Shown: positions 1-64,000, numbered from the stretch's first letter. The stretch is 64,000 nt of DNA from Raillietiella orientalis (GCA_036172245.1 JAYWIR010000009.1:2542001-2606000); one strand, 5' to 3'. Notes: generated by a model from the letters alone, not told the origin. Numbers and translations are program-made.

Positions 1-859
1 TTTTTTTTTTCTCTGGTTCACTCGACCGACATCACATCGGCAAACGTGGAACTCGCTCGGCTCATCGAAGAGGTCGCAAGCAGGGTTACCACGACGCCTG
101 CTGATGCTGCGAAGCCTCTGAATGGGGTGACTCGCGTTACTTCTTCCACCTCTCCAGAGTGATTCGTTGGGGTGGCTCACGAGTAGTGTGATGCTCGTGA
201 TTTGTATAGGCAAAGGCAACTAGCTAACGAACTGCCTTTGCATGTAATCATGAGCATCACATCATTAGAGGTTTGGTACACGACACACACAGCAGCTGTT
301 TGTTTAGGGAAGCACCGCTTTACTCTCTGCGCTATATGGGTGTTTTGATTCGAAAAATCGCCGTAGTGGATTCGTGGATTCCAACTTTACAATTCTACCG
401 TGCTGATAATCTACTGCTTATCTCTATCCATACCTTTCATCTTTCCGAAAGCAATTGCTAACCTTCCGTGTCCCTATGGCACTATGCAGCGAGTTGCTGA
501 GCATTCATCTAATCTTCTAATTCTTCCGATGATTCTGCTTCGCCTCCCACTTCCACTTTACGAAATAAATCCATCTCACGAGGTGCAGGAAATGTAGGTG
601 GAATCAAATCGCGTCCACTAAATCCCGAGATAGGGTGACTTGTGATTCAGTGCGACCTTCAAATTTCCGTTTGCCCCATAAATTTTGACAATTTTCATTG
701 TAAAGCAACCCTATTGGAAAATTTTCTTTTTCCTTTTTTTTTTTTTTTTTTTGAAAGAAAGGAAAAAAGGCAACCCGATATCTTTGTCAGCTTCCCATCA
801 TTCTTCCTTCAAGTTCCTGTAACTCGCAGTGGCTGCGTTCTTTTCGAAATTTCGATTCA

Positions 860-1520
860 GCACCGGTGCTTGCTCGTGGGTCGGATTCCAGGTTCGCATC
901 TTTGCACGGAACTGTGGGGGAAAAGGAAATAGGTGGGCACTTTCCACGTGCTGGCCGTCTCGTGGTCCGACGTATGAAACTGGCAATCTTGGCATTCTGC
1001 ACTGAACGCCATATCTGCAAGACTCGACCTCAGGGTCATTCCAGGAATCACGGAGTGGGGAGTTCTCCCTCCGGCTGTAAAGGAGAGGATCCTCCATTCC
1101 GGAGGGACCCTCCGCGTCGTACTGATGGAGTAGGCGTGTCGCCACCATCTCTCCAGAGAGTGCAGAGAAGCGAGCCGATTCCTTCGGGGAAGCTGCGTCC
1201 TTCAGAGGAGTAAAAACAGGAGCGGATCCCTTGCGGGGGATCCCTCCGGAGAAGAAATTCCAGGATCGGATCCTTTTCTGGGTTCCCTTCAGAGAAGAAA
1301 GAATGTAGAGGAACTCCCCCCGGGAGTCCTCCAGAGAGAATAAGGCAGGAGGATTCCCTTCTGGATTCCCCTTCGGAGATAACCAGGGTGGAAGTGATCT
1401 CCATTTCCGGGGATCCCTCCCCAGGAGTGAGAGGAACGGACTTCCTGGATTCATAGGGCGGACCCTTCCCGGGGTAACCCCTATTTTGAAGAAGGACCCA
1501 CCCTCTCGGTGGGTAATTTC
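860..1520 (+). mobile_element. Hairpin-array SINE-like element, copy S1 (head degenerate, no clear tail)
   Basis: 1030-1520 is the close reverse complement of 37490-37990. Repeat units start near 1177, 1224, 1268, 1311, 1351, 1396 and 1438. Only a weak B-box-like GTGGGTCGGATTCC at 876-889. Confidence 0.65.
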
Positions 1521-2807
1521 GACGCCAAACGTCACGAAACCGCCTCCAGTAAATCCTCGCAGCACAATTCGGGTTTGCCATTCTCTTTCGGCAAAGCAAA
1601 GACGTTCGATCCCTCGTCTCCTGAGAAAGTCACACAGCCTTTTCGATTCCCCGGCCTCTAACAAGTGACTCCAGAAATCGCGGAATCACTTGAAAGCCTC
1701 ATTTACAGGTCAGCCTGTCGCTTCATAATTTTAACTTTCTAATATGACAGAAGAACCATCGAATGACACAGCCAGGGGACTCCTTATTACGAAATAAATA
1801 AAAGCAGTGACGAGGGATGGTTATTTTCACCTGCACGATGCTCCATCATGGGATGCTGACACAGACAGTGTATTCTTCATGCCCTGAATGTGTTTCAGAT
1901 GTTCCTCAGAAAAGCATGCAAATCCACTGCATTTGCATTCAGGGAACCTACAGGAATCGCTCTCAAATTGATTGATTGATGTTGCAAAAGGATATGAATA
2001 CATTTTAGCGAGCATTTTCTTCCGATGATTACATACTGGTGTTTATCTTTCTGGTTCAGAAATAGGCATCCAAGGCTCTCTGATTTCCTGTTCAAACGGG
2101 CTGCTTTATCCACATGCCAAATATTCCTCTCAGGGAGCGCCCTTAGTCTTCCCCGCACAGGCAATCACAGCCATTTGATCGCAGGGACGTCGTCTGTTTG
2201 CGGATTGTGTCCCTAGGAGTGGTAGCAAAAATCTTGCTCCAGTATCCAAAAAATCAGTAAAAAAAAATCCCGATCATCTACAAATTTGAAATTTCAGCGT
2301 GAATGCAAAGTGGCAAAAGTAAAGGGGCACGGAATTTTACAAATCGTAGAGCTTCAGTGACACTCTATTCCCATCCATGGTGTGACGTGGGAGTAACAGC
2401 CTCTTTGAAGTTTCCCTAGCTTGGTCGGGAGAAGGGAATTGCATTCTCTCGTCTTTCAGGAAGAAGTCGAGTAGGCAGTTCAGCCAAGTACGGGATATTT
2501 TCGCGACTTCAGCTAACGAGGCAAATTATAAATTAAAGAAAAAAAAAAAAATGCTCGCCACGTAAATTCTGCTCGACGATTCCCTTTGCTCCTTGTCACT
2601 GCAGGTTCACTGCCAGTCTCACAATCACAATCTCACAATCAGATGCATGCTGCTGATCAGTCCGTGTTCTCCTCACCTTTAATCTTTCATCGAGCGTTTT
2701 GAAAAGACTTCTCACGACAGAACCATCTCGGGTCAAGCAAAAACGAAGACTTTTCAGGGCAAAGAAGACCGTCTTTGCCCTCAAAAGATCTGATTCCCGA
2801 AGTAGAA

Positions 2808-3430
2808 GGACTCGGTACTGCAGCTGTTGCACTGGACGATCCCATGCAGCGCGCGAGTCCACCGCTGGACGATGGGCAGTGAGGCTCCGGAGCGGGGAAC
2901 AGGAAACCTTCCCCCACCTGCTCCTGGACGGTGATGGCCTTCTGAGTGTCCGGGAATGCTTCTCTGCGGCCCTCGCACTCCCGGTGGACAACGGGAGTGA
3001 GGTCCTGCGGAGCCTCTTCGATCGTGACTCGATGTCGCCTGCAGCCTCCCTTGCAGCTCCGTGTGTCCTTCGTGGGGTTGCGACGGCGAGAATTCGCTCC
3101 GAAAGAGGACGGTCAGACGGTGACGTCATCGCAATCGTCTGCCCCTTCGTGAAGGAGGCGACAGGATGGCCACGCCTCTGCCAACAAAGGAAAAAGTTGC
3201 CATCATCTTCTAGAGGATGCTGAGGACGCCGCTAGGACTGAAATCTGCGATCCCTTTTCTTCCCTCCCAAACATTTTTAAACTGTACTTTTGTGTGTTTT
3301 TTTTTTTGTTTTTGTTAATCGCTTCCCCCATTTCTCCCGTGAGGAGCTTATCGGGGAGCTCACGAGAATTTGTTACTCCGAGGCATCTTCCTTCGTAGTG
3401 GTGACGTGAAGCTACCACGAGTGACAGGCA
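2808..3430 (+). mobile_element. L1/Tx1-like LINE 3' fragment A (zf-RVT remnant + 3' UTR)
   Basis: Translates DSVLQLLHWTIPC...GEQETFPHLLLD...MSPAASLAA...DVIAIVCPFVKE. It is an inverted homologue of 16560-17200. Confidence 0.75.
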
Positions 3431-4804
3431 TCTCTTATCTCGTATACGAATCCTTTGTAGATATCCTTCCCAATGAACGCCCTGGCGTGACCGGGTGGAA
3501 AAAAAAACATTAGACCCCATACTCTACCAGCTGTCTTGAATCCGGAAGATACTGATGATTACATCGAAAGACGAAAAATTCATCACCTATGCTTCGTTTC
3601 CTAATTTCTTTTACATCCTGATAAACATTCTTTGATTCTTTGAGACTGTCTTCGCTTGTACCTTGTAAACAGAAAAGTTCTGTTTTTCGGATCGAGCATC
3701 TGCGTGGAAATGGGTCATCTTTCAGAGAGAGGAAGAAGCTTTTTAAACAGCTCGGGTGCATTGAAGTCACTATGTAGAGGTTCCGGAAGAACCTTTGTTT
3801 TGAATTTCATCGAAGCACTCACCGTTTCATCTGAGGAGGCGAAGGAGCATCTTGCTCAGAGTCCAGGACCGTTACTCAGGGGATTATTCGCGGCTCCTAC
3901 GACAGATTGCGGGGTAAGCAAACATCTCTTCGTGATCGCATAATGGCTATCCAGAGCACGGCACGAAAGCACGAAGGCTCATCTCCTGGTTGCCTGGAGC
4001 ACCTCATCCTTCGCGAGCGACAATTAAGAGAAGGACACGAAAGCAGACTTTCTTAATTTCTCGAGCTTTCACGGTCAGATGGACCCTTGTGCACTGAAGA
4101 TTGATTGCTCATTGGTTTTTAAATCGATCAATTTGTCCCAGGTTACGACTGTTAAGCAGAGGTCAGTGGTCCAGAAAAGCAAAACGAGACCTGGAAGCTG
4201 ACACGAGAGGCGCCTTGATTTTTCGCCGTCCGAGAGGCTGAAAGTGAAGGCCTATCTGAGGCGGAAGAAGCGAGAATGTTTCATTTTTTCTCCTGCGAGA
4301 TGCGGAGCTCTGCTTGCAGAAGTCACGTCTGACGGATTCTCCAGATTACACGGTCCGTTCCGGAAAGCTGCCGACATCGGAGCAGTCTGGTCCAGCGATG
4401 CCGGTTCTTTATTTGCTCTGAATACAAAAAAACATAAGCATCACCCGGGAGCCTCGGGCCTTTTCTCACGTGGACCCGTAAGGAACCTTCAGCACGATGA
4501 GCAGGTAACGGATTTAATCCAGCCATTCATAGCTCCGCTTTTATCTAGTTTACTTTGCCATGAATTGGCAAAACGAAACTAATGTATCACTAATGTATCA
4601 CAAATCAAATGGTGGACAGCGGAATGCATATGACCATGCGCATCCCATGAATAGCAGGACATCAAAACTCTCCTTTCTCATTTATTCAACAAAGTTTGCA
4701 GAGAATCAAAATACAAAATAACGGCATCTGCGTGAGGTCTCAGAAAAAGGCGGACGTAAACTTTGTGGTGATTTTGTAAACATAATCGAAATTTAATCCT
4801 ATCG

Positions 4805-5317
4805 CTATTGTGTACGTGAAGAAGAAGGACCTGCTGCATCTAATGGGGTAGTCTTACTTGGCGTATTGATAGCTAACAAGCTGTCTACTTCCGCAAATCT
4901 CTCTCGAAATTCTCGATTCCCACGTAAATCATTAAATGAATTCAATATATCACCAATGACTTCCTGGCATTCCTTATTGCTTACAACAAACTTCCGAGCA
5001 GCTTTTACGGCATCAGTTAACACCTCAAATTGTGACTCCTTCAGCCGAGGAATACGTTGATAAAACTCATCAAAGACACCCATCAATTTCTTACATTCTT
5101 CTATTTTACCTCTGCCGAGTAAACCAGCCAAAACAAGCCTTTCAGCCACGAAAAAAGCTTCCTTTCCTTCTTCAGTAATGTCGGGGGTTTTTTCGAGGAA
5201 CCTTGTTTGGAACCAGTTGGAAATTCTATCAAACCTACATTCCCTAACTGAGTTAGCTAAAAACCATCTAAAGTGCTCTCTTGCTTGCCTATAATTTGAG
5301 ATTTGCTCTTTATCCAT
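4805..5317 (-). CDS. Intronless 170-aa hypothetical protein, probably mostly helical
   Basis: Uninterrupted ATG-to-TAG ORF with natural globular composition. Three sampled 60-mers are 33-43% GC, lower than the flanks. AATAAA lies on the - strand at 4681-4686, about 120 bp past the stop. Confidence 0.6.
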   Translation of the reverse strand: MDKEQISNYRQAREHFRWFLANSVRECRFDRISNWFQTRFLEKTPDITEEGKEAFFVAERLVLAGLLGRGKIEECKKLMGVFDEFYQRIPRLKESQFEVLTDAVKAARKFVVSNKECQEVIGDILNSFNDLRGNREFRERFAEVDSLLAINTPSKTTPLDAAGPSSSRTQ

Positions 5318-5779
5318 GATGCAATTCCTCCACTATTAGCAGGCAAGAGAGAACGTGGAAGCGTGGACAGGGGAATGCCCCGTTTCGTAATTTGCGGAAG
5401 CTTCCTGTCCGTGGGAACACGGGATGTTGCAGGCTGTTGAGGCTCGGCAGATGAGTGACGCAATCCAACTCCCAGCATCCAACTCTGTAGATGGAGAGGG
5501 TGGAAAAGCCAAACGGACTGTCACGATCGCAAGCACTGGGGCGAGGCTGCAGTATTCGATCCGTACGAGTGAAATGTGCTCAACACCATTCTTCAGGTAT
5601 CCTCGTTCGTTTACAATCTGGTAACCCTGTACGAATTCTTGACTGTCGTGTGTGCTGCCAGGGCTGCTGCTGATTAGAGGAACCAGGAATTGTCCATAAA
5701 TACACTTTCCTGTGTCCCTCTGCCTTCCAGCATTGAACTGCCCGCGAGGCAACCATGGAAGTCCGCCTTGCCGCGACAT

Positions 5780-7160
5780 CAAAGGGTTTTCGTTGGTTAC
5801 TTTTAGCACCGCAGGGCAAGGGGCACGTGTTTAGCAGACGAGGTAGGTGAGGGGTTTGGGGAAATGAAAAAACATGCACTCAACACCGTCGTCCTCTCAG
5901 GAAGGCTTTGGCAGCCTTTAAAAGCTTCTGAAGGATGTAGCGGATGGTCCACGTCGGGATTCTACCACAGCTTTCGCTTCCTGTTTGTTTTTCTTTTTTT
6001 ATAATGAGCCCATCGAAATGTCCCATCCTCCAAGGGGTCTTCTGCTCGGGTTGTTTTTCCTATGGATCTCTTGACCACTTGCCATTCCTTGGCAACAGTT
6101 CTGCAGGTGTTGAGGCCATCTGCCATGACCCACATGCCGAGCAGCTTGCGTAGTTGGGGTCCCTCGCCCAGTGCCGAAACCTCGCCCCGCACGGGATCCT
6201 TGATAAAACATCAGGATGCAGCCTTGGACCTTTGGTGGTAGGTCGCTTCTCCATAGTACCGTCCCGAAGGTGCGTGCGTTCAGGGCAGGATGCGGGCGTC
6301 TCGCTCATGTCTTCTCCAGTGCCTCTGCTGCGGTTGACTCGCATCTCGAGGTGCTCCTTCGGAGTTCAGTGGTTGTCCTTGATCCACTGCGAGCTATGAT
6401 CTTGCCACTGCTCTCAAGTCCTGTGCGTCATCCACCTTTGCACCGGAGAGCTTGCATTTCGTGGGTGTTCCTGCTGGCGGATGTTGTGATGCCTTCCATC
6501 TGGTTGAACCTCTCCTTTTGCCACTGGATTGCCACAGCTTCCTGTCAGCTCACAGGTAGCTGCTTCGCGTCCTCATCTTCGAGTGTCCTGAAGGTGCTGC
6601 GATGGCCTCCCCGATTTGGCCCCCTCACGACATCACCACGCGCAGAACATTGTAACGAGATGGACATGTCCCCCTCTCTTCCCCCTCCTTCTCTTCCCTG
6701 ACCACTTCTGACGCAGTCGGCCTGGAAGTTTCCATCTGTAGGAAAGGATACCAAACGTGCAGTTTCCTCGTGCTTCTCATGAGGTGATTTTCCTGCCCCC
6801 CTACATTTCTTCGGACACTTCCACATTATTCTTGAGCGTGTCTTGGTCACATAAGTCATGTGCTTCTCCGCAGTGCAAGCAGGAACGAGTCCTTCTGTGA
6901 ATGGAAGGACTTAATTTTTTCAAAGGTCTCAGATGATCATCGGTTGGCCTTTGGATTCGGAACCACGCGAAATGCTTTTGGTTTACCTCCTCCAAGAGGC
7001 CGCGCTGCAAAGCGGCAAAAATCTTTTGAGTCTTTTCCGGAACAGCCTTCTGAATAAAACGGTAGGAAATAAGGAATGAGGGAATGGGAAGAACGCTTCT
7101 CGTTTCGGGAAGAAGTCGAGCAGGGACAGGTACATCAGTTAAGTGAGACGGACTCATGGA
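5780..7160 (-). mobile_element. L1/Tx1-like LINE 3' fragment L (second subfamily)
   Basis: Frameshifted motifs in the expected order: RSVLPIPSFLIS...KTQKIF...KHFAWFRIQRP (post-RT L1 signature), then VLWRSDLPPKVQGCILMFYQG and ARFRHW...ASCSACG...QHLQNC (zf-RVT). Confidence 0.7.
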
Positions 7161-9329
7161 AAAGACGCAGCCTCCTTGCAGAACGAAGGTAATTCGTGTT
7201 TCGATGTATTGGGATGAATATATAATTTATAAAAGAGAGGCAGTTCTAAGAAGTCTAAGAATTCGCTTCGTACTTAGCAGTTGAGTCATCAGAAGCATTG
7301 ATTGCAAAGGAATCGATGAGACTTGACGAATCCCTGGATGCTTATTTGGCGTCATCTGAGAATAAGAAGCACTGCATTGCAAGGTCGCCGACTTTTAGAA
7401 ACGCACGAAGCAGCTCTAAGAATTGCCGTCGTTACAAGGGAAAAAAAAAATGCAATTCTAATTCTTTTATCAGATAGAGTTGCAGATCGTCGTATTCTTC
7501 TCCGCCGCGAAACTCCACTGCGTTTCATCCCAGCAGATCAAACACGAGGGTTGAGGTGCCCGAGGCAACGTGAGAACAGGGCAGCCACCGCTGTCTTTTT
7601 ATCGTTTCGATGTCGGTTCATTCTTTCCTCCCCTCATCAGAGTGTTGGAATGTCTTTTCCTAGTGCACTCAAACCATGCAGCCATGTTCTTGCACTTTCT
7701 CAAGTGCCGTGTACTTTACTTTTCGCGGACGCGCAAGGAACACTCTTTTCCTTTTTGTTTGTTTGTCTTCTTTTTTTGAAAGTGTGTTGCCACCATGTTA
7801 AATGAAGGATCCAGCTTCCACGCGTTCCACGACCAGCGTTTCACAATGAGATGGATCCGAAGCGCCGATCCCCATCATCATCTCATGCACCTGGACCTTC
7901 TTCGAAGGACGTCTCTTCAGCGGCAAGTGTTCTTCCAAGTGATGCGATTGGGCAGTGATTCAGATTGCTTAATTCTCCAAACGCCGGATTGGATTATTAG
8001 ATTTCATAATCCGTTCTCAAGATGGTGATAAATCTCGCGACGATTCGAATTCTTTAATTGGTCTGTTGCTTTGAATTTATGACTGCCGTCAGGGAATCCA
8101 AGCACGAGAGAAAACAATTTGATGGGTTTGAAATGTCCTGCACTCGAGGAACCACGGTCCATGCTGCGCGTTTCGCGTAAGGGCAGCCGTGTCAGCCCCA
8201 CCAACTACATAGTTCAATGGCACGCTTCCTTTATGTCTGCTTGTTCCAGGAATTGTACAAGAAGTCATCGGGCACAGTGGTTCCCGATGATCAAAAAAGA
8301 GGACTTCACTGACCTAAACGGAAATGCAATGCAACACCAATGTAAGCGCAGTCATAGGTTTTCCTATCCGCGTTTCGATCCTGGGAACGTGTCGCCATCT
8401 TTGCATTCCCTCTTCCACGTGCGCTTTCCTGGCCACCTCGCCTCTCGTGACCGGTCTTCTGAATCCCGCGAGCTACTCCGACTGGGAATATCCTCATTCG
8501 AAGCTCCCTTAGGGATGAATTTCTCCAAGAGAATTCCGGAGAAGGATGCGTTTCCTAGGTGGGGAAAGGAATCCTGCAGATAAGGTATTTCTCAGGGAAC
8601 TCGAAAGATGCATTCGTGACTACCTCCGGACCATGTCGAATGCGTGAGAATCCCCAGGCAAGAAATCAAATTCGCGTTTAGATGGCAATCACAATAAATA
8701 TGTTCCCTCCCTTTGATGTTAAAGATTCATGGCGGTCAGCTAAACGAACTGAGTAATCGAATCCCCAACAGCCTTCATCCCGACCAACGCACTGTACTCT
8801 TCCTGCTGGCCTTCATCGAATCCCACGTGAATTTCAAGCAGCAAGGTCCATGAAGCCAAGTGTATGCTCGCATGGGGGTACAGTTGATGTTAGTGGGGGG
8901 TGCAAACAAACGACGGAGGAGGACTATTCCACCATCTCCCCCACGTGGCTCATCTTCCTGGAGCACAGAAAGAGAAACCATCCGTGCATCCGTTCGCGCA
9001 CATCGAAGAACCCAAAAGTCCGTGTCGGGACGCACCGTGGCTGACGTTTCTTGTCGACTCTTCGTCTCTTCACACGTTCTTGGCTGTTCGCCGTTCGAAG
9101 CTTTGAGGTTTCCCTCAATGGCGAAAGATCAGCGGCGTTGAGGCGATAAATATATTCAGAACAAATGCGTGGCGTGTTCGATGATGTTTCCCATGAGAAG
9201 AGTTCCAAATCCATGGCGGCTATCGATGATTATTAGAGCTCGATTCGATGGACCGATTTACGGGGTCGTCTGCGCCCCATAAATCTCATATTGGCTTCCA
9301 TGTCTCAAGCAGAGTAAGGGTTTCCCCAA

Positions 9330-9540
9330 GCTCTTGTCACTCCAGAGTACTTCCAGAAAAGCTCTTCACAGACTGTGCAGCGGGCCTCTCCCCTTCCATG
9401 TGTCCATGGTTCCCATGCTCCGGTTTCCCTTTCTATACCATAGCCAAGGACGCAAACGAGTCAGTAGGAACGCTGGCACGAGAGACGCATCATCATGGAA
9501 ATACGAGGCAGCTTCTTTTTCTCAGCTCCAGAAAGATCCT
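9330..9540 (-). mobile_element. Possible LINE ORF2 C-terminal remnant (R..RLS...IE.G.W...R.C..C type)
   Basis: Reads RISMMMRLSCQ...GIERETGAW...EARCTVCEE with an internal stop. Motif resemblance only. Confidence 0.3.
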
Positions 9541-11064
9541 CAAAAATTACACGTAAAGATGATGATGGTAACACATCGCCGGGAACTCTGAGGTCGTAGG
9601 GGGAGACACGGAGGAATCCGAATCACCGAAGAGTCGCAATGAAGGAACGAGAGTCCCAAAACTCAGGAAAGACTGTCAAGAGTGGAAAATAAGAATCCTC
9701 ATAGGTAAAAGGGTGTGAGAAGCCACCCGCAAATAAATCAAAGGCAGCTCGTAACGCCTCTGGAAAAGCCTTCATATGAATAAATGACATAAATAAATGA
9801 CTGTGATCTTTCGATTCATCTTGCACTCTCCAAAAGCGTCGGATTTTCGTCCGGATCCAAGAGCATGGATCAGCAGTTTCGAGAAGCGACTTCTAATTTA
9901 TTACCACGCATTGATTTAAAATGCATCCATCATTTCCTCCGCTAATACATGTTTATTTCTGATAATGTGCTTTTTTCCATTTCTCGGGAAGCGAAATCAG
10001 CTCTGGAGCTCTGGAGTATGCCGAAAGCGACAGCAGTTGCCTTGGCAACTCTTGAATGGAGCAAGCAGTGTTCCCTTGCGTTTTGAAAATAGGGCTCGTT
10101 CGTCCAAACCCGTGAGGCGATTACCTAATTCCGTGAATATGAATAATAATGTAGATATCAATGAAAAGGAGTTCTGAATAAATAACAAAAGCTTAATTCC
10201 GAGCGCAGGATATTCCACAAGTGATGACGTGATCTGCGCTTGTTTGACATGGTGCTGTCGAGCTATTTCTCATCATGTCGACTCTGCTATTCCATCATAA
10301 TCATCAATGGAACGCTGCGTGAAAGAACGAGATTTCTTGCGGTGAAAGCTTGTTTCAGTTTCCATTCTTCTGGCTATTGATGAATGTTGCAATTCTGCGT
10401 AATTAGGTACCTTTTGCTCGTAGCTGAGTCTCGAATTTATAGGATGGGTTATTTATTTTCTTTCTTATACTTTATAGATCTGTCAAGGAACTCCATCGTG
10501 AATCACACGTGAATCACGCTCAAGGCAGAAATGCTAAAGAGAGGACACACCGATTTTCAAACCATCCGAGTGGCGCATTCACAGTCCACTGGTCCTCACA
10601 GCATGAAGACCACATTAGTATGTAATAAGCTGCATTTTAAGAGACAGCTCCCCTCCGAAGCGGAGTCATTTATACCATTTCTTGCATGTTAAGGTACTGA
10701 TTTCCACTCGATGAGCAGATGCTTACATTTTCGGCATGCAACCTTTGGTGTGAAGACAGGGTTCCCAATCACTCTTGCTTCAGAGCCAGTTCCATAGTTC
10801 GGATTTCCCCTCTCAGGAAGCAAAGCCGCAGCATCTTTCCACTCATTCGATGGATGCCACACGCCATCCACGAAGCTCGCTCCAACGTGTTGAAGTGTTT
10901 CTCATTGAGTTCTTCAGCCGCCCGGCGAACTGCAGGAACCACGGAGCGGGAACGGCAAAGTCACTCCCTGGAATTTCCAAGTAGGTAATTTTGCACGAGG
11001 AAAGGCGCAGAGCGTGATGAAAAGAAGCCATCGTGAATCAGTTTGATAATGGGGAACCGGAAAC

Positions 11065-11340
11065 GTGAATCCGAGAGTGCAGGATCAGATCCAGACGAAA
11101 ACGCTGCAGGCGCAAAGTAGATGGAGGCGGGTTTGGAATGCTTCGGTAAGTTCACTCTCCGGACGTATTACAAATCTCAGCGATTTCGGCAGCTTCCCGG
11201 AGGAGTTTTCTGGACCTTTCGTTAGCTACGTGTACACTGCATGCAAGTTCCCCCAAGGATCCGTGGATGCTCGCATTTATAACTTGCTTCAAGTGATACA
11301 GAATGAGAGTCACGACGTAGAGCTCGAGGAAGATGCTTTC
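11065..11340 (+). mobile_element. Possible Mutator/MULE transposase C-terminal remnant
   Basis: RVWNASVSSLSGRITNLS...ARIYNLLQVIQNE resembles the MULE WN...RTNN.SE...P.IY.L..V...E motif. Degenerate. Confidence 0.3.
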
Positions 11341-11799
11341 TGCTCTTCGAGGTACGAGTTTGACAGATGCGCATGCGTTCCACTCAGGACGCAAAGTGTA
11401 CATGTCCGCAATGAGGATCATTCCCAGCTCTGGAAGCACCGCTCGTGTATCAATGGCCAAGTGGCGCCGCGCCGCAAGAAGAACGGCGATTTGAAATCAG
11501 TCCTCGAGCTGCTCACAGCACAGAAGATGGTCCTTAATGTAGGTAGCAAGGATGGGACGTCTTTCGTGAAGAACGAATGAGACAGAGCGGGACGTGAGCG
11601 GTGCAGCGATCGCAAAGGCTCGGAATTCGTGAGGACGGCGAGGTGGCATGCAGAATGCGGCTACGACAAGAACTCCAAAGCGACCTGAACTTCTCATAGC
11701 AGATTTCTGGAAGGTTTGCTCCCTGTCAGGCCGGGACATTGGTAGAAAATAAACCACAAATAACGGGAACGGCGTCCCCTGAATACCAGAGAAAAAAAA

Positions 11800-12800
11800 C
11801 CAGAAGTTTATTGGGGATGCCCACCGGCGCTCAGGCCGGATTCTATAAAAGTAGGGGACGGAGGGAAGGGACAATGGATAAATGAAAAAAAGACGGGAGG
11901 GTAGGAATCTGTGAGGCGTTTTAATCGTTCTTTTCTTCCTAGAAGCGGCTATGCATGGTTGCGATCTCTGTGATGACGTCTGGCACCTTCATCACCGTCT
12001 GGCACCGTCTGGCACCACCTTCGTCGGCCACCTTGCAGGCGTCCTCATGAAGGTGACTTCCATTCTGATGAGCTCCCGCTCTGTGGAGGAGACTCCAGTA
12101 CATGGCGGACTGTTACTATGGGGCCGCTGCAACATTTGTTCCAATCATGGCATCCGCCTTCAGCCGGCCCTGAATAGAGAAACGCCGCAGCAAGTCCGAA
12201 GAGGTTCCCTCCGGCAGCGCCGAAGAGAGTCTCTGCCACATGTCCTCCAGGGCCTGCAGTCCAACACTGCAATCCACTGTTTCGGTTCTGGAACAGTGCG
12301 GGAAGGCAACTCACCCGGTAACCAGGTTCCTACGCTGGTTGCACTGGCAATTCCCAGTGGAGAGGCCGAGCGGGAACACGGAGGTGTCCGCACGCTAGGA
12401 TGGGACCACGAGTTCTTCAGGGGTGCACACCGAGAAGGTCGCTCCACCGGTGGAGTCCCGTTGCCCGGAAACGAGGAGTGGCACCGTCTACCAACTCGCT
12501 CGTCTTGCAGCCGTCGAGGAGTCCCTCGATTCCTGCAATGCTGCAGGAGAGCTCCTGCCCCTGCGGTTGGCCTGTTTAGGCCCTCGAGTGCTTGTCCTGA
12601 GGACAGACAGTGCTGGCGGCAAAGGGCGAGACGATTAAGCAGTATCGATGCGTCCATTCCTGCAGAAGATCTCCCTGTGATTTACACAGGAGTTTCCTCA
12701 GAGGAGTCAGTTTCCTCTGGGCTCACTTCCAGAGTGACAGCCCAGGAGATTTCGGGAAGCGGGCACCGAGAATCCACTCTGATTTCCTTCTCCCTCCGAT
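11800..12800 (-). mobile_element. L1/Tx1-like LINE 3' fragment H
   Basis: 12300-12470 aligns with the reverse complement of 28500-28710. Motifs WILGARF...SLWK...ILLNRL and KQWIAVLDCRPWR are present. Pyrimidine-rich 3' UTR with AATAAA near 11807-11812 (- strand). Confidence 0.6.
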
Positions 12801-15617
12801 GAAACAAAGGAAATCAAAGAATGGGGTCATCATCGGGTCTGTTTCTAAGTGCTACGGATGCTTCTCGCGAACAGACATTTTTCTCCTTTCTCCCGTGGGC
12901 GTGTGCTGGACTACGGCCAGCTGCTTCTGGAAGAAACTTCAATGCTCTTTGTTTCCTCTTCCCAGCTTGCTTCTTAGCCACGGAATCTGATGTGGGGTCT
13001 CTGTTCGCAAAAGACAGGAGGGAACTTTCCAGCTCGTCAGGACGAACTATGGATGCGACGATTTCCGGATGAGTGAAGAACGACAAACTAAGAGGAAGCG
13101 TCGTTTCCGAAAAGGGGGAGATGTTCGAAATAACTTGTGCTTGCAGCAGGGGAACTGGACCAAAGTTCTGGAATTTATTGCGGTCCACTGTGACGCTGCT
13201 AGGGATCCTCCTTCGAAGCAGCAAATCTTCCAATTTGGACAGGTTGGACTGTTGGCATTACGCTCGTGGTCTGCTGCAGTCTTGCAGATTCTGCAGCGGT
13301 CATGCCGAAGCAAACACTTGAAACTGCGTATAGCTCAGTCCCTCAGCTGACGGCCGCGTGGCTGCGGTGGTAGCTTGTAAATATGCCGAAGCTGCACGGG
13401 ACTTCCTTCTTTGTGGCTTTTTTGCACTCGGCGATTCTTCAAGATTTAGGAGACTCATAAGGCCAAAGGGAAATGGAAAAAAAAGAAAAGAAAAAACTTT
13501 CAACTTGATTCTAAACATCTTTGTTCAACGCTACCCTCGGCCTGTTCCCAGGGAGCGCAAGTTTTCGCTCTTCAGCACAAAGACATCAGCATTGAAATTG
13601 ACATTCTCATGCGAAGGCAAATAAAGAGGCAGCCGTTTAGCTAATTTCCGTTTTTCTCTCATCAAAGTCGGGACGAAATCATCTGATGGAAAACACGGAT
13701 GCCCTATCCATATGAAATATCGCATGAACTCTTAGGGACTTGAAACTGGTCGGTCCCTAGGGGTAAGGGTAGGAAGAAAAGTTGATATCTGTATCCCAGA
13801 TCCTAGTACCTCTTAAAATATACATCAACCAAATGGGTCAGTCAGATTTCATCATCATCTACGCCAGGTTCAGTAAGAAACTTGCTCTGGAATGCTATTC
13901 TAAGAGCGGTCCAGTCAAACAGCCCGTTTGTTTACTTTTACTTTATGGTACAGTTCTTGTGTCATCCAAGGAGGACGTTTGGGGAACGTCCGTTCATAGA
14001 AAGATTTCGAGTAGCTGGGATTGATGCTTGCTGTACGGAAAAGGCAAACAACAAACGTTCATGTGGATCTTTTATGCTTCTGAGATCGTTGGATATAAAT
14101 TACTGAGCCAATTATCCAATTTAGGGGTAGGTATTTGGAACGCGGGGGCCCTACAAGCCGATTCATGGACCCGATCTCGAGCCTTTTGGTGGATTGAAAA
14201 TTAGAACTTCCTGAAGGACTGCTTCCTGCCAATGGAGAATTCTTCATGCCTGCCACGCTCTTCCACCAATTCGATCGGATGGCGTGTCACGATTTCATGT
14301 GACCAAAACGACGAAAGCAGAGAACACTTGAATCTTCCACTGACATTTCGCTGACAGCAAAAGCGCATCGGAAGCCCTAGGAAAAATGCTGGAACCCATG
14401 CGATCAATTGCGCTGTTTCACAGTTTCTCTTCCCCTGGATTTTTTTTGTGATCGAGCGAAGAGTGTGGACCACAGAACCGCGGCAGGTTGAAAACTGAGG
14501 TCAGCTCAAGCCAAAAAACAGAAAGCCAAAAGCGACAAACTGGGTGACCACAGAAGGGGGTCCTTGGTTTGAAGGAGTGCTCTCTCTTGGCCTTCAAAAC
14601 AAAGACCAATACGAGGCAGAAATTTCGACGTTGGTTGCAGTTCCGCAACCGAAAGATGGATGAAGAGACGAACCGAAAACCGATGAAGAGGCAACTGAAG
14701 GACGGTGAGAGAACGCAGTTTCCTAATCAACGAGATCGTTTGCTTACTCTTTCTGCACCTTCGAAGGCAGCAGCCATTCTGGAGCGGATGTTCCGTAGCG
14801 GACTTTTTGCTTCCACGAGGGTCCTCGTTATTTATGCTTTTTTAACAGGAGAAACGCGGAACTTTTCGAGGAACCACATGCAAGAAGTTCCTCGCACCCA
14901 CAAAGTTTGAAGGGCATCTGTGATAATCCCCCGGTCAGAGCGGCACTTGGCTGAAGATGTTTGTGCTTCTTGCTTGTTATTCTCAAATCCAAGATTGCAT
15001 CTTTTGATGATGTTTTGCATCATCTTTTGAGGCATTCTTCCCTCAGAAGAAACTGATGATAGTTCCGAACCATCAAGACGAACATTGGCATTGCTCAGAG
15101 CCGAAGATCTAGGACTGCTTCCTTTCTCCCCTCCCCCCGTTCCGAAGATGAAATAAGGTGTTCATCCTTGAAACAAAATTTATATCCCGAAATTCGGTTT
15201 TTACGATCTTCAGCCTTTGTTTTCGCATTCGAAGCAAAGGGTTACGGCAAATATCATCCCTCTCGTTTATGGAGGCATTGAAAGAACTCAAGACCTGTCA
15301 TCCCGTTTCTCGCACAGCTGCAGACGATAAGAACGCCAGCCCGTCGATGCCAAGGTATGGGGAAGAGTCAAAAAAAAAAAAAAAAAGCATGAAAAAACCA
15401 CTGGGATCTTCAGTCATTTTTCATCCCCATCTTCGTATTGATCTTTCAGTGGGACGTACGAAGATCATTTCCTCAAGAACTTACATCAGGAAAACAAAAT
15501 TTTTTTTTTTTTTTTAAAAAAAGGGCAAGTGGGCACCTCGCAGAAACATCCTTACTGTCGGCCTGGAATGATGGAAATCCTGTGGGGTTCCACTGTTTTC
15601 GCTGCTTCCCTTCCGGC

Positions 15618-16439
15618 TTTTTGTTTTTGTTTTCTTCGTTCCCAAGGACTAATGAGGAACCGTTTGCCTCCTTGGGGGAAGGAGGGAAGGAGGATCTCGA
15701 AGCACTTTCGCACTGTCCACTCCACCAGAGGGTGCGTGTGATCCTTCAGTTCAGGGTCAATCCTGGAAGGGCAACCCCATGGATCCAGGAAGAGCTCTGG
15801 AGGAAGGAGTTCGATCCTCTTACGCTTGGTAGGGAGCCCCGAAGAGAACCCTCTCCATGGTTGTCTCCGAAGGAAATCCCGAAGGGAAAGCCCCTCTTCC
15901 TTGTTGTCTCCGGAAGAACCTCCTGGAGAATGTGACTTCTTATTTCTTGTCCCTAGGGAACCCGGAGAGGATACACTCCTGTCTCCGGAGGACACCCGCA
16001 AGGAAACCCCTCCTTGTTGCTTTTCTGAAGAGAGCCCCGAAGGGATGCTTCCCATTTTCTCAGAAGGGTCGCTCCCTGAAGGGAGCAGCACGCTTCTTCA
16101 CACCCTGGAGAGGTACCAGTCCACCAGCTCCAAGGTACGAGATGCAAGATCTCCTCTCGGAAAAGGACACGGCTCCATTTTCCCAACCGGAGGGGAACCC
16201 CAAAGGGCTCCTTGATGTCCTAGAAGGTCGACATCCAATCCCGGCCAGTCAGCGGCTTCCACCAGTGCCGCCGCACCCAAGGTCTGCATGTCAGCCAGCA
16301 CCATCCTGCGGGGGAACTGGTAAATCTACGACGCACCCTTCATTCTCGGCCTCGGACTCTTCCCCAGTTGGTGGGATTCAAACCCGCGACGACCGCTACC
16401 ACGCGCGGAGACTGCAGCCATGCATACTCTGACGCGGGC
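15618..16439 (-). mobile_element. Hairpin-array SINE-like element, copy S2
   Basis: T-arm GCGGG-TTTGAAT-CCCAC at 16371-16387, conserved core GCCGAGAATGAAGGGTGCGTCGT..., hairpin array, 3' motif GGCAAACGGTTCCTC and A-rich tail at 15618-15636. Confidence 0.8.
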
Positions 16440-16499
16440 GGTGTGGCCACGAACACGTAATTTCCATTTTTGTTTTTGCTTTCATCCGGTTAAGCCGGT

Positions 16500-17760
16500 G
16501 CGTTCATTGTAGAAAAATAAATATATATATATAAAAAAACAGTCATATAAAATATAAAAATGTCGTTGTTCTTCTTGGTGGTTCCACAGGACCACTAAGA
16601 AGGGAGAAGCCTCCACGGAGGCTCTGCTTCTCATCGGCAGCTCCCCCGACGAGATCCGCACAGGAGAAGCGGGGGAAGGGGTAAACAAAAAGGAAACAAA
16701 AACAGCACAGGAGTTCAGTTTCAGACATGTCGCAAAGGGAAGGGAAGGGATCGCAGATTTCTTCCTGGAGGTCCCCTCAGCATCCTCTGGAGGATGTTGG
16801 CAACTTCCTCCTCCTTTCGCTGGCAGAGACGTGGCCATCCCGTTACCTCCCTCATGAAGGAGCAGACGATTGCGATGACGTCACCGTACGATCGGCCTCT
16901 TTTGGAGCGGCTTCTCGCCTTCGCGGTCCCACGATGGTGGCACAGGGCTGCAAGGGAAGCTGCGGGCGACATCGCGTCGCGCGCCAAGAGGCGCCGCAAG
17001 ACCTCTCTGTCGTTGTCCACCGGGAATGGGAGGGCCGCAGCGAAGCATTCCCGAACACTCAGGAGGGCAACGCAGTCCAGGAACAGGTGGGGGGAGGTTT
17101 TCCGTTTCCCGCACCGGACAAAGTCCGCGATCGCATTTCTCCTCGTCCATTGGTGGACTGGTGCGCTCCATGGGATCTCCCAGTGCAACAACTCCAGTAC
17201 CGAGTCCTGACACTTCGCTGTGGGGAGATCTCTGTCTCTTCAGGAGGGATGTCCAGGAGCTCCGCAGACTGAAGAATTCCTCTGGGAAGGGGGGAGGGTG
17301 TATATGGGTCAGCCAGTTGACGCGCCGTCCAGCATCCCAGCTGCTTCCTCTTTCCTGCGATTTCACAGGATCCTTCCCATCTTTCAAGGCCATTGCTATT
17401 TTCACTCTGCTGGATTGTGTTGAGCGTGGCTGCAAGTGGGGTTTTCCTTAAGCAGTGCATGATTTCCTGCAGCGAGCATCATTCGGGAATGGCAGGCATC
17501 GCGACGGCTCCAGGCTCGTGCCATTTCTTTCTACCTACGTCTGAACCGCTCCGTGCTTCTATTAGCTTACAATTGGCGAGGCTGCAGGGATCTTATCATC
17601 CATCTGTTCTCCTGGATCAAGGCAACCAGCTATTTGCCGGAGTTGGTACCCGCATCGGGGGCAACTCTCCATGGTCATGGATGAGGAACGTACCGAGTCC
17701 CTCGGCGCTGGCTGCTCGCTTGGCCACGAGCCTGGCTCAGTAGAGACTTCTTTCAAGGCA
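16500..17760 (-). mobile_element. L1/Tx1-like LINE 3' fragment B
   Basis: KCQDSVLELLHWEIPW...VRCGKRKTSPHLFLDC (zf-RVT-like), ORF end at 16721, then a 3' UTR ending in a T/(TA)n tract. Confidence 0.8.
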
Positions 17761-18670
17761 ACTGAGGAAAAGAGGCTTTAACTTGACCTCACCATCGACC
17801 ATGCATTCTGGAACGCGTGCGGTAAAAATGCTGGTAAGGCTTCATTGAAGATGTGTCAGCTTCAGCTGCATACACGAAAGATTGCAGGCGGCAGGATTCC
17901 TCATTGATGCACATTTATGTACCATTCATAAAAATAAGTGGTACATATATGTACGTACTGCTGAGTTTGAAACGGAAGCCACAATCAGCTAAGTTTTGAA
18001 AATTCATCGAATTTTTCAACTCGAGTTGATGGACCGACAAACAGCAGAGATAACAGTCAAGTGCTCTTCGTCTTTCTGATAGATCCACAGCATCTCAACG
18101 CATGGAACAGTCGCTCTCTACGTTTCCCTGTGGCTTCCTCCGAATGTGGGTCTCCGAAAGAATTCAATTCCAGCGAGAACCGCAGGAAGGCAATCTTCAG
18201 CTTCTTGCTCCGAGAGCAAGATGAAATATGGAGAGCTAGTGCGTTTCAACTTCACTCATGATGGGATCATTTTATTCAGTCCCTTGGTCGTTGTCAAGGA
18301 AAATAATTGCCCTCTCGTTTTGGTTTTTTTTTTTTTGATAATGACCTTAACTGATTCTAAAATCGTGGAATGACAGAGCTTTAGCTAACGATACCGAGTT
18401 TAAATGCAAGTCTTCGTGATGAACTCATCAAATACCGAAGGCAAATTCGATGCTGTCAGGTTCGCATCAAACTGCGGACGACTCCAATCCGAAGGCACCT
18501 TAGAAATGATTCATAACTTATCAAGAAATTTCCTTTTCCTCTACGGCTGTCTCTCCTGCACATGTTCCATGGCATGATCAATCATGGTTTCTGGAAAGAT
18601 TCATTTTTCTTCGAGCGCTGGCTGTCAAGTTCTTCTCACGAAGATAAACGCTCTGCGTACTTTTCCCCGT

Positions 18671-18696
18671 GCGAGCGCGCGCGCGCGAGCGCGCGC
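18671..18696. repeat. Interrupted (CG)n tract
   Basis: GCGAGCGCGCGCGCGCGAGCGCGCGC read directly from the sequence. Confidence 0.9.
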
Positions 18697-19061
18697 CGTT
18701 CCTCCGGGCCGGAAAAACGGGTGGTCTCAGCCCAGTCTCCGAGAATGAGATATTCAAATTGGGGTCCTCTCCGCTCCGGCAGCTCCCGCTCGAGGACTCG
18801 AGGAAAAATGGGAAGGAGGAGGCATCCCAGTCGCCTCGAACAATTTGTCAGAAATGGGGCATTCTTGTTACCCACAATGGTTATTGGGGGTAATATTCAT
18901 AGTGAAAAATTCATCATGATAGTTTGCGGCTGTGCTCGTTTTCCGGGGAAAGATGAATGATTCACTCTTTGGCAAGCGGCCCGCATGCTGATCAAACCCA
19001 CAGGCTGACTCGGAGGACGAAACCTCAATTAGCGAGACGACCACCGATATTTCACATCTTC

Positions 19062-19088
19062 TGTGTGTGTGTGTGTGTGTGTGTGTGT
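19062..19088. repeat. (TG)13 microsatellite
   Basis: Read directly from the sequence. Confidence 0.95.
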
Positions 19089-22000
19089 TCCTTGGGCGAT
19101 CGTCCCAGGATCCTGGTCACCCCAGAACGTGGCAGGAAGAATCGAAAAGGAAAAAAAAAAAAAAAAAGCTTCGCTTTCTTCTCCCTCCTGCTCCTGAATT
19201 TTCTTGTCTATTCAAGGGCTGATGATGCTGCGCGCGCGTAGCCAGCATTCCCTGAAAGTTCACGCTTTGCAATGCTCACGACACGAGTGGATTCGAAACG
19301 AGATAAAAAAAAAAAAAAAAGGGGAGGAAGGAGGAGAAGAAGGAGAAAGAAGCTGCAGAAATGCAGAAAAGCAATGGGCGTTTGGGAATTTACGAGAGAA
19401 TAAATTGTCAGCTCATCGTAACCCTTTCTCAGGGATTCCCCCGAAGTAAAAGGAGCGTCGTGCGGTGTGTGCATCCCCTGCTGTACAAACAGGCTGTACG
19501 TACAGCGTCTTATCGACGAAAGCGTGACTCCTGGATGGGAGCTAAGATTTGTGGAAGAGCTAGCAGAATTCCCGATCCTCATGACCGAAAAAGGCCGATC
19601 GTGGTCGTGGGATTTTCTGGAGACCGTGCTCGGAACAGGGGGAGGAAGGAAGGGGGGGACTCGCGAACGGTAAGAAACATTCTCGCTCTTCGTGTACACT
19701 CCCCCCCCACATCGGAGTCAAGAAGACAACAACAACAAAAGAAGGAAAAAATCAAAGATCTGTATTTTCCCGGCTTTCCTGGTGACAGCGTATGATTAGG
19801 CAGTATTTATAGAGTCTTCTGCTATTCGGTTCAGTGGCTTCCCTTTGCGTGGCTTGGAGTTGGCCGGGTCTCCTTCTCATTAGTCATGATATACGATCCC
19901 TCCACGACTCTCTCTCCGAAATCACTTCTTTTGTTTGTGCACTCTTTGTGTTCCGGCAACCTTTTTTACGTCTCCCGGAAAATTTCGTGTTTAACAACTT
20001 ATTTGCAGCCCCTCTTCGAGAGATGAGGATGAAGGAAAGTAACTTTCCTCGCCTTGCTTAAATGAGATCGAGACAGCCTCGACTGCGACGAGGCGAAAAC
20101 TGCGTAAAAAGATGGGCATCAGTGTTTCAGTGACCTCAGGCAGTGTCTGCATAGGTCATGGATGGCGCGCTCGAGATTCACGCTACGTTCTTACGAGAAA
20201 CGAGGAAAAGGGAGAAAGAAAAAAACAAACTCGAAGCACGCTATCACTTTTAGAACATTGGATCTCCACAACACGAAACGAACCATTCTACTACTTCATC
20301 TCCAGGTTTTGTCAAGCATGAATGGTCCAGAGAGCAAAGCACGTCGGTTTTGAAGCTTCCACAAGCACCTCTGCTTCTCTAACCTGCTCCTAGCCTGGGT
20401 ATATATCAGACAAGCGAAAGGGGAGGCAGCCCGTCTTCCAGATCGTGGATGGAAGCGATGAAGAACCACATGCCATTTGATTACTTCGTGACGTCGCTGC
20501 AGCCTCGACAGCGCAACCTGCAAAACACCTCATTCCATGACTAAAGGTGTGAGCAAAAAATCTTTCCTCAACTCTCTGATGATGCTCTTAAAAGCAGCTT
20601 GCCTGAAATGCGGGCAAAATTTTGCCTATTAGTCCCGAGCCCCCACCCTTGACAAGAAGAAGGATACTACCACTAGCGTAAGAAGATAGCAGCAGCTCTA
20701 TCAGATACAAACGTTATTGCAACGCTGGACACGGAAATGGTTTTCGGGGCTAAACACAAAGCCTACCACGCCTACGGGCTTTTAAGATCAAACTACACCA
20801 CCTGCTTTCCATGCGGGCTTTCGAGCCTGCACCCTCAACAAGCATTTCTTCCGCCTCTCGTTTCCAAAGCAACACGATTGCTGGAGGTGTTCCCGAAATG
20901 TTTTTCACACCTACTAAGAGATGGAACCACCCGCCAGAGCGACAAGCGATTCGATTTTAAGAATTGCGGCCATCGCTGTATGCAATGTCGCATTACTCTT
21001 ACGAATGTAAAGATCACAGTAAGCTCCATTCTCAAGACATTCTAGGTAAAAAACCAAAAAAACCAAAAAAAAAAGAAAGAAAAGCTGCTGAAAATCGACG
21101 ATGAAGCGATGTGTAAGGCTGGGAGAGTGTGATAGGAAATGTTACTCACAGATTAATAAATCGACGCTTAGCATCATGGGAAAAAGTGCAATCCCCGTCG
21201 GATGGGCTATTGAATTCATCCAGGAAGCTGAAAATGCTTTCTTGTGTCAAAGATTCCCTGTAGTGCATCCATCCAAACATGGAAAGGAATCCAAGAAACG
21301 CCACAGCCATCAAGCCCGAAATCTGAAACATTCGTTATAATCTCCAGGTTTTGACGTGCCATACATACGTCTCAACAGAATCAGTGACTATTGGGACTTT
21401 CCTCTGGACATGAGATTTTGTCTTAATCAACAAGATTATCAGATCTTCCGTCTGTTATTTGGCTGCTGATCACATGACACTGAACATTTTTCTCGTTTGG
21501 CTCCAGACACTCTACCAAACGTCTCCTAGCTTCTTCAAGGATGTTCCCAATGTGGATCCATCGTTTCCGAACCTACGACACTGCCATGGGCGTGTCGTTC
21601 TTCTGTTTCACGGAGGGCGGCATGCATGGCTCCGTGGGCTCAGTGTCGGCATACCGCCGCTGCCACTCTTTCCCTGCAAATTTGGGGTGTTCCGGGATGT
21701 TTCGCTTCGCAGCGGGAAGAATGGAAATTCTCATGGAAAGAGTGCTGTGGTTTCCCTCTCTCTACACGCTGCATGTACACTAGTGATCCTTCGCAAGCGA
21801 ACAGATGTGCTTTTCACGGGAAGGCAAACCTGGGGGCTCAAGTCGTGGGTGGATCTGACTGGAATTCGGCTCGAAGCACTTGCGAACTTTGTATCGGAAG
21901 AGAACTCCAGCATTTAATCTGCTGACGCTGAAGGACAGCGCAGCTTTGCTCAGTGATCTATTTGAAGATTATATTCCGGATCTATTCCGGCTGTGTCGCG

Positions 22001-22829
22001 GAATCACTGGGGGGCGATGAGCAGTGAGCAGCCCAAACTCGCACTTTCATTCTGTACTTTCAAGTGTGAGCCTTTGCCACTCGGTTTCTCAACGGGAGCA
22101 CCAGAACCTCCTCCCCCTTTCCAACGTGGCTGCATTCGAAACCAATGATCCTTCATAGATGGTTCCTGCTCCATGCAAGATTCAACAACTCACCTTGAGA
22201 ACGTGGTGCTGCAAATAAGGGTCCCCTGCCAATGTGACAGAGATTTTGAAAGATGCGGAAGCAGGAAATGGAAGTGTTGGTTTGATGGAAGGTTCCATGC
22301 AGTTCTGTCCCGCGTAGTTTTCCTATCACGAAAAGAGTTTGGATTCTCGGGGCTGCAGATTCGGAGGCTGCCGATTCGTCAGGATCTCCTGGCAACGCAA
22401 GTTGAGTGGATGAGCACGGGAGTTCGATCAAAAGGAACCGAGGATCGAACTCTTCTTAGTGGCGACTGAGGAAAGGCACCAGACGACGGTTTGGAACGCA
22501 GAGAGCTGGTGGCACATGGGTCTCCTTTCCCCCCCAAAAGGAAATTCATTGAAAATCAGTTCCTGGGGTCCAGATGTGTGCGCCTGCTCGGCGCGCCTAC
22601 AGCACCTTGGACGGAACGTCCCGACGCTGCTTCCTTTGGTCAACCGGCGGAAGAGCTGCGCCGTATGAATCGCTGGCGTTCTGACGATGGGTTTCAGCTA
22701 TAGAACGGAAGCTGCCAATGAAGATTTCCCTGCTGGGCTTGAGGAACGAAAAAACTTGGCTCTGAGAAAAAAGAAAAATTCAGAGTAGAATCAGCATCTT
22801 TGTAGAATCAGCATCTTTCGCAAGAGCCG

Positions 22830-23370
22830 AATTGATTTCCGTTCCAATTATCAAGGTTAGCAAAACTGAGAACGTTTTGCTTCCAAGGCAAGGAACCGTG
22901 CAAGCACAGCACAGGATGATGAGCGAGCTGACCTCAATATGGCATGGTGACAAAAAGCTCATTATCAGCATATTTTGGAATGGATTTGGGATCAATCAGA
23001 CTCCTGTCACTTCGGATGATTTCCTGATTGAAATGATTGGGATCGAGGAATAAAAAAAACTCCCATTCTCAACGATTTGATAGGTTTCACGTGGTCTCAG
23101 CGTGTACATTCGTGCAGTGGCGATCTCGAATTCGGACTCAAACAAATGCCAGAAGTAGTAGACGTCTGCCGAGCTTCCGAAACTCTTTGGGCTTTTGGGA
23201 ATTTCCCAATCTGGGCACCGTGCTAAAGAATCAGCTCTTGCGAGGGGACGAGGCGAGGCATCTTTGGAAATCCAATGATATTGTGGAAGACTCGTCCACA
23301 AAAGTGATCGCATTCCATCAGTTAGGAAAAGCGAATGGAAGTCCCTTGGACGTTGATCAGATGTAATCAA
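22830..23370 (+). mobile_element. Possible Tc1/mariner transposase remnant
   Basis: HGDKKLIISIFWNGFGI resembles HxKKVMLxVWWD, followed by QTPVTSDDFL and LGFWEFPNL...LKNQLLRG. Frameshifted, and the catalytic DDD triad is not recognisable. Confidence 0.3.
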
Positions 23371-24549
23371 GAACAATCTAAAATTCTTGCAAATAGAAGG
23401 CTAACCGTTTCGACGAGCGCCGAGCAGAGAGAACTCAGCACAGAGAGGGGACCGTGGATACTTCCTGATAAATCGTAATTTTTGGCACCTGCAGGAGGGA
23501 CACAAGATTCAAACCCAAGACCCATCAACAAATTATCCACAGAAAAATGGTGGAAAGGGAGGCGAAGATCTTGGATATTCCACCGAAATTCTGCCTCTGG
23601 CTTCAACCATGGTAACTTCAATTATTTGAGGTTACCATGATTCAACAGTATACAGGAACTGCTTGGTACATAGCGCAAGTGTCCACACTTATTCTGTGAT
23701 GCTTTTGCAGCAAGCTTTCAAAGGAAAGTTAGATTTCATGAAATTAAAATCCTCATTGGTACCTACCTCATTTTGTACAAAAGCCCTGGTGTTTCAGGGC
23801 CTCTCAGGTTTCCATGTCAGCGCAGTATTCTGAGAGAATTTCTTCTTGAATTCCGGGAGAATTCCGCACAGGCGAAAAGCAGGTTCACCAATCCCGGAGA
23901 CTGACCAGTAGCATTTTGAAGGGGCTCATCACTTCATGCAGAAGGAAGGGATGATCCCAAATTGCGGTGATTAAATGCAACTGCAAAATTCCTTCCACGC
24001 AGGATGTATCCTTCAAGATCATCAGCTTGCAGATAAATGCCTTCTACTCGGAATTCAAATGTTTCTTTCTATCCAATAATTAAATATATTTCATCTGGGA
24101 GGGGGGGGAATCAGATGATTGGAGCAATGAAGAGGACAAATAAAAAGAAGAAAACATCATGAAGCAGCTAACAGTCACTCCGTGACGTTTTTCCACACTA
24201 GAAATTATCTCTGGATACGTTGATTACCCGAAAGTTCATCGGAAATCATTATGCGATGATTATTGTCGAAATACGAAGCGTTGGAAGCTCCCTACTTTTC
24301 TTTGCCCCATCAACTTGAAAGAGGGGTATCGCAATGTGAAAGCAAATGCCATCCGTATCTGGAAAAAGCGGCGCGGAAAAACCAAGTCTTCAGCTCCATT
24401 CGTGCATAACAAGCAGCGAAATCTCATCGGGACCGACAGATGATCTCAGTGAGATTCGGGATCGAGTGCTGACAAAAGACACACGCACACGCGCACGCAC
24501 AGGCGAATCGAAATCCAACGCGCTGAAAATAACACACCGGGAATGCACG

Positions 24550-25520
24550 AGCACAAGATGTGCATACATCGACAAAGAGCTCTGAAAGCAGATGAAGAAA
24601 CAAGTGAATCGCTTCTGGTCTCCCTCGCAGATGCTGGGGTTCCTTCGCTCCAGGGAAAGGGTTGCTGATCGAAGCCATGGATCGATGGATCAGACTTTTT
24701 GAATGCTCGGCATGGAAAATTCAACCTCCTTTCGACCTGCTCCAGTGTTTTTCTTTCCGAGCTTGTCCGGGGTGTCGAACGTTAGGTGCATTCTTTCGCC
24801 TTGAACGGGCGATTCGCCTTCGGTACGATGGTAGAAGGGCCGCACGTTGCGGGAACTCCAAAGTCGCGTGCGCAACGCAGGACTTTCCATGTCCCAGAGG
24901 ATCATTGGGCGTGCGAAACCTCATTGTGACAGTGGGGGTTGCGCCTAAGAATGATGCAAGAAGGGTGTCCCCGCTGGTCAGCATGAGAAGTAGCCTGGTG
25001 GCTACGTCTCGGCATTCCCTCGATTTCGCGCGAGGTGCTGATTTGCTGGTTTTCCCGAGTTACTGACGAGTTTCCTCGCGTGCACGTAAAGCGGTTAAGT
25101 AGGCATAGAGATGAGAGACCGACGAAACCCTCATTCGTCTCGCATGATGCCCACGGGCGCTATTGCGAAACCCTTCCCTGGAACCACCACGAGTGAAAAC
25201 GCTCTTTCGACTGCGTCTCGAAGCCGCTTTGAGCCTCACCACCGTGTGATGGACGCCGAACCCATGAGCAAGTCCATCTCACCCATCTCACTCACTCGAG
25301 TCTCAAATGATGCCCTCCCAAAATGCGCTCCTGGATCTCGAGGGTCCACTTCTGGACGTTCAGCAGGAACCCGTGAATCTACCCCTTCGCTCATTTTCGC
25401 GCGGGGGATCCTATTTCGGAGGCATCGAAGGTGGAGGCATTTTGTCAAGATCCTCCTCCAAGTCCTCTACAGGCTTCACTTGAGCGTACAGCGAGGGGGC
25501 ACGTTCAAACTGGAAGGCGT
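24550..25520 (-). mobile_element. Decayed non-LTR reverse transcriptase (jockey/I-like)
   Basis: Ordered frameshifted motifs: LTKCL..CLRNRIPR, VPAERPEVDPRDPG (like PKPGKDP.DP), QQISTSREIEGMP (like S....GVPQG) and QQPFPWS/KEPQHLRG (like IPW..E.KYLG). Confidence 0.5.
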
Positions 25521-28439
25521 GAGGAACGCGTGCCCCTCCCGTGCACCGTTTGCTGGTTCTCTCAATTCTCTTCAGCTCAACGAAGACCAGTTAGTCTCCG
25601 CTCTTCGGGGGAAGAAGGAAGCAACTCCGAACGAAACACACTTTGAAACCGAAGACCGGTTCACGCAATGAACTCTTCTCGGATTCGGAGACCATCGTTC
25701 GAAAGCTGAGGATATCTTGGTTTCCCATCTGTAACTTTGCCGAAATCATTAGCAAGCATTTCATAAATAAGCCACGATTATCTTTACAAAGATAAGACGG
25801 TTCCTGCGTTTCTTCAATCAATTTCCCTTTCTCGGTGATGGGTGCGGACTCCGTCGAACTTCAAATACGGCTCAGGCGAATAAAGAATGAAAGATCGTTG
25901 CACCTCTGTGTCCTCCAGGAAACAGGCGCGCTGGAGATCACCCGAAGGACAAAGCCAAGACTGACCCAAAGCAGCCGCTTGTCCTGGAACCCGCGCCGAG
26001 GAGTTTCCGGTGGAGATTTGTTGCCCCTGGGACATTTCCGCAAGCAAGCGATCTCTTCTGAGGTGCAAGCCTGAGCTCGGCATTGGGGATGAGTCTGATC
26101 GGTATCCCCCGGCGAAGACCTGTTTGTGTGATCAACAAACAGGAATGGCAACGCCAACGTGTTCAATCGCTTGAGGGAATGCTCAGAGGACTGGCGAAGA
26201 CATGCAACATTCCTCAAGTAGTATTGCGACAGATTCCTAGTTTGAGTTTTTTCTAACCGGCCAAATGAACCTAAGAAGTGACAGTTGACTGCATTTACAA
26301 GTACCAGAATTCGGCTGATGGACTGTTGTCTCTTCGGAGCTCATACTCGCCCAAGTCGGAAATTAAGACGCTGCTGAACACCACAGTCCGCTAGGATGTC
26401 CTTATAACCTCTCTCTGTATGAAAACTGACGCCATCCCAGAAGCCTTAACCAGCTATCCATCATCCTAGATGAACCAGAAAAGTTACCGAAATCTGTGGC
26501 ATCAGCCACAGATTCATACCTGCCCCACTCGCTTTTATCAATCCCTACGATTTCATCGCTATAACTGAACCTTAGAATTTCGGTTAAAAGGCAGCAGTGC
26601 TTTTCAAGTTGCAATTAGCACAGTAAATTATAGCATCAACCCATCCAATTCCGCCCTTAATGCCTACATATTGAGTTCTTCTCCTCTGCTTTACCATCCA
26701 TTGCCCTCATCTCACTCATTTCATATCCTAGAGGACTCTTACCATCCATGTTCATAGTGGTTTTCCTTCAGTCAATTAAGCTACTACGCTCTTTATTGCT
26801 GCAGAATCCATGGAATAGACGGCTTCATTTGCCTTATTCTCTCATAGCTACAACTTCTTACACTCCCTCTCACTCGCATTCATCTCCTCTCCCTTTAACC
26901 TTCCTTTATGATGCTGAATTTCGAGGATGTTGCATGACTATTCGTATCCCTACTTATTTATACGCGTACTCTTTTAGTACGTGTAATACCAGTAACTTGC
27001 GATTATCAAGCAAAAGAAAGTTGTTTTAGTGTAACGGAGCACACTATCCCTTCGAGATAAACTCAAGAACACTTGAGTTGAGCTCATGCAGCCCGGGAAA
27101 CCGGAGGCACGAAAAGAAATCAGGGGCGATGATCTCCTTTGAGCAGATCGAAACTCCGGTGACCTTCGAGATGAAGCCGCTGAACACCTCGACTGCTGAT
27201 CCCCACCACCGCCTCTCAGACGACGAATCTCCGAGTATCCATCATCTCCACCCGGGGATCCTCATTAGAGGAGGTGTTAAGTTACGAGAAAGCCATTTTA
27301 CGGAATCTACCGCATACGCAGCCAGCAGCCGCATCCGAATGGACGCTCGTCTTTTCGGGAACAGAGGAAACTCTTGGGTGCAGCGAACTAGAAATGACAT
27401 CTTGCTGAACATAAAAAAGACTCGAGGAGGGAATGGAAATGGAAACTGCTCGAAATTTATGTCCCTTTAGTGCAAGCTCGTTGTCTCTATAAAGCATCTT
27501 CGGCTCCCTTCAGGATAATAGCGCAGACCTGGACGGCTGAGGATGCAACCTTCTACCACGATTCAACAGGTCCGTATTTCAAAAGTGGCCTACAGCCTCG
27601 AAAGGAAGAAGAAGAAGAAAAAAAAAAACTCATTTCAAACTGCATCTGATGTGTAAGGTAATGCCGGCTTGCGGAGTACCTCAACCCCTCGCGATCAAGG
27701 GAATTCCAAGTGGATTCCGAAAGCCTAAGGGTGGCTACCGGTCCATCGCGACGGAAAAACGACTCGTTCGAAAGATCTTCCGTCTTCTCACGGTGAGTCT
27801 AATTTATTTTAAGAAGGAACACACGAGCTGGAGAGCCATAAATCACGTTCCTTTCTGACCTCCTCCCCCCCTCTCTTTTTTTCTTTTCTGCGGCCGACGA
27901 TTAAGGAACATGATTGGGAAAACTTTGGGGATCCGATAGAAAATTTGCGCCGCAAAGAATTCGGATTCGGCCCCTGCCAAACGGTGGCATCCTGCCAAAG
28001 ATTCTGATCCCGCTCCCCGGAGGGGAAAACAGATAGCGCGGCGGCGGCGATGCTGGTCGACAGAGCTGCGCGCGCGGACCAGCGACGGTCCCCTGATTTT
28101 GGCAATTTAATAGGAGCATAAATCTTCGAGATGTTGATTATCTTCCTGATTTCTGTCTGCAGTTTCGTCTTTAGCTGCTAACAAGTTGAGCGGAAGACGG
28201 TCCGACGCCATCTTGGCGAGGCCAGAGCAGCGTCGTGTGCTGCTGCTCCGATTTCCTCGCACGCCGCCTCGTCCGTCAGACGGAAACGAGACAGGAAGCG
28301 TTAGTTTCCGAGTTTCCGTCAAGTTGACCTGCGGTCCAAGAGGGCCGGAGCACCGCCGATGCTGCCCGGAACGACCCACCTTCCCAAGGGCGCATTCACA
28401 TTTATTAGGGTCAGCGACGACAGCTGGTGACCGGCGAGG

Positions 28440-29310
28440 TGGGAGTGCACCACCGCGGGAAAAGAGGAAACTCCTTGGCAGCTGGAAGATGAGCAAGCTG
28501 GTGGACACCGCATCCAGGCGAAGGGACTCCTTCGGTGGTCCGAACTGTGAAGTGCATTCCATGAAGAACTCGTGATCCCTCCCTTCTGCTTGGAGCCTTC
28601 TGCCTTCCGGCTGTCTTGGAAGCAGACAGTGATGCTCTTACTGCACTGGGGAGGACTCCAGTGCTACCAGCACCGGGACTTCGTCGTCTCCTGGGGGGAT
28701 TGCATCCTCGAGCTGTAGTTCCAGACTCAGGTCGGCAGAGTCCCCCCCGCACCTGGTTTGGGATTGCATTACTCTCCGAGAATGTTGGCGGAGGCTGCAC
28801 CAGCAGGAGACCGCCCGCGTGCGGAGACTTTTTAAACGACGGACTCTCGGCAAACGCAGTGGTCGCAACGATGGTGGTTGTGTCTGAGGCATCTCCACGG
28901 CCCTCCATGTGCCCGATGCGCCGACGCAGTGAAGGGAGGTCATCATCATGACCGCTGCTTACATGAGGGCAGTGGCAAGGAGGCCTCACCTCGATGAAGG
29001 AGATCACCGGCATCTAGTGCCGGTTTTGAAGTGAGTGAATGGCCGACGCCGGAGACCTTTGTTCCCAGTCTCCCTTTATTTTCTTTCGTTTTTGTCCCCA
29101 TTTCCCACTTTCGCTCCGGTCTTTTCCTGGCATTTTATATATTCATCCCTGTGCATACGGATAGACACCAAAGTCCCTTGCCCTATTCCTCCCGCCCTTC
29201 CTTATTTTTTTTTCTTGTTGTTGTCCCTCTTTCTCTCTGCCGCGTTCCGGACTTTCGGATGTGTCTACCGGTGTGTACGTGGACGCTTCGCCATGAACTC
29301 CGTTTATCTT
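28440..29310 (+). mobile_element. L1/Tx1-like LINE 3' fragment J
   Basis: QTVMLLLHWGGLQC...SAESPPHLVWDCITLREC...REVIIMTAAYMRAVARRPHL is homologous to B and E. Pyrimidine-rich 3' UTR at 29050-29310. Confidence 0.7.
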
Positions 29311-29321
29311 TCTCAGAGGAG

Positions 29322-30374
29322 GTCCGCGTCGGCTGCCGTGTGTTCGCGCGTGGCACCTGGCAACGCGGGTTCGAATCCCGCCCTGGGAAGAGTGGACGCC
29401 GAGAAGTCGGAGGCGTGTCATGGGTTTCGATTCCTCCCCTCCAGGATGGCGCTGGTTGGCCTACTTGGGTGCGTCACTGGTGAAGGCCTGAAACCGGATG
29501 CTCCACGTTGACTGGGAAGGACTGGAAATTGACTCTCCGGGGTCTCTCCTAGAATCAGGGAGCCCTTTGGGACTTACTTCCGGTTGGAAAAATAGGGTCA
29601 TCAACCCCCTTAGGGGGGAGGACAACCTCCATCTTGTATCATGGAGCTGGATGATTGATGATGCCTCTCCAGAGAGTGCGTAGAAGAGGGCTGCTCCCTT
29701 CAGGAGCGTCCCTGCGTCTTCCACCGACCGGCACCTGAAACTACAGCTCCGGGATGCAACCCCTCAGGTGACGAAGATGTCCCGGTACCTGTTGCACTGG
29801 AGTCCCCAGTTCAGAAAGGTCAACACAGCCTGATTCCAGGATAGCGAAAACGCAGAAACGTCCGGAGAGGGGTAAGGCAACACTCGAAAGCTCGCTCCGC
29901 CGAAAGCAATCGTTTCGCCTGGAGACGCGCAATGACGGCGTACACCAGCTAGTGCCTTCCAGTCACCAAGAAGTTTGTCCTTTTCTGAGATGGGGGTGCA
30001 CTTCCTTTAAAAAAATTGGGAAGCATCTTTTCGGGGTTCTCTTCAGAGGAGGATGCAAGCGGCGGTTCCCTTGCGGGTTCCTTCCAGACAAGAATTGAGG
30101 AATGGTGCCCTCTGGAAAGAATAAGGGGAGATCGGAAGAAGGAGACAACCGGAATCGAAGGTTTCCTTTGGCGTTTCCTTCCAAGAACAGAGTCTTTCCT
30201 CTGGAGCTTTCCTGGATTCACAGGGTGGTCCCTCCGGGGTTGTCTCCTGTAACTTGAAGAGTGCCACGCACCCTCGGGTAGCGTGGATGGTGAAGTCAGC
30301 TTAAGGAGCTTTATGGGCCCCTTCTTAAGAAGGCAAGCAGTTCTTGAGCACTTGGAGAACTAAGACGAAAAAAA
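29322..30374 (+). mobile_element. Hairpin-array SINE-like element, copy S3 (with a ~230-bp unrelated insert at ~29725-29960)
   Basis: Perfect T-arm GCGGG-TTCGAAT-CCCGC at 29365-29381, conserved core, array, subterminal hairpin at 30264-30286, 3' motif at 30332-30362 and A7 tail. Confidence 0.8.
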
Positions 30375-30429
30375 GCGGGAAGAAAAGCAGGGACATTAGA
30401 ACTCCAAAAGGATTTTCATCATCCTAGAC

Positions 30430-31170
30430 TAGTTGCCTCTAGCGTGGAGCAGTGGCGTCCTCCCCCTCGAGTGGCGGGAGTCGGCGTTGCTGGTGGTGCA
30501 TGGGAGGAATCCCGTGCAAAGCGTGCCTCCACCACTGGTCACAGGGGTAGCGTGGGTTCTCAGTGTGCGACGAGAGAGGAAAGAAGGCGACCCGACAGCA
30601 CCTGTCATTGGACCGAGCTGTCCTCCGATCCCTTTAGGATCGCCTCGCGGAGACCTCAGGATCCCCGATGGGCAGCCCCAGGGGCATTTCCAAACACCTT
30701 TTCGTGCATGGTACCGCACTGCCGCCAGCCGAATCCCTCTCACAGTTCTCTGCTGTCTTCGTGGGAATCACGGTGATCTGGAAAGTAGGAAGAGGCCAAA
30801 GTGGAAGGGATGCCGTCCACTGGGCGGAGACCTTTCTTAAAACCGCCTCGAGATGACCCCATCTGGGCGAGACACGAACGGAACTAGCCAGCATCCACAA
30901 CAGGATGCAGAGGACTCCTGGCAGCATACTGTGTGATCCCTTCCTCGATCTCCCCCCCTCCCCTCTTGACCGTGTACAGTTTCCCTTACCCTGCTTTGTT
31001 TGTGTTTTGGTTTTCCCCACCCCCACTGCCAAAGCGGATTTCTCTGGTCTGCGCACCACTCTTCGGCAGGTTCATCGCACGTGGTAGAACCAACGGCTTC
31101 TCCACACCAATTGATTCTTACTTTGGCTTTTCTTGACAAATGTCCCGGCACAACTCGGTGATAAACATGA
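30430..31170 (+). mobile_element. L1/Tx1-like LINE 3' fragment D
   Basis: WSSGVLPLEWRESALLVVHGRNP...HHW...QHLSLD...ISKHLF...PAESL...AETFLKTASR*PHL is collinear with fragment E. Confidence 0.75.
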
Positions 31171-31851
31171 GAGCAGGGTGATCTCATGATTTTCACAGGA
31201 TAAACTTCCCCGCATGAATGCCCCGGAAAGAATTTCCATTTACTGAGCATTCAGGGAGTTGCGCCCGACTTTCAAATAGCTGAGAACTGGATACGGGGAT
31301 GAGGACGAAGGCAAAGACCGAGGAAGTAGCTTGGTGCGCACTTCTTGTGCATGCCGATGGGTATCCGTAAGCCGAGGATTTTCGGCAGATGCCAAGTTCG
31401 TAGGGATGCGCGCCCCTCGACGCAGCAGTGCGCTGGGGGTCAAGCGCACCCGGCAGAGGAATAGGATCCCTTTGAGGGATCCACGGTGGCTTGAGAGGGA
31501 GGTGCAGAGAGGCTCATAGAAATCTTCACCTACAAGTGGAAGTGCAGATGGGGCTCATTGAGGTTCCGTGCTCCCTTCTTCTAATACGCGGAACAACCGC
31601 AGAATCTGCATCTTTTGCATCTTATGCATCTTCTTCAGCAATCTGCATCACCTTGCTTTCGAAAAAAGCGCGGCCGATCCAAGTGATTTACGTAATGCGA
31701 CCGGTGTGCGCGCGCCTCCTCTTGAGCACGCTCCAAACGCATGGGACAGAGTCCATCCGACGCGCATGCGCCGCATCCCGTGGTCGAAAGAGGAATGGAT
31801 AAGATGTCTGGAATCCCCGGGTGCAGATGTTTCTCGCAAAGGACGCTATTG

Positions 31852-32295
31852 TCTTTATTTTTGGTTCGCTGAGCACTCAAGAACCGTTCGCCTGGGGGCT
31901 CATAGAGCTCTTTGATACTTGTCCGCACCACCTGGGGGTGAGTGTGCTTTGACACCTCTTCAAGTTAAGGGGCACCCTGGTGGAGACGGTCCCATTATTT
32001 CTTCTCCACAGGGAACCCCCAAAGGAACCGCTCCTTGCTACTCCTCGGAACAGAACCTCGAAGGTTCCCAATTTTCTCGTGAGGGATCTTCCCCGAAGAG
32101 GGAGCAGCGCACTTCTTGACACTCTGGAGAGGAAGCAGCCAGCTCCCTGGCACTCCGTGGTACGCGCCTCGATTTTCACAACCAAAAGAGAACGACCTCG
32201 GAAAGAACCAGCTCCTTGACTCCTGGAAGGACCCAGACCTGGAATTTGCAATCCCGGCCAGTCATCGGAGGCATCCGGCTTTCACCAGTGGCGCA
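31852..32295 (-). mobile_element. Hairpin-array SINE-like element, body and tail (S4b)
   Basis: Begins at the core motif TGCGCCACTGGTGAA, continues through array units, and ends GGCGAACGGTTCTTGAGTGCTCAGCGAACCAAAAATAAA. Confidence 0.75.
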
Positions 32296-32299
32296 TTCT

Positions 32300-32405
32300 C
32301 CCAGCCCACTGACGCTGCGACCCCGAGTGCTCGACCTCGTGGACTTTTGCGCTGGGGCAAGCTACTGGGTATTCCGGAGGAAGACCTGCAGTTTTTCCCT
32401 AAGTC
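32300..32405 (+). mobile_element. Short internal fragment of the L1/Tx1-like LINE
   Basis: TLRPRVLDLVDFCAGASYW / IPEEDLQ matches fragment G (TLRCRVLNPVNFCQGASYWELPVEDLQ). Confidence 0.6.
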
Positions 32406-32422
32406 CCACTAGGGGTGGGGTG

Positions 32423-33745
32423 AATTTATTTATTTATGTTTTTACATTTATACTACAATTTCATTCATACAAGTTACACAGAAAAACTTCACTACACTTC
32501 ACGAGTGTTCTCTTGAAGTCTATTTCTTTGGGTCTCTGAAAGTTCACTGCACTTATTTACCTGAGCGTCGTTTGAGCCTAGATGCTGCCTTCAATCCTTC
32601 TCAGGATGTGACGGTACTCTTCCACAGTTCCTGACGCAGATCTCCTTCTGGATAAGTTCTTTCAGGATGTCCATCGAAGATACGGCAGTCCTGGTGGTCT
32701 TCATCTTCCACCACCGCACAAGAATGGCGGTGATGAAGAGGGCGATGGTCACTCTTACCATTGGGTTGGCAGGGAACCGTTCCATTTCCTTGGAACATCC
32801 CTGCCAAGACCGCCATGGTCGAGTCATTGGGCAGCCCGATAACCCTTTTCAGGGTAAATCACTTGGTTTGCAATGTGGGGCAGATCAAAACATGACGTCT
32901 TGTATCGATGCCACCACATGCACTGCAGATTTCTTCTTCCCTTTTGCCCGTGAAAAACTTCATTCTGGATCCACTCAGGATGCCTCCATGGTGAAACATA
33001 AGGAGGTTATCCTGAATGTCCGGTGGCAGTTTACTCCTCCAGAGCACCGTTTCAATCGCTAGTGGATTAAATCCACTGCTGGCGTGGAGGTCGGCGGCTT
33101 CTTGGAGGCATTGGTGTCTTGTTCTTCGACTATTAGTCGGCGTACGTTGAGCTTGGTTACCCTGGCGAAGTCGTTATGGTTTTTCCACACTTCGCGGGTC
33201 CTATGGGTGAAGCTGCCAGAGATCCTTTGGACGTAACGGAGCACCCTGGAATGGTGTAGGTATCGCTGCCGTTTCCATGCCTCAGTGGCTTTCAAAGTAA
33301 CTCTGGACCGCTTGCGTATCCAGCTCCTCGTGTCATCCTGCACGGGGAGCATCTACGGGATAACCAGGATGGATTCCTCCTGCCAGAGTTCTTTGCTTTT
33401 CGGGATGATCTTGATTTGTTCTTTCCTTATTAGTTGCTGTTTTCTCCGCCATGTTGGGTCGATGGTGGACCATTCGCCCACTCTGCCGAGAAGTGCAGTC
33501 ATCAGGCCTCTCGGGTTGTTCAACAGCGAGTACGCTTTGTACGCTGCATACTGCCAGTCGTCCCAGTTGGAAGACATGTCCAGGATTTGTCGCACGTCCA
33601 TGATGTCCATGGCGTGTGCAAGTGACTTCATCCTGGTCCCACCTTCTTCCTTAGGCGTACTCTCGGTCGGTATCCTCCCCAAAAGGTCTTCCTTTGAAGC
33701 TTTTCCACCACTCTCTTCGTATCTTTGAACATTCTGTAGATGGAT
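32423..33745 (-). mobile_element. L1/Tx1-like LINE 3' fragment F (second subfamily)
   Basis: TPKEEGG.RMKSL (like PKEEGGLG) and LWRSKLPPDIQDNLLMFHHGGI...EICSACGGIDTRRHVLICP (clear zf-RVT). The 3' UTR ends in (TAAA)3. Confidence 0.85.
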
Positions 33746-34490
33746 GGATTCTACTGGATGTCCCGTTGGAACACCTGCAGTGGCCCCCAGTGCTCTTGAA
33801 CACCCGCACCCTTCCCTTGAAGTGTCAGGAGTCGGCGTTGATGATGCTGCATATGGGCCTCCCGTGCAATGCCCGCCGGCATCTGTAAACACGGAGGTGT
33901 GTGAACCCAAACTGTGAACGCTGTGGGGAGCAGGAGTCCTTCCCGCACCTCTTGGTAGACTGTGTTGCCCTCCGGCCCCTTTAGGGACTCTTGGCCATGG
34001 CCCTTGGAACCCCTGGAGGCAACGCTAGAGACGTTTTAAAGCACCTCCTCCTGCGCAACGCGTTCTCGCCAGCCGCATCCCTAGCAGCACTGTGCTGCCT
34101 ACGCGGGATCGTGGCCGCATGAAACAACGCCAGAGGCCAGAACCACAGGGCCGCCATCCATTTTGCTGCCCTCTACATGACAACAGCATCAAGATGGCTC
34201 CATCTGTGTGTCTTGAAACAGAAACTTGCCGGCATCCTTGCAAGGATGCAGTGGGCGCCCTCCAACACACAGCGATCCCTTCCCGAACCCTCTCTTCCCT
34301 TTATCTTTTTTGATTGCAGTTTCTTTGTTTTTTTTTCTATTTTTGTTTGTCTTCCCTTCCTTATGCTGCCGAGGTGCACCCTGCTGGCCTGCGTGCCAGA
34401 TCCCGGCAGGTTCCTCCTTGTAGTTATAAGTAACGTGGCATGATCAAACGTCCTGCTACAGACATGTATGTTTATTTTATAAATAAACGC
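33745..34490 (+). mobile_element. L1/Tx1-like LINE 3' fragment E
   Basis: TLPLKCQESALMMLHMGLPC...NPNCERCGEQESFPHLLVDC...FSPAASLAALCCL, with in-frame stops. The 3' end is TATAAATAAA at ~34478-34487. Confidence 0.85.
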
Positions 34491-34494
34491 CCCG

Positions 34495-34696
34495 GCGTGA
34501 CTGTATGTCAACCTGTGGAGCACCCGAAACCTGCAAGTCAACCAGCGCCATCGTGTGAGCGAGGTTGGCAACCCACAACGCACCCATTTCTCGGCCTCGA
34601 CCCTTCCCCGGACGGGATTCGAACCTGCGACGACCGTACCGACCAGGCGCGGAGCTCCCCAACCACCGCACACGGCCGCCAAAGCAGGCAGCGGGG
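34495..34696 (-). mobile_element. Hairpin-array SINE-like element, tRNA-like head and core only (S4a)
   Basis: TGGCGGCCGTGTG (A-box-like), T-arm GCAGG-TTCGAAT-CCCGT at 34612-34628, and core GCCGAGAAATGGGTGCGTTGTGGGTT...GATGGCGCTGGTTG. Confidence 0.8.
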
Positions 34697-35839
34697 TCTT
34701 CGTGCAACGGTCTCCGTAGGTCAGTCTCCTCTTCCTGCTCGTGCAGTCATAGGGAATGATTGCAGCTCTCGCAGTCCGCGGCCACTCATTTTCCTGCAAA
34801 GCTGGGTGGCCGGAAACAATCTCCGACTTCGATTTAGATCCCACACGACGAGCTGAAGGGGATGAAAAATCGTAGGGATAGGCTGGAAGGGAAGAGAGAA
34901 GGGAAGGGGAGGAAATGTAAGCGCGCAATTATAGAACATAGTGATGCAGACACTCGTAGAAAAATCTATTAGCCTCGCACGCGCGTACACGCATCAGCCT
35001 CTTGGACACTGCGGCCCCTCCGCGGACTTACGAACGCACTCTCAATGTCTGCACGAGGATTTAGGAACGGAAACGCAAATTCTTGATTCAGAATCGACTA
35101 TCAGATCGAATAAACGAGATGAGGAATGAGGAAAGATAGAAAGAAAGAAAGAAAAGAAAACAAGAGGAAAACACACACACACGAAACAGTTCCATAGAAA
35201 TGAGGAACGCAGAGAAAGGATCACACGACGGAGAAGGTTTGCCTTAGCAGGAGATGCACGCGTTTCCCTGCCAACCTGCTCTCTTCAATTTCCCAGCCTT
35301 CTTCTTGTTTGGGATGCCCAGTCGTGGCTTGAAGCTTCATGTTCCTTTGTCAACCACCACCGGTTTCAGCAAACGCATGCTGCGATCAGAAATGATAGGA
35401 AGCCGCCAGCTGCTGACCCTTGGAAAGGGTAGACAGACCATTCAAGATAAGTAGCGGTCCTCCGCCGAGAAACTCCATCAAAATGTATTGCAGTGTTACA
35501 CGATCTCGTGAGCTCATGTTATTCTAATCTGAAACTCCACTTGAGCATCCTACCGTGAAAGGCAAATACTTTTTTACGATTGGTACATAAAATAGATAAA
35601 AATGCATTCTTCCATGCAATCCACAAGCTGACCGGCTGCCCGCTAGAGCACATAGCTGCCCTCCTAGAGCTTCTAGATACATTCAAGGACTCAAAAACTC
35701 CTAAATAAAGGTTTGACTTCTTTCTCTGAAGTTCTCATTGCTTCCGTCAGGACCTAAAAGGATTGTGCCTCCCTACATCTTTGTGCTCCAATGAAAGTAC
35801 TGTTCCCGATATTACGGAGCAAACAAGGTATTTGGGATT

Positions 35840-36062
35840 CGTTTCCCAGAGGCTCCAGCGACTTCTCAGAAAGAACTCTCAGCTGCTTCGGACGGATGGT
35901 CACTGCTGCTGCCCCCACCGGGCGTCCTCTTGGCATAGCTCGCTCCAGATAGGCTCGAAACGAAACAACCGAGAGCAGCTGGGCAGCTTCCACGAAAGCA
36001 GCACCGTGGACTGATGGAAGATGGACGCCCTTGACACTGTGAAACGCTTTGCACGTCATCTC
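35840..36062. repeat. Unclassified ~220-bp dispersed repeat, copy 1
   Basis: Diverged direct repeat of 38898-39110, sharing GGCGTCCTCTTGGCATAGCT and ACCGTGGACTGATGGAAGATGGAC. Confidence 0.85.
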
Positions 36063-37479
36063 CGGTTGCGCACGGTGCAACCGAATCACAAAAATGAGCA
36101 GATCGCTTGCTGGATTTTTCGGTCCACATTTCCCAACACGTTTGGAATCATTTTTCCCTTCACATTTTGTAACAAATCGTCATCATTATCAAATCCCTCA
36201 GAGGACTATAATGGCCCCAACGTCACGTTTCTGTGATTGTGTGATGCCAACAGACGATCCCAGTTGCTGCTTCCTCTCTGAATCGCATGTACAGATGCGT
36301 TGTCATCATCTCTCCATCCACTGCTTTGGTCGCCCGATTTCCTCAATCCTGGAGTTCCTTTGCTGCCGATTTCCTTCGACGCCGAACCAAGTTCCGGCAG
36401 TGGCATTCTCAATCTCTCGGTTTCAAGAGCCAGCGTCCCGACTCATCGGTCATCTTCCCTCGATTCGAGCCCTTGTTAAGAATGGTTAGGAAGGAAGGAA
36501 CCTCTCTTTCTTACCTTGCGATCTCCAGTTCTGTTCCTCGACCTTTGCACGGACAACCCTCTTGTGCAAAGCAACGCAGTGTGGTAAAATACATTCAGAG
36601 AAGGAACCGATTCATCCATATTCTCGTTCGATAATTTGCTGATCCTTGCGACTGCATCCGCACCCTTAAAAATCACGAAACCTGAAGTCCCTCGTTTCCA
36701 CCCCATCGCTGACTCGATGCTGAGCGGACAGCCTAGGTGAAGTCGTGTGATGATGACCACCAATGACTAGTGGAACAGAATCTGCGGCGTAGCGTCCGCA
36801 TCTTCAATTATTCCTTTGAAGGAAGACGGGAAAAGCGAAATCTCATTCCAGGGAGTGCTTCCCCCCCCCCCCCAAAAAAAAGTGCAATTATTAAACGGAG
36901 AGGATATCCGTCAAATCAAAATTCAGGCAACAGCCAGCAAGCATCTCACATCCCTGGACTCAATGTTTCCGAGAATCTGGGAAATCACAGATCCTTTTGA
37001 AGATGAGGGCGATTCCCTTTTCATTCGAATACATTTCCATTGAGTGGTATTTATTATTCATTCAAAAGCGCGATTTTCTACCTGTTGTGGAATCCAGGGA
37101 AATTCAGAAATTTCGAGTAATTCCTAGTTTTGCTTCCCTGTTTGAACCGCTTAGATAGAACGGACTTCAACTAATTCTCCTTTGCTGTCATCTTAGATCC
37201 CAGCTTTCCAACCCAGCGGTAAATGATACGATTTGAAAGTCTGAGACATTCTTTAAATTCCAGTCCATCGAACGCCTCTTCCCACCAAAAAGTTGTCCCT
37301 CATGGAGGAAGGGACACCAGGCATTTCCTGAAGCATCCAGAACCAAATTTATCTAAAAATTGCAATGGATGTCTGCAAAGTATGGTAACGGAAAATGCAA
37401 GGGTCGTAAGGTAATCGTAAGGTCGCTACTCGCCTCAGGATGACGGAAATCCTTCCTTTCCGTCTTCGCCGTTCTTCGA

Positions 37480-38185
37480 CACGGTTCTACGCCACCCGAG
37501 AGTGGGTAATTCTTCAAGATAGGGGTACCCCGGGAGAGGCCCGTCCTATGAATCCAGGAAGGACTCGGAGTCCGTTCCTCTCCCGCCTGGGGAGGGATCC
37601 CCGGAAATGGAGATCACCTCAGCCCTGGTTGCCTCCGAAGGGGAATCCAGAAGAGAATCCTCCTGCCTTATTCTCCCCGGAGGACCCCCGGGGGGTGTCC
37701 GCTATATTTGTTCTTCTCTGAAGGGAATCCGGAAAGGATCCGATCCTGGAAATTCTCCTCCGGAGGGATCCCCCGCAAGGGATCCGCTCCTCTTTTTACT
37801 CCTCTGAAGGACGCAGCTTCCCCGAAGGGGTCGACTCGCTTCTCTGTACTCTCTGGAGAGGTGGTAGCGACACACCTACTCCATCAATCCGATACGAAGG
37901 TACCCCCGGGATGGGTAGTCCGCCCCTTAACGACCAGAAGGGGAACTCTCCACTCCGTGATTCCTGGAAGGACCCGGAGGCCGACTCCCGTTTGTGCCGG
38001 CCCTCATCGGGGTCATCTGGTTGCAACCGCTACGAGTGCCGCACCCGGATGAACAGAGGCCGACCAGCATCATCTTGTGGGGTGAATTCGGAGCCCACTA
38101 CGCCCTGCGTCGACTTTGGAGTGTTCGAACCCACGAAGCGTGGTGCGACGCGCGGAGACCACCGTAACCACACGGCCTACCCGGG
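37480..38185 (-). mobile_element. Hairpin-array SINE-like element, copy S5
   Basis: Head GTAGGCCGTGTGGTTACGG...GGTCTCCGCGCG...GTGGGTTCGAAC at 38123-38181. The body closely matches S1. Confidence 0.8.
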
Positions 38186-38897
38186 AAAATGGCAATGGAA
38201 ATTGCAAAGTATGTTTGATTGTTTTTCCGCAAAATGCTGGTGGCATTACGATGCTGTTGGTTTTTCGCGACTCCACGAACCTTAGAAGGGTTGAGCAAAC
38301 GATTGCAAACGATGATATTTCTTGCCGACGAATTGGTGACTGTTCCTCGGATCGCTTCCCTGCGATATCGGTGGGTGAGTCCCCGCTGAATAATTTTCTG
38401 GCCGGAGTCTACAACTGACCTTCTTGGAAAGAGTTTTCTTTTTTTTTTTCTTTTTTCAAAAAACAAACCCATCTTTTTGAATGATAGTTTTGAAATGCAT
38501 TTGTTTCATTTGAAGATTGCCGATTTGAAGAGCTGCAAGGATTTCCGCAATCTGTAAAGAGCCGACTACGCCCCACTGAAACAGCGTGTTTATTGACTTC
38601 AATGCTTTGGATGTCCAGAAGGAAGGCTCCAGGCGAATTCCACTGGGTGTGCTGCTTGGAGGATTTGTCGGCTACCGTCCTCGCAAGACGAAAAGGAATG
38701 ATTTGAAAACTCAAAAAAAAAAAGCATATGATGCTTTCATGCTGGAAACCTTGCGTGATAAAACCGTTTCATTGTAATCATTATCATCATGGTGTTGGTT
38801 GTTCTCATCGCTGCTGTTTGCTGTGAAACATTTCGGCACGACTTGCATTTGCGCTTGAAATCAGCCACAGTAACCTCGAACTCAGTCCTGATGGCGC

Positions 38898-39110
38898 GTT
38901 CTCCAGAGACTCCAGCGGCTTCTCAGCGAAAGAGCTTTCCAGCCGCTTCGGAAGGATGATCTCTGCTGCTGCCTCCACCTGGCGTCCTCTTGGCATAGCT
39001 AGCCAGATCGGCTCGAAACGGAACAGCTGAGAGCAGCTAAGCGGAAGCAGAACCGTGGACTGATGGAAGATGGACTCCCTTCACACTGTGAAGGCTTTGG
39101 ACGTCAACTC
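38898..39110. repeat. Unclassified ~220-bp dispersed repeat, copy 2
   Basis: Diverged direct repeat of 35840-36062. Confidence 0.85.
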
Positions 39111-39729
39111 AGTCCCCGCAGGATTTGCAAACCAGTAGAAGAACTACTGCTCCGGCATCTCAACCGCACAAAGCCATTAAAAAAAAATCTGGCGCGATGA
39201 GCTGAAAGAACGGATGCTTGATTCATCTTCGCGGCTCTCCATCGGGGCAGTGAGAGGTCATCAAACAAGAAGCATCAAGTCCTGAGTGGATTCGAACATT
39301 TCTAGAAAGAAGAAAGCTGGTGGTTGAAGAACCGAATGCCTGCAGAGAGTCTCCGGTCCCGACGACCCAGGAAAAGCGAAACTCCGACGGTGCCTCGAAT
39401 CTGTACGACGGGAGATTCCATGCAAATCTCAGGATATTTCAAAAGGCCTGCTGAGGACACGCTAGCTCAAACATCCGTCCGGCGAACTCACCCACGAGAC
39501 CCACCGACTAGGGCTTGCTGGAGGCAACACTGCCCATAACGAAACGTGATTCCTTGGTTGGGAATCCAGCTGAATTGAGCGATGAGCAGGAGGGAGGCAG
39601 GGAGGGATAGTGGTGGGAACCCCAGCAACTGACTCCTTTCCCCAAAGTGCTTTTACCATTCCTTTTCGATCGCGGTAGGGCACGTTGCCTCAAGCATTCG
39701 TGCTTGCTGCTCTTCAAACTGTCTGATCT

Positions 39730-39838
39730 TAGCTTCCCCGAAGGGGTCGGCTCGCTTCTCTGTACTCTCTGGAGTGGTGGTGGCGACACACCATCTCCAT
39801 CAGTCCGACGCAGAGGTCCCCCCCCCCGGGATGGGCAG
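39730..39838 (-). mobile_element. Internal fragment of the SINE-like element (S1/S5 subfamily)
   Basis: Closely matches 37816-37918. Confidence 0.8.
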
Positions 39839-40269
39839 TGCTTGAAATCGAGTTTTCAGCAAAGATGCTGTCGCTGCCAACACTGAAACTCCATCCCTCC
39901 ACAAGATGGCAACCGTTTGAAAGCACTGTAGAGCGGGGAAATTCTGCTCCCATCGTCCCTAAAAGAGAAGAAAAAGATAATTACACATACGGAAAAGCGA
40001 ATTTTCAGAACGGATTTCGTTTCAGCAAATTTCATGTGACCAAAGTCCACGTCGTTGCATTCCAGCACGTTCCTTCAAGAAGAATGCCACCTAGAGGAAC
40101 GCTTCAATGAAATGCGGTTGCATCCTTTCTGAATGGTAGCATGCAAAATCTTCATTTGATTCATTGCGTCAAACCTGGAAATAAGAATTCACAGTGCCCC
40201 TACGCAATAAAAAATAAACCATCGATGTGTTTTACACAAAGCATGCTTGTTTTTTTTTTTTCAAACTGA

Positions 40270-41391
40270 AAGGAGCATTTCCCATAAGTGTTTTAGAAAG
40301 CGTGGAGTTAGGTATCAGCTTTGGGAATCCCGGCGACAGATTGGTTTCCCGGCCCAGCCAAGAATCCTTCTCTTTCAATGCAATAATTGGATTCCTTTCC
40401 TTTTCCGCAAGGAGGATAATCCTTCGCAGCCTGGTGAACCGAACACTAATTCTAGGGTGTGCCTTCGCAGCATAGCTGTTGCATGGCCTTTTCAAAGCAC
40501 CTTCCTTATCTCTTCATCCCTTTAGCGCAAGCCATCTCTTGTCAGCCTCCCCGTCGGAAACACCGAACTCTGGTTCTCGGGTTTCACCTAGTAGTGCACT
40601 CATTCCTGCCGCGTTGCTTGATTAAATCAAACCATTCCGCGGGACGTCAGGTTGCACCCAATTATTACGGAGGGATTCATCTTCCCAGGAAGAATTATCC
40701 GTTATTAAAAAATAGTTTCGCACGCGGCAGAGCATCTTGGGATAACGTCCACCTCTCTTCAGCCAGACGTCACACTGAGATGCCGGTTGCCGAAGCGCAT
40801 TATTACCTTACCAGGGAAGCCCATTTCGTTGTCAGGGAGAATTGGATGCTGCCTGCGGTGCGAGGTGACCCTTTCATCTTCCCCTGCACTCGGAACACGG
40901 GGTCGCTCTCCAGTTCCGAGTCTCCAGAAGATTCTTACGAGTGGCTTCTTCGATGGTAGCGGCTCTCGGAAGACTACGGATTTTTGAAGTGACCCTGAAG
41001 AGCTCTCGAGGGCGCATTGGTCTGCCACTACGAGTCGCGTTCGTTCTGGCGTGCGTTCGACTCTGCGCTGTCAGCTTCCGGTTATGCATGACTGATACCT
41101 CCTTGAATGGTGCTCCAGCCATCAGCCTCCCTGGATCCCGTTAGACAAGGAAGCACGTGGGAAGATCGCAGCCGACCCGAGCGCCACCTCGGTCTTTCGG
41201 CCAGGATCGAAGTGAGAAATTCGGCGGCTCGGCGAGTGGTTTCCCTGGAAACCAGGAGCGGGTCGGTGCTTCAAGACTCCGCCGATTCAAATGCCCGACG
41301 ATCCAAGGCTGCTGCATCCCTTCGCATTTTCGCGTTGGCAAACGAAGCAAATCGCAACAGGGACGGATGGGCTGTTAGTACCGCCGCCTAA
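40270..41391 (+). mobile_element. Divergent L1/Tx1-like LINE ORF2 C-terminal fragment K
   Basis: Ordered motifs: FPISV...LGI, FLSFSARRIILRSLV (like LS..GR..L..SVL), GRASWDNVHL, DTSL/MVLQ, and RHLGL...VR...VL...AAASL with spacing like fragment A. Confidence 0.55.
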
Positions 41392-41400
41392 GAAACGGAG

Positions 41401-42387
41401 TCCCGCTTTGAAGTCCGCGTGGCTGAGGTCTCCGCTGGTGGCAACAAGACCTGTGACCTCGAATCCTACTCCGGGAAGAGGAATCGAAGCCGAGAAATGG
41501 GTGCTTCGTGGGTTTCCATTCAGCATCCGCAGGATGGCTCTGGTTGCCCTGCGGGCTTCAGGTGCATCACTGATGGAAGGCGCACGCCCCCGTCGATTGG
41601 CTGATATTCCGGGATTCTTACAGGAATCAAGGAGGGAATTTCCTTCGAGGCTTCTCCTCCGGTTGCGAAAACGGAGCCATTTCCCTCCTTGAGGGGGACC
41701 TTCCGTCGCGTGGGATGGAACTGGATGATACCCCTTTCGGTAGGTCGCCTCTCCAGCGTGTTAAGAAGCGGGTTGTTCCCTTCGGGGTCCTCTTCAGAGA
41801 ACAAGACAGGAGATGATTCCCTTGCGGGTTCCCTCCGGAAAGCAAATTCCAGGAACAGATCCTTTTCGGTTTCTCTTTGGAGAAGAAACGGGGAGTGACT
41901 TCCCTCGAGGAGGTCTCCCTGGAGGGAATAAGGAAGAGATGGTTCCCTTCGCGGTTGTTCCCCTCTGGTTGTGCAAATGCCATCCCTTTAGGAAGGAGGG
42001 CAACCCGCCATACCATACCATGGAGCTGATGGATTGATGCTTCTCCAGAGTGCGAAGAAGCAGACCGCTTCCTTCGGGGAGCGCCCTTCGGAGGAATTTG
42101 GCAGCATTCCCTTCGGGATTCCCTTCAAAGGAGGAAACCAGGAGCGGTTTCCCCGCGGGTCCCTCCGAGAGAATATAAGAAAGGCTCCCTTCGGAAACAG
42201 CGAGGACGTAAGAGCAACGGAATCCTTTCTCCGGAAGCGTTCCTGGATTCACAAGGTAATCCCCTCCAGGGCTATAACTAGAAGAGTGCTCACGCGCCTT
42301 CGGGTGGCGCGGACAGCGCTGAAGGGCTTCGTGAGTTGCCAGGGGAACGGTTCTTCAGTGCTTGGAGAACCAAAAGAAAGAAAGAAA
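41401..42387 (+). mobile_element. Hairpin-array SINE-like element, copy S6 (longest, internal module duplicated)
   Basis: Decayed B-box CCTCGAATCC at 41457-41466 and full core. Units start near 41773, 41815, 41858, 41897 and 41941. The 3' motif is followed by an (AAAG)n tail. Confidence 0.8.
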
Positions 42388-43149
42388 TCCGATCGCACCA
42401 TTCATGGTACTTGAAACCTCAGGGGAATTTCGCTGACCAAGAGTCAGCATCCGAAAGAGAGGCGTTCGTTTGTCTTCAGAGACGAGGATGCTTGAACCCG
42501 CTGCTGTCAGCTACCAACAGAGCCTTTCTCGGGAGACTTTGCATCCAGGTGAAGAAAAGTCTTCAGAACTGAAGAGAGACATCTTCGTGGAGAAGCCACC
42601 AACTTTGCGGCACACCGGAGTTCCCGCCTCGTTTGCTTGGCTTGCGGCTTCTGGTGCAAACCCGAAACATTCCAAGCCGATTCCAGGGAAACGCTAACCT
42701 CCCGTTGAATCGTCACTCGGGAAGCCTTGGCCTGTGGTCTTCTCTGCGCTGGCAACAGTTTCGTGGTTTACAGACCCGGGAATTTTTCCTCAATTCCTCC
42801 CCATGGAGACGTGGCCGGTTGGACCTCTTTGCTCTCGTGTGGAGCGATTGCTCGTCGAGCAAAATTTCGACCACTCTTTGAAAGGGGTTCAGTTTGTTTT
42901 GCTTTTGCGTGGGTATTAAGGGTCTTAAATTTGCCCTTCCACGCCAAGGACCGCCTGTTTTTCGCCATGCTGGGCCGCTCACTTTGACGGCATCAAGCGA
43001 CGCAGCAATGCACTCATTGAAAAGCGGCAACGCGAGGGCCACTCGATCAGCTGTTTTCATCCCATTCGCCTGAGGGTGGGTATTCTGTCTCTTTTTTTTC
43101 TTCAAGCAGGTCGCCATTCTTTTTGATTCAAGGACTTGCATGAGGCGGC

Positions 43150-44300
43150 AACGCTTCGCACGGGATAAACAGAATATGCAGGTTCCAGGGGCAGATGCTC
43201 TCATTGAATAAAGACTGCCTGTTTTCCTTCCGCGCGAAGAGTGACTCTTTAAAGTTTACTTTTGTCCGTCAAGTTCGTTCCGTGTCTCCACTTCGTGGTG
43301 CGGATAGATAGGGGCTATCTGGAGTCTCTCAGGAGCACCTTAGAAGATCCAGTGATCGTTTCCTCCGTTTGCTCAATGGTTTCAGTCTCGCGGATCCCGC
43401 TTGTCTCATTCCTTAAGGTTATGATTCCTAATCTTGAGGACAATCCGCGCGGAGGGTGTCTTTGCCGAGTCTCTAGATTGAAGCGTGTTTTCAGAACTTT
43501 GACTGCTTGTAAGAACTGCGCTATGTAACTTTTCCCTGCACGTTTTGAAACACGTTCTCGTCCAGAGATTCGGAAAGCCAAACCCTCCACGACGATCCTT
43601 CTCAGAAGTGAGAATCATTTCTGAGAGACTGAGGGATGTCTGTTGAATCACTCTTTGGTTCCACGAGTCGAGTTTAACTGAAGCCTCCTCAATCGAATTC
43701 TTCGATTCACTGACCCCAAAGCTCGTTCCAAGCTGCACACGGCCCTCAATTACCCTCGAGAGGGTCTCTGGTCATCTTGTACTGTCATCGCTCCCGGTGT
43801 ACTCCATAAATATTGACTGGCTTTAAAGGAAAGCATTTCCTGAAGGGAGAATTCATCTCGTAGCACCGCAGTAATCCCCTAAATTTTCGAAATTCTCATC
43901 TTCTCCTCGGAAACCCTTCCCTGCAGGGGCTGGACACGGTTAGCAAGCAAGATTCTTTCTAGAACAGGAGCATTCCTGCAGCCCCTATCTTGCACGTGGG
44001 GATGTACCCCCCTCGCGCTCGACTGACTTTGATCTCCTCTTTACGCCAGACAGAACAAGAAAAAGAGCACCCTGAATTTCACCATGATAAATCAGAAGTG
44101 GACGGGCCAGGCAATGCCTGCCTGCGGTAACCTTTAAACTGGATTTATTCCTTGATCTGCTTCCAAGTTATTTTTCAGCAACCACTTGTGGATCAGCTTA
44201 ATTCGCTTTTTGTATAAAAAGTTTCCAAGCGAAGACGACCTCACGAATACACCACGCAGACAAACTCGTCTGGAGTTTGCAGTGTTTGTCACAGGTGCCT
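43150..44300 (-). mobile_element. Possible decayed non-LTR ORF2
   Basis: In order: LQTPDEFVCVV (YADD position?), IHKWLLKNNLE, KDRRGGFGFPNL and ICPW..HILF..C. Highly degenerate. Confidence 0.3.
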
Positions 44301-47042
44301 GTGGGGGGAATCCCTTGAAAATGGGGCGTTGGGCATCCGCCTGCTCAAAAGTTCCAATTCAACTGAACTATCCAGCATTGACCACACTTCAAGGCTTCCC
44401 AAGATTCATTTTTGCAGACCTCCACTCCGCTATCCTTGCATGCACTTCTCATTCAGAAACTGAGTTTCCGGAATTTCGTCATTCCGATTAACATCTGTGC
44501 GCAAGTTGGCCCATTCGTGGACACTTCACGTGGACAGTTCACCCACGTGATCAGCTATGCCCCGGAAGAATTCGCACGGGCCTATCGTTCGAGTGACTGG
44601 AGTCCCTCAAAGCGCGAATGCCTGAACGGGAAGAAGGACCTCTGCCGCGTGTAGAGGAAGTCGCGATTATCGGGATGGCAAAGGAATATTTGATCTTTGG
44701 ATATTGAAGACGGAACGCCGAAAAGGACCTCCACGTCTCTAATGTTTACTGATTTTGCACGGCTCATAGCGAAATGATTGCCATTATCTAAAGCATTTCG
44801 ACGTTTGTGTTAAGCCTTTTTCTCTCTCTGCGGTTCCGGGGGCAAAGTTATCTTCTGGTCGCATCTCGGCATCTCCTTGAAGATCCACTTTCCTCGGGGG
44901 AACCTCCGAATGCTGGGCACTGCTGGCAAGTAAACGTAGCTGCACGGATAGCCAGTGTAGAACTGTGGTATGCATTAGGGGTGCACTCCCAGTTTCCCCT
45001 CGGAAAGGGGTGGAGGAGATGCAGCTCTCTGCTGTGGAAAACACACACGTCTTTTAGATGCATGCCAGGTCCGCCGGCTAGACCAAGGAGCAAAACTTTG
45101 TTTTTAGCAGCCCACTTTGCAGAATCACACCTTCATTTTACCAGGCGTTGCTTTTACCCACGTTACCGGGTCCGTCCGGCGATACCAATGAGCCGGGTGT
45201 CTCAAAACCTGGATTTCCATGGAAACAGAGCACCAAGGAACTGGAATCCGGAAAGACGAATGTGTTTTGCTCTTTGAAATGGTCAGAAGAGCAGCCGAGC
45301 TTTTCCTCTTATTGGAACCTGTTTGACATAATCGTCCATTCAGCCATGAGAACCGAGCCATTCAAGTTTCTCTGGAGATGTAAAGGGTTTCTTATCTAGT
45401 TCTTTCTTTCTTGCTCCACTCTTACGAGTCTGCCATTCGTTCCGCAATTCGTATCTTTCACGGTGACCGTTTGAAAACCCACTCTTTGGTTGTTAGGCAG
45501 CACGGTCTTGCTGATCTGCTCTTTCAGCTCATGCGCGCCTCATCGCGACCGTATCTTCTTGCATCATGTGGCGGCTTTTCTCTGTCAGTTAAAATCACTG
45601 GACGTTTGAAAATTCATTTGGTTCACCCGGCCGAAATTTCAGCATCACACGAGGAGTCCCGCGACTGCCACCAATGGTTGAAACTCATTTCGAGAAATTG
45701 GCCTCGGATGATTTGCACTCGGATAACGGAACTGGCATCCTGGTAGTACAAGAGGCATTTCCTCGTAGTGATTAGACTCCGCCTAAATGGATTTTGGGGT
45801 TCTGGTTTTGCAGATAGAGTCGTGTCTATTTTTTTTTGGTTTCTTACCGGTTCCTTCGATTTACACATCGTTAAGAAAAAAAATTCGCATAAAAATTGCC
45901 TGCCTCATTTCTTGGGTGCCAGATTTACTGCTTCCGTCATTAGTCTTACGCGAGCAGCAACGAGGGCTCCATCGAAGCAGCAGCAAATTGAAAGAAATTT
46001 GAGACGAGACGGATTCCCGATTTTCCTGCATGCTCGCGGGCGTCGCTATCTAGCGGGCGAATTGGAAAGCTGCGCTCAGCAATTGCGGTGCGCCATCTTT
46101 CGGGTTTCTGGGTAAAGCCGAAGGAAACCAGGATGCTCCTTTCAAATTGGAAACTGAAATCTTTTCATTTCAAACTGTTTTCAAATCTCATTCATGAAAA
46201 CTGAGCGCGTGCCTCCACATAGCAAAGAGGGAAGAACCTGAGAAAGAGAGTCCTCCCAGAGCGAAGTAGAACAAACAACCATGAGGATGCAACGGAAGAT
46301 AACACTAAATGATTCACAATAAAATCGCAAATACCTGTCTTCACAGACACAAGAGCACGTGGAAGATCGTGTTCAGTAAGAGATCTCTGGGTGCTGGAAT
46401 TCAGTGGTGGATTAGGGAGTCACAACGTTCCGAATTCAACCATGAAATCAAGGAAAGGGAATTTTCACTTTCAAGAATTGGCAGCGTTAAACACTTGACC
46501 TGAAAGAATTACCTATAAAGGACGCTCGGAATCCGATAATCCGTATCAAGAGGCGAATCCGAATTCTCTGGGAGCGTGTGAGGAACCCAACGTTGTTTTT
46601 GCCCTCTTTGCGAGGTCCGAGACCGGAGAAACCAAGGGTCAGCAAATCAACTCAGAAGTTTCTTCATCTGGCGGACAGATGCTGCTGCCGAGTGACAGAA
46701 CAAGGCGGCAGCGCGCAAGGGAAGAGTTTCGGAGCGGGAACACGGAAGGAAGGAGTCCGTCTTTCGTGTGTAGAGGTCGATCTTCTTCGTTTGGCAAAAA
46801 TCGAGGCGAAGTGAAAAAGCGCGCTCTCTGTCCGAAAGCCTGAGGCTACGTGGGAAAAGGGAAAGAGGTTAAACTGAGGTTCTTTGGAGGATTACGGAGG
46901 AACAAGCAGTCACTTTGCCAGCAGAGGACATGAAAGACCACCAGGAAAGGTCATCAGCTCCAATGAGCCAGTTTTCTCCTTTCCAGCTGGGGAATAGAGG
47001 GCTTCATCCTCATTACGGGCGAGATGCTCGCCAGTTCTCACT

Positions 47043-47869
47043 GCCCGCATTGGCGGCCATATGGTGCGTAACACCCAAGCGGGTTCGAATCCCGCCCGGG
47101 GAAGGGAAACCGACGCCGAGAAATAAGTACGTCGTGGGTTTCCAGTTTGCCCCCTCGAGATGACGCTGGTTCGCCTCGGGTGACTTTGGGTGCGGCACCC
47201 GTGGAAGCTAGAAGCCCCTTGTTAACTGTCCGGTACTGGAACTCGACCCTCCCTGGTCCATCCAGAACATTATGTAGCCGTTCGGTGTTCCCCTCCTGTT
47301 GTGAAAGTCGAGCCGTTCCCCTTCTTAGGGGGGGACTCTCCGTCGCGTACCATGGAGCTGCTTAATACCCTTTTCGGGAGGTCGCCTCTCCAGCGTGTTA
47401 AGAAGCGGGTTGCTCCCTTCGGGGTCCTCTTCAGAAGAGAGGACAGGGAATGATTCCCTTGCGGGTTCCCTCCGGAGAACAAATTCCAGGCGCAGATCCT
47501 TTTCGGTTTCTCTTCGAAGAAGAAACGGGGAGTGATCTCCCTCGTAGGAGTCCCTCCGGAGGGAATGAGGAAGAGATGGTTCCCTTCGTATTTGTTCCCC
47601 TCCGGCTGGGGTCATCTACCACAGAGCACCAGAAAACTGGTTGCCACCTCTCCAGAGTGTCAAGAAGAGCTCTCCGGAGAATTTCGGAAGTGTCCCTCCG
47701 TGGTTCTCTTCAGAGGTGGGAAAAGAAAGGAGCGGATGCCTTCCGGGTTCCCTTAGGGGATGAAATTAGAAGTCCCCAGAAACCGAGAGGTCTCACCGGA
47801 GGGAGCAAGGAAGCCCCTCCCCCTTCCTCAGGAAGGCAAACGGTTCTTCAGCACTTGGAGACCCAAAAA
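47043..47869 (+). mobile_element. Hairpin-array SINE-like element, copy S7
   Basis: TGGCGGCCATATGG (A-box-like) and perfect T-arm at 47079-47095. 47300-47605 closely matches 41660-41970. Ends GGCAAACGGTTCTTCAGCACTTGGAGACCCAAAAA. Confidence 0.85.
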
Positions 47870-50269
47870 GCAGCTGCCGCACGAGAGCTCCCACACTGTC
47901 ACTATTCGTTGATAAGAAGAAAATCAAAGCGCTGAGGCTGTCGAGATTCACCTCGTCGCACGGGAACCGTGCGTCAGTCATATGCAGCAAGGGTCTATGC
48001 GGTGATGCCTTGCTGGACTCGAAGAGCGGTTCGGCCGCATCCCTGTGGCACATTTTCGTGTTGACGCACGGGCCAGCAGCTCGACTCGAAAAGGGAAGGG
48101 CGTGGTGAACCGATCAGCCAGCGTTCGTGCAAGAGTCGCCATCCTTGTCTTCCGCAGGAATGGCAGCAGAAACGAAGCGGGGGCTTGCAATTCGAAGAAC
48201 GGGAGTGCCGGCCGCCTGTTGCAGCACCACAAAACGTCCAGATCCGAAGTGTGTAGGAAATCACTTGACGTTGTAGCAAGCTGGAATTCTGGTCCTGTTT
48301 GCCATGGAAGTCACGGCGTCCCGCACGGATAGTCTCGACGTGAAATGGGTTGAGGATCGGCGACCGCCTTACTTGTATACAAAAGACCTTTCCAGCCAGC
48401 GTGCTGAATGAAGACTTGGTTCTGCCACTGTATTCAATTTTGATTAGGAAAGGCCTCTCCAAGGATACGCTTCTGTTTGGTGACCGAAAAAGGGCATGGA
48501 TTGTCCGCCGATATGCTGTTGCAGTTTGAATGTGTACGGATCTCCCGATAAATTTCAGATACGGCGGTACTTCGGCACTCGACGGTAATTCGTTCCGGAA
48601 CTCGTGACGGGTGCCGAACGAATTTCAATGTATTTCAGGACCCATGAAGAGCGCTTAAAACGCACAGAAGAAAGGGAATCATTCGGGAGGCACCCCAGGG
48701 AAGTGCTCGAGACTGTTCGCGAACTACCAGGAGACGAAAGTGTTCACCTGTTTCATTATGAGAGTGGAGCGTCGAGTTCCGGTGCCGTCGAGTACCGAGG
48801 TATATGAAACTATGAAGCAAATACTCTCCTTCTTCAGGCTGTAGACAAGCAGAGCTAAATTTCCTACTCTAATTTGGAATAGCTACACCAATCACGCTTA
48901 CTCCTGGACGTCGAGTAGCATAACATTTCCTCTGGCCTGGGAATCCTTAACATTCACAAGCTGAGGATCAAACATAACGGAGCAAAATACTTGGAATGCT
49001 TCGATGGACTTTTAAATAAACACGTCGAAGCTTATTTACGACTACATAATGCATTTGCCAAGTTGAATCTCGTATGATGTCTCACCAGGAGCCTCAGGTC
49101 TCGTCAGGAGGATAGTTGAGTTGCCGAGCAGACACAGAGACCATGAAAAGGGCGGCTGCAGACAGCACCAAGGTTCTCACCTTTCCATAAATCCTAGTTC
49201 TGTGCGTGGAGTACGGAATAAAATCTGAATGTCATCCGTACGTGATGGGAACGGGCTTGCTGATTTTTCAGCAAGGCAGAAACTGGCTGGATGCTGGAAA
49301 CGGAGCTCTGAGCTTCCGACGTTGAAACTGAGTCATTTCACATTCAGCAGCGTTGAAAAGAGATGTGCTCGCAGCATTAAGCAGAGCGATTCACTACCGA
49401 AAAAGATTCATTAAAGTGATTTATTCCTTCTGCATATCTCTTATAGAAAGAAGGCAGTTCTGAAAGAAACTGCTACTTCTGGGAGAAAGATAATAAATTA
49501 CATTGTGTATAATTACTCTCGTCGACAGGGATGAATTGATGGTTTCTTTTATCACAATGTTTTGATAAAATAAAATTGCCAATGAAATTATGGAACGAAT
49601 TCGTGCGAATAGCAAGCAGAACATCAGATTCTGTTAGCACCCTCATAAAGAGGGAGTTCAGGACAGAAGGAACGCAATCAGCGAACTGGTGCTGTGCTTC
49701 TTTGCATCACAGTCTGCAATCCCGGTGTTCCTCTTAATCGCGTTTTCTCCCTGGACAAATCGAAGCGAGAAGATGGGACACTTCCCACACGGCGACCCTT
49801 AGCGTACTGGACACAGCCCCCCTTGGAGAGCTTCCACCGAGGACGTGCCTCTGAGTCACCGGCTGCCACATCCATCAGCTGACCTTGTGCGACACCGCTT
49901 CACAGAATCATTAAATCCTGGAGTAACCGTTTCATGGGATCATTTTTGTAAACAGAACTGGGAATGGATTTTTATCGCCGCCGCTTCGTCACCGAGCTGG
50001 AAGATTCCTCTTTATGTCTTGCAAACAGGTGGACCATCCTTTCTCACTGGGATTCTTCACTGGCCTTCAGGAACTTACGACTCTGACCTCAGAACTAGGG
50101 AAGGAAGGCTTCGGGCACCTCCTCAGCAAGGAGAGCTTCATAGCGTGACTCAGGTCAGCAGCATCATGGGAGATTCGGAGGAGTGGGAGTGACCTTCCTG
50201 AGATCTGGCTCTGAAGATAACTCTCAAGCTATGACGAAGGCTGCTTTGAACCCGATGACACCGGCACGT

Positions 50270-51250
50270 TTTTTCAGGGAATAAACATGCAAGGCATGTA
50301 CTTACAGCTGGAAGGAGTAACAGAAGAGGGAACGAACGGGAGTAGTTTCCATGCATGTTAGGATTGAGGTTCTGAAGGGTGAAAGGAGGAATGAACTATG
50401 GAAAATGGGAAGGCCCGTCCGAATAGGTCCCAGGTGGGACCATCTGATCGCTATCCGCAGAAGGTGAACATGAAAGTGGACGGCGTCCCCTATCGCTGCT
50501 TTCTCCCTTGGCTTTGCTTACGGCCGCCACAATCCCGTGGAGGCAGCAAAGTGCTGCTAGGGCTGCGGCTGGCTTCAGGCGTCTTGCACAAAGAAAAGTC
50601 GCACAACGTCGCTGTGGTTGCCGCCGAAAGCTCCTAGTGTCGTGGCAAAGCGTTATCAAAGGGGCTGGAGAGCAGCCCAATCCACAAGCAGGTGGGGGAG
50701 GGATCTACGTTTTTTGCACCTGGCATAGTTAAAGTGCACCCGTTCCCGTGTCCAGTGATGCCTGAGGAAGTTGCACGGGAGACTCCAGTACAGCATCATC
50801 AACGCCGTCTCCTGCCACTTTCATGGGAAGGTGTAACTGTCGAAAAGCACCGGGGGCCATTGCAGATCTTCTACCGGAAGTTCCCAGTAGCTCGCCCCCT
50901 GGCAAAAGTTCACAGGGTTGAGCACGCGGCATCGCAGCGTGCGTAAGCTGACCAGTCGTCCACTCTTCAAGCCCTTTTCTCCTTCCGGAGAAATCGGCAC
51001 TATTCTCCCACTTAGCCGCAAGGCTGCTACCCATGTGTTCTTTTATGGTGGCAGCCCTTCGGTGAAGGAGGTTGTTACTCCATCCCACTCACTCTTCCAA
51101 GGATCTTGGAGGATCTCGCAGAGCGGGCAGAGGTTGTAGGGCCGGTACAGGAAACGCTGTACCTGTTCCAGGCAACTTCCTCTAGCTGTAGACGAGTGGA
51201 GGAAGTTGAGTCTCTTCCGCTCGCGGTAGGAGCGCACCAAGTACCACCCA
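50270..51250 (-). mobile_element. L1/Tx1-like LINE 3' fragment G
   Basis: ELPVEDLQWPPVLF...KWQETALMMLYWSLPC...HHW...PAAALAALCCLHGIVAA is collinear with fragment E. Confidence 0.8.
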
Positions 51251-51999
51251 AATTAAATTTTTCGATCAACGGGATTCCGACGAAAGGATGTTCCGGGAAT
51301 GCACTCAGAATCGAAGTTTTCCACGCATAAGAATCCATTTTTGGGTGCATTCAGATGAAGTGTCGAAATTCGAAAATGCTAATGATGTTTCAAAGCTCAG
51401 TAAGAAAAAAAAAAAGTGGCACTGAAAAGGATTCGAAAACAATCGATAGGACGATGATATAACGGCATCATTTTTATTACACCATCAGCGTTATTCGTTT
51501 GTGTCTTTTCACACCGCTCCATCTGCTTCGTAGGTGCTGCTGCTCTTCGCAGTTCCCTCATTTTTCTTCCCTTGAATGTTCCATCCATCCCTGTTTCCTC
51601 AAACGTTCAGCTGGATCGTTCCTATTTGCGATCGTGGATGTACACTTCGAAAACGCCAGTCACAATAAAATGTACACTCAATAAAGTAATAAGGAAACAC
51701 ATCATTGGTATCCCTGGCAAAGGATGCTGAAATGTCCCATCGCCGAAGAAGCGAATTTCCTATGAAGCATTCGGAAGAGTCGGATCCTCTTCACGCTGCG
51801 CTGTTTCTGCTGCCTTACCCATTGCTTGATCGACAGCCTCATTGGGAACCTACTTCCCGATTTCAGAATCAGTTTGCCTGTTCCCTGAGATATCAAGCCA
51901 TCGAGAAGTCACTCGAGGTTTGCATTCCTCCTAAAAAACCCCGCCGGGGCCAGGAGTCCGGGGCTGGAAGGCAGTGCCCTCAAGCCGGGAGGAAGGCAC

Positions 52000-53400
52000 A
52001 CAGCTGAAGTGAAGCAAATAATGACCGTGAGTGCACCACAATCCATCACAGGCACAGCAGATAACTCTTTTTTGGTTTGGCACCGGCCGAGAACGCGGAA
52101 CTGCATTCACAAGATAATGCAGACTTCCTGTGCTCGCACAGAAGAAAGCAGCCAAGCAAGGAACTTGGAGCAGATAGGGCGCGGGGATTCGAAGTCTGTC
52201 CCTAATTCTTGCCAGAAAACAAAACAAAAGAACAAAAAAAAAAAAAAGAAACGCCTCCAACTTTTATGCCTCTGCTTCGCCGCCTGCGTGACCGGGAGAC
52301 AGCTTCAGATGGCAGAAATGGGGACAGCCTTGCCATTTGAGGCACCACTTTTCTCTTCCTCTCTGCGGATGGAACGGTGCTGGTCAAACTGCAGGGAGCG
52401 GTCAAGCCCACACATCTGCTCCCCAGAGTGTTTCAAGAACAGACGGCTTCCGATTCGCGGCAGACTGGAAATGCAACCAAACTGCTGGAGAAGAACTTTC
52501 CAACACTTTCCGACACCAATGCATCAGAGAGAGAATTTTTCCCGGAGAGAGAACACGGGAAGAGTTCCTAACAGATCGAAAAAAAACAATGAAATTGAAA
52601 TTCGGTCCTGATTTACACCTGGAAGCTGACTTTCTTTGGAGTTCAGTCGGCGACCGTGGAACGCGACGTCGTCAGCCACGCTTTCACTGATCTCCACCCT
52701 CCGCGGAACACTCTTGCAGCAGCTCAAAGCGGATCTGATGCAGGAAGCTGGTCCGTTCCTCATGCCGATCTCCTGACTCCTTACCAAACAGAGTCTCGAT
52801 TGGGTCTTCACCACGACGGAAGGCCCACGTTCTGGGTCGGTGGTTGGGCCGTTCCGTGGGTGCTGCTGCCGTCTGAAGCATCCCGGAAGCGCCTCCTCCT
52901 CTCAGGGAGAAAGTGCTCTTTCACGAAAGACTCTGGCATCGGAGCATCCCCGTCCCTGGAAGTGTTGCGCGGAGTGAGAAAGTTCGTGATCGTGGTGAGT
53001 GCTGAATCGTGAAATGGATGCACGTCCGGGGGAAACCGAGCTGTGTTTCCAAGCCAGACAAATTGCCAGGTTGTCTCGAATCGATGCCATCCACTTTTTT
53101 TTCCATTCCATCTTCTCACCGAGCGCCTTGTCTCTGCTGCTGCGTGCGTGACGGGAAAGGTGAGATGCCATGTGAGCTGGATGGTGAGCTGTTCACCGTA
53201 CTCCTTGGAATCGGGTTCTCGTGTAATGGATATCTGGTACTTCCGAATTGCATCGCGAATCCGGATATTGAATGTGCACGCACTGGATGCACGTTTCTTC
53301 TCATCTCAGTCAGCCTGGTCAGCGATCAGACTCCCCGATGCGCTCATCGTTCTTCTCAAGTTCCTGTTCTCAAATTCTCAGATTCAGTCTCAATTCTGGT
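52000..53400 (-). mobile_element. Decayed non-LTR reverse transcriptase, possibly with a C-terminal knuckle
   Basis: In order: FQGVR*TAHH, FVWLGNTARFPPDVH (like WLD..AF..VPH), EIGMRNGP (like GVRQG), ISESVADDVAF (YADD), and downstream CCAC...THGHYLLHFSC. Confidence 0.45.
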
Positions 53401-54899
53401 TGCTTAATCATCCATGTCAAGGCTAATCAAGTGGTCTAGACGACTCTGAGGTTGAAATAATTTTCAGCTAATGTCCCAAGACCGTATTTTCGAATATCGG
53501 TAGAATTTTTGTTCTTTGGTGAATGCAAAATATCTTTGCATCTTGGAAAGACGCGATGCCGTCCTTAAAATACTCTTCATTTTCGTGCAGTGTTTTATTT
53601 ATTTATTTTCTCATCCATGAACTTATGGTCCCCCAAAATATCCCAGTTTCCGTTATCCAATCCTTCTCTTGATCCTCAAAGCATTCTCTGTGTTAGAGGA
53701 ACTGCAAGGAAATGACAAAATTGCATTCTGTGCGGATGAGAATTTGAGACTCCACTTAAAACCAAACCCACCGAGCCAGAAGCCTTTTCTCACGTGATGA
53801 GTTTCAGTCCCCCTAAGGGGATTCCCACCAGTTCTTAGGCAGCAGCACGAGAAGCGAGAAGTCTCCGAAGCAGCTTGCGAATTCGGGATTCCACGTCAGT
53901 GAAGATTGACGTTGGGTCCAAGACCGCAACCTCCGGTGTTCCCAGCCTGACTTTCAGCAAATGCTGAGATCAACACCTGTCGGCGTGACGAGATGGCAGC
54001 GCCATTCCTGCATCTTCAGAAATTCAAAGCTGTGGGTCCACATTTGCAGGAAGGGAGTGACCTCCCCCGGACATCTGAATGCAGTTACTCCGGGACCAGC
54101 TTCCTAAACAGAAGCTTAATCTGTTTCCTTGAAGGAGCCTCCACATTTCTCCCGGACCACTGATCCAGTAACCTGCTTGCCTATCCAAGAAATGTTACTT
54201 TCGCGGGATGAAGTGTTGGCAGTGTTCTCCACGATGCGTACGTTTCGTCATCGTATCCAGGAATTGCGATGTGTTCCAGTTTCCCATCGAACTGAGTGCT
54301 TCCATAGCAGCACTGATTTATTGCCGCCCGCATTCACTTATTCGCACGCATCAGCAAAAGAAAGGGTACGTAAGTCAAAGGAGCATCGGCATTCACAATC
54401 AGCTTCCCCAAGAGACTGCATATGAAGAATTCTTACTTATTTCTCCCCGGTACCCTGAAGTATTCACTTGCCTCCACTCCAGAAATTGTACTGTACAGCC
54501 ACGTCTCTGTTTTTTTTGTTTTTTTGTTCTTCTTAACAGCCCTTCGAAACTTTCTGAAAAGAGACCAAATTGAAGGAACGCAGGAAAACCAATCTCGGAG
54601 ACTGATACGGAGATAGCGAAAAGAATGGATAGAGATAAAAGCAGACCAACAACAACAACCGGGGAAAGATAACGTTGCGAAACTTTCTGGGTGCTTCAAT
54701 GGCTACGGGAGGCGTAACTCTGACTCTTCTCAACCTCCGGGCATGTGGGAGGAAATGGAAACTGAGAAGAAGATGTTTGGAAATGATGCTGAATAAACCT
54801 AAATGTGGAGATGACCGGTTGGTCACCTGCTTGTCTACTACTCTTTTGCGACTGTTGGTCTCGTGCGTCCCTGACTGAACGATGGACTTCTGACTTGTT

Positions 54900-55560
54900 T
54901 CGCGTGCCCATGGACAGCCTCCCAGTGTAGCTTTTAGGATACTGAATCTTCAACAGGCAACGGATTTTACAGACTAGGTCCTCATGCTCCTTCTTGAACA
55001 GTTCCCAGTCCGCAGCTTCTGTTTTGCTGAACTCTTCAATAAACTTCCCCTCTTGGGTAAACTTTTCCAAGAAGTCTGGTCGCCTTAACCCTTCTCTCCT
55101 TGTTGTTTTCCTTTTACTCTTTTCGTTTTCCTTTCCTTCTTCAGCAAGTGTCAATGTTTGTTCAGGATGCTCCTCTCGCTTATGTATGGCAGCTTGCTCT
55201 TCCTCAGGTGCTTCCGATCAAATGGTGTCTTCATCTTCGAAGAACTTGTTGTCGAAGATGGACCCAACTTCTTCCAGATCATTCCTCTGTTCAGAAGAAG
55301 GGATCATCTGCTCCAGTGAAGGCATCCCGCAAATTTCGTGAGAGCCTATGGAAAGCATTTTTTTTGACTGATGAGCTGTCGTCAATTCTGTGAGTGCCGT
55401 TTGCCCTTTCCTCCGCGTGGTTCGGGAAATCAAACAACAAGCTCTTTCGCATTCAAGAGACATGCATGTCTTTAGGCACCACAGCTCTCCTTGCAGCAGA
55501 GGATACCACCTCATCATTCAAAATACATTTTTCAGGCTTGCAGAGGGGTGAGGCAAGTTA
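54900..55560 (-). pseudogene. Disrupted acidic/charged ORF of unknown origin
   Basis: ORFs 55218-55517 and 54696-55154 are in the same frame and separated by a single TGA. The text is protein-like (FDNKFFEDEDTI*SEAPEEE...FIEEFSKTEAADWELFKKEHEDLV). Confidence 0.35.
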
Positions 55561-58500
55561 TTTCTGCCATTCATACTGCTTTTGGACCATAAAGAAGTAG
55601 GTAAAACGGTTCCTCCGGCAACCGAGTGAGCTGCTGAACAAGAGCGTCTCAGAGCGTTGCAGATCTTCGTAGTAAGCTCTCTCGTATCCCGTTCCCCCCC
55701 CCCCCCCCAAAAAAAGCACATGTTATTTTTGAGGAGCTCAAATGCTTTTGAGGAAATGCGCGAAGGTGAAGGTAGAGCAGGAAGACATATTGCGAAGGAG
55801 AGGAACTGGCTGAAGATCATATCAGTGAACTAACGCTGGACCAATTAGGAAGGGGAGGAGGCATTTTTGAAGATGTACGCGAGAAGAAACGGGAGAATAC
55901 AGAATGGCAACCGTCTCCAGGATGCGATTCTTGCAGCACAGTTCATCCTGTTTTCATTGAATCATAACGTGCTAATCCACTTGGCTGCCATTCACAAAAA
56001 AAAATGCGTGGGCGTTTGAAGCAGCAAAATGATGTTCTGCATCGATCTGTCGGGTTTTCTTGCCCAGTCATACCCGGACCTCCGGTCTTTTCATCTCCAG
56101 AAAGCGACGTTTCCTCTTCGAACCCCCGCGCCCACTCTTTTACGTCTCGGATCATCCTGGGAAGGGCGGAAATTCAAACGAGTTGATACTTTTGATATGT
56201 ATCCTTTTCAAATTTCATTCCCTCTGAAGCATCTCCGTACACGCCACGAGGATGCGGAGGATCCTCATTACGCATCGATTCCTCTGATAGCCACTCTGGT
56301 CACTGGAGAGCTGCTGACCCGTCGTGGCTGCCTGAAACCTTCCTCCTCTGTCCTTGCGCCCTTAGCGTGACGCGTCGTTATTCAAGTGATTCGCAGTTTC
56401 CCCGTTACTAGGGGGAGTGGATGCATGTTTTGCTTCTTTTTTTTTTTTCTGACCTTTCCCCTGATTCCAGTCGTGACCAGCTCCGCATCATTATATTGGC
56501 TGCATGCTCCTCACGAGGAGCAAGTGCTCTCACCACCACTTCCCAGTACCACAGCCGCGGCCATGGTGTGGCTGGCTGTGGGCGTCATCAGGTTTCGTGC
56601 CTGGCTCCTCTCTTGCGTTTCCCTCTTTCTCGACGTCCTCCCTCGTCTCCAGACCTGCCTCTAGACTACGCTCCTCTCCCCTCCCGAGATGTTTTCTTTC
56701 AGTTTGCACTTTGAAAGGGGCGCTGAGCGCGCAAGCGGAATCCAAAAGTGACTCGAGAAAACACCTTCGTGTTTGCATTTAATCTCCGCCTGGGACTTCG
56801 CCTAGAAGCTTCCGTGAAAAATTCCGCCAATCCTCGGTCCGCGCCGAAACTTCGGTGCTTCAGCGTGAGATTCAATCAGAAGTAGTTTTCAGTGTTCACA
56901 GTTTCGGCAACTACGAGCTCCTTTGTATAGCCGAGCAGATCTTCCTTCACTTCTTAAATGAACAGGAGCCCCTGCTCAAATGATGGTCCTTCTTTCAGCT
57001 GCCCCTTTCCAGGAATGCATCGAAAGGTACATTCGCGAAAGGAAACCGATGAGTGCAGGTTTTCGATAAACCGGATTTGATCCACCCCTAGCAATCCACC
57101 CCATCTGAATTCTTCATTAAACCCCGGTATTTTTTTGCTGGAAGGATTCGAATTGAATCCTTGGCAATGGCATCACCGTATCAATTGTCATGGGGAAAGT
57201 TCAGATGTACGCAGCTTCCTTGTCATTTCCTGAGGACCAAAGAGCTCGATCTGTGTTTCCGATGTCGTCCGCCTTACAAGTTGGCGCTACGATAGCTTCA
57301 TTCCTAGGATTGCTTGTATGTTTTCACCAGTCGATCGATGAGCTCCTTGGAGGCGGGAAACACTAGAGGATGGAAAACACTAGAGAACGAGGTGCTGAAA
57401 GAGTTAGACTTGAGCTAGATGCAACGACCGATCGGAAAGAATGACGAATTCTTTCCGAAACAAGAAATCGATGCAAATACAATGCATGGTGGGAGATTGC
57501 ATACCTTTCCAGATCGCAATGTCTTTTAGAGCCTCCCTCATGTCGATTCAGTGTGTTACTTCATTTCTCTTTGGCTCCAGCTTCCTTCCTTGAAGGATTG
57601 AATGTCATTGACATTAAGTATTTCATCTGAGAGAAACCTGCGGACTTGATGCGAGAGAATCCAAGGCTGCCTACTCCATGAACTTTTTAATCCATTGCTT
57701 AGAGAGGGTGGCTCTCTTTCATCCGTGTTGGATTGAGAACACGAATCAGCTGCAGTGGTTGCCTTTTAGAGATCAGTCTTGCTCATCAGTCGAGAACGCC
57801 AGCAAAGACGAGAGTGTATTGCAACTTATAGATCAGCCACGTCGATGCCTGAACAGCTGATTTCATGGAGGCTAATCCTTCGATTCCGAAGGCATCGTCT
57901 TCCGTATGATCAGCACGGCTGCCTCGAGTTGTTCTGCAATGTCATCCAATTTCTTCCTGCAATCTATGGATCCCGTAATCTACAGGGAGTTCTCGAGAAA
58001 AAAAAAAACCAGCTTGCATTGCTCTTGCTAGACACTTTTGCTTCCCGTCATTCGCCTTCTGGTGGTTGTGGAGGGATACCTTTCTTCTACTGGAGCCAGC
58101 GCTGTGGCCCCAGCATGGGCAACTCCCTATTTGAAATCAACTTGCAAGCGAGGTCTCTGACATGACGAAAAGGCCTGCATTTCATCCTTCGTAGCATTAA
58201 CTCAGTGTCCCATTTTGGACGAATTTTTTTCCTCGTGTCTCATTCCACGATACTCGTATTTATCCTTCTATACATAATTAAAATGTTTTAAAAGCCATTC
58301 CGACCTACATAACAGCCGCTCCTTGAACGGGGAGGCACTTGAATTGAATGCATCAAAATTACTTAGGAGAGCATTTTAGATCGAAATCGAAAATGTCGTC
58401 TCTGCTCTATTATTTATGGCTCAGCCAAATCAAAGAATTTAAATTTATGGAGACAGGGTCAATCAATTCTATACTGACGGAGAAAGGATCGTAAAACTAT

Positions 58501-58943
58501 GTATATGTGATTTGCTATGTAAGAAGTGATGTGCCAACGAGGCCACTGTTTAACTCTTTGAGGGCGATTAACTGTCTCTGGCGAAAGAATCCCTTTTTTT
58601 TTTTTTTTCCCCTCCTTCGAAGCTCAACGATCGTTTTTGTAAACTCTCCTTCCGGTTGAATCCTTCAAAAGTTCCCCCTCCCCCCCCGAAAAAAATTAAC
58701 TAAAAGTTCCACTTCGAGACGATCTCCCGTTAAAACACTCTGCTGCGCCACGAATGAATACTGTACAAAGCCTAGATGAAAGGAGACCTATTCGAGCGTA
58801 AGGGTCTCCGCACTTTTCTGTACTGTATGGAACGAGATCAGAGATAAACTAAGAGGTCCTGTTTACTCGGAATTGGGTCGCATCACTGAGGTCGTGGGAA
58901 CGATATCGACGTTCGTGAGGAACATTCCTTGGGGAGACGAAGA

Positions 58944-58981
58944 CCGATTTTACCAAAAACCACTGTTTTTGGTAAAACCGG
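58944..58981. repeat. Inverted repeat with a 13-bp perfect stem and 4-nt loop
   Basis: TTTTACCAAAAAC-CACT-GTTTTTGGTAAAA at 58948-58977, extended by CCG/CGG after one mismatch. Confidence 0.9.
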
Positions 58982-60639
58982 CTGATGGGAATGGTTACTT
59001 CATGGTCACTTGAAGAAGGCATTTGGATGATGTCCTAAACTCGTCGAACAGAAAAAGAACGGGGGCAGTGTTCCGCAGAGGGATGTGGGATAACTGCGAG
59101 TCAGGGAATCTCCTGGAGCTGAACCCTGTTTCGGCTGCAAGGCGGGCGATGCCGGTGGGCAGCTCTTTGCCTAAACTCCAGCTGCACGCTTAGAACAAGT
59201 TTAGCTCGCAAACGCGGAACGAGGAGGATACTGAGCCGATTAGAAGTCCATCCCCACTAGACGCCGACGCCCAACTGATCGTGCTACAGGGAATGGGAGC
59301 GCCGGAGCACAAGGCATCTTTCAATCAAGACGCTGGAAGGTATCTTCCACTTCCTTGACGATGCAGCAACATCCATGGGAAGAACATCGATTGGGGGTTC
59401 TTGCAGACTAGTCCGTATCTCATGCACATATTCGAACGGTCTCGTAGAGGAAGAGCAACTCGGCCTTTGCTTTTCGGGAACCGGAGAAACCTAATGGCAC
59501 GAGGCATCCTTCCTGGAAAATCCAAAGCTTCTGCCCCGGTAGGTAGAAATGAACCTTCAGCCTGCAGAGGATGCCCCTGCGTTTGCAGAGAGGAATTGCG
59601 AGTCACGAGCGATCTTCCGACTGACTGGGTTTCCAAAAAGGATATGAGTCATCTCTTAAGATGCCACATCTTTTCATTGCAGCTCACATGACTTTTTGAG
59701 AATCACTGTAAGTGAAGGAACAATGTACTTTGACATCAGGACAACTCCAGGTGACTCCAGGCAGAGCGGTTGGGTTTGCCGGTTTTCCTGAAATCCTCTC
59801 TCCAGGTGACTGCTTTGGCCACGCTCAGACAATCATTGTGAGATTGGTCCTCTACCTCTCCAGCGAGACTTCCAAAGTGCTTTGACACGATGCCCAAAAG
59901 AGAAGAAAATTCAAGAAATAAAATCAGCTGCCGGTCTCTGTCCGTCAGAGCCTCTTCACTTGCAGTTCGTCTCATTGACCTCGCGCACACCGTGGTTCCG
60001 AGACTTTTCCTCAACTTCTTGTCGCCTTGCCTTTTCGACATGTTGCATTTCGGTGCATCCAAGTCTTGGAAGTTGTTAAAACGAAAGTTTTCCTCCTTCC
60101 ATTACATTCTTTACACTTACCGCATTGCTCTTCTCGTTCCCAAACCTTCAGCCTGTTTGGACTTCTTACATTTCCCGTTTCGAAGGGACCTTGCAAGAAT
60201 CCATGCACAGCCGAAAGTCCACTTTTGCAGTGTCTCGCTCTGTGGACGCCTGCCCCACGTGCTGATGTTGAAGTGCCATTTCATCTCATCTCCATGCAGC
60301 TTTCAAAAGCTGAAAGACACGTGCCAAATGCGTTCTTTATCTGCCTCCCTCGTTCCCCTGAAAAGATCGAAATGCCTCCTTCAAAATACTCCTGGTTTGA
60401 CAATTAGTTGAAGAGGCTGTTTGCTTTGAAAACTTAAGACGTTTTGCCTTAATGATCACGATAGGATGAGATGAACAGATGAGATCTAATGAGCTTTGGG
60501 GATCGAAGAGAGCAGATAACGTCGTCTTCTGCTTCCCAGTAGTAGTTCCCCCCCCCCAAAAAAAAAAATTCCCCCTGGTCCTTCCAGAGGTGAACACTGC
60601 CTGGACTGTTTTCTCGCAAAGAAGGAGAACGATGCTGCT

Positions 60640-61290
60640 GGCTGTCTCAGGCATTTTGATCTTGCACGACGGATCAAGTGATTGATCACTGTGACCGTTT
60701 ATTCGCCTCGAATTTTGGTCCAAAAAGGGACAGAAGAACAGGAAGGTGTGCGTAGGCCTGTGCGGATGGATTGCTCCTCTAATCTTGCCATGGAAGAATA
60801 TAGACTTGCAGCTGTTACTGTGAAAGCGCTTCAATCTTCTGAATAGAAAACTCTTTCCGACTCGCTCTCTCGGAAATGCTTTCAGGGGCCTTCCCTGCTG
60901 CCTCCCTTTTGCTTTGCAGCCGAAAACAAGGAGGAGGATTTGTATTGTGTTTGACGTGGGTGACGCTGTCCCGGGGCCAGCCACGCAAACAGATAAGATT
61001 CCTCAAGATTCCTCCCCTGATAAGGATGCATGCGGAGCAATACTATCAACATCTCAGAAACAAATACAATGCGGTCTTCTCCTTGTCGTACCGCCGGCAG
61101 CTTTGACTTTCACTTTCAGCTCGGTGCACACTCGTGGAAAACCGTTCCATCAGCCCGCCGACGGGGTGGAATGCTCCGAACCGCTGTGCTTCCCCAAAGC
61201 TCTCTGGAGCATCCAGAAACCGTCCGGGAAATACGCAACCACAGAATTAATGATTTCTGAGGAAATCGCTGTAGCAGCCGCGCCCTGAGA
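60640..61290 (+). mobile_element. Mutator/MULE transposase remnant
   Basis: In order: LHDGS, GWIAPLIL, SFRLALSEMLSGAFPAASLLLC (like DFE.AL..A...FP.A...C), LRNKY..FSL..RQL, and PLCFPKALWSI...ISE (like P.FP..LWS..RTNN.SE). Contains stops and frameshifts. Confidence 0.5.
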
Positions 61291-62518
61291 ATGGCGGTGA
61301 GAACAGTGCCACTGAAGGTGTGGCAATTTCAGAGCACTACACTCCAACGATCAGCATTTTTTCTCATCTAATTGTTTGTGTCTCACAATTCGGCCTGATA
61401 GTTAGTGGTCACTCTCCACTGTGGATTAACACTTCGTGGGCAGGATGAATGAAATGGACAGATGGTCAGTTGAGGCGCGATTAGCACGCCACGACTTACC
61501 ATGCAGGCAATTATTACGTTCCGCATTCTCTTGTTGATGCTGCTGCTCTCCATTTCTAATCAGATAAGCTGATCATTTGCTCTATCCATCTATTTTGGAT
61601 ACGAATCAGGGACTCTTCCGTACATGGGAAGTAACAGTCGATTCTTTCGTTGGAGTGCTTTATGACGGTGTCCATCATTTGAAGAAAATGGCATGGTAAT
61701 CGGTGCAGGCCACTCTAATCTTTCAGTATTCATAGATAAGGAAACCCATAATCTCCATTTTTTTTTTTTTGGATTTTCATCTCATTGTGCAGAACTTCAG
61801 TGGAACAGCCGATGCACCGTTTGTTGTCTTTCCATTTCTTCAAAGCACTGAAAAGATCCCTTTCAGTTTCCATAGGAGCGTTGCGTTTTCTCTGCTTGCT
61901 GATACGGAATGATGCATCTGGATGTGAAGTGATTTTTGATTACAGGGAGGAATCAGTAGTTCGGCCAAAGATGCTGGCATGTGAGCAAAATCAAACTCCA
62001 TCATTTCGTAAAAGAAGAAGGCACGTTTTAACGACCTGGCTGCATACACTTTGCAAAGCAAAGGTCAAGTTTTTTCTTGGCAAACTTTATTAGATTTCGA
62101 GCAACTGTGCCAAGAACTAAAGTCTCTCATCCTGGACCCAAATGCACTTCCTGAATGGAAGGAGCAGTGAATTAGTGTCGCCGCAGTGATGGATAAAAGT
62201 GTTGCACAATTGGGAAGAAGACGGCCCGGCATCTTCAAAAAATCTGCTGAAAAACTACCTTGGAAGATCAGCGCCTCGTTCGTTGCTACCAAGGCGGAAA
62301 CCATGGTCCCACTTTTCAGTGGTGCAGCAGTTCGGCAGAAACCAAGCTATGTGCATCTTAGATTAGCTAGGAAGATCACAAATAAGTCTCTGCGTCAGGA
62401 GACAAATCCGGACGCCGACGGTTTCCTGTTGAGTCCATGCATATTCCTCGAAGGTCTGCTAAAAGATCATTCCGAGGTCATTCTGAGGCATTTATTGTAA
62501 AAAAATATTTAACCCCCC

Positions 62519-63310
62519 AAAAAACAGTCATATAAAATATAAAAATGTCGTTGTTCTTCTTGGTGGTTCCACAGGACCACTAAGAAGGGAGAAGCCTCCA
62601 CGGAGGCTCTGCTTCTCATCGGCAGCTCCCCCGACGAGATCCGCACAGGAGAAGCGGGGGAAGGGGTAAACAAAAAGGAAACAAAAACAGCACAGGAGTT
62701 CAGTTTCAGACATGTCGCAAAGGGAAGGGAAGGGATCGCAGATTTCTTCCTGGAGGTCCCCTCAGCATCCTCTGGAGGATGTTGGCAACTTCCTCCTCCT
62801 TTCGCTGGCAGAGACGTGGCCATCCCGTTACCTCCCTCATGAAGGAGCAGACGATTGCGATGACGTCACCGTACGATCGGCCTCTTTTGGAGCGGCTTCT
62901 CGCCTTCGCGGTCCCACGATGGTGGCACAGGGCTGCAAGGGAAGCTGCGGGCGACATCGCGTCGCGCGCCAAGAGGCGCCGCAAGACCTCTCTGTCGTTG
63001 TCCACCGGGAATGGGAGGGCCGCAGCGAAGCATTCCCGAACACTCAGGAGGGCAACGCAGTCCAGGAACAGGTGGGGGGAGGTTTTCCGTTTCCCGCACC
63101 GGACAAAGTCCGCGATCGCATTTCCCCTCGTCCATTGGTGGACTGGTGCGCTGCATGGGATCGCCCAGCTGCAGTACCGTGTCCCGCCACTTCGAGAGAG
63201 GCGCGGAGCTGTCCACAGGCACTGGGAGAATTCCTGCGTCTTCAGAAGGAATGCCCAGGAGCTCTGCCTTGGGCAAATTTTCGAAAATGTCTGCGGACGG
63301 ATTTTTGCCA
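62519..63310 (-). mobile_element. L1/Tx1-like LINE 3' fragment C
   Basis: 62519-63124 matches 16534-17139 (offset 45985). It continues upstream as a diverged LINE homologue (AELLGIPSED...KWRDTVLQL). Confidence 0.85.
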
Positions 63311-64000
63311 ATCTCGCAAGGAATTTTTTTCTTACTGAAGTTTTTCTTTTTTAAACATTTAGCTCGCAAATTTTAGGAAGGGTTTTTGGTGAAAATGTAA
63401 AGAGCGAATTGGCGTTGGAGAGAATTTCGGGAGAAAGTTCCACTTTATCGGAACCACGAAGGACAGATTGGATTCAGTTTGCTTGGATTCTATACAGAGC
63501 GTTAATGCACGAGGTCACAGTTTAAGCGATCTTCAATCGAATGAAGTAGGTGTCCGTACAGCGTTCCCATCATGGACAAAAAGCGCGAAAATTCCTGGAA
63601 CAAACCTCCGACGAAGGAACCTTCGAGGACAATTTCGTCTTCGAACGATATTCGCTCGTTCGAACGAATGTCGCCTAAAGACAGAATGCCAGAGACGCCG
63701 AAGAAGACAGCATTTATCTTCAGACGGACATTCTGCCCTCATACAGAAGGAATTATCAGAAGAACTCGTGTTGCTCGATGAGAAAGAATGTTCGAGGAGA
63801 CACACACATACTCACTACTTACGACAAAAGTGGAAACTGAGAGGATATTTCAGCATAAGAGACACCAGGAGCTTTTAAACCCACAACAACTGTAGGTCAA
63901 ACAAAGCAGCGGGATGTCGTGCTCTTCTTCAGCTGACATAACTTGGGTGAAACTGACATCGACAAGGTCACACTAAATGAACGGCCTAAGAATTTGTTTC

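Follow-up and report, generated by a model that had tools for sequence, protein, structure and literature searches.

SVA elements of hominoids are mobilised by L1 and are thought to be transcribed by Pol II, and in SINE/LINE pairs of the stringent type (e.g. UnaSINE1 and UnaL2 of the eel) a conserved 3' stem-loop is recognised by the LINE reverse transcriptase. SINEs, as the available part of the SINEBase paper describes them (Vassetzky & Kramerov 2013, PMC3531059), consist of a head, a body and a tail, are interspersed and are shorter than 1 kb; the consensus lengths of the 175 families are 75-662 nt. The same text asks for 100 or more copies in each genome and for a head that matches tRNA, 5S or 7SL RNA at 60% identity or more along 60 nt or longer, and regards A and B boxes as no more than an indication. 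It also holds the precedent for a quasi-oligomeric SINE of tRNA type, CHRS (CHR-2) of cetartiodactyls, whose body carries a degenerate tandem motif of ~20 nt that can exceed 10 repeats and varies in copy number between variants. SVA and LAVA, in the available parts of their descriptions (PMC3287187, PMC4432496), are non-autonomous retroposons of ~1 kb or longer in which a SINE-like 5' part is followed by a central array of GC-rich units, tens of nt long, and this by a distinct 3' part.

The repeat family described here was found in a single stretch of DNA of 64 kb (the window) and is probably an ancient, inactive, tRNA-derived non-autonomous retroposon of SINE type, ~825 nt long and with a quasi-oligomeric body. 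It is like the tRNA-SINEs of SINEBase in being interspersed, non-coding, shorter than 1 kb and composed of head, body and tail, but its length lies above that of all 175 families and its head fails standard tRNA detectors. With CHRS, compared by description and not by sequence, it shares the tRNA-type layout and a body with a short degenerate tandem motif; unlike CHRS it has a 28-nt unit, a period of ~42 nt and about five detectable units, which lie in two blocks in an order that is fixed across copies. The array is placed as in SVA and LAVA, with a SINE-like part on its 5' side and a distinct part on its 3' side, although SVA, as far as its description goes, has no tRNA head and a VNTR of variable copy number, whereas the present array is frozen and ancient. 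As in stringent SINE/LINE pairs, six of seven copies have an inverted repeat near the 3' end, register-specific and of 8 bp, at ~60-80 nt upstream of where the A-rich tail starts; its covariation is not significant (six sequences), and no partner LINE was seen in the window. Literature searches on SINEs with tandem repeats and on quasi-oligomeric SINEs gave analogues and definitions and no description of this family.

Searches of both strands of the window with blastn and nhmmer, using as queries the copy at 41401-42387 (S6) and its relative S7, recovered seven copies and one fragment. All the copies listed in an earlier reading made from the sequence alone (the sequence-only reading) were among them, and the fragment is an addition. 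The members other than S6 are as follows.

860 to 1516, plus strand: copy S1; head very degenerate, without the conserved 3' end and tail; search match about 1022-1494.
15626 to 16437, minus strand: copy S2; full length, 812 nt, with A-rich tail.
29320 to 30372, plus strand: copy S3; B box without mismatch (29368-29378); unrelated repeat of ~300 nt inserted around 29700-30010.
34507 to 34698, minus strand: 5' part of copy S4; head with exact B box and start of the core; search match 34629-34507.
31855 to 32297, minus strand: 3' part of copy S4; array remnant, 3' domain and A-rich tail.
37474 to 38178, minus strand: copy S5; without the conserved 3' end and tail; in one subfamily with S1.
39731 to 39839, minus strand: isolated fragment of the array region, found by blastn and by the family profile.
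47043 to 47868, plus strand: copy S7; B box without mismatch (47082-47092); 3' domain with a deletion.

By blastn most pairs of copies are 64-77% identical. The exception is the S1-S5 pair, at 85% (85.0% between 1021-1505 and 37987-37498); S7 is the nearest relative of S6. A family profile of 825 positions was built from the copies in the window, and its sense matches cover 6055 nt, ~9.5% of the window; at E<=1e-3 it found nothing further there except two antisense self-matches, which arise because the units are palindromic. The copies lie 3-13 kb apart in both orientations, dispersed and not in tandem, and, as in the SINEBase definition, are shorter than 1 kb (S2 812 nt, S7 826 nt, S6 987 nt). 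S3 alone exceeds that limit, at 1053 nt, because of its ~300-nt foreign insertion. The 100 copies of that definition are counted per genome; the 64-kb window contains seven and a fragment. The copies have diverged by 15-36% and carry insertions and deletions, a pattern as expected under neutral decay, and the best reading of them is as an old, now apparently inactive and decayed repeat.

Several further repeats were noted in the same DNA. S4 is interrupted by ~2.2 kb of inserted DNA between its 5' and 3' parts, and one member of a repeat pair (33751-34132 / 50890-50509) lies inside this interruption. The second member of another pair (28598-28735 / 29857-29724) lies inside the S3 insertion, and a third pair (35840-36062 / 38897-39110) is also dispersed; by blastn of the window these three extra dispersed pairs are 69-82% identical. 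A second repeat family occurs at 2795-3420 (minus strand), 16534-17217 (plus strand) and 62519-63197 (plus strand), two copies being 97.8% identical over 684 nt and the third ~76%; it has several open frames on both strands with no Pfam match, and one copy lies ~100 nt from the head of S2. The three dispersed pairs show that several old repeat families are nested here.

The window as a whole looks like non-coding eukaryotic DNA. It has 50% G+C, with an observed/expected ratio of 0.47 for TpA and 0.86 for CpG; as TpA is depleted, long stop-free frames are common on both strands and are not to be read as genes. After 50 of the 138 ORFs of at least 110 aa had been left out because they overlap repeat families, the remaining 88 (11 + 77) gave no Pfam family, and none was found among the 150 ORFs scanned of the 245 with 75-109 aa. 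No LINE, reverse-transcriptase or endonuclease domain appeared in the window ORFs scanned, and a scan for 3-base periodicity gave no strong coding signal. A coding reading of the array was rejected: the 295-aa antisense ORF that spans S1 has no homologue, and the unit spacings are not multiples of 3.

One intact ORF of 170 codons (4808-5317, minus strand) lies in an island of ~0.9 kb (about 4450-5330) with 38-42% G+C within ~50% DNA. Only three homologues were found among 5.8 billion proteins, 64-67% identical over 91-97% of the query, one of them being named as a hypothetical protein from an endosymbiont, a Candidatus Tisiphia (Rickettsiaceae). Pfam, NCBIfam and PDB gave no relative, and no longer homologue was found. 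The ORF has the look of a bacterial gene acquired by a eukaryotic genome, or else of an assembly chimera.

The organisation of the family was followed in S6.

41401 to 42387, plus strand: whole copy, full length, 987 nt against the 825-nt profile.
41401 to 41478, plus strand: tRNA-like head, degenerate, B-box region CCTCGAATCC, from the head alignments.
41479 to 41635, plus strand: non-repetitive core, common to S2, S3, the 5' part of S4, S5 and S7 (MAFFT).
41636 to 41775, plus strand: pre-array segment, terminating in CTCTCCAGCGTG..AAGAAGCGGG.
41776 to 41950, plus strand: array block 1, with profile units at 41777-41804, 41818-41845 and 41860-41887, then two decayed units.
42066 to 42200, plus strand: array block 2, with units at 42070-42095 and 42108-42133, then decayed units.
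42201 to 42371, plus strand: 3' domain, holding a conserved inverted repeat (42291-42312) and a conserved end (42346-42371; ACGGTTCTTCAGTGCTTGGAGAACC).
42372 to 42387, plus strand: A-rich tail, AAAAGAAAGAAAGAAA.

S6 is longer than the profile because profile positions of about 257-402 occur twice in it. The profile matches it in three pieces (41393-41956, 41954-42095 and 42091-42389), and the pre-array segment partly recurs at 41951-42065, between the two array blocks. Self-blast of S6 gave offsets of 292 and 331, and the direct repeat D3 (41747-41787 and 42039-42079) is 76% identical; the D1 spacing within array block 1 is 41 and 42. Between S6 and S7, blastn aligned 41459-41971 with 47085-47608 at 76.3% identity.

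The sequence-only reading had placed a tRNA-like head at the 5' end, and the family homology found by nhmmer starts 3-12 nt from that proposed end in S2, S3 and S5. The head alignment shows a T-arm of textbook form, GCGGG-TTCGAAT-CCCGC, with the B box inside it. S3, S4 and S7 carry the B box, GGTTCGAATCC, unchanged; S2 departs from it at one position and the remaining three heads at two or three. With at most one mismatch it occurs six times in the window against 1.77 expected, and four of the six are heads. The A-box-like TGGC...GTGG is a loose match only, seen by eye on the head alignment. On the B box an internal Pol III promoter is present in the sense of SINEBase, that is, as an indication only.

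Standard detectors gave no match to these heads: ARAGORN at its default threshold called no tRNA gene in the whole window, and the Rfam tRNA model did not match even head slices of 120-131 nt at E<=10. At 95% of that default threshold ARAGORN made two calls in the 64 kb, both of them heads (S3, 29310-29390; S4, 34604-34672, complementary strand). The majority consensus of six heads folded at the same threshold into an 83-nt class-II cloverleaf, which has a variable arm that is long and was given the label Leu(gag). Shuffled versions of the consensus formed a cloverleaf in 0 of 2000 cases at 95% and in 5 of 2000 at 90%. Because the anticodon labels differ between copies at relaxed ARAGORN thresholds, no parent tRNA was assigned. 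The head is recognised as tRNA-like only under thresholds looser than the standard ones, and it is read as tRNA-derived but heavily decayed.

Over the 5417 nt of sense strand in the seven copies there are nine runs of T4 and none longer, and 14 runs of A4 or more, of which four are at least A5; the asymmetry is weak. A TTTT is common to S6 and S7 ~460 nt into the element, with one at the matching place in S1 (415; range about 415-463). Such a run could terminate Pol III in some organisms and calls for caution over a full-length Pol III transcript.

At the 3' end, the nhmmer alignments of S2, S3 and S4 stop at positions 979-982 of the 987 of S6, and the conserved 3' end of S7 was matched as a separate piece. 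In S2, S3, S4, S6 and S7 a conserved block similar to ACGGTTCTTCAGCACTTGGAGAACC is followed by an A-rich tract; an A-rich tail of the kind that SINEs have thus lies at the end of homology in five of the seven copies, and S1 and S5 lack both 3' end and tail, the lack of a clear tail having been noted from the sequence alone. The upstream flanks of the copies are unrelated and so are the downstream flanks (z <= 2.5), except that S2 and S3 share ~55 nt of further homology (z = 13.2) past their A-rich tracts, at 15568-15636 and 30373-30422. This could be a 3'-extended subfamily or insertion into the same older repeat; with homology continuing beyond the A-rich tract, the 3' terminus is not sharp.

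The ends bear on a second explanation, namely that the family is either a DNA transposon, non-autonomous and MITE- or Helitron-like, or part of some larger element, and that a captured tRNA-like segment makes up one end. No convincing target-site duplication flanks S2, S3, S4, S6 or S7, the sole flanking direct repeat being the low-complexity CAAAAACAAAAA in S2, so that no duplication of the retroposon type was detectable; at ~25-35% divergence this is to be expected. The blurred 3' boundary of S2 and S3 also favours a DNA transposon, as does the available part of PMC4337577, where the repeats of a genome, from a lineage not established as that of this host, are mostly called DNA elements. Against this, no terminal inverted repeats join the two ends of S6, the head and tail consensus sequences are unrelated, the A-rich tract that ends S6 also ends four other copies, and the outer flanks are unrelated in every pair except S2-S3. 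On the 5' side, moreover, homology and tRNA-like fold start at the same boundary, which supports a SINE. A DNA transposon is accordingly judged unlikely.

The copies might also not be mobile at all. They would then be either segmental duplicates, made locally from one non-coding locus, or a dispersed sequence that bears a minisatellite. In favour of this, the one 64-kb window is the source of all the evidence, identity between S1 and S5 reaches 85%, and the isolated fragment lies 1.5 kb from S5 amid other local duplications (the pair 35840-36062 / 38897-39110). Local duplicates, however, do not account well for non-homologous flanks, mixed orientation, defined termini and an identity that is uniformly 64-77% in most pairs, and this explanation is considered quite improbable.

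The body of the element had been described from the sequence alone as a periodic array of small hairpins, and its periodicity was analysed separately from its pairing. The quoted hairpin strings are all in place: CCCTTCGGG at 41778 in S6 and at 47415 in S7, and GGATCCC-TTGCGG-GGGATCC at 1224-1243 in S1. The former occurs seven times in the window against 0.86 expected, each time inside a family copy, and none of 100 shuffles reached seven. In each copy the autocorrelation peaked near 40-45 nt, and in most of them near 82-88 nt as well, with modest z values of about 2-4 against Markov shuffles and smaller ones for the 3' part of S4. An iterated unit profile of 28 positions (consensus TCCCTTCnGGGTTCCCTTCGGAGAAGAA) gave 25 matches at E<1, 24 of them sense and all inside copies. 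Neighbouring units are 34-45 nt apart, and gaps of 82-84 nt elsewhere mark one unit too decayed to score.

The unit alignment shows that each 28-nt unit is a stretch of ~13 nt, TTCCCTTCGG[G/A]G, present twice, and that a purine-rich linker comes after it. The motif TTCCCTTCGGGG thus appears twice per unit and, with the linker, gives the period of ~42 nt. About 3 + 2 units are recognisable per copy, making up ~40% of the body with non-repeat segments between them, and TRF flags an array in one of the seven copies (2.3 units). The periodic array is upheld as regards its period, but the recognisable units are few and interrupted.

The variant TTGCGGG is the second unit in S1, S2, S3, S5, S6 and S7, and the variant TCCTTTTCGG is the third unit in S6 and S7. 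As the same variants occupy the same positions across copies, the array must have been present in the master sequence and predate amplification, and it is not a variable minisatellite. A satellite or minisatellite was also rejected because TRF finds an array in one of seven copies only and because the units sit inside a dispersed element whose head, core and 3' domain are unique. Matches to the unit pattern in metagenome and prokaryote collections (42 + 21 loci) were put down to chance, none being homologous to the family by nhmmer with S1, S2, S6 and S7 as queries. A scan for the head-adjacent pattern in metagenome and prokaryote genome collections gave no match.

The hairpins themselves were tested for selected RNA structure on the seven copies, which amount to effectively three or four lineages, a small sample of limited power. 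In the 24 units the 7-bp stem has standard pairs in 63.7% of cells against 61.4% in shuffles, 27 of 500 shuffles being as high, and the second stem in 68.3% against 68.2% (273 of 500 as high). When the 3' partner of the 7-bp stem was slid by -1 or -2, pairing rose to 73.3% and 80.6%. Since slid registers pair better, the complementarity is that which any facing blocks of pyrimidines and purines have. The sequence-only reading had itself named pairing no better than in shuffled sequence of this kind as grounds for giving up the structure, and that is the result obtained.

Other measures agreed. RNAalifold, run on five orthologous three-unit blocks as a check for covariation, gave -22.18 kcal/mol with an unsupportive covariation term of +0.36 kcal/mol. 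The sense-strand MFE z values of five arrays (50 dinucleotide shuffles each) were -0.09, -1.87, +0.58, -1.05 and -0.77, and those of four control regions were -1.04 to +0.57, with one array counted outside this range; the lowest z, -3.57, was on the antisense strand of S7. Over the stems, 27 G.U against 36 A.C mismatches leave no signature of a sense-strand RNA. Each unit had been said to open with a stem-loop; short dyads do exist, but C-TTCG-G is found in six of 24 units only, the other loops being TTGC, TTCT, TTCC, TTTC and so on. Rfam gave no family at gathering thresholds, and at E<=10 only chance-level matches, none of them to tRNA.

These tests give no support to selection on the hairpins, short of proving its absence, and the small hairpins are a by-product of a palindromic motif with no sign of selection for RNA structure. 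More generally, tandem units made of a pyrimidine run and a purine run produce many apparent hairpins without structural selection. That the family is a Pol III-transcribed functional structured RNA, with the hairpin array as a multivalent scaffold, e.g. for protein binding, is consequently not borne out and is highly improbable: the dyads, the perfect 7-bp stem GGATCCC/GGGATCC in S1 and S5, the mostly retained core CCC/GGG pairs, the standard C13-G22 pair in 22 of 24 units, the Pol III-type B box and the lack of sense-strand T runs longer than four beside four A runs of at least five speak for it, but pairing no better than controls and improved in a slid register, an unsupportive RNAalifold covariation term, MFE values like those of shuffles, the scarcity of C-TTCG-G, the G.U count and copies that have diverged with indels as under neutral decay all speak against it.

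A different picture was obtained for the 3' domain, where an inverted repeat of 8 bp with one bulge is present in six of the seven copies.

42291 to 42312: 3'-domain inverted repeat in S6.
30265 to 30286: the same in S3.
15717 to 15738: the same in S2.
37487 to 37507: the same in S5.
1496 to 1516: the same in S1.
31923 to 31944: the same in S4.

In these six copies 83.3% of cells are paired, against 33-48% in slid registers, and two pairs are changed on both sides. The hairpin is not significant against shuffles (96 of 500), with n = 6 sequences and a structure derived from the same sequences. By analogy with the stringent SINE/LINE pairs it could be a candidate recognition stem for a partner reverse transcriptase.

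Taken as a whole, the sequence-only reading holds in its tRNA-related head, shared core, unit array, A-rich 3' end (five of seven copies) and absence of terminal inverted repeats, and fails in its hairpin scaffold. The SINE-type retroposon favoured here would have arisen from a master gene transcribed from an internal promoter in a class-II (Leu/Ser-like) tRNA-like head, whose RNA, ending in an A-rich tract, would have been copied into new sites by a LINE reverse transcriptase. The sequences show that nested tandem duplication of a short motif, pyrimidines and then purines, formed the body prior to amplification. Later decay has brought the copies to 64-85% identity, with insertions, deletions and one internal duplication. 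Weighing against a SINE are the weak detection of the head, the lack of target-site duplications, the absence of a LINE or reverse-transcriptase ORF from the window, the blurred 3' end of S2 and S3, the tailless S1 and S5, the length of 825 nt and the candidate TTTT stop.

It is more speculative, and improbable, that the family is an undescribed, unusually long SINE headed by a class-II tRNA whose palindromic units and 3' stem-loop were functional in the master RNA, e.g. in binding partner proteins; if selection acted on the master gene alone, decayed copies could not show it. Among lineages in which SINEs, or transposons at large, are disputed are the coccidians; base composition may hint at such a (Sarcocystis-like) host, although nothing here rests on it. 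A search for SINEs in Apicomplexa found no describing paper, and the available part of a paper on Sarcocystis neurona (PMC9141347) reports no confirmed transposable elements. If such a SINE were real and its host belonged to a lineage in which SINEs are disputed or none is accepted, it would be direct evidence of past retroposition there, and it would carry greater weight if genome-wide data made the array or the 3' stem-loop a recognition element of a partner LINE. For the SINE-type retroposon itself, one family makes up about a tenth of the window and merits masking and classification, and the head of tRNA type, the A-rich end and the internal duplications frozen in it probably record that the host genome once went through an old burst of retroposition.
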